Shown here: positions 1 to 25,668 of the stretch, piece after piece | How the letters are laid out: the number at the start of each line of letters is the position of its first letter | Position numbering within the stretch: the first letter of the stretch is position 1 | Virus record (IMG/VR): IMGVR_UViG_3300030708_000512 | Location: 1-25,668 of that record | Strand: one strand, 5' to 3' | DNA length: 25,668 bases | DNA from: a virus | Taxonomy: Duplodnaviria; Caudoviricetes | Position numbers and translations under genes: made by a program | The notes under the pieces: generated by a model | Told to the model about the DNA's origin: nothing | Seen by the model: the letters and a program-made list of their open reading frames with translations, nothing else | Database searches by the model: none

Positions 1-16
1 AGATTAAGTATTACTG

Positions 17-802
17 TTATATCTCTAGTAGGTTCTTCCATTGTAATAATATTTCTTGAGGTTCTAAGTATTCTGCTCCTGATTCAGCAGAATCTAATCC
101 GTGATAATGTGTCCCTGTAGCTGCGCACTCAGCTTTAATTAAATTAAAAGTTTCACTTAAAGAGCTGTGATATACATCTGTAATACTGTCATACATCTCC
201 TGAGTGTCGGGGTTGTAACCCTTTATGATAGCTTGTCCATAACCAACGAAACTTTCAACATGCTCTTTATAGTAATCTTGGTCTGTAACCATTCCATATA
301 GTAAAACTTTTTTAAACCCATCGTCTAATGCTCTTTGAATAGATACGTGAGTATTTTTATTTCTATCTATACTTCCGATAACTGCTGCTTTCTTTCCCGG
401 ATGTTTTTCTGTCATAGTTAAGTCTGTAATAATATTAGGTATTACCTTTCCAGGAACCCCTTGCCAAAACATCTGAGAGTTAGATACATAAACTACATCA
501 TCCCAAAAAGGTTTAACGTCTTTTACTTTGTATACCTCCTTCTCATGACATGCTAATATAACTTTCTTTGACGCTTCAGGTCTTTGAGGGAATTTTAAAA
601 AATGTATAAGCAGTATCTCACCTTCTTGATTTACTTGAGCTTCTGCTATATGACCTGACTTACATTTATCTAAATGATAATCATGAGGTCCGTAGAAAGT
701 ACAATCCATACCATTAGCATTCATGTAGTTACATAAATTTATAAAAGAGGTTGTAGAACCTCCTGGATTTGACCAACCTGATATAATTTTAATTTTCGTC
801 AT
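17..802 (-). CDS. GT-B fold glycosyltransferase-like protein
   Basis: 261 aa; N-terminal 'ISGWSNPGGST' Gly loop, 'VYVSNSQ', 'VIPN', 'VIGSIDRNKN', and GT4-like E-x7-E motif 'SSLSETFNLIKAE'. Confidence 0.7.
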   Translation of the reverse strand: MTKIKIISGWSNPGGSTTSFINLCNYMNANGMDCTFYGPHDYHLDKCKSGHIAEAQVNQEGEILLIHFLKFPQRPEASKKVILACHEKEVYKVKDVKPFWDDVVYVSNSQMFWQGVPGKVIPNIITDLTMTEKHPGKKAAVIGSIDRNKNTHVSIQRALDDGFKKVLLYGMVTDQDYYKEHVESFVGYGQAIIKGYNPDTQEMYDSITDVYHSSLSETFNLIKAECAATGTHYHGLDSAESGAEYLEPQEILLQWKNLLEI

Positions 803-1949
803 GTTTAAAAGTTTCGCGATATAAATCTAATCTATATTGAACAACGTTATTAATGTTGAACCTTTCATCAGTTATCTGTTTTAGGTTTCTACCCATTTCT
901 CTAGCATGTTTAGGGTCTTTTATTATTTTAGAAATAGCTCTTACCCAATCTGATATTTTATTTTCCCTAGATATTAAATAACCTGTATATCCGTTTTCTA
1001 TTACCTCATCATAACAACCGCAGTCTGTAGCAACTAAGGGTATACCATACCTCCCTGCTTCCATTAGTTTAATCTCTGATTTAGAATCATTAAACTCATT
1101 CCATTCAAGAGGTGCTATTGCTACATCCATATCTTTATAAAATGCTCCGTACCTATCTGAAGGCATTGCATTAAATACAGCCCAATTTTTATGCCTAGAA
1201 GCTCCTGTAAGTATCCTTTGATATTCATTCCATACACTCTGCTGCCAATCATTAGGGTCTGTATCTTCTGTAACCGGAGGTCTTCCAAAGAAACTCCAAC
1301 GTATTTTCTCAGGTCCTACTTTAGCATTTAAGGTAAGTCCTAAACCTGGAATTTGTTTTACATCTTGCTCGTGGTGTATACCTCCAACCCATCCAATATT
1401 GCACGGTTGTTTTTGTTTGGTTCTATATTGTCTAGGTAGATTCCAACAAGGTAAATCATAATCAATAGCATTCTTTACTACAGCTAGAGTTCCTTTTACA
1501 AAAGGTGCAATGCGATGAGCAAACTTAGTCTGAGTAACAGTTACTAAATCTGCATTATGATAGAGAACTTTGGTCAGTTCATCTAACTTTCTCTCTCTAT
1601 ACACATCATAAAGTCTATGACCTTTATAAAGATTAGTTAATAAATCATCAGTATCGTAATGAATAAAACAACCCTCATCTTTAGCTATCTGATACAGTCT
1701 AATCATAAACTGAGGACCAAAGTTAGAGATGTTTTGAGTCATTACTATGTCAGCCCATTTTAAATCTTCAAACTCATCTCCTGTTTCTTTGTTTGTAGAT
1801 GTATCCCAATTCAAAGGGTTTTGATTGAATCTAATATCTACATCATCAGGACAGTGCTGTTGTAGTTTAGCCATAGGCATTAACGCACGATAGTAACTAC
1901 AACCTCCTTCGTTTGCAGCCACTACTAATATTTTTAATTTATCTTTCAT
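789..1949 (-). CDS. glycosyltransferase, GT-B fold (family 4-like)
   Basis: 'GGCSYYR', 'YDTDD', 'IGWVGG', 'FNDSKSEIKLMEAGRYGIPLVATD'. Start moved to ATG at 1949 (MKDKLKILVV) because the GTG at 1991 would put a terminator hairpin inside the CDS. Confidence 0.85.
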   Translation of the reverse strand: MKDKLKILVVAANEGGCSYYRALMPMAKLQQHCPDDVDIRFNQNPLNWDTSTNKETGDEFEDLKWADIVMTQNISNFGPQFMIRLYQIAKDEGCFIHYDTDDLLTNLYKGHRLYDVYRERKLDELTKVLYHNADLVTVTQTKFAHRIAPFVKGTLAVVKNAIDYDLPCWNLPRQYRTKQKQPCNIGWVGGIHHEQDVKQIPGLGLTLNAKVGPEKIRWSFFGRPPVTEDTDPNDWQQSVWNEYQRILTGASRHKNWAVFNAMPSDRYGAFYKDMDVAIAPLEWNEFNDSKSEIKLMEAGRYGIPLVATDCGCYDEVIENGYTGYLISRENKISDWVRAISKIIKDPKHAREMGRNLKQITDERFNINNVVQYRLDLYRETFKHDEN

Positions 1950-1954
1950 ATTAT

Positions 1955-1984
1955 AAAAAAGAGACACCCATTTAAGGGTGCCTC
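1955..1984 (-). terminator. intrinsic terminator after the SSB gene
   Basis: minus strand GAGGCACCC-TTAAAT-GGGTGTCTC followed by TTTTTT (9-bp stem, one G-U pair). Confidence 0.8.
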
Positions 1985-2000
1985 CCCACAATAAGTGTTA

Positions 2001-2738
2001 CTAATTGAGCCCCTTCAAGTGTGTAAGGTAATCATCCCCATCGTCACTAGACTCTGTCACTACGTCTGCAGCTGCTTTAGTCTGTTGTACAATGTCTTCT
2101 CCTGTGATTTGCATACACAATTCTTTAAGCTCCTCGTAAGATGCTACCTTTACCAAGCCTTGAATGTCATGAAGTTCATCCATCCATCTCGCTATCTCGG
2201 CATCCGAGCCTGCAGGAGACTTGGTAGGCTTCGGAGATGACTTGTCATAGTTCGGCCATTCCCCTGATTTATCTTTTACGATTTTGAAATCATTACCAGT
2301 TTTAAGGTCGGTAATGTCACCATAATCTTCATCAAAAAAGCAATCTAGAATTTTACTAAATAGCTTAATCCCTACTGATAGGATTTTAACATCTCCTGTC
2401 TCACGTTCAACTGCATTTAGATAAAAGCGTTTACGTGCTTTAATCTGACGTGCAATAGCCATGTTACCTTCATCCTTAGTGTTCCAAAGTTTGAAACTTA
2501 AATCACACATAGGACATTCCTTGCCTTGAACTTTTGGACAGTGATAATTCTTATCATTTATCCTGTGAATACCTGTTTCTGCATAGAAATTATTATCAGG
2601 ATTTTTATCAGGAAGTACACGAACCTGAGTAGTTCCTTCTTCCATCATTAGGAATTTCTTTAGAAAGTCTGCTCCACCAGATTCTGGAGTCTTATTGATT
2701 TGATTATATTTTTTACGTAGTTCTTCGATGTTTACCAT
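2001..2738 (-). CDS. single-stranded DNA-binding protein, T4 gp32-like
   Basis: 'VRVLP', putative Zn ligands 'H...HCP...ECPMC', 'YGDITDLKTGNDFKI', 'YDKS', acidic C-terminal tail 'SSDDGDDYL'. Confidence 0.85.
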   Translation of the reverse strand: MVNIEELRKKYNQINKTPESGGADFLKKFLMMEEGTTQVRVLPDKNPDNNFYAETGIHRINDKNYHCPKVQGKECPMCDLSFKLWNTKDEGNMAIARQIKARKRFYLNAVERETGDVKILSVGIKLFSKILDCFFDEDYGDITDLKTGNDFKIVKDKSGEWPNYDKSSPKPTKSPAGSDAEIARWMDELHDIQGLVKVASYEELKELCMQITGEDIVQQTKAAADVVTESSDDGDDYLTHLKGLN

Positions 2739-2752
2739 AGTTTTATTAGTTG

Positions 2753-3199
2753 TTAATTAGTTGAAAATAGTTTTGCTTCTGCTCTTTTATTAGCAGATAT
2801 TTGCACAAGACAATCTTTCTGATGGTCAAGTGCGTTGACTAGGCTCTTGGCTAATGTATATTTACTATCAGCCTTTGCTAGTTTGTTTTTAAGTTCTACA
2901 ATCTCAGGGACTGAAAGAACATAAGAGTTGAGTGCGGTCTGTGCAACCTTCTTACCTGTCGTTGCTAGCTCAGCGCTTCTCTTCTTCATGGTGATAGACT
3001 CTTGCTTATCTAACTCGATAGACAGCTCATCTCTAACTTGCTTAGCGTATGATAGAAGTCCTGCGAAGTAAGCATAAATAGCAGAATGATTCATCAATGT
3101 ATTGTCAATCTCAATCTCGCTAATCTGTAAATACTTTTTAGATATTGTAAGGTAATCATCTTCAAAAGTATCGTATAGTTGTACAATCTCGTTATTCAT
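2753..3199 (-). CDS. recombination mediator, UvsY-like helical protein
   Basis: 148 aa, looks all-helical; size, pattern and position next to SSB and helicase resemble T4 UvsY. Confidence 0.6.
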   Translation of the reverse strand: MNNEIVQLYDTFEDDYLTISKKYLQISEIEIDNTLMNHSAIYAYFAGLLSYAKQVRDELSIELDKQESITMKKRSAELATTGKKVAQTALNSYVLSVPEIVELKNKLAKADSKYTLAKSLVNALDHQKDCLVQISANKRAEAKLFSTN

Positions 3200-3208
3200 A
3201 TCTCAGTA

Positions 3209-3216
3209 TATTATAG
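3209..3216 (-). promoter_or_regulatory. putative -10 box (CTATAATA)
   Basis: perfect TATAAT 10 nt upstream of ATG 3199; the same octamer recurs at 14237-14244 and 17255-17262. Confidence 0.5.
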
Positions 3217-3234
3217 CCTTAGTATTGAAAAAAA

Positions 3235-3591
3235 TTAATCTTGATTGTAAGGTTTTTCAAACAGGTACAAGAATAGTTCATGATTCAAAGATGCGAACAG
3301 TTGAAAACCATTTGAAGTGATGGTAGTTAGGAATTCATTCTTGATTCCAGGCATCTCATCATCATCTCCTAGACCAAACATGTGAAAAACAACGTGCGTA
3401 ATTTCATGTAATAGTGTTCCCCTGTAATCAGAATCAGATTGGTTAGGGTCTACGTAAATTACGTTTGTAGTTAAATCTACATATCCGTGTAAGTCATCTT
3501 CAGATAAATCCTTATGCTCTATCTTATATGTTTTAAATCCTATTAACAATTCCATAGGATGTTGTGGTGTTTCTTTTTTATCTTTTGTCAT
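3235..3591 (-). CDS. small HEXXH zinc metallopeptidase-like protein (ImmA/IrrE-like)
   Basis: 'GYVD...IYVD...TLLHEITHVVF...E'; its start overlaps the helicase stop (ATGA). Confidence 0.6.
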   Translation of the reverse strand: MTKDKKETPQHPMELLIGFKTYKIEHKDLSEDDLHGYVDLTTNVIYVDPNQSDSDYRGTLLHEITHVVFHMFGLGDDDEMPGIKNEFLTTITSNGFQLFASLNHELFLYLFEKPYNQD

Positions 3592-4874
3592 TGTCCTTGT
3601 GCTATTACTAGTCTGTCATAATCCATTCTTGCAGGAATAATAAATCTCGCTCTACCATTTCTAGATTTTATTACATATACTCTAGATTTACCTTTATCAA
3701 ATTCTTCCTCGTTTTGATTAATAGATAAAACTAAATCACAAACTCTAGTCTTACCATAAGAATCAGCTAACTCAGTGTCTGTGATAAGATTAACTTTCTT
3801 ACCTTCTCTGTTAGTCTGTGTAGCAGTCCATACCAAACATTTGGACTCGATTGCCATACCTCGTAACTCTTGAGCTAATCTTTCTTGAGCTTGGTACTCC
3901 GGAGTCTGTGCGTCTGTCGCTAGAAGTTCTAAGTAGTCTATAATGATAACGTCAGGCGTGAAGCTTTCATAATTGTTTAACTGTTGAAGATATGCTCTTA
4001 CTTGATTCACTGTTGCTCTTTTAGTAGGGAACTCTTTTATCTTAAGCCTACCTCTATCAGGAATTGTTTGCGTAACTTGCTCCAATCTATTTTTCAAATC
4101 ATCGCATCTGTCTTTTAACTGAGACTGACGAATGCGAGAGAAGATACTATCTAATCTTTGAGCAACTCTATCTTCAGACATTTCTAAAGAGACGTAGAGA
4201 ACGTTGGAACCATCCAAACAAGACCTTACAGCTTGATTTGCTAAATACAGAGATTTCCCTACTCCAGGAGGGGCGACTACCATTGCCAGCTCCTTATCTG
4301 CTAAACCTCCTTCTAAAGCTTCATTTAACGACTCGAAAATCGTTCTATGACTCGCCTCACAGGTATCATTTTTCAAACGGTCCCAACGCTCATCTACATC
4401 CGTAAAGTAATCCAAGCCAAGGTCTACGTTTCGACCTACGGTAAGAGCTTCTCTCATTAAAGGCTCTATCTCAGAATACTTTTTACTTTTAACAAACTCT
4501 GCTGAACGAATGATAGCGTCCTTTAGAGATTGTTCCTTTGCAAAACTTTCTACCAAATCTAGAAGATAATCTTCATTGTTTAATGAGTTTTGGTCTAAGC
4601 TATTGATAGCATCTAACTCATCTTTGTAATCAGATATTAACTCATTAGGAGTTTTTATCTTCTTGATATCTTGTAGAATAAAATCATCAGAAGGAAGCTT
4701 TTGATAATCCAAATAGTATTGAACTATGGTATGGTATATCTTTTGATGAGAAGGAAACTCAAAATACTCAGCCTTAATCATAGGCATGGCTTGAGTCAGA
4801 AAGTTCCTATCTGATTTAGCAAGATATATTATCCCTCGCTGTATATTCTCTGAAAGTTCGTAAGTGGTAGTCAT
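3588..4874 (-). CDS. replicative DNA helicase, DnaB/T4 gp41-like
   Basis: Walker A 'APPGVGKS', 'YVSLEM', Walker B 'IIIDYLELL', 'WTATQTNR', 'KSRNG'. Confidence 0.93.
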   Translation of the reverse strand: MTTTYELSENIQRGIIYLAKSDRNFLTQAMPMIKAEYFEFPSHQKIYHTIVQYYLDYQKLPSDDFILQDIKKIKTPNELISDYKDELDAINSLDQNSLNNEDYLLDLVESFAKEQSLKDAIIRSAEFVKSKKYSEIEPLMREALTVGRNVDLGLDYFTDVDERWDRLKNDTCEASHRTIFESLNEALEGGLADKELAMVVAPPGVGKSLYLANQAVRSCLDGSNVLYVSLEMSEDRVAQRLDSIFSRIRQSQLKDRCDDLKNRLEQVTQTIPDRGRLKIKEFPTKRATVNQVRAYLQQLNNYESFTPDVIIIDYLELLATDAQTPEYQAQERLAQELRGMAIESKCLVWTATQTNREGKKVNLITDTELADSYGKTRVCDLVLSINQNEEEFDKGKSRVYVIKSRNGRARFIIPARMDYDRLVIAQGQ

Positions 4875-4922
4875 TACAATATAACAGACTATTGCTTATT
4901 AAAAATAAAAGAAAAAAAAGTT

Positions 4923-5369
4923 TTATATTCCGTTTCCTGTAGAACCAAACCCTGACTCGTGTCTAGAGGTCTTTTCTTTGAAAAAAGTTTCCTTATCTAC
5001 AGAGTGAAGGTGTACTGTAGGTATCTCATTGATTACCATTTGAGCAAACCTCTCCCCCTTTTCTATATTAAAAGATAAATCATCTCTCAGGTTACGAACT
5101 GCTACCATGACAGGACCTTTATAACCACTGTCAATTGTTCCCGGAGCATTAGGAATTATAATTCCCAACTTTGCATATGAACTTCTGAGTCTAATTTGAC
5201 CTTCATATCCGGGAGGTATGTCTATTCTCAATCCGACATCTACAAGTATAGATTCTTTAGGTCCTATAGTTACCTCTTCATTTGAATAAAGGTCGAACCC
5301 TGCGTCATGTTCGTGTTTATATTCTGGGTCAGGGTTAGTTGAAGTATTTAAAATATTTACTGATACCAT
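4923..5369 (-). CDS. dut: trimeric dUTPase
   Basis: five motifs: 'AGFDL', 'RSS', 'GTIDSGYKG', 'ERFAQ', 'R..SGFGSTG'. Confidence 0.95.
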   Translation of the reverse strand: MVSVNILNTSTNPDPEYKHEHDAGFDLYSNEEVTIGPKESILVDVGLRIDIPPGYEGQIRLRSSYAKLGIIIPNAPGTIDSGYKGPVMVAVRNLRDDLSFNIEKGERFAQMVINEIPTVHLHSVDKETFFKEKTSRHESGFGSTGNGI

Positions 5370-5371
5370 AA

Positions 5372-5821
5372 TTAATGTGTTCTATTATCGTTTGCTAGTT
5401 TCGTGTAATGGATGTCATTGTCTGACATACCTTCTGCAAGTTTCTTCATTGCTTTTTCACTATCTTTTATCTTTGCTGCTTTTTCTTCACTCGTTAATTT
5501 ACGAGCTAAACCTTTTTCTACAGCGACCTCGTGATTAACTTTATACTCTGCGTAAGGTGAGACTCCTTTATCATACTTAAGAGCTTTTTTAGTATTTTCT
5601 ATCTCTCCTTCCATCCATCTATGTTCCGTGCGAGCTTTATCCCCTTCTCCTCTACCGTCCGTCAGCCCTAAGCCATGAGCGTTTATAGCCTGACCACGGG
5701 CTGTCCTGTCACTCGGTGTTCCACATTTTTTGCATTCCTGAGGTTTGTTATAATCACTCATAGATACAAGGTCTGAGAACACCAAATCACAGCTCGAACA
5801 ATAGTAGTTATACGAGGGCAT
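5372..5821 (-). CDS. FmdB-family zinc-ribbon protein
   Basis: 'MPSYNYYCSSC...F...ECKKCG' N-terminal ribbon; TAATG coupling to the RNR stop. Confidence 0.75.
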   Translation of the reverse strand: MPSYNYYCSSCDLVFSDLVSMSDYNKPQECKKCGTPSDRTARGQAINAHGLGLTDGRGEGDKARTEHRWMEGEIENTKKALKYDKGVSPYAEYKVNHEVAVEKGLARKLTSEEKAAKIKDSEKAMKKLAEGMSDNDIHYTKLANDNRTH

Positions 5822-7728
5822 TATATTTCACACACCCCGTCTACACAGGTGTCTATTGATGAGGAAAGCTCTTCTAGCTCCCCTTCTTGAATTAACTTAT
5901 CAACATTGACCTTTCTATGGTCTAGAATTGACAAAGGTTCGTTACCTCTAGAGCCTGCTCTGTAAAACGTAACTCCTTTCAAATCATGAGCGTACGATAA
6001 TAAATCCTCGTACAGAACGGTTGAATTGAAATCGTTCGGCAGGTTACATGTTTTAGATACAGCAGAATCTATATGAGCTTGTACTACAGACTGAACCTTC
6101 ATATGTTCTTCAGGTGTTACGTCGTAAGCACCTACACAATGACTCAGGTCTCTACCTCGTAAATACATCTCTTTGAATAACGGGTCAATAACTACATTCT
6201 CGTTATAGACTCCTGGAGTTGATGTTTTCCATCTTCTAGTATAAAGAGGTGAGAAGATAGGTTCTAATCCTGTCGATACTCCTAGAACCATACTGATAGT
6301 TCCTGTTGGTGCTACCGTTAGCATTACCGCATTCCGTAATCCGTTCTTTTTGATATCAGCTCTAATTCTTGCAGGAATAGTCTTCATAAACTTCTCATCT
6401 CTAAGCTTGCTGAAGTCGTACTTTGGAAAGCTACCCTTCTCCCGTGCAAGGTACATAGAAGCCTTGTAAGCCTCGTTCCTAATCGTAGAGAATAATCTCT
6501 CAAGAAACTCTAAACAAGCGTCAGAACCGTACCTAAAGCCTGCCTTAATGAGGAAATAGTGGAGACCTGTGACTCCCATACCAATGCGTCGGCTTTGCAT
6601 ACCTACTTCTTCGCATTCTTTTATCGGGAAGTAGTTAGCACTTAGAACATTATCAAGGAATCTAATACCTACACGAACTGTTCTAGCTATCCTGCGCCAA
6701 TCAATATTACCATCCATGTCTACCATATTTGCTAGGTTTACGTGACCTAGACAGCAGTTACCGTAAGCAGGTAATGTAATCTCTCCACATGGGTTTGTAG
6801 ATGGTAGGTCTTCAAAATAAGAAACGTTAGTAAACTCGTTAGCAAGGTCTATGTTGAAGATACCCGGCTCACCTGATTCTACCGCATTGTCTAGTAGGCG
6901 TTCCCAAATCTCCTTTGCTTTGATTGGAGTCTTTACAGGATTGGAAAACACGTCTGACCACCCTGACTTGTGGTATTGGTCAGCTCTTCCTAATGCATCT
7001 TCCTCATCTTTAGCAACGACTCTTACTTGGTCTATCTCACCATCTACATTAGTACGGTCAACGATATACATGTAATACTTGTTGTGTCGTCCTCCAAAAG
7101 TAAAGTGCCACTCTTCATCATTCTCCACAGCAGAGATAAATCTATTATTGACTGCTACTGAAATGTTAAAATTGGTAAGCTCTTTGCGGTCTAGTTTAAC
7201 TTCTAAAAACTCCAAGAAATCAGGGTGGCTAACTTCGAGGATAGACATCAAAGCTGTTCGACGATTCTTACCTGCTCTAACATGCTCACCTATCTCGTTA
7301 ATCATTTTCATAACGGATATAGAGCCGGGAGCAGACCATTTAATATTCTGAATGTCGTCACCTTTTGGACGAATCTTTGAGAAGTTAAAACCTACACCTC
7401 CACCTGCACAAGAAATCTTATACATGTCGGATATAGTCTTACCAATACTTTCGACAGAATCTTCAGGGTCAAGGACATAACAGTTAAGCATGTTATACTT
7501 GTTACGACCTGCTCCAAATAAAATTCTACCTCCTGGACAGAAGTCTGCTGAGTTAATAGCTTCAAAGAACTTTTTTTCTATTTGGTCTCTAACTTCTTCT
7601 TTCTCAGGCTGAGCTACAGCTTTAGCAACTCTTTTAGCCAACTGTTTCCATTTGGTCTCTCCAGGGTATGCGTACTTATCGAGGAAGATAGACTCTTGTA
7701 AAGAGCCTTCAGGTATCTCATATGACAT
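5821..7728 (-). CDS. nrdJ: ribonucleotide reductase, class II (adenosylcobalamin-dependent) type
   Basis: 'LNCYV', 'TNPCGEI', 'CCLG', 'APTGTIS', 'SAVSKTCN'; 'GVTFYRAGSR' lacks the class I Tyr-Tyr pair; C-terminal 'CVDGVCEI'; no ATP cone; no nrdB in window; GGAGGAGG SD. Confidence 0.85.
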   Translation of the reverse strand: MSYEIPEGSLQESIFLDKYAYPGETKWKQLAKRVAKAVAQPEKEEVRDQIEKKFFEAINSADFCPGGRILFGAGRNKYNMLNCYVLDPEDSVESIGKTISDMYKISCAGGGVGFNFSKIRPKGDDIQNIKWSAPGSISVMKMINEIGEHVRAGKNRRTALMSILEVSHPDFLEFLEVKLDRKELTNFNISVAVNNRFISAVENDEEWHFTFGGRHNKYYMYIVDRTNVDGEIDQVRVVAKDEEDALGRADQYHKSGWSDVFSNPVKTPIKAKEIWERLLDNAVESGEPGIFNIDLANEFTNVSYFEDLPSTNPCGEITLPAYGNCCLGHVNLANMVDMDGNIDWRRIARTVRVGIRFLDNVLSANYFPIKECEEVGMQSRRIGMGVTGLHYFLIKAGFRYGSDACLEFLERLFSTIRNEAYKASMYLAREKGSFPKYDFSKLRDEKFMKTIPARIRADIKKNGLRNAVMLTVAPTGTISMVLGVSTGLEPIFSPLYTRRWKTSTPGVYNENVVIDPLFKEMYLRGRDLSHCVGAYDVTPEEHMKVQSVVQAHIDSAVSKTCNLPNDFNSTVLYEDLLSYAHDLKGVTFYRAGSRGNEPLSILDHRKVNVDKLIQEGELEELSSSIDTCVDGVCEI

Positions 7729-7730
7729 TG

Positions 7731-8000
7731 CTAGTTATCCTCCTCCACATCTAAACATAAAACATCATCTTCTAATATAAGAAGAAACTCTTCACCGTTT
7801 TGTGAAATCTCATGTCCTGTGTACTCGGTGAATTTTACATAATCACCTTTTTTAATTTTGCAATCGTCTGCAGCTGCTATCACGAGTCCCTCGTTGAACT
7901 TTTTATTTACAACTTGTTCAGGCATTAATATGCCTCCTGCAGATTGAGTCTCAGCTTTCTTACGCTGAATGAGTAGTCGTTTTCCGAATGGTTGAATCAT
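7731..8000 (-). CDS. groES: co-chaperonin GroES (Cpn10)
   Basis: 'IQPFGKRLLI', mobile loop 'SAGGILMP', 'GDYVKF..Y.G', 'LILEDDVL'. Confidence 0.9.
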   Translation of the reverse strand: MIQPFGKRLLIQRKKAETQSAGGILMPEQVVNKKFNEGLVIAAADDCKIKKGDYVKFTEYTGHEISQNGEEFLLILEDDVLCLDVEEDN

Positions 8001-8010
8001 TTTTCCAATT

Positions 8011-8026
8011 TTATATAGTATTTATG
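8011..8026 (-). promoter_or_regulatory. putative late promoter(s) CATAAATA / CTATATAA
   Basis: resembles T4 late consensus TATAAATA; 11-18 nt upstream of the groES ATG. Confidence 0.45.
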
Positions 8027-8032
8027 TATGAT

Positions 8033-9643
8033 TTATGCAAAAGTTGTAGTTCCTTTCTTCTTTTTCACTACAATTTCTTGCGCTTGGTCTTCTATTAAAG
8101 ACAACAAATATTCATTATGAGAGATAATAAATATTTTTTTATCAGAGGTTAGTTCGTCCATTAATTCACATAGACCTTTAACCCCTTCTCTATCTAAGGA
8201 GTCTGCTATCTCATCAAAGAATATAATGTTTGATTTCTCTGTACCTGCTAGTCTAAGTAGGTCGTTTAGTGATAACATTACAGCGAGAGATACTTTCTTC
8301 TTCTCACCTCCTGACATAGTATCGAAAGATACTTCTGAATCAAAGTTATAGATAGACTCTTTTAATACTTCATCAAACTTAATTGAGAAGTTTCCTTGAG
8401 TCAGTATACTTAGATAATAATTAGAACGGTCATTGAAAAATTCTAAAATGTTACGAATGATATACTTGATAAGACCTTGCTCTGAAAAAGCTTGTTCCCA
8501 AAATCTCATCAGGTCATACATCTTCTGTGATTCTGCCATTTCGGTAGAATACTTCTTAGACATTTTCTGTTGACCTCTAACTTGGTTTTGTAAAACTTTA
8601 ATTTCTACTTCTATCTTCTTTAGGTTTTCAATCAGTTCAAAATCACTAGCACTTATAGGGAGATGTAAACTGTCAATATTAGAATTTATTTTTTTAATCT
8701 TCTTCTGTAAGACACTTCTCTTATCGTATTGTTCTTCTAGAGATTTCTTATAATCCTTCAATTGATTATAAATTACTAATGGTTTCTTACCACAATGTTC
8801 ACATGTCGTATTATCCTCATACTTCTCTATGTTAGATTTTAATTTAGTAATCCTGTTAGAGGTGTAGTTTAGTGCTTCCTCTTGACTGCGACATTCTAAA
8901 ATCCACGAGTTTCGCTTAGTCTCAATCTCTTGTAGCTCAGATAAAGAGAACTTCTTAAACAACTTAGGGTCACCACCTTCTAATGTAGCAGCTGCTTTCT
9001 TTTGAGATTTTCTAAGCTGTGATATTCTATCTTTAAGCTTGTTACACTTTTGCAAGGACTCAGATTGTAACGTTGCTGATACCTTCTTCTCATTGTTGAA
9101 CTTTGTTTTTAAAGACCTAATCTTAGACCTATGTTTGAACAGGTCTGATAAGTTTAAAAAGTTTTGTATGATAGACCTTTTCTCATCAGGTGTAGCAGAT
9201 AGAAAGTTCATTGAGTTTTGCTGACCGAATACCATCGAAGCTAGGAAAACATTATAATTAATGTTCAACGTCTTCTCTAAGTATTCTTGAGTCTGCTGTA
9301 TCCCTTCTCTAGTAAATGATTTACCATCAATCTCTAAAAGTAAAGATGGTGGTTTCTTGGTTCTAGTAATTACAACGTTATCGTTTACAGTCAGAGTTAC
9401 TCTACAAGGAACTTTAGCATGTGAGTACCTTACATTCTTTTCTGTAGTTTTACGAATTGTCTTGCCGAACAAAGCAAAAGCCACAGCTTCTATTATTGTA
9501 GATTTTCCTGCTCCGTTAGAAGAAAGGGTCTTCGTATCTAAATTATGACCTGCAATATGGGTAATCCCATTATACTTTTCAAAATTTACTTCTGCTTCTT
9601 TTACTGAAAGGAAGCCTTCGATTTTAACTTTATTTATCTTCAT
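8033..9643 (-). CDS. recombination ATPase, T4 gp46 / SbcC-Rad50-like
   Basis: Walker A 'SNGAGKST', coiled coil with zinc hook 'CEHC', signature 'MSGGEK', Walker B 'IIFFDE', 'ISH'. Confidence 0.92.
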   Translation of the reverse strand: MKINKVKIEGFLSVKEAEVNFEKYNGITHIAGHNLDTKTLSSNGAGKSTIIEAVAFALFGKTIRKTTEKNVRYSHAKVPCRVTLTVNDNVVITRTKKPPSLLLEIDGKSFTREGIQQTQEYLEKTLNINYNVFLASMVFGQQNSMNFLSATPDEKRSIIQNFLNLSDLFKHRSKIRSLKTKFNNEKKVSATLQSESLQKCNKLKDRISQLRKSQKKAAATLEGGDPKLFKKFSLSELQEIETKRNSWILECRSQEEALNYTSNRITKLKSNIEKYEDNTTCEHCGKKPLVIYNQLKDYKKSLEEQYDKRSVLQKKIKKINSNIDSLHLPISASDFELIENLKKIEVEIKVLQNQVRGQQKMSKKYSTEMAESQKMYDLMRFWEQAFSEQGLIKYIIRNILEFFNDRSNYYLSILTQGNFSIKFDEVLKESIYNFDSEVSFDTMSGGEKKKVSLAVMLSLNDLLRLAGTEKSNIIFFDEIADSLDREGVKGLCELMDELTSDKKIFIISHNEYLLSLIEDQAQEIVVKKKKGTTTFA

Positions 9644-10655
9644 CTCTAATCATGTTGAGTGCACTAAGTAGTTCTTCCTTTTCAAATATAGAATCTTTAC
9701 TATCAATGTAATCATTAATAACAGAAGAATCTAAGGAGAATAACTTTTTATCAGGAGTGTAATCAGATACGAACTTAGGTAAGATATCTTCAAAAGATAT
9801 ATCTAAGTAATCTACATTGTAATCCTTGATTATTTTATCATGTAGTTGTCTCTCTACATATTCGTCTAGCCTATCAATCTTCAACCTCAAAACAATAAAA
9901 TAGTTTTCAAAATTTACTTTCTTGGCTATGCCATCTAACTCATCTAATGTACAAGCTATATGTTTGATTCCATACTTGATAGGAGTCCTAACCACTTGTA
10001 CAGTTTTATCTTTTCTAATAACTAAAGAATGTAAGTACTTGGAAGAGTTAGCTTCTCCAAATGAATTAGAGTATTGAGTTCCTAATACATGTATACGGTC
10101 ATCATATATTTTAGGTTTGTGTATATGACCTAAGAATGTATATTTCTTTTTAGGAAAGTGCCACCTTCTTAATTTAGATTCGTACAGATAATCTCCATTA
10201 GAAACACATCCCTCAAATCCAAAATGTCCAAACACATGGTTCTTGGCTTTCTTAACCTCTTCAACTATCTTTTCCTCACTTTCATAATGAGGTATAAAAT
10301 CAAAATTAACCCCCGCAATGTTTATAGTTTCAGTATCACATATAATGTGAGCTCTGTCTGCAAACAAAGATAAGGTGGAGTCTGAACTACCATCCTTCCT
10401 TATCGTATCGTGATTACCTCTTAACACATAAATGTCTTTACATTTAAGGCTATTTAGTAAATTACCAAAAGCTAGAAGTTCAGTGCCTCTAGGATTTCTA
10501 CGGTGAAAGATATCCCCTGCAATTACTACAGAGTCAGGTGGTTTAGTGTTAACTAGCTTGATTAATGTTTCTATCTGTTTGTCTAGAAATCCAGGAATGT
10601 AATCACTCCTTAAATGTATATCAGTTAGTAATGTAACTCGGTGTGTATTAGACAT
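9630..10655 (-). CDS. recombination nuclease, T4 gp47 / SbcD-Mre11-like metallophosphoesterase
   Basis: 'TDIH', 'AGDIF', 'GNHD', 'GHF', 'GHIH'; directly upstream of gp46. Confidence 0.92.
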   Translation of the reverse strand: MSNTHRVTLLTDIHLRSDYIPGFLDKQIETLIKLVNTKPPDSVVIAGDIFHRRNPRGTELLAFGNLLNSLKCKDIYVLRGNHDTIRKDGSSDSTLSLFADRAHIICDTETINIAGVNFDFIPHYESEEKIVEEVKKAKNHVFGHFGFEGCVSNGDYLYESKLRRWHFPKKKYTFLGHIHKPKIYDDRIHVLGTQYSNSFGEANSSKYLHSLVIRKDKTVQVVRTPIKYGIKHIACTLDELDGIAKKVNFENYFIVLRLKIDRLDEYVERQLHDKIIKDYNVDYLDISFEDILPKFVSDYTPDKKLFSLDSSVINDYIDSKDSIFEKEELLSALNMIRDEDK

Positions 10656-12169
10656 TATAATAATTCTGCAAGGTTTGTAGGGTTCATGTTAGTATCAAAG
10701 TGGACCTCTTCTACGCTTCCAAAAGAATCTCCAACTTCAACGTCGACCTTCATAGGTACTTTAAAATCCATATTGTATTTGGTCTTTAGATATGTTATAT
10801 CCTCCATAACTTCTTTGATAAGCTTAACAACCGCTTCCGTATTCTCAGTATCACATTGAACCTCAATACTATCGTGAACCGTAGCTAGTATTTCTACATC
10901 ATCCATACCTAACTCATTTATTCTATTTTGCATGTTTAGCAATGAATTTAAAACCATGTCTGACGTAGAGCTTTGTATAACAAAGTTTAACCCTTGTCGT
11001 AATGCTCTATATTGATAGCGAGTGATTGGACTATTAACGTTTGGAAGATTCCTACGTCTACCAAATAAACTCATAGAGTATCCATTCTTTTTAGTATAAG
11101 TGTTTACGATTTTCATAAACTTAAATATGCCTGGAAACTGAGTCTGAAACCTAGAGAAGATGTCTTTAGCGTAACCTTCAGACTTCCCTATTTGCTCTGC
11201 TAATTTTTTATAAGAACCTCCATACACAATCAAGAAGATACAAGACTTGGCTACCTGCCTTTCTTCTTTAGTGACATCTCCTAGCGTTTTGCTGAATACT
11301 AAAGATGCAGTATAAGTATGTAAGTCTTCTCCTGATTTAAACGCATCAATAAGATTCCTATCATTACTACAGTGAGCTAAAACTCTAAGCTCTGCTTGAG
11401 AGAAGTCAGCAGCTATAAACGTCTTACCTGAATCAGATAACATTAGGTTTCTAAGATTTACACCGTCTGCCGTAGTCCTAGGAAGTGTGTGAAAGGATAC
11501 ACCTTTACTTTGCTCTTTCTTTCTTCCTGCGGAATACTTAGAACAACTTAACCTTCCTGTAACAGTAGCTGCAAAGTTATACTGAGAGTATATCCTACCG
11601 TTACCATTGTTTTCTAATGCAGCCTCAACTCCCTTAACATAAGTCTTATATTGTTTAGATAATACCTTGTAAGCTAAAAGCTTTTCAATAAAAATTTTAG
11701 CAGGGTTTGTAGATGATAGTCCTTTGATAACACTTTTCAAATGTTCCTCAGTAATAGATGGTGCTTTTGTTTTTTCTGATACCATGGTCGGAATAAGACC
11801 GAACCCTTCTTTAGTAAACAATAAATCAGCAATCTCTCTAGTGGAGTTTGGATTCAACTCACCATCTAGAGGGGACAAATCATTCAACTCTATCACAGCA
11901 TCATCTAGCCTTTTACCTAACGTTACATCTAACTCTTTCAAGTATTCAGTATCAACCTTCATACCTCTGTTCTCAACTTCACCTAAAGCAAGAGTTACCT
12001 CTTTTAAAAGTTTATCATAAATGGGTGCTACGTGTAAAGACTTCATCTCTTTACGCATTTGCTTCCAACAGCGTAAAGTTAAGTCGCAGTCAGCAGCGTT
12101 ACCTATAGCCATAGAATGAAGAGGCATGTTAGCCCAATCGTGGTCAGCTCCGTTATTTACTGTAAGCAT
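10655..12169 (-). CDS. family A DNA polymerase, C-terminal part (ExoIII helix plus polymerase domain)
   Basis: 'TVTGRLS', motif A 'DFSQAELRVLA', motif B 'RQVAKSCIFLIVYGG', motif C 'TVHDS'; N-terminal 'GNAADCDLT' is ExoIII-like. Confidence 0.92.
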   Translation of the reverse strand: MLTVNNGADHDWANMPLHSMAIGNAADCDLTLRCWKQMRKEMKSLHVAPIYDKLLKEVTLALGEVENRGMKVDTEYLKELDVTLGKRLDDAVIELNDLSPLDGELNPNSTREIADLLFTKEGFGLIPTMVSEKTKAPSITEEHLKSVIKGLSSTNPAKIFIEKLLAYKVLSKQYKTYVKGVEAALENNGNGRIYSQYNFAATVTGRLSCSKYSAGRKKEQSKGVSFHTLPRTTADGVNLRNLMLSDSGKTFIAADFSQAELRVLAHCSNDRNLIDAFKSGEDLHTYTASLVFSKTLGDVTKEERQVAKSCIFLIVYGGSYKKLAEQIGKSEGYAKDIFSRFQTQFPGIFKFMKIVNTYTKKNGYSMSLFGRRRNLPNVNSPITRYQYRALRQGLNFVIQSSTSDMVLNSLLNMQNRINELGMDDVEILATVHDSIEVQCDTENTEAVVKLIKEVMEDITYLKTKYNMDFKVPMKVDVEVGDSFGSVEEVHFDTNMNPTNLAELL

Positions 12170-12171
12170 TT

Positions 12172-13170
12172 TTAATAAACATCTAGTTCGTTTGGATAAT
12201 ATTCCTTGGTTAAATCTTTCAAGGAGTGAGGTTTGTTCTCGTCGATAAGCGAGTGGATGATTTGACTGTCCTCTATGTTGTTAAAGTCTGTCAATCCCCA
12301 ATGTCTTAAAAACTTGTAATCGAATTTCATATTGTGAGCAATCTTTACTATATTAGGATTAGCCATTAGCTCTCCACATCTTTTCTTGATATGTGCAAGC
12401 TCACTATCAGTCCATTCCGATTCTTTGTGAAATACAGGAAACACAAAAGAATGATTATCTTTATATGCAAATCCACAAGTCAATAGTTTATGTTTCTGAA
12501 AATCAAGACCTTCTGTTTCAAGGTCAAACGCAACTGCTTCAGATTTAAAACATTCATCCATAAGTAAATCAAACTTTTCGATATCTCCGTTTATCAACTC
12601 GTAAGGAGAATCATCAAATTTATTTACTTTCAATATAAACTTAGAGTAAGAATTATTTAAGTCCTGTAAGAACAGGTCTCTTAACTTAGGTTCAGCATAT
12701 ATCGAAAATGGATGAAAAGAGGGAACGATATGAATCTCTGTCTCCTCCTCATCTGCAAGCTTCACTGTGAACTCTTTGCCTCGCTTGTTTCCGATACCTG
12801 ATTTCTTGGTCAAGGTTTTCAAAGCTAAGTTGCCTAGAGGTATCACAAGGTCAGGCTTAATAGCCATCAGGTCCTCTTCCAGAAGCTCTCTATGCTTCGC
12901 GAATAGTTCTTTCGTCATGTCTTCCTCCTTAATGTTAACGTCCTTCACAGCAGCTACAAACTGGTATGAGGTGGAGGGTAAATCGCTCTTTGCAATCAAA
13001 TCAGTAAGAACTTTGTACTCATCATCATTGAATTCATATACTCTTCCGTACTTACGTTGATAAGAATCATGTATAAATACAATCTTCTCATCTCCTACGG
13101 GTAGTCTTACAAGGTCGTTTGTGCATTCTTGATTTTCAAAAGAATTAAATAAATTTTCTAAGTCACTCAT
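12172..13170 (-). CDS. family A DNA polymerase, N-terminal part: UDG family 4-like domain plus 3'-5' exonuclease motifs I and II
   Basis: UDG-like 'IKPDLVIPLGNLALK...RG...PSFHP'; ExoI 'AFDLETEG'; ExoII 'AHNMKFD'; 'HSLKDL'; ends before ExoIII. Confidence 0.85.
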   Translation of the reverse strand: MSDLENLFNSFENQECTNDLVRLPVGDEKIVFIHDSYQRKYGRVYEFNDDEYKVLTDLIAKSDLPSTSYQFVAAVKDVNIKEEDMTKELFAKHRELLEEDLMAIKPDLVIPLGNLALKTLTKKSGIGNKRGKEFTVKLADEEETEIHIVPSFHPFSIYAEPKLRDLFLQDLNNSYSKFILKVNKFDDSPYELINGDIEKFDLLMDECFKSEAVAFDLETEGLDFQKHKLLTCGFAYKDNHSFVFPVFHKESEWTDSELAHIKKRCGELMANPNIVKIAHNMKFDYKFLRHWGLTDFNNIEDSQIIHSLIDENKPHSLKDLTKEYYPNELDVY

Positions 13171-13182
13171 CTATCATATGTT
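13171..13182. promoter_or_regulatory. 12-bp divergent spacer with overlapping -10-like hexamers
   Basis: plus TATCAT at 13172-13177, 5 nt before ATG 13183; minus TATGAT at 13173-13178. Confidence 0.4.
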
Positions 13183-13557
13183 ATGGCTAAAAAGAAAAAG
13201 AAAAAATCCCATTACTTAAATAATAAGGATTTCGAGAAATTGATAAAAGATTATTTAGAAGACCCATCTACTTATGAAAGCGAGTTGGTGGAGAAATTGG
13301 ACATTTTAATTACCAATATTTTACACACGTTCAAATTTAGAGTTGACCCTGATGATGCGAAGCAGGAATGTTTTGCATTAGCTTTCAAAGTTCTTAAGAA
13401 TTTTGACCCGGAGCATGGCTCAGCCTTTAATTACTTTACTACAGTGTTCGTTAATAATCTAAAATTAATGTATACTAAAAACAGAAAGTATAACGAAAAA
13501 ATTAAAAAGTATCAAGACATCCATACCCCTGAGTACCTAAGAAAGCAAGATTCCTAA
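13183..13557 (+). CDS. late-transcription sigma factor, T4 gp55-like (compact)
   Basis: 'HYLNNKDF', 'DDAKQE', 'NFDPEHGSAFNYFTT' match the gp55 / sigma region 2 pattern (HYVNN...NFDP...AFxYFT). Confidence 0.75.
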   Translation: MAKKKKKKSHYLNNKDFEKLIKDYLEDPSTYESELVEKLDILITNILHTFKFRVDPDDAKQECFALAFKVLKNFDPEHGSAFNYFTTVFVNNLKLMYTKNRKYNEKIKKYQDIHTPEYLRKQDS

Positions 13558-13868
13558 TTTTTAAACGCTTCGTAAATATAAGGAATATACTCAGTCTTTC
13601 TAATCCTACCTTTTATAGCCTGTATTAAACAAGGTACAGTAGTAACTCTGTAAGCTACAAAAGAGTGAGGTAGTTCAAAACTGTTTACAACATGGACTGT
13701 CTCATCACCGTCTTTGTCTACCCACTTGTCTTGGAGATAATCTAATAAGGCTAAGCTTCTATCATCCCATTTAGAATAGTAAAGAACTAAAAAGTCTTCC
13801 TCTTTCTTTCTACGGAATACGTTATTTAAGAAACTTTCTTTTTTTACAAAATTAATTTTCCTTGCCAT
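13554..13868 (-). CDS. thioredoxin-fold protein lacking CxxC
   Basis: 'FLVLYYSKWDDRS' at the WCxxC position; 'VHVVNSFELP', 'YRVTTVPCL' cis-Pro loop; 104 aa. Confidence 0.6.
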   Translation of the reverse strand: MARKINFVKKESFLNNVFRRKKEEDFLVLYYSKWDDRSLALLDYLQDKWVDKDGDETVHVVNSFELPHSFVAYRVTTVPCLIQAIKGRIRKTEYIPYIYEAFKN

Positions 13869-14229
13869 TAGACTCTTTAACCTCTTCTAGCATTGCCTTC
13901 CCTTTTGCAGCGAGTTCTTCGCGAGTTGGTTCAGGTCTATCATTTTCACCATTAACAAGTTTATCTCTCTCCTCTTTCGGCATATTGTTAATATGCTCGG
14001 TAAGTTGAGCCATAAAGCTGTCAATACCTTTGTAGAATAAGATTTTTGCAAATTGGTCTTTGCTCATCTCAGGCGGTTTAGCTGCATCTTCGAGCGCTTT
14101 AAATTGCTCTGTTTCAGCCTTAGTCATTTTAATGTATAGTTTCATTCGTCTATTACTTTCTTTTACTGTAAATTTCCAATTAATCTCTTCAGGATTAAAA
14201 GTGTAGAAAACTTCTTTATTGCTAGTCAT
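13852..14229 (-). CDS. hypothetical protein, possible ribbon-helix-helix DNA-binding domain
   Basis: 'MKLYIKMTKAETEQFKAL...MSKDQFAKILFYKGI' has a strand-helix-helix pattern. Confidence 0.4.
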   Translation of the reverse strand: MTSNKEVFYTFNPEEINWKFTVKESNRRMKLYIKMTKAETEQFKALEDAAKPPEMSKDQFAKILFYKGIDSFMAQLTEHINNMPKEERDKLVNGENDRPEPTREELAAKGKAMLEEVKESNGKEN

Positions 14230-14247
14230 AGCATACTATTATAGTGT
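14230..14247. promoter_or_regulatory. putative bidirectional promoter (overlapping -10 boxes)
   Basis: near-palindrome ACTATTATAGT; plus TATTAT at 14237-14242, minus TATAAT at 14238-14243, between divergent ATGs 14229 and 14248. Confidence 0.6.
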
Positions 14248-14763
14248 ATGTCAAGCAAAAAAAATCCAAATGATTTGCTAAAGTTCAAAAACGATTTCCA
14301 CGTAAAACCACGTATCAACGGAAGACGTAAAGGAAACGCTTTCGAACGTCAAGTCGCTAAAACCCTCAACGAGCGGTTCAATACAGATGAATTCAGCCGA
14401 ACTCCAGGAAGTGGTGCTTTTGCTACTACTCATAAATTACCAGAACATTTACAGATACACGGAGATTTAATTACTCCTGAAAATTTTAAATTTGTTATAG
14501 AAGCTAAACGAGGTTATAATCTTCAATTAGAAGATTTATGGAAACCAAAGAGTAAGTTCTATGAATTTATAGAACAAGCTTCTAGAGATGGGGAAGCAGC
14601 CAAGAAACCTTGGCTTCTAATATATAAGAGAGATAGACAGAAAGAAATAGTAATATGTTCTCATAAATTTAGTATTAATGAGAAAGCTCTCGTAGATGGA
14701 AAATATTATATTTATATGTTAGAGGATTTATTAACTCTGAATGATTTAGAGTTTATAATTTAG
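14248..14763 (+). CDS. Holliday junction resolvase, Hjc-like PD-(D/E)XK nuclease
   Basis: 'KGNAFERQVA', 'RTPGSGA', 'GDL', 'IEAK', 'PWLLIYKRDR'. Confidence 0.8.
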   Translation: MSSKKNPNDLLKFKNDFHVKPRINGRRKGNAFERQVAKTLNERFNTDEFSRTPGSGAFATTHKLPEHLQIHGDLITPENFKFVIEAKRGYNLQLEDLWKPKSKFYEFIEQASRDGEAAKKPWLLIYKRDRQKEIVICSHKFSINEKALVDGKYYIYMLEDLLTLNDLEFII

Positions 14764-17209
14764 ATATCTCATCAGACTCGATATTACACGTGGTAGTCTG
14801 AGCTCCTTTCCTATTACGAATCTTAGATGTTAGTATAGGTTTATTACCTTTAAGTATGCTTACAGTAAACCCTTTCCTGTCAATAGTGTAATCTCCTGTA
14901 GTCATTCCTGCTATCACTTCTCGTATCTGAGACGAGGTTACTTGTTTAGCACTTTCATCAGAATAGTTCTTGGCATTTAATATACTAAATGGATTAGTAT
15001 CAGTTCCTGCTAACGCTGTCATTAATGAAAAAGCTTTATCTTCTCTTTCCCTTTGAGGTCCTGAAAGTTTCTCTAGATAATCCATCTCATCCATATGCAT
15101 TAGATTAGTAACTATATCCCGTCTTGCGTTATTGTATTCTCTTCTCTCGTACTTATCGAAAGAGGTAACATCTATACCTTTATACTTATCGTTAAATATA
15201 CTCATCAGCTCTATGGTCTTGTCTGCCATTTTTTTAATAGGATGTTGAGCTCCATATTTTTCTTGAGAGTATATTCTAGCCTGTTCTTGAGCTGAGGCTC
15301 TAGTGTTTTGAAATTCAAAGGCTCCTGTGCTATCAGGTGCTCTGTTAGTCGGAGCATCTTTACTCATGGCTTGAGCATGTTTATCTCTGAAAGATGCGAT
15401 TCTTTTAGCTTGTGCTTTTGCTAAATCAACTATGGAAGAATCAGCTCCCTTATCTATTAAAGGAGATGTAAGCTTTTCCCATGTATCATCATTATTGATA
15501 GTATCTAAAGATTGATTACCAAGGTCTGACCTTTCTCCAGAAGTGGTTGCGAACTTATCTGATATCGGAAGTAATCCAGTAGCCATTATTCTAGCTCTTT
15601 CAGAGTTTGATAATCCTAACTCATCACATATTTTTTGTCTTGATTCTTGAGAGCCAATACTTAAAAAAGAGTCTGCTTTGTTTGTATCTCCCGCTCCACC
15701 TCCAATTGCTTCAGCTGCGTCTATATCTAAAGGACCTGTAAGTTTGTTTGCGTCTATATTTCCTATTCTACTAACAGGAGTAATATCATCTAAAGTTCCT
15801 GTATTTACAATAGCTTTCCAATGTACAGATTCAGCATCTTTCATTGCCATAGAGAATGCTACTTTTACAAGGTCAGGTAGGTCAGAGAATACACTACCAA
15901 AATTTTGAACATCGGATATCGCATGGTCTAGTAAGGGGTGATTAAAACCTTCCCCGTTGATATTAGCATCAAGTCTCATGGACATATCCGCTAACTTATT
16001 TAAAGTTTCTCTCTTTACATCTATAGCTTGTCCTATTGCAGAGAAGATATCAGACAGACCATCTTTCAATCTGTTAAATTCTTTCTCATCTCCTCTTGCT
16101 TTGGCTTGTTGAGTGGCTAGGATAACTTTAGTTAATTTAACAGACATCTCATTAAGCTCACCTCTTACTTTATAAAATCCTCCTGTAGGAGATACGGTAG
16201 TCTGACGCTGAAGAAAGTTTTCATCCGAATCACACATCTTCATGTTGGATAGTTTTACACCTAAGTTCCTAACTGCGCTTTGTCTTCCAGGAGCCACTAA
16301 CACACCTTGATAGTTTTCAAAAGCTTTTGCTCCTTGCATGTCCAAACCTAAATCACTCTCAAAACCTCTCATCTCTCGTATAAGTAAAGGCTCAGTATCG
16401 TTTGTATTGTCAGAAGAGTCGTTAGAGAGATTACCATACATTAACGCATCTTTAGCTCTACCAGGACTTCCAATAAAAAATTTATTTCTCAAAGCTTGAG
16501 TTTTTGAATTGTTAGGAATACATCCGTCTACAGTTTCGGTTGATATGTCAGCCATGTCTTTTAAATCTGCCAACAATTCAGAATAAGATTCAGTGGATGG
16601 ATTATCTATATTATTACCTGTAACTTTACTTAGTACCTTATGTAAATCTGTAGATAATTTTTGACCAGGGTCAGAGGATAAAAATCTTAGTTTATTTTCC
16701 ATCTGCTCGTAACTTCCAGGAGTCTCCGTCTCATCTAAAGCTCTAGACAGTGATAGCATCGTATCATTAATCTGCTGTTCTATTGGACTTAACTCAACTT
16801 CTTCTTCTGCACCTACTTCTTCATCTCCTCCTTTTTCTATAAGATACTCTAAGTATGCTTGTAATTTAGGAGCCAATGCTTCACTAACTTTAGGAGTTCT
16901 AAATCCTGAATGAAGTCTTAGGTTAGGGTCTCCTTCTCGTTTTTCAATATCTCCCGCCTGAGCTTTGGAGGCTTCCCCTTCAATCGTGTTGACATTTGCA
17001 TTGGGAAGATTATCATACCATTGTTGATAAATATTTCTTGGTATTCTATAAACAATATTTTTAAATGTTTCTAACTCAGGAGATGTTATACCTGCCTGCT
17101 GTAAAGAAGTTGGAACCCTACCCTCACTCAATAACTCAGAAGTAGAAAACTTATAAGTCTTCTTCCTAAGCTTTCCGTATGATTCAAGTAGAGAGTCGAA
17201 AGGATTCAT
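14753..17209 (-). CDS. large hypothetical protein (about 818 aa), possibly virion-packaged
   Basis: long uninterrupted ORF after the tail tube gene; ATG 17209 preferred over TTG 17215; no family recognised. Confidence 0.75.
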   Translation of the reverse strand: MNPFDSLLESYGKLRKKTYKFSTSELLSEGRVPTSLQQAGITSPELETFKNIVYRIPRNIYQQWYDNLPNANVNTIEGEASKAQAGDIEKREGDPNLRLHSGFRTPKVSEALAPKLQAYLEYLIEKGGDEEVGAEEEVELSPIEQQINDTMLSLSRALDETETPGSYEQMENKLRFLSSDPGQKLSTDLHKVLSKVTGNNIDNPSTESYSELLADLKDMADISTETVDGCIPNNSKTQALRNKFFIGSPGRAKDALMYGNLSNDSSDNTNDTEPLLIREMRGFESDLGLDMQGAKAFENYQGVLVAPGRQSAVRNLGVKLSNMKMCDSDENFLQRQTTVSPTGGFYKVRGELNEMSVKLTKVILATQQAKARGDEKEFNRLKDGLSDIFSAIGQAIDVKRETLNKLADMSMRLDANINGEGFNHPLLDHAISDVQNFGSVFSDLPDLVKVAFSMAMKDAESVHWKAIVNTGTLDDITPVSRIGNIDANKLTGPLDIDAAEAIGGGAGDTNKADSFLSIGSQESRQKICDELGLSNSERARIMATGLLPISDKFATTSGERSDLGNQSLDTINNDDTWEKLTSPLIDKGADSSIVDLAKAQAKRIASFRDKHAQAMSKDAPTNRAPDSTGAFEFQNTRASAQEQARIYSQEKYGAQHPIKKMADKTIELMSIFNDKYKGIDVTSFDKYERREYNNARRDIVTNLMHMDEMDYLEKLSGPQREREDKAFSLMTALAGTDTNPFSILNAKNYSDESAKQVTSSQIREVIAGMTTGDYTIDRKGFTVSILKGNKPILTSKIRNRKGAQTTTCNIESDEISKL

Positions 17210-17219
17210 TTTCAAAGAG

Positions 17220-17255
17220 AATAGGATAGCTCTTAACTGGTAGAACTATCCTATT
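17220..17255 (-). terminator. 14-bp hairpin after the tail tube gene (terminator or translational regulator)
   Basis: minus AATAGGATAGTTCT-ACCAGTTA-AGAGCTATCCTATT, then a weak tail CTCTTTG. Confidence 0.55.
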
Positions 17256-17277
17256 ATTATAGTCAGTGTTTTAAAAA

Positions 17278-17847
17278 TTAATCAAGACCTGAGTACTGAA
17301 CTGCAAAGTCATATCGAATTTCTACTTCTAGAGTATGGAATTCGTTTGTACTGTAATTGAAGTCAGCAAGTTTCCAAGACTTAGGATAAGCTCCGTACAA
17401 GTTAATATGCTTAACAGGGAACATAGCATTGTCAAGTTGGAATATCTTGATATGTGATTTAAAACTTCCATTACCACTCATAAACTGTGGTGTGAACACT
17501 CCGTTAACTGGGTCGTAAGTATTTGACATGTAGTCGTACAAGGTTTCAGCGACTCCACCTTTAACTAGATTATCAAAAGTAATAGTAACCACTTCAGGAG
17601 TAACTTTACCAGGATAGTAAAACTTATCATTTACTCTATCCGCTACGATATCTTCAGAAGTAAAAGAAATCTGAGATACTTTCTTAGCAGCTAGAGTTAA
17701 AGTTTCAGGTCCTGGGAATCCTGTAGGTAGTTCTATTTCTACTTCCCATTGATATGCACGGAATGATTCGAGTGAGTGTGATAACGTTGGAAGCTCACCA
17801 TCATTTAGGGTTCGTTGTGTTTGTGTTGCGTAGTATGCGTTTGCCAT
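17278..17847 (-). CDS. tail tube protein, T4 gp19-like
   Basis: 'YYPGKVT...TITFD', 'LYGAYPKSW...FNYS...LEVEIRYD'; directly after sheath; GGAG SD. Confidence 0.88.
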   Translation of the reverse strand: MANAYYATQTQRTLNDGELPTLSHSLESFRAYQWEVEIELPTGFPGPETLTLAAKKVSQISFTSEDIVADRVNDKFYYPGKVTPEVVTITFDNLVKGGVAETLYDYMSNTYDPVNGVFTPQFMSGNGSFKSHIKIFQLDNAMFPVKHINLYGAYPKSWKLADFNYSTNEFHTLEVEIRYDFAVQYSGLD

Positions 17848-17861
17848 TTAAAAGGTCTCCG

Positions 17862-17871
17862 TATTATATAG
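17862..17871 (-). promoter_or_regulatory. putative late promoter CTATATAATA
   Basis: in the 26-bp sheath-tube spacer, upstream of the GGAG SD. Confidence 0.5.
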
Positions 17872-17873
17872 CT

Positions 17874-19961
17874 TTAGACACCGAGGTCTGCAGATTGGTT
17901 AGTGAGATTAAGTTCAAAGACGAGAACTTCAGCCGTTTTCGTAGGTTTAATTAAAACTCTACACCATAATTCATTCCTATCGATTCTGAGAGGAGTGTTT
18001 GTAGTCTCATCACAGATTACTCTAAACTCAGTTATACCTCTACGACGACGGATGTCATCAAGGGCTGGGTTAAGTAGACCTGATACCCTTGACCATGTAA
18101 GAGGGTCATTAGGTTCAAAGATTAAGCTACGAGTTGCTTGTAGTATCATCTTACGGATTGTAATCATCATTCTACGAACATTTACCCTATCAAGAGCACT
18201 TGGTGTTCTTTGAGCTGTTCTTTGTCCCCAGATACAAATTCCATCTTGAGCAAATTTAGCTATAGGGTTAATAGCGTTTCCTGGTTGATATAGTTGGTCT
18301 CTATCCCCTTGATTTAGAATAACTTCTATATCTGTAGGTTTAGTTAATCTACCACGAGTTAGACCTGCAGGAGCGAACCAAGGGTCGGCAACTGCATCCG
18401 TATGAGCCATTACAGAGATAGCGTAGGCTGCTGGGTCAATGTATTTGTCTGTTTTAGTTTCAACATCGAATATTTTTAACCACGGCCAATATATTGCAGC
18501 GTAGCTAGTGTTGATTGCAGCTGTTCTACCATCTCCTTTACCGTTGTGCCAGTTAAGTGCTTTTTGAGCAGTTGTCAAGCCTTCAGGAGGTGAGACTACC
18601 GCTAAGAAGTTTTGAGATGTTTCAGCCAAAGTTATCAATTCGTTTTGAACGTTCTGTTCTGTGATGCCTGGAACACATGCCATTGAGATGTTTAGAGCAT
18701 CATCATCTAGAGCGTGAATCCCTGTCTTGGTTGCTTTGACACCCATCAGAGCTGATTTAACATCACCTGTTATTGCTCCTCCTGCTGCGTCACCATTTGC
18801 TCCCCCAGAAAGGTCGTAAGTTCCTGCTATGAGTTTCATAAACCTAGGCGTAGCGTTAGTTCCATAACCGTTACCAGCAAAGACGTCAACGTTTCCAGCC
18901 GCGAAAGTTCCTGAGAATACAGTAGGAGGTGTCCAATCATTTACTGTTCTGGCAGGTAGTTCAGCCAAGAACTGTGCTTTGATGTATTCAGATTTGAGGT
19001 CTGTTTCACCTGTATTGATTTCGTCTTCAGGGAAGTTTCCAGCAGAAGCTCCATCTTTCATCATACTTAACTGCCATCCTTCAGATACAACTCCTTCTTT
19101 AACTAGGTCAAACTGAACGTTCTTACCTGCTAAAGATTTAACTTCTACTTTCAAGCCATGATTAACTACTCCGGTAGCTAAAGATTGAGCAGAAGCGTTG
19201 TAACCTTTTCCTGAGTATAGAGACTCAACCATATAAGCTCCACCTGCATCAGTTCTTTCTACTGTAGCTCCGCAAGCACTAGCTGAAATTTCTCCATTTC
19301 CTGCTGCTGCTCCTGCACTAACATCATAAGCTCTTGCCCAGTTAGCGGCTGAATAGCCTGCGATATCTGCGGCTGCAGTAGATGATACTTGTAATGCTGC
19401 GTTCATACCTGCATCCTTACCTACGAAAACTACAGAAGATGTATCACTCCCTGATACTGCTGTCCATGCCCAGTCATTAGTTTGAACTGCTGCTTGAGCA
19501 TCTAAAACAGATTGGGAAGGTTCTGTTCCTGTGTTAACTGTAAGTGAATAGCCCGCTCCTCCTGGAGTATTGTCTGAGCCATTTGAACCTGTAGATGAGA
19601 AGTTAAATACAACTGTTTTGTTTTTAGGTATCGCAGATACTTCTACAGCAGGACAAGCACCCCAAGCTACACCCGCTGATGCGTCTGCAGCTGTGGCTGA
19701 GTTTTCTGCTCTAACGAAGTATATCGCGTTAGTTCTTGATAGTATTTCCAAAGCAGCTAGAATAGCTTGACCTCCGTCAACTCTCTCTTGTTTTCCAAAA
19801 GTTCTAATGAGTTGCGCTGGGCTAGTTATTAAAGTTGCTTCGTTAGGCTTACCTTGTGAGGCAAAGCCTACAACCCCTGCTATTGATGAGTTTACAGCTG
19901 GAGCATATTCTGAGAAGTCTTTCTCAACTACGTAGTTTCCTGGGCTTGAGTATATTGGCAT
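17874..19961 (-). CDS. contractile tail sheath protein, T4 gp18-like
   Basis: 'SPGNYVVEKD', 'YAAIYWPW', 'PWFAPAGLTRG', 'INPI', 'WGQRT', 'DRVNVRR', 'FEPND'. Confidence 0.95.
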   Translation of the reverse strand: MPIYSSPGNYVVEKDFSEYAPAVNSSIAGVVGFASQGKPNEATLITSPAQLIRTFGKQERVDGGQAILAALEILSRTNAIYFVRAENSATAADASAGVAWGACPAVEVSAIPKNKTVVFNFSSTGSNGSDNTPGGAGYSLTVNTGTEPSQSVLDAQAAVQTNDWAWTAVSGSDTSSVVFVGKDAGMNAALQVSSTAAADIAGYSAANWARAYDVSAGAAAGNGEISASACGATVERTDAGGAYMVESLYSGKGYNASAQSLATGVVNHGLKVEVKSLAGKNVQFDLVKEGVVSEGWQLSMMKDGASAGNFPEDEINTGETDLKSEYIKAQFLAELPARTVNDWTPPTVFSGTFAAGNVDVFAGNGYGTNATPRFMKLIAGTYDLSGGANGDAAGGAITGDVKSALMGVKATKTGIHALDDDALNISMACVPGITEQNVQNELITLAETSQNFLAVVSPPEGLTTAQKALNWHNGKGDGRTAAINTSYAAIYWPWLKIFDVETKTDKYIDPAAYAISVMAHTDAVADPWFAPAGLTRGRLTKPTDIEVILNQGDRDQLYQPGNAINPIAKFAQDGICIWGQRTAQRTPSALDRVNVRRMMITIRKMILQATRSLIFEPNDPLTWSRVSGLLNPALDDIRRRRGITEFRVICDETTNTPLRIDRNELWCRVLIKPTKTAEVLVFELNLTNQSADLGV

Positions 19962-19963
19962 GG

Positions 19964-20143
19964 TTAATTAGTTTTTTGTAAGGAGACTACTTTACGACGT
20001 GCAAGCTCGTGGAGCGTCTCAGTGATGAATGTCTCTGGCATACTCACGGAAGCTCGTGGGCTAAGCCAGTAGTGGATGTATTTCTGACCATCGCGAAAAA
20101 TTACTTCGCGACCTTGTTTTGTTTCATTTTTTACAGTAATCAT
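19964..20143 (-). CDS. small hypothetical protein (59 aa), not in ORF track
   Basis: hand-translated MITVKNETKQGREVIFRDGQKYIHYWLSPRASVSMPETFITETLHELARRKVVSLQKTN; GAGG SD; stop 2 nt before the sheath ATG. Confidence 0.75.
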   Translation of the reverse strand: MITVKNETKQGREVIFRDGQKYIHYWLSPRASVSMPETFITETLHELARRKVVSLQKTN

Positions 20144-20159
20144 AAAGTTACCTCTATGT

Positions 20160-20167
20160 TATTTATG
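20160..20167 (-). promoter_or_regulatory. putative late promoter CATAAATA
   Basis: one mismatch to T4 TATAAATA; 16 nt upstream of ATG 20143; heads the sheath-tube unit. Confidence 0.55.
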
Positions 20168-20206
20168 GAGGCTAGAGTGCTATTTTGCTAAAATAAAAGT
20201 AAATGT

Positions 20207-20965
20207 TTAAGCACTACTAGCAGACAGCTCTCCTCCGAATTTATCGCCTGTAGAAGGTAACCCTCCCGGTGATTGTATTGAAGTTACGTTAGAAGCTCCA
20301 TCACCTGTAAATTCAAAATCAAGACCTATCAATCGAAGCTCTCCATTAGAAGTAACTAAGTATTTTCTATTGGGTAAGTAAGTTTCTACAGATACTACTA
20401 TTAGTTTTCTTAATACTCTATCTTGTTTATCAGCTACCGTAACAACAGAATTATCAGTTACTTGAGATATAAAAGCCTTAGAGTTAGTAGCTCTAGAAGT
20501 TGTAATATCTAAGGAAGGGTTAAATAGAGTTAGAACATTTTCTAATATCTGATTAACATCTTCTACGTACTTTGCCCAGACATTTATGGAAAAAGTAATA
20601 TTAACAGCTTTAGGGACAGTAGAAACTATTCTTCGAGCTACGTTATGTTTGTGGTCATATACAGTCTCTATATCTAAATTAAAATTAGAACGTCTCCTAT
20701 CTATATCCTCGTCTATATCACCTAAAGCCACAGTTATAACAGGTAGAGTTAAATTTCTATCCTCTTTCATTTTTGCTATGGCTCGTTCAGGGTTTGCGAA
20801 GAATACAGTAGGGTTTATTGATTGGTTTTCAGAATCAAGTATCTCCACAGTTTTCATTTTCTTTATCATGAAATCTGTATGCTCTCTGTAAAAATTTGTT
20901 TTATCCACAGGAGCCTGTAAATCTAGCTCTTGAATTTTCTTCCTAAAGTAATCGTAACCTCTCAT
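20207..20965 (-). CDS. tail terminator / sheath stabilizer, T4 gp15-like
   Basis: 'LPVITV', 'PKAVNITFSINVWAKYVEDVNQILENVLTLFNP'; follows gp13 and gp14. Confidence 0.75.
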   Translation of the reverse strand: MRGYDYFRKKIQELDLQAPVDKTNFYREHTDFMIKKMKTVEILDSENQSINPTVFFANPERAIAKMKEDRNLTLPVITVALGDIDEDIDRRRSNFNLDIETVYDHKHNVARRIVSTVPKAVNITFSINVWAKYVEDVNQILENVLTLFNPSLDITTSRATNSKAFISQVTDNSVVTVADKQDRVLRKLIVVSVETYLPNRKYLVTSNGELRLIGLDFEFTGDGASNVTSIQSPGGLPSTGDKFGGELSASSA

Positions 20966-21534
20966 TATTCTATATCCGAATCAGGGATGAACTGTGTACC
21001 CAGTAGGTCTTCTGCGTCTCTTAACAGTTTTGCTGCACAAACTAAATGATAAACTCCATATGCTTCGAAGCTATCTTCCTGTACTTCAAAAATTTCAAAA
21101 TACAAATTTTGGAATCTAGGACGAATTACGTCTCCAGGAATCAAAGGTCTTCCTATTGCAATCTCAGCTGCTGTTTTATTAAATGTAAATACTTGGTCGT
21201 TAGTTAACTCTATACCAAAATCATTTAATTCTTCTTCAACAGGTAGTGGGTCATAATGACCAAACAATGTAATAGGGCTGTGATAAATAACTTTTCCTGT
21301 ATTCTCTTCGTATAAATCATCAAAGTTTTCATCTCTAGTCCATCTAAAGACCATCAACTCAGACCCTGCTAATCTTACCATTTCACCATCTACTAAATCA
21401 AACAGCCTGACATCAGGATTGTTTGTATCAAACATACTCAGTTCGCTTCTATATTGCGAAGCCATATGGTCATCCGCAAAAGAAACTTTCATCTCATGTG
21501 GAGATTGATATCGTAAGTTCTCTCTTTTTACCAT
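20965..21534 (-). CDS. neck (head closure) protein, T4 gp14-like
   Basis: 'DDLYEE', 'FGIELTND..FTF', 'PGDVI', 'FEIFEV'; follows gp13. Confidence 0.75.
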   Translation of the reverse strand: MVKRENLRYQSPHEMKVSFADDHMASQYRSELSMFDTNNPDVRLFDLVDGEMVRLAGSELMVFRWTRDENFDDLYEENTGKVIYHSPITLFGHYDPLPVEEELNDFGIELTNDQVFTFNKTAAEIAIGRPLIPGDVIRPRFQNLYFEIFEVQEDSFEAYGVYHLVCAAKLLRDAEDLLGTQFIPDSDIE

Positions 21535-22421
21535 TAGAATACAGTGAATGCTGGAGGTTCTTCTATTTCACTGAACAAGACATCTTCTAGTTTTTCCATC
21601 TCGTTCATGCCTTCCTGGACAAGGGTATCGCCATTTAATCTAGCTCCTCCTCCAGGAGATGGGAGAGTATTATACTTTCCTCTAATACCTCCCAATATAA
21701 CTTTAGCGTTTGCTGTTGCGTACTTTTGTAACCAGTTAACAAAGAATGGATGTAAGGTATTACTATTCAAACTTCTAAACTGCACAATAACTTCCTCAAC
21801 CTCTTGAGGGATAGGATATACAGCTACGTATTTATTATCAACTACCTCGAACGTACCATCCCTTCCTAGAATCTTTCGAATCTGTTCTAAATGCATGGTC
21901 ATTAGCAAGAAGTCTGTAATCTGAAAATCTTTAAATAAGAAATTATCTTGAAAATATTTTATAAAAAAATCAAATTCTAAAGTTCCCTCTTGCTGTGCTA
22001 CTGACAGTAAAGATTTTTTATAAACCACATACTGTAAATTATTCATAACAAACCTAGGAAGTTCGTACATGTTCCTATTTTTCTGAGTTCTAAAGGTCAT
22101 GTAATTAGTACACCAATTAGGAGCGTGGTAATCTAGTTTAGAAACAGCTTCATCTATAACAGTTAGTATTTGATGGTCTGTTAACTCTACTCTAATAACA
22201 GGTGAACCTAATCGAGATAGTATAGAGTCTTTTAGGATTGTATAAAATTTAGAAAACTCCACGGTATCAGAAAATCTACTTCTATTTAAAGTGTCGTAAT
22301 CTATCTCTCCAAATTGTTTCTGTATAGAGCTAGTGTTAAAAGTTGCAGGAGTACCACTTCCAGGAAAATCACCAGCAGTGTTTCCAAAGTTAGTGTCGGG
22401 GATTACAGGATTTATTGCCAT
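21534..22421 (-). CDS. neck (head-tail adaptor) protein, T4 gp13-like
   Basis: 'RLGSPVIRVELTDHQI', 'WLQKYATANAKVILGGIRGKY..LPSPGGGARLNG'. Confidence 0.85.
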   Translation of the reverse strand: MAINPVIPDTNFGNTAGDFPGSGTPATFNTSSIQKQFGEIDYDTLNRSRFSDTVEFSKFYTILKDSILSRLGSPVIRVELTDHQILTVIDEAVSKLDYHAPNWCTNYMTFRTQKNRNMYELPRFVMNNLQYVVYKKSLLSVAQQEGTLEFDFFIKYFQDNFLFKDFQITDFLLMTMHLEQIRKILGRDGTFEVVDNKYVAVYPIPQEVEEVIVQFRSLNSNTLHPFFVNWLQKYATANAKVILGGIRGKYNTLPSPGGGARLNGDTLVQEGMNEMEKLEDVLFSEIEEPPAFTVF

Positions 22422-22594
22422 TATTTTTTACTTTTTTTCTTAGTTGATTTAGTTTTGGGGGAAGTAGGCTCTGCTTCTAATCCATAGCTTAAAAGACATT
22501 CTTTTGATATTACAGATTCTCCAGGCTGTAGCAACTTAGTTTCTCCGTCAACTTTGACAAAGCATGGAGCCGTTTTGTTGTTTGTGTATTTCAT
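22421..22594 (-). CDS. small hypothetical protein (57 aa) with Lys-rich tail, not in ORF track
   Basis: hand-translated MKYTNNKTAPCFVKVDGETKLLQPGESVISKECLLSYGLEAEPTSPKTKSTKKKSKK; GAGGG SD; TAATG coupling to gp13. Confidence 0.75.
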   Translation of the reverse strand: MKYTNNKTAPCFVKVDGETKLLQPGESVISKECLLSYGLEAEPTSPKTKSTKKKSKK

Positions 22595-22617
22595 AAAAGT
22601 CCCTCATCTTATATACG

Positions 22618-22647
22618 AAAGAAGAGAGCCCGAAAGCTCCCTTCTTT
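22618..22647 (-). terminator. intrinsic terminator after the major capsid gene
   Basis: minus AAAGAAGGGAGCT-TTCG-GGCTCTCTTCTTT with a UUCG tetraloop. Confidence 0.8.
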
Positions 22648-22672
22648 GTAAAAACTATTGCGAGTTTAATTA

Positions 22673-24220
22673 TTACTCGACTGCGAAATTTCCGAAAGCT
22701 GAATCTATCTTCGCGCCTGGTGTTACTAAGTAACGAGAAGCCGATGCGCCAATGATACGAATCATGCGGTAGAAGCGAGCTTCTGGAGTTACCGCAGCTT
22801 TACCATAACGAGTAATCAAACCTTTACGTGGTTGGAACGTATCAGGGTCAACTACTGTTGGTAGCATTTGTAGTGGGATATATGGAGCGTAAACTAAGCC
22901 ACCTTCCATAGCATTGTTGCCTTTATAACCCATAAGGATTTCATCCTCAGGGAAGAGAGGGTCAACATAAACATCGTACTGTCCCATCCACTTACCTTTG
23001 TAAGTGATGTTCGCACCTAGTGAGCCAGCTTCGTCTTGCATAATACCACCTTCTAGTTTAGCTGAAGATTGAATCATAGCAGCGACTAGTGGAGATGTAA
23101 TGAGGAAGTTACCAGCACCACGGTAAGTGGTTTTGTAAATGTCTTGAGCAGCCATGTTGATGACAGCGACTAAGTTCGCGTACACCTCACCGGCATGACG
23201 TGGAGCCATTCCAAGTGCTGATGTGTTGAAGTCAACGAAGAATACGTTTTTGTCAGTGCCACGTGGGTTAGAACCTGCAGTGAATCCGTATTGGTAATCA
23301 CCAAGGTTATTTGAGTTTACACCGGCAGCAGCTTCTTGTGGGAACTGGTTTGAATTACCTAGGTCCATCATAGCACGGTCAAATAGACCAAACTTAGTAC
23401 CGTCAGCATTTGCATGTGCATCGTAAGCCATTGAGCGTAAGTCTTCAATCAATTCACGGTCAATTTCTAGAGCAACTTCCTTACCTAATAGGTCAGTAAG
23501 TTCACGCTCTAAATCAAGGTTGTGATATGCTTTCAAGTCTTGAGAAGCTTCAATTGTCCACAAGGCACGGAATTTACGTGTCTTGGCGACAACAGCTTGT
23601 TGCTCAATGTGGAAGTTAATCTCAGGGATTGACCTTCCTGACAACGCTTCACCAGCAGATGTGTGCCATTGTGAAGTTTGGCTTGAAGTTGGGAATGCAG
23701 CGATTCCTCCACCAACAGTTCTGTTGTCCATAGAACCAGATACAGAAGAAGCTTGAACACCCAAAGGAGTTTCAAGAACTAGAGTATCTAGGTCACCTAT
23801 GTTACCTTGACCTGTAGCCTCACCGATGTTATCTACGTTCGAGCCGTAAGTGACATCATACTTACCATAAATGGTTTGTGCGTGAGATACGTCATCAGAA
23901 GTGTCTTTGCTTAAACGGTCATATCCTAGGTAGAATACCTGAGAAACAGGACCTTGCATAGGCTGTACACTGATTACTTTGTTAGCGATTAGCTCCGGGA
24001 ATACCCGGCGTACGAGTGGGAAGGCAAATTTTTGAAAAGTACCTAGGTCGCCTACTGCTGTTTCTTCATTAAGAACTCCATTCTTAGCTTGCTCGTTTAG
24101 AACGTGGCGAGCTTGGTTTTCAAGAAGAACTGCTGTAGTCTCACGAGTATACGAATCATCAATTCCCTCTAGAATTGGTGCCCATTTGTCACATAGGGCT
24201 TTAGAATTATTGTTTTCCAT
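22673..24220 (-). CDS. major capsid protein, T4 gp23-like
   Basis: 'KWAPIL', 'LLENQ', 'PLVRRVFP', 'VQPMQGP', 'AKTRKFRALWTIEASQDLKAYH', 'EIDREL', 'YAPYIPL', 'FQPRKGLITRYG'. Confidence 0.96.
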   Translation of the reverse strand: MENNNSKALCDKWAPILEGIDDSYTRETTAVLLENQARHVLNEQAKNGVLNEETAVGDLGTFQKFAFPLVRRVFPELIANKVISVQPMQGPVSQVFYLGYDRLSKDTSDDVSHAQTIYGKYDVTYGSNVDNIGEATGQGNIGDLDTLVLETPLGVQASSVSGSMDNRTVGGGIAAFPTSSQTSQWHTSAGEALSGRSIPEINFHIEQQAVVAKTRKFRALWTIEASQDLKAYHNLDLERELTDLLGKEVALEIDRELIEDLRSMAYDAHANADGTKFGLFDRAMMDLGNSNQFPQEAAAGVNSNNLGDYQYGFTAGSNPRGTDKNVFFVDFNTSALGMAPRHAGEVYANLVAVINMAAQDIYKTTYRGAGNFLITSPLVAAMIQSSAKLEGGIMQDEAGSLGANITYKGKWMGQYDVYVDPLFPEDEILMGYKGNNAMEGGLVYAPYIPLQMLPTVVDPDTFQPRKGLITRYGKAAVTPEARFYRMIRIIGASASRYLVTPGAKIDSAFGNFAVE

Positions 24221-24235
24221 GATTGTGAGTATTTG

Positions 24236-24808
24236 TTAAAATTTTGAAAGACGGACAACGTCTTCTGTAAGAAAGGAGTTGGCAACCTCGGAAGTGGGCT
24301 GCTTTGCCTCATTGACGCTTTCGTTAGTAATAACGAGAGCTTGTTCTGATGACTTGAAAGGCTTTTTGGCAGTTTCAGATAGAGAATCTACAGTTTCATT
24401 TAGATTCGTTACTGATTCTTCCAAAGTGTTGTTTTCAGTCATAAGCCTAGATATTTTATCATTCAAACTATCTACAGTTTCTTGTAGCTCTACATTTTCT
24501 TCTTTGTATTGGTTAGCTACTGAATCTTCGTCTGCAGTTGCAATATCTTCAGCGATGATGCTCTTAAGAGACTCATAAACTTTTACCGCACGGAAAGTTT
24601 CGTCAGTCTTTTCTAGTTCCTTAACGGCTTGTTCTTTCATCTCGTTAAGTTTCATGCGAAGGAAACCACCAACTTTCGCTTCTAGGTTTTTAACCTCTTC
24701 AGCTACTCGTTCTTGAACGGTCTCTTCAACAAGTGTGGAAATATCTTCAATTCCTGATTCTGAAAGTCCCTCAGGAAGAAGTTTTGCTAGTTTATCGAAA
24801 TTGGTCAT
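24236..24808 (-). CDS. prohead core scaffold protein, T4 gp22-like
   Basis: acidic coiled-coil protein between protease and capsid genes, with many [LIV]-x-E sites. Confidence 0.7.
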   Translation of the reverse strand: MTNFDKLAKLLPEGLSESGIEDISTLVEETVQERVAEEVKNLEAKVGGFLRMKLNEMKEQAVKELEKTDETFRAVKVYESLKSIIAEDIATADEDSVANQYKEENVELQETVDSLNDKISRLMTENNTLEESVTNLNETVDSLSETAKKPFKSSEQALVITNESVNEAKQPTSEVANSFLTEDVVRLSKF

Positions 24809-24863
24809 AATTGGTACCTATCTTCTGTATCTACTGCACTTTAAGCAAAAGATTAGAAATTTT

Positions 24864-25481
24864 TTATTTTTTGTTTAATTCTTTTTTAAGAGCATGTATA
24901 TACATCCTCTCTGCACGAATTTGGTCGACATCATCAGACACTTGTTTAGTTGTTTCTGAGATTGTTTGGCTCTCTCCTAGAAGTCCAGGAAATGCTCCTT
25001 GGCAGGATGGTTCTGACACCATATCCCATGTAATCATACGTAGGTTGTCATTTACATTATAAACTTCTTTATCAGAATCATAAGTAAGACCTCCTACAGC
25101 TCTTGATGAAATTCCAATTTTAACACCAGCTTTTAAAAGTTCTTGAAGAACTCTACCTGAAGGAGTATTTAGAATTTCGGCTTCTCCAATAACTTTATTA
25201 CCTTCCATGGAAAGTCCAGTAATAATATGAGATGCATTTGATAAGTGAACAACTTCATTCGAGGGGTGGTCTAATTCACCAACTAATCTACGCTCATTCA
25301 TAGGTTCTTGTAATTTTTTAATTTCTCTTTCTAGTAAAGGTTGAGAATAAACTCTCTTGTTTCCATTTGCTTTATGAGCTTCTTGGAACAATCCTCTTAC
25401 TTTCATAGGACCTGTAGAAGTAGACTCGGAAAGTATTTGAAGTTCTCCGAATGAGTAAGTATCGCGTAGTAGTTGAGACAT
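24864..25481 (-). CDS. prohead core protease, T4 gp21-like
   Basis: 'NGNKRVY', 'GELDHP', 'SHII', 'TPSG', 'GISSRAVG', 'WDMVSEPS'. Confidence 0.93.
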   Translation of the reverse strand: MSQLLRDTYSFGELQILSESTSTGPMKVRGLFQEAHKANGNKRVYSQPLLEREIKKLQEPMNERRLVGELDHPSNEVVHLSNASHIITGLSMEGNKVIGEAEILNTPSGRVLQELLKAGVKIGISSRAVGGLTYDSDKEVYNVNDNLRMITWDMVSEPSCQGAFPGLLGESQTISETTKQVSDDVDQIRAERMYIHALKKELNKK

Positions 25482-25483
25482 AG

Positions 25484-25668
25484 TTATTTCTTAAATGCGT
25501 TCATGATGAACTTGTCTAAAGTTTTTTTCTTTTTATCTTTTTTCTTTTTCTTATCTTTATAAGGCTTTTCAGGGTCAAATTGTTTTCCTGCAAAATTAAC
25601 TCCCAAAGAACCTACGGCTGTAATCTCCTGCAATGCAACATCAACCATCTCGTTACAGTTCCACTTAC
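25484..25668 (-). CDS. 3' end of a hypothetical protein (partial), possibly prohead core-associated
   Basis: open frame from the window edge ...LQEITAVGSLGVNFAGKQFDPEKPYKDKKKKKDKKKKTLDKFIMNAFKK*; stops 2 nt before the gp21 ATG. Confidence 0.6.
   Translation of the reverse strand, partial: KWNCNEMVDVALQEITAVGSLGVNFAGKQFDPEKPYKDKKKKKDKKKKTLDKFIMNAFKK

Follow-up and report, generated by a model that had tools for sequence, protein, structure and literature searches.

Family A DNA polymerases (PolAs) that carry a UDG domain occur in the N4-like cluster 17, in SPO1/SP-10 and in the SP15-like phages phiLo and YerA41 (9qhs) (PMC10201439, PMC13697223). In the available text of Czernecki 2023 (PMC10201439) these UDG-PolAs are presented as single chains, and the word "split" has 0 occurrences in the main text of PMC13697223. 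Split PolAs are already known, with the cut at the exonuclease/polymerase boundary or inside the polymerase domain. As far as the available text of the sources goes, the PolA gene of the T7-like cyanophages S-SBP1 and S-TIP37 has undergone fission between exonuclease and polymerase, for which a frameshift was dismissed and a heterodimer predicted (PMC10201439, PMC12695635); in the OM43 phages MEP401/402 an unrelated ORF separates the two ORFs that encode PolA, the cut lying inside the polymerase domain (PMC10580990); and in CCPol-MP of staphylococcal SCCmec a polymerase chain that opens with the last exonuclease-domain helices is partnered by an unrelated beta-barrel, MP (PMC10201439). A two-gene phage polymerase of family B, that of PhiKZ, is cut in a palm insertion and was shown to be a stable active heterodimer (PMC13648687). 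Other splits or none are described in the available portions of PMC10580990, PMC12695635, PMC13648687, PMC13697223, PMC7824862, PMC5649160, PMC5628999, PMC11348598, PMC9069017 and PMC9959647, and in the main texts of the open full-text literature, a scope outside which most subscription papers fall, we found neither a PolA cut between ExoII and ExoIII nor a three-gene PolA.

Here, the notable features are a PolA cut through the exonuclease site and its three-gene relatives. The locus belongs to an uncultured marine phage, of whose genome 25.7 kb are in view; this whole stretch is referred to as the window. It contains phage-type genes (Gp23-type capsid protein, DnaB-like helicase, SSB) as well as ribonucleotide reductase, GroES and SbcCD-like genes. 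The polymerase comprises the following features:

12172..13170, minus strand: N subunit gene (332 aa), encoding a degenerate UDG-like domain of family 4 followed by the initial two thirds of the 3'-5' exonuclease domain
12631..13092, minus strand: UDG-like domain, about residues 27-180 of chain N, with GEAPG (motif A) changed to HDSY and His153 of motif B kept
12511..12528, minus strand: ExoI FDLETE, chain N residues 215-220, D216/E218 corresponding to Pol I D355/E357
12319..12336, minus strand: ExoII HNMKFD, chain N residues 279-284, D284 corresponding to Pol I D424
12170..12171, minus strand: gap of 2 nt between TAA and ATG, an insertion slot in relatives
10655..12169, minus strand: C subunit gene (504 aa), the last exonuclease-domain helices plus thumb, palm and fingers
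12089..12136, minus strand: exonuclease tail of chain C, with W12 corresponding to Pol I F486 and ExoIII G23-N-A-A-D27
11699..11722, minus strand: thumb-tip loop, about residues 150-157 of chain C, intact in the window and the second-cut site in three-gene relatives
11405..11407, minus strand: polymerase motif A aspartate D255 of chain C
11222..11260, minus strand: polymerase motif B RQVAKSCIFLIVY, whose F312 is aligned to the Phe in AKAINF of Klenow
10871..10879, minus strand: polymerase motif C VHD of chain C
9630..10655, minus strand: SbcD/Mre11-like nuclease gene, its start overlapping the polymerase stop (TAATG)

The ExoI, ExoII and ExoIII residues together form one two-metal exonuclease site, and in the window its four carboxylates are present and spread over two chains, three on N and one on C. 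In the alignment with E. coli Pol I, G23 of the chain C motif GNAAD (residues 23-27) falls on Y497 and D27 on D501, and F312 lies at the 762 position. Chain N matches PF03167 (UDG, E 3e-6) and PF01612 (exonuclease), the UDG domain of family 4 lying N-terminal to the exonuclease as in UDG-PolAs, and chain C matches PF00476 (E 5e-83), aligns with Klenow (E 1e-59) and holds motifs A, B and C in a PolA palm/fingers fold, which places it in family A. On the PHROG 17 profile the two chains cover adjacent positions (479-785 for N, 794-1240 for C). Foldseek relates the UDG-like half of chain N to 4zbx and returns 9qhs as the top match of the chain. The single-chain AlphaFold models reach pLDDT 86 and 81 for chains N and C, with low confidence over the last 22 residues of N and the first 60 residues of C; weak confidence at both free ends would fit a missing partner chain, a weak hint.

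Compared with the described systems, the window shares the domain order UDG-exo-pol with single-chain UDG-PolAs, and the loss of the UDG motif in its clade resembles the N4-like group, but the split clade has two or three genes, Gly in place of the ExoIII Tyr and no linker helix. With S-SBP1 and S-TIP37 it has in common phage PolA gene fission, a dismissed frameshift and a predicted heterodimer; in contrast, its cut lies between ExoII and ExoIII and is deep, the gap of relatives takes up genes, and instead of a whole exonuclease and a whole T7-like polymerase gene we find ExoIII on the polymerase gene, a UDG-like domain and Phe at motif B. Chain C opens like the polymerase chain of CCPol-MP, which unlike the window has no complementary exonuclease gene; the relatives resemble the OM43 phages in their intervening ORFs but not in the exonuclease domain, which those phages keep whole; and the likeness to PhiKZ lies in the two genes.

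The coordinates, the Exo and polymerase motifs and the junction layout given in the initial annotation were re-read on the window and are as it described them: chain N ends in ELDVY*, AA follows, and chain C starts with MLTVNNG in the -1 frame of the first ORF, a frame that is open back to about 12280. It had named two findings that would speak against a genuine split, namely an extra base fusing the frames and close homologues that are all single-chain. Neither occurred, as no indel is listed at the junction, which contigs of two other studies (X6 record 18, X12 record 7) span without a gap, and none of the 89 loci with both ends is fused (0/89). Four sequencing runs were compared at the junction, a third one of which contributes just 27 letters on one side. 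For the idea that an assembly error or a recent inactivating lesion made the split we found nothing in favour, and the same cut in 88 other contigs, the gap-free bridging contigs and purifying selection on both flanks of the cut reduce its probability to practically nil. Beyond what had been annotated, our analysis revealed the UDG domain, the insertion slot, the Tyr-to-Gly change and the three-gene relatives.

Three scans covered 130 loci. Excluding 28 whose contig stops within or short of one piece, and 13 that duplicate a contig, left 89 loci (88 contigs and the window) with 77 distinct N sequences. In the first IMG/VR scan both ends were available in 11 of 13 loci, and in each of these the cut fell on the same residue; over the full set, this holds for 89/89 loci, which answers the initial question of whether relatives break where the window does. 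The distance between the two halves is far from constant: the gap is at most 2 nt (-17 to +2) in 38 of the 89 loci, and 172-3732 nt in the other 51. Short gaps are mostly -1 nt (31 loci) or +1 nt (4 loci), with +2, -7 and -17 nt occurring once each, and gap length modulo 3 is distributed 53/24/12, so that all three frames are represented. The second ORF opens with M-L in 87/89 loci.

These gaps bear directly on a programmed -1 frameshift or bypass at TAT TAA AA ATG, which would yield one chain and which the open -1 frame of the window from about 12280 and the adjacent ORFs in 38/89 loci might suggest. Neither a conserved frame offset nor a slippery site was found, however; adjacent gaps vary, the second ORF keeps its M-L start, and in 51 loci, the nearest relative of the window (L001/L014, 89-93% identical) included, the halves lie 0.17-3.7 kb apart with complete genes in between, most frequently glutamine synthetase (GS). 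Because gaps vary and 51 loci hold 172-3732 nt, a frameshift is excluded as the mechanism of the family, and for the window we rate it as highly improbable. The initial preference for a heterodimer with translational coupling thus gains from the intervening genes of the relatives and from their use of all three frames, as far as sequence comparison can tell.

A GS gene (PF00120 and PF03951; about 320-340 aa, L001:2995-4017 and 30 other loci) lies in 31 of the 51 inserts, the others holding small ORFs or a ThyX-like gene (named by reading). In 43/51 insert loci the new ORF starts -1 to +4 nt from the N stop, and in 43/51 no more than 25 nt separate the end of an ORF from the C start, an arrangement that fits stop/start coupling. 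The start of the SbcD/Mre11-like gene overlaps the polymerase stop, so stop/start coupling appears to be the local rule, and chains N and C would be translated in the same manner. The sister of the window, L001/L014 (89% and 93% identical), has a GS gene in the gap, as do 4/5 remaining members of the window's seven-row group, for which reason the 2-nt gap of the window most likely arose through loss of this gene. GS-plus and GS-less alleles were seen side by side in three DNA runs (contigs only), the GS-less form being a joint that skips 1005 nt, with 30, 30 and 47 letters on its shorter side. This joint was absent from the contigs of the one RNA run searched (X20, 21% of words), which cover the gap only as contigs of the GS-bearing strain.

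The skipped form is also relevant to the idea that the gap is an intron or split intein, the parts being joined again at the RNA or protein level. Introns are known from phage PolA genes (PMC10580990, in the text available) and gap content is variable, but the skipping joint occurs in the three DNA runs and not in the RNA run (contigs only), Rfam gave no match in four insert-bearing loci, gaps of -1 to 2 nt are too small, and both ends align with the exonuclease to about 10 residues, leaving no space for intein halves. The initial annotation, which had seen no intron or intein, agrees with this, and such rejoining is as improbable as the frameshift.

A second cut was found in 38 of the 89 loci, in which the polymerase is encoded by three genes: N, a middle piece of 157-169 aa that holds ExoIII and half the thumb, and the remainder. 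Another 9 end after a short middle piece. Of the three-gene loci, 33 rows make up a distant clade and 5 a group that sits inside the two-gene forms, and the new helical ends at the thumb cut are common to both. In the nested group (L031) the thumb-tip segment scores equally against both clades (49-53 versus 51-53 bits), and its flanks favour the two-gene clade. One origin with recombination and two origins fit these sequences alike. As the best reading, the replicase of the relatives would often be heterotrimeric. An extra ORF of about 165 aa lies between the middle and last pieces in L121, L123 and L125; that of L121 (6992-7500) contains a P-loop-like GKMRAGKD and by reading resembles a nucleotide kinase.

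The split is real, old, inherited and clade-wide. Among 107 N-length proteins, nearly all have a P-x-E-L-E-x-F-like tail (except P0107 and P0099), and a search for longer forms, in which only 7999 candidates were scored, gave 10 fused proteins, the best 32% identical. The best 120 chain C homologues are all 327-533 aa long (lengths to 891 aa searched). When 1.84 billion representatives were searched exhaustively with the N profile, the top 67 matches measured 174-361 aa, some being fragments, and the first fused UDG-PolA followed at 204 bits, a ranking that favours split forms since the profiles were built from split members. The nearest fused relatives are UDG-PolAs of 780-900 aa. In the polymerase-domain tree, set against the 22 best-scoring of 43 fused relatives, 20 chosen split rows share one branch (SH-aLRT 100, stem 0.69), and two FastTree trees are in line with a single split branch; all trees are FastTree or quick IQ-TREE trees with long outgroup branches. 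The simplest reading of these data would be one old fission of a UDG-exo-pol gene.

A search of cultured phages yielded no close relative, the matches being only about 25-31% identical. Caulobacter phage Kuura (OQ067476) resembles the relatives in having a UDG and ExoI/II gene (gp29), two small genes and an ExoIII and polymerase gene (gp26), a split of which the available text of PMC9959647 makes no mention. It differs in being a 43-kb podovirus and in keeping the ExoIII Tyr (YNGLD), scores 29 bits to the chain C profile and has a very long branch that does not join the split clade. Its cut is probably an independent one in the same loop; given its distance and its Tyr, the loop has apparently been cut more than once, and as Kuura is cultured, phage viability and a cut between ExoII and ExoIII can go together. 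In bacterial genomes, a PolA that appears divided behind the ExoIII helix into two ORFs occurs in Bacteroidota, mostly Flavobacteriales (L176, L178, L184, L188, L189, L195, L201, L206, L208, L216, L221, L223, L226), which appears to be a separate fission at the exo/pol domain boundary.

Both chains keep their carboxylates of the proofreading site. Stand-alone N proteins, which occur in the relatives as well, keep the ExoI Asp in 158/159, the ExoI Glu in 157/159 and the ExoII Asp in 158/159, and the ExoIII Asp of chain C is present in 89/89 loci; even where overall identity drops to about 30%, the carboxylates of the two chains hardly vary. Five pairs were compared for selection: the exonuclease part of N gave pN 0.04-0.09 and pS 0.54-0.96, and the first 45 codons of C gave pN 0.04-0.10 and pS 0.35-0.75, similar to the remaining C gene. 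Since the cut falls in the middle of the proofreading domain, docking of the two proteins is likely required for the site to form. We consider it very probable from these patterns that the two genes encode a heterodimeric PolA whose proofreading site takes three carboxylates from N and the fourth from C. According to this model, a single ancient fission of the UDG-exo-pol gene would have left a chain C whose first 45 residues pack on the exonuclease core of chain N as in single-chain enzymes; this head would complete the exonuclease fold, the chains would associate like the domains of single-chain UDG-PolAs, and the enzyme may act as the phage replicase, judged from the 25.7-kb window in view, and still proofread.

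Two changes at the site were found throughout the split clade. The ExoIII Tyr is Gly in 89/89 split loci (Tyr in 33/37 fused homologues), which could weaken proofreading, and the linker helix, the Pol I F473 helix, is lost at the break. Together with the loss of UDG motif A and the example of CCPol, which according to the available text has three exonuclease helices and no exonuclease partner (PMC10201439), they lend some weight to a reading in which the chains associate but proofread poorly, or in which N is a separate nuclease or DNA-binding accessory and C polymerises alone. This we hold to be unlikely, as it is at odds with the near-invariant carboxylates, with a chain C ExoIII Asp that would be of no evident use absent chain N, with purifying selection on the 45-codon head equal to that on the rest of C, and with the agreement of the N and C trees. 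In the preferred heterodimer, a terminal aromatic residue of chain N might, speculatively, enter the site in place of the lost Phe473/Tyr497; the terminal residue is F, L or Y in 132/159 N proteins, but this filling is a guess because fragment alignment did not fix the register and did not place the residue reliably onto F473.

The UDG fold of chain N is likely inactive, because HDSY replaces GEAPG in the window and a GExPG-type motif A is found in 0/159 stand-alone N proteins (versus 19/37 fused ones), so that the window lacks the combination of GE.PG and motif B expected of an active UDG, as in SPO1- and SP15-like UDG-PolAs. UDG inactivity is also reported for N4-like enzymes. The N-terminal CxxC is kept in 54/159 N proteins and absent from that of the window. 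The domain may instead serve as a non-catalytic DNA-binding or structural module.

A PolA gene can thus carry a break within the two-metal proofreading site and a further one in the thumb while purifying selection persists throughout a deep clade, and the first of these breaks has been turned into a coupled slot for auxiliary metabolic genes within the replicase. The clade offers natural split points for polymerase engineering and a natural test of proofreading supplied in trans, and explains why marine viromes contain many "exo-less" PolAs of 500 aa or 370 aa and genes mis-named "UDG family 4". If the site is indeed rebuilt in trans, proofreading would hinge on a detachable subunit. More tentatively, and with considerable doubt, the loci may define a large undescribed clade of marine phages with a T4 capsid that replicate with a PolA of two chains, or three in a sister clade; the C-terminal aromatic residue of N would stand in for the lost Tyr497/Phe473 in a site rebuilt in trans, and the supply of this subunit would be tuned by coupled metabolic genes such as GS.

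Among L154, L155 and L156, one Planctomycetales MAG includes two contigs with split forms, and a Prochlorococcus single-cell assembly includes a 130-kb contig with a three-gene form; because of binning, both are weak host hints. In one contig alone (L059:4995-5965) a change of reading frame at about residue 290 interrupts the N gene, which is probably due to an error or a lesion. A promoter/terminator scan gave 17 sites versus 10.9 expected, none informative. An 820-aa ORF (window:14753-17215) without a Pfam match adjoins a PD-(D/E)XK resolvase-like gene of the opposite strand. Finally, a gene for a 124-aa sigma-70 region 2-like protein (13183-13557, plus strand) lies head to head with the N gene, with only 12 nt between the starts and so no room for a promoter there, and this arrangement (window:13170-13183) is kept in relatives.
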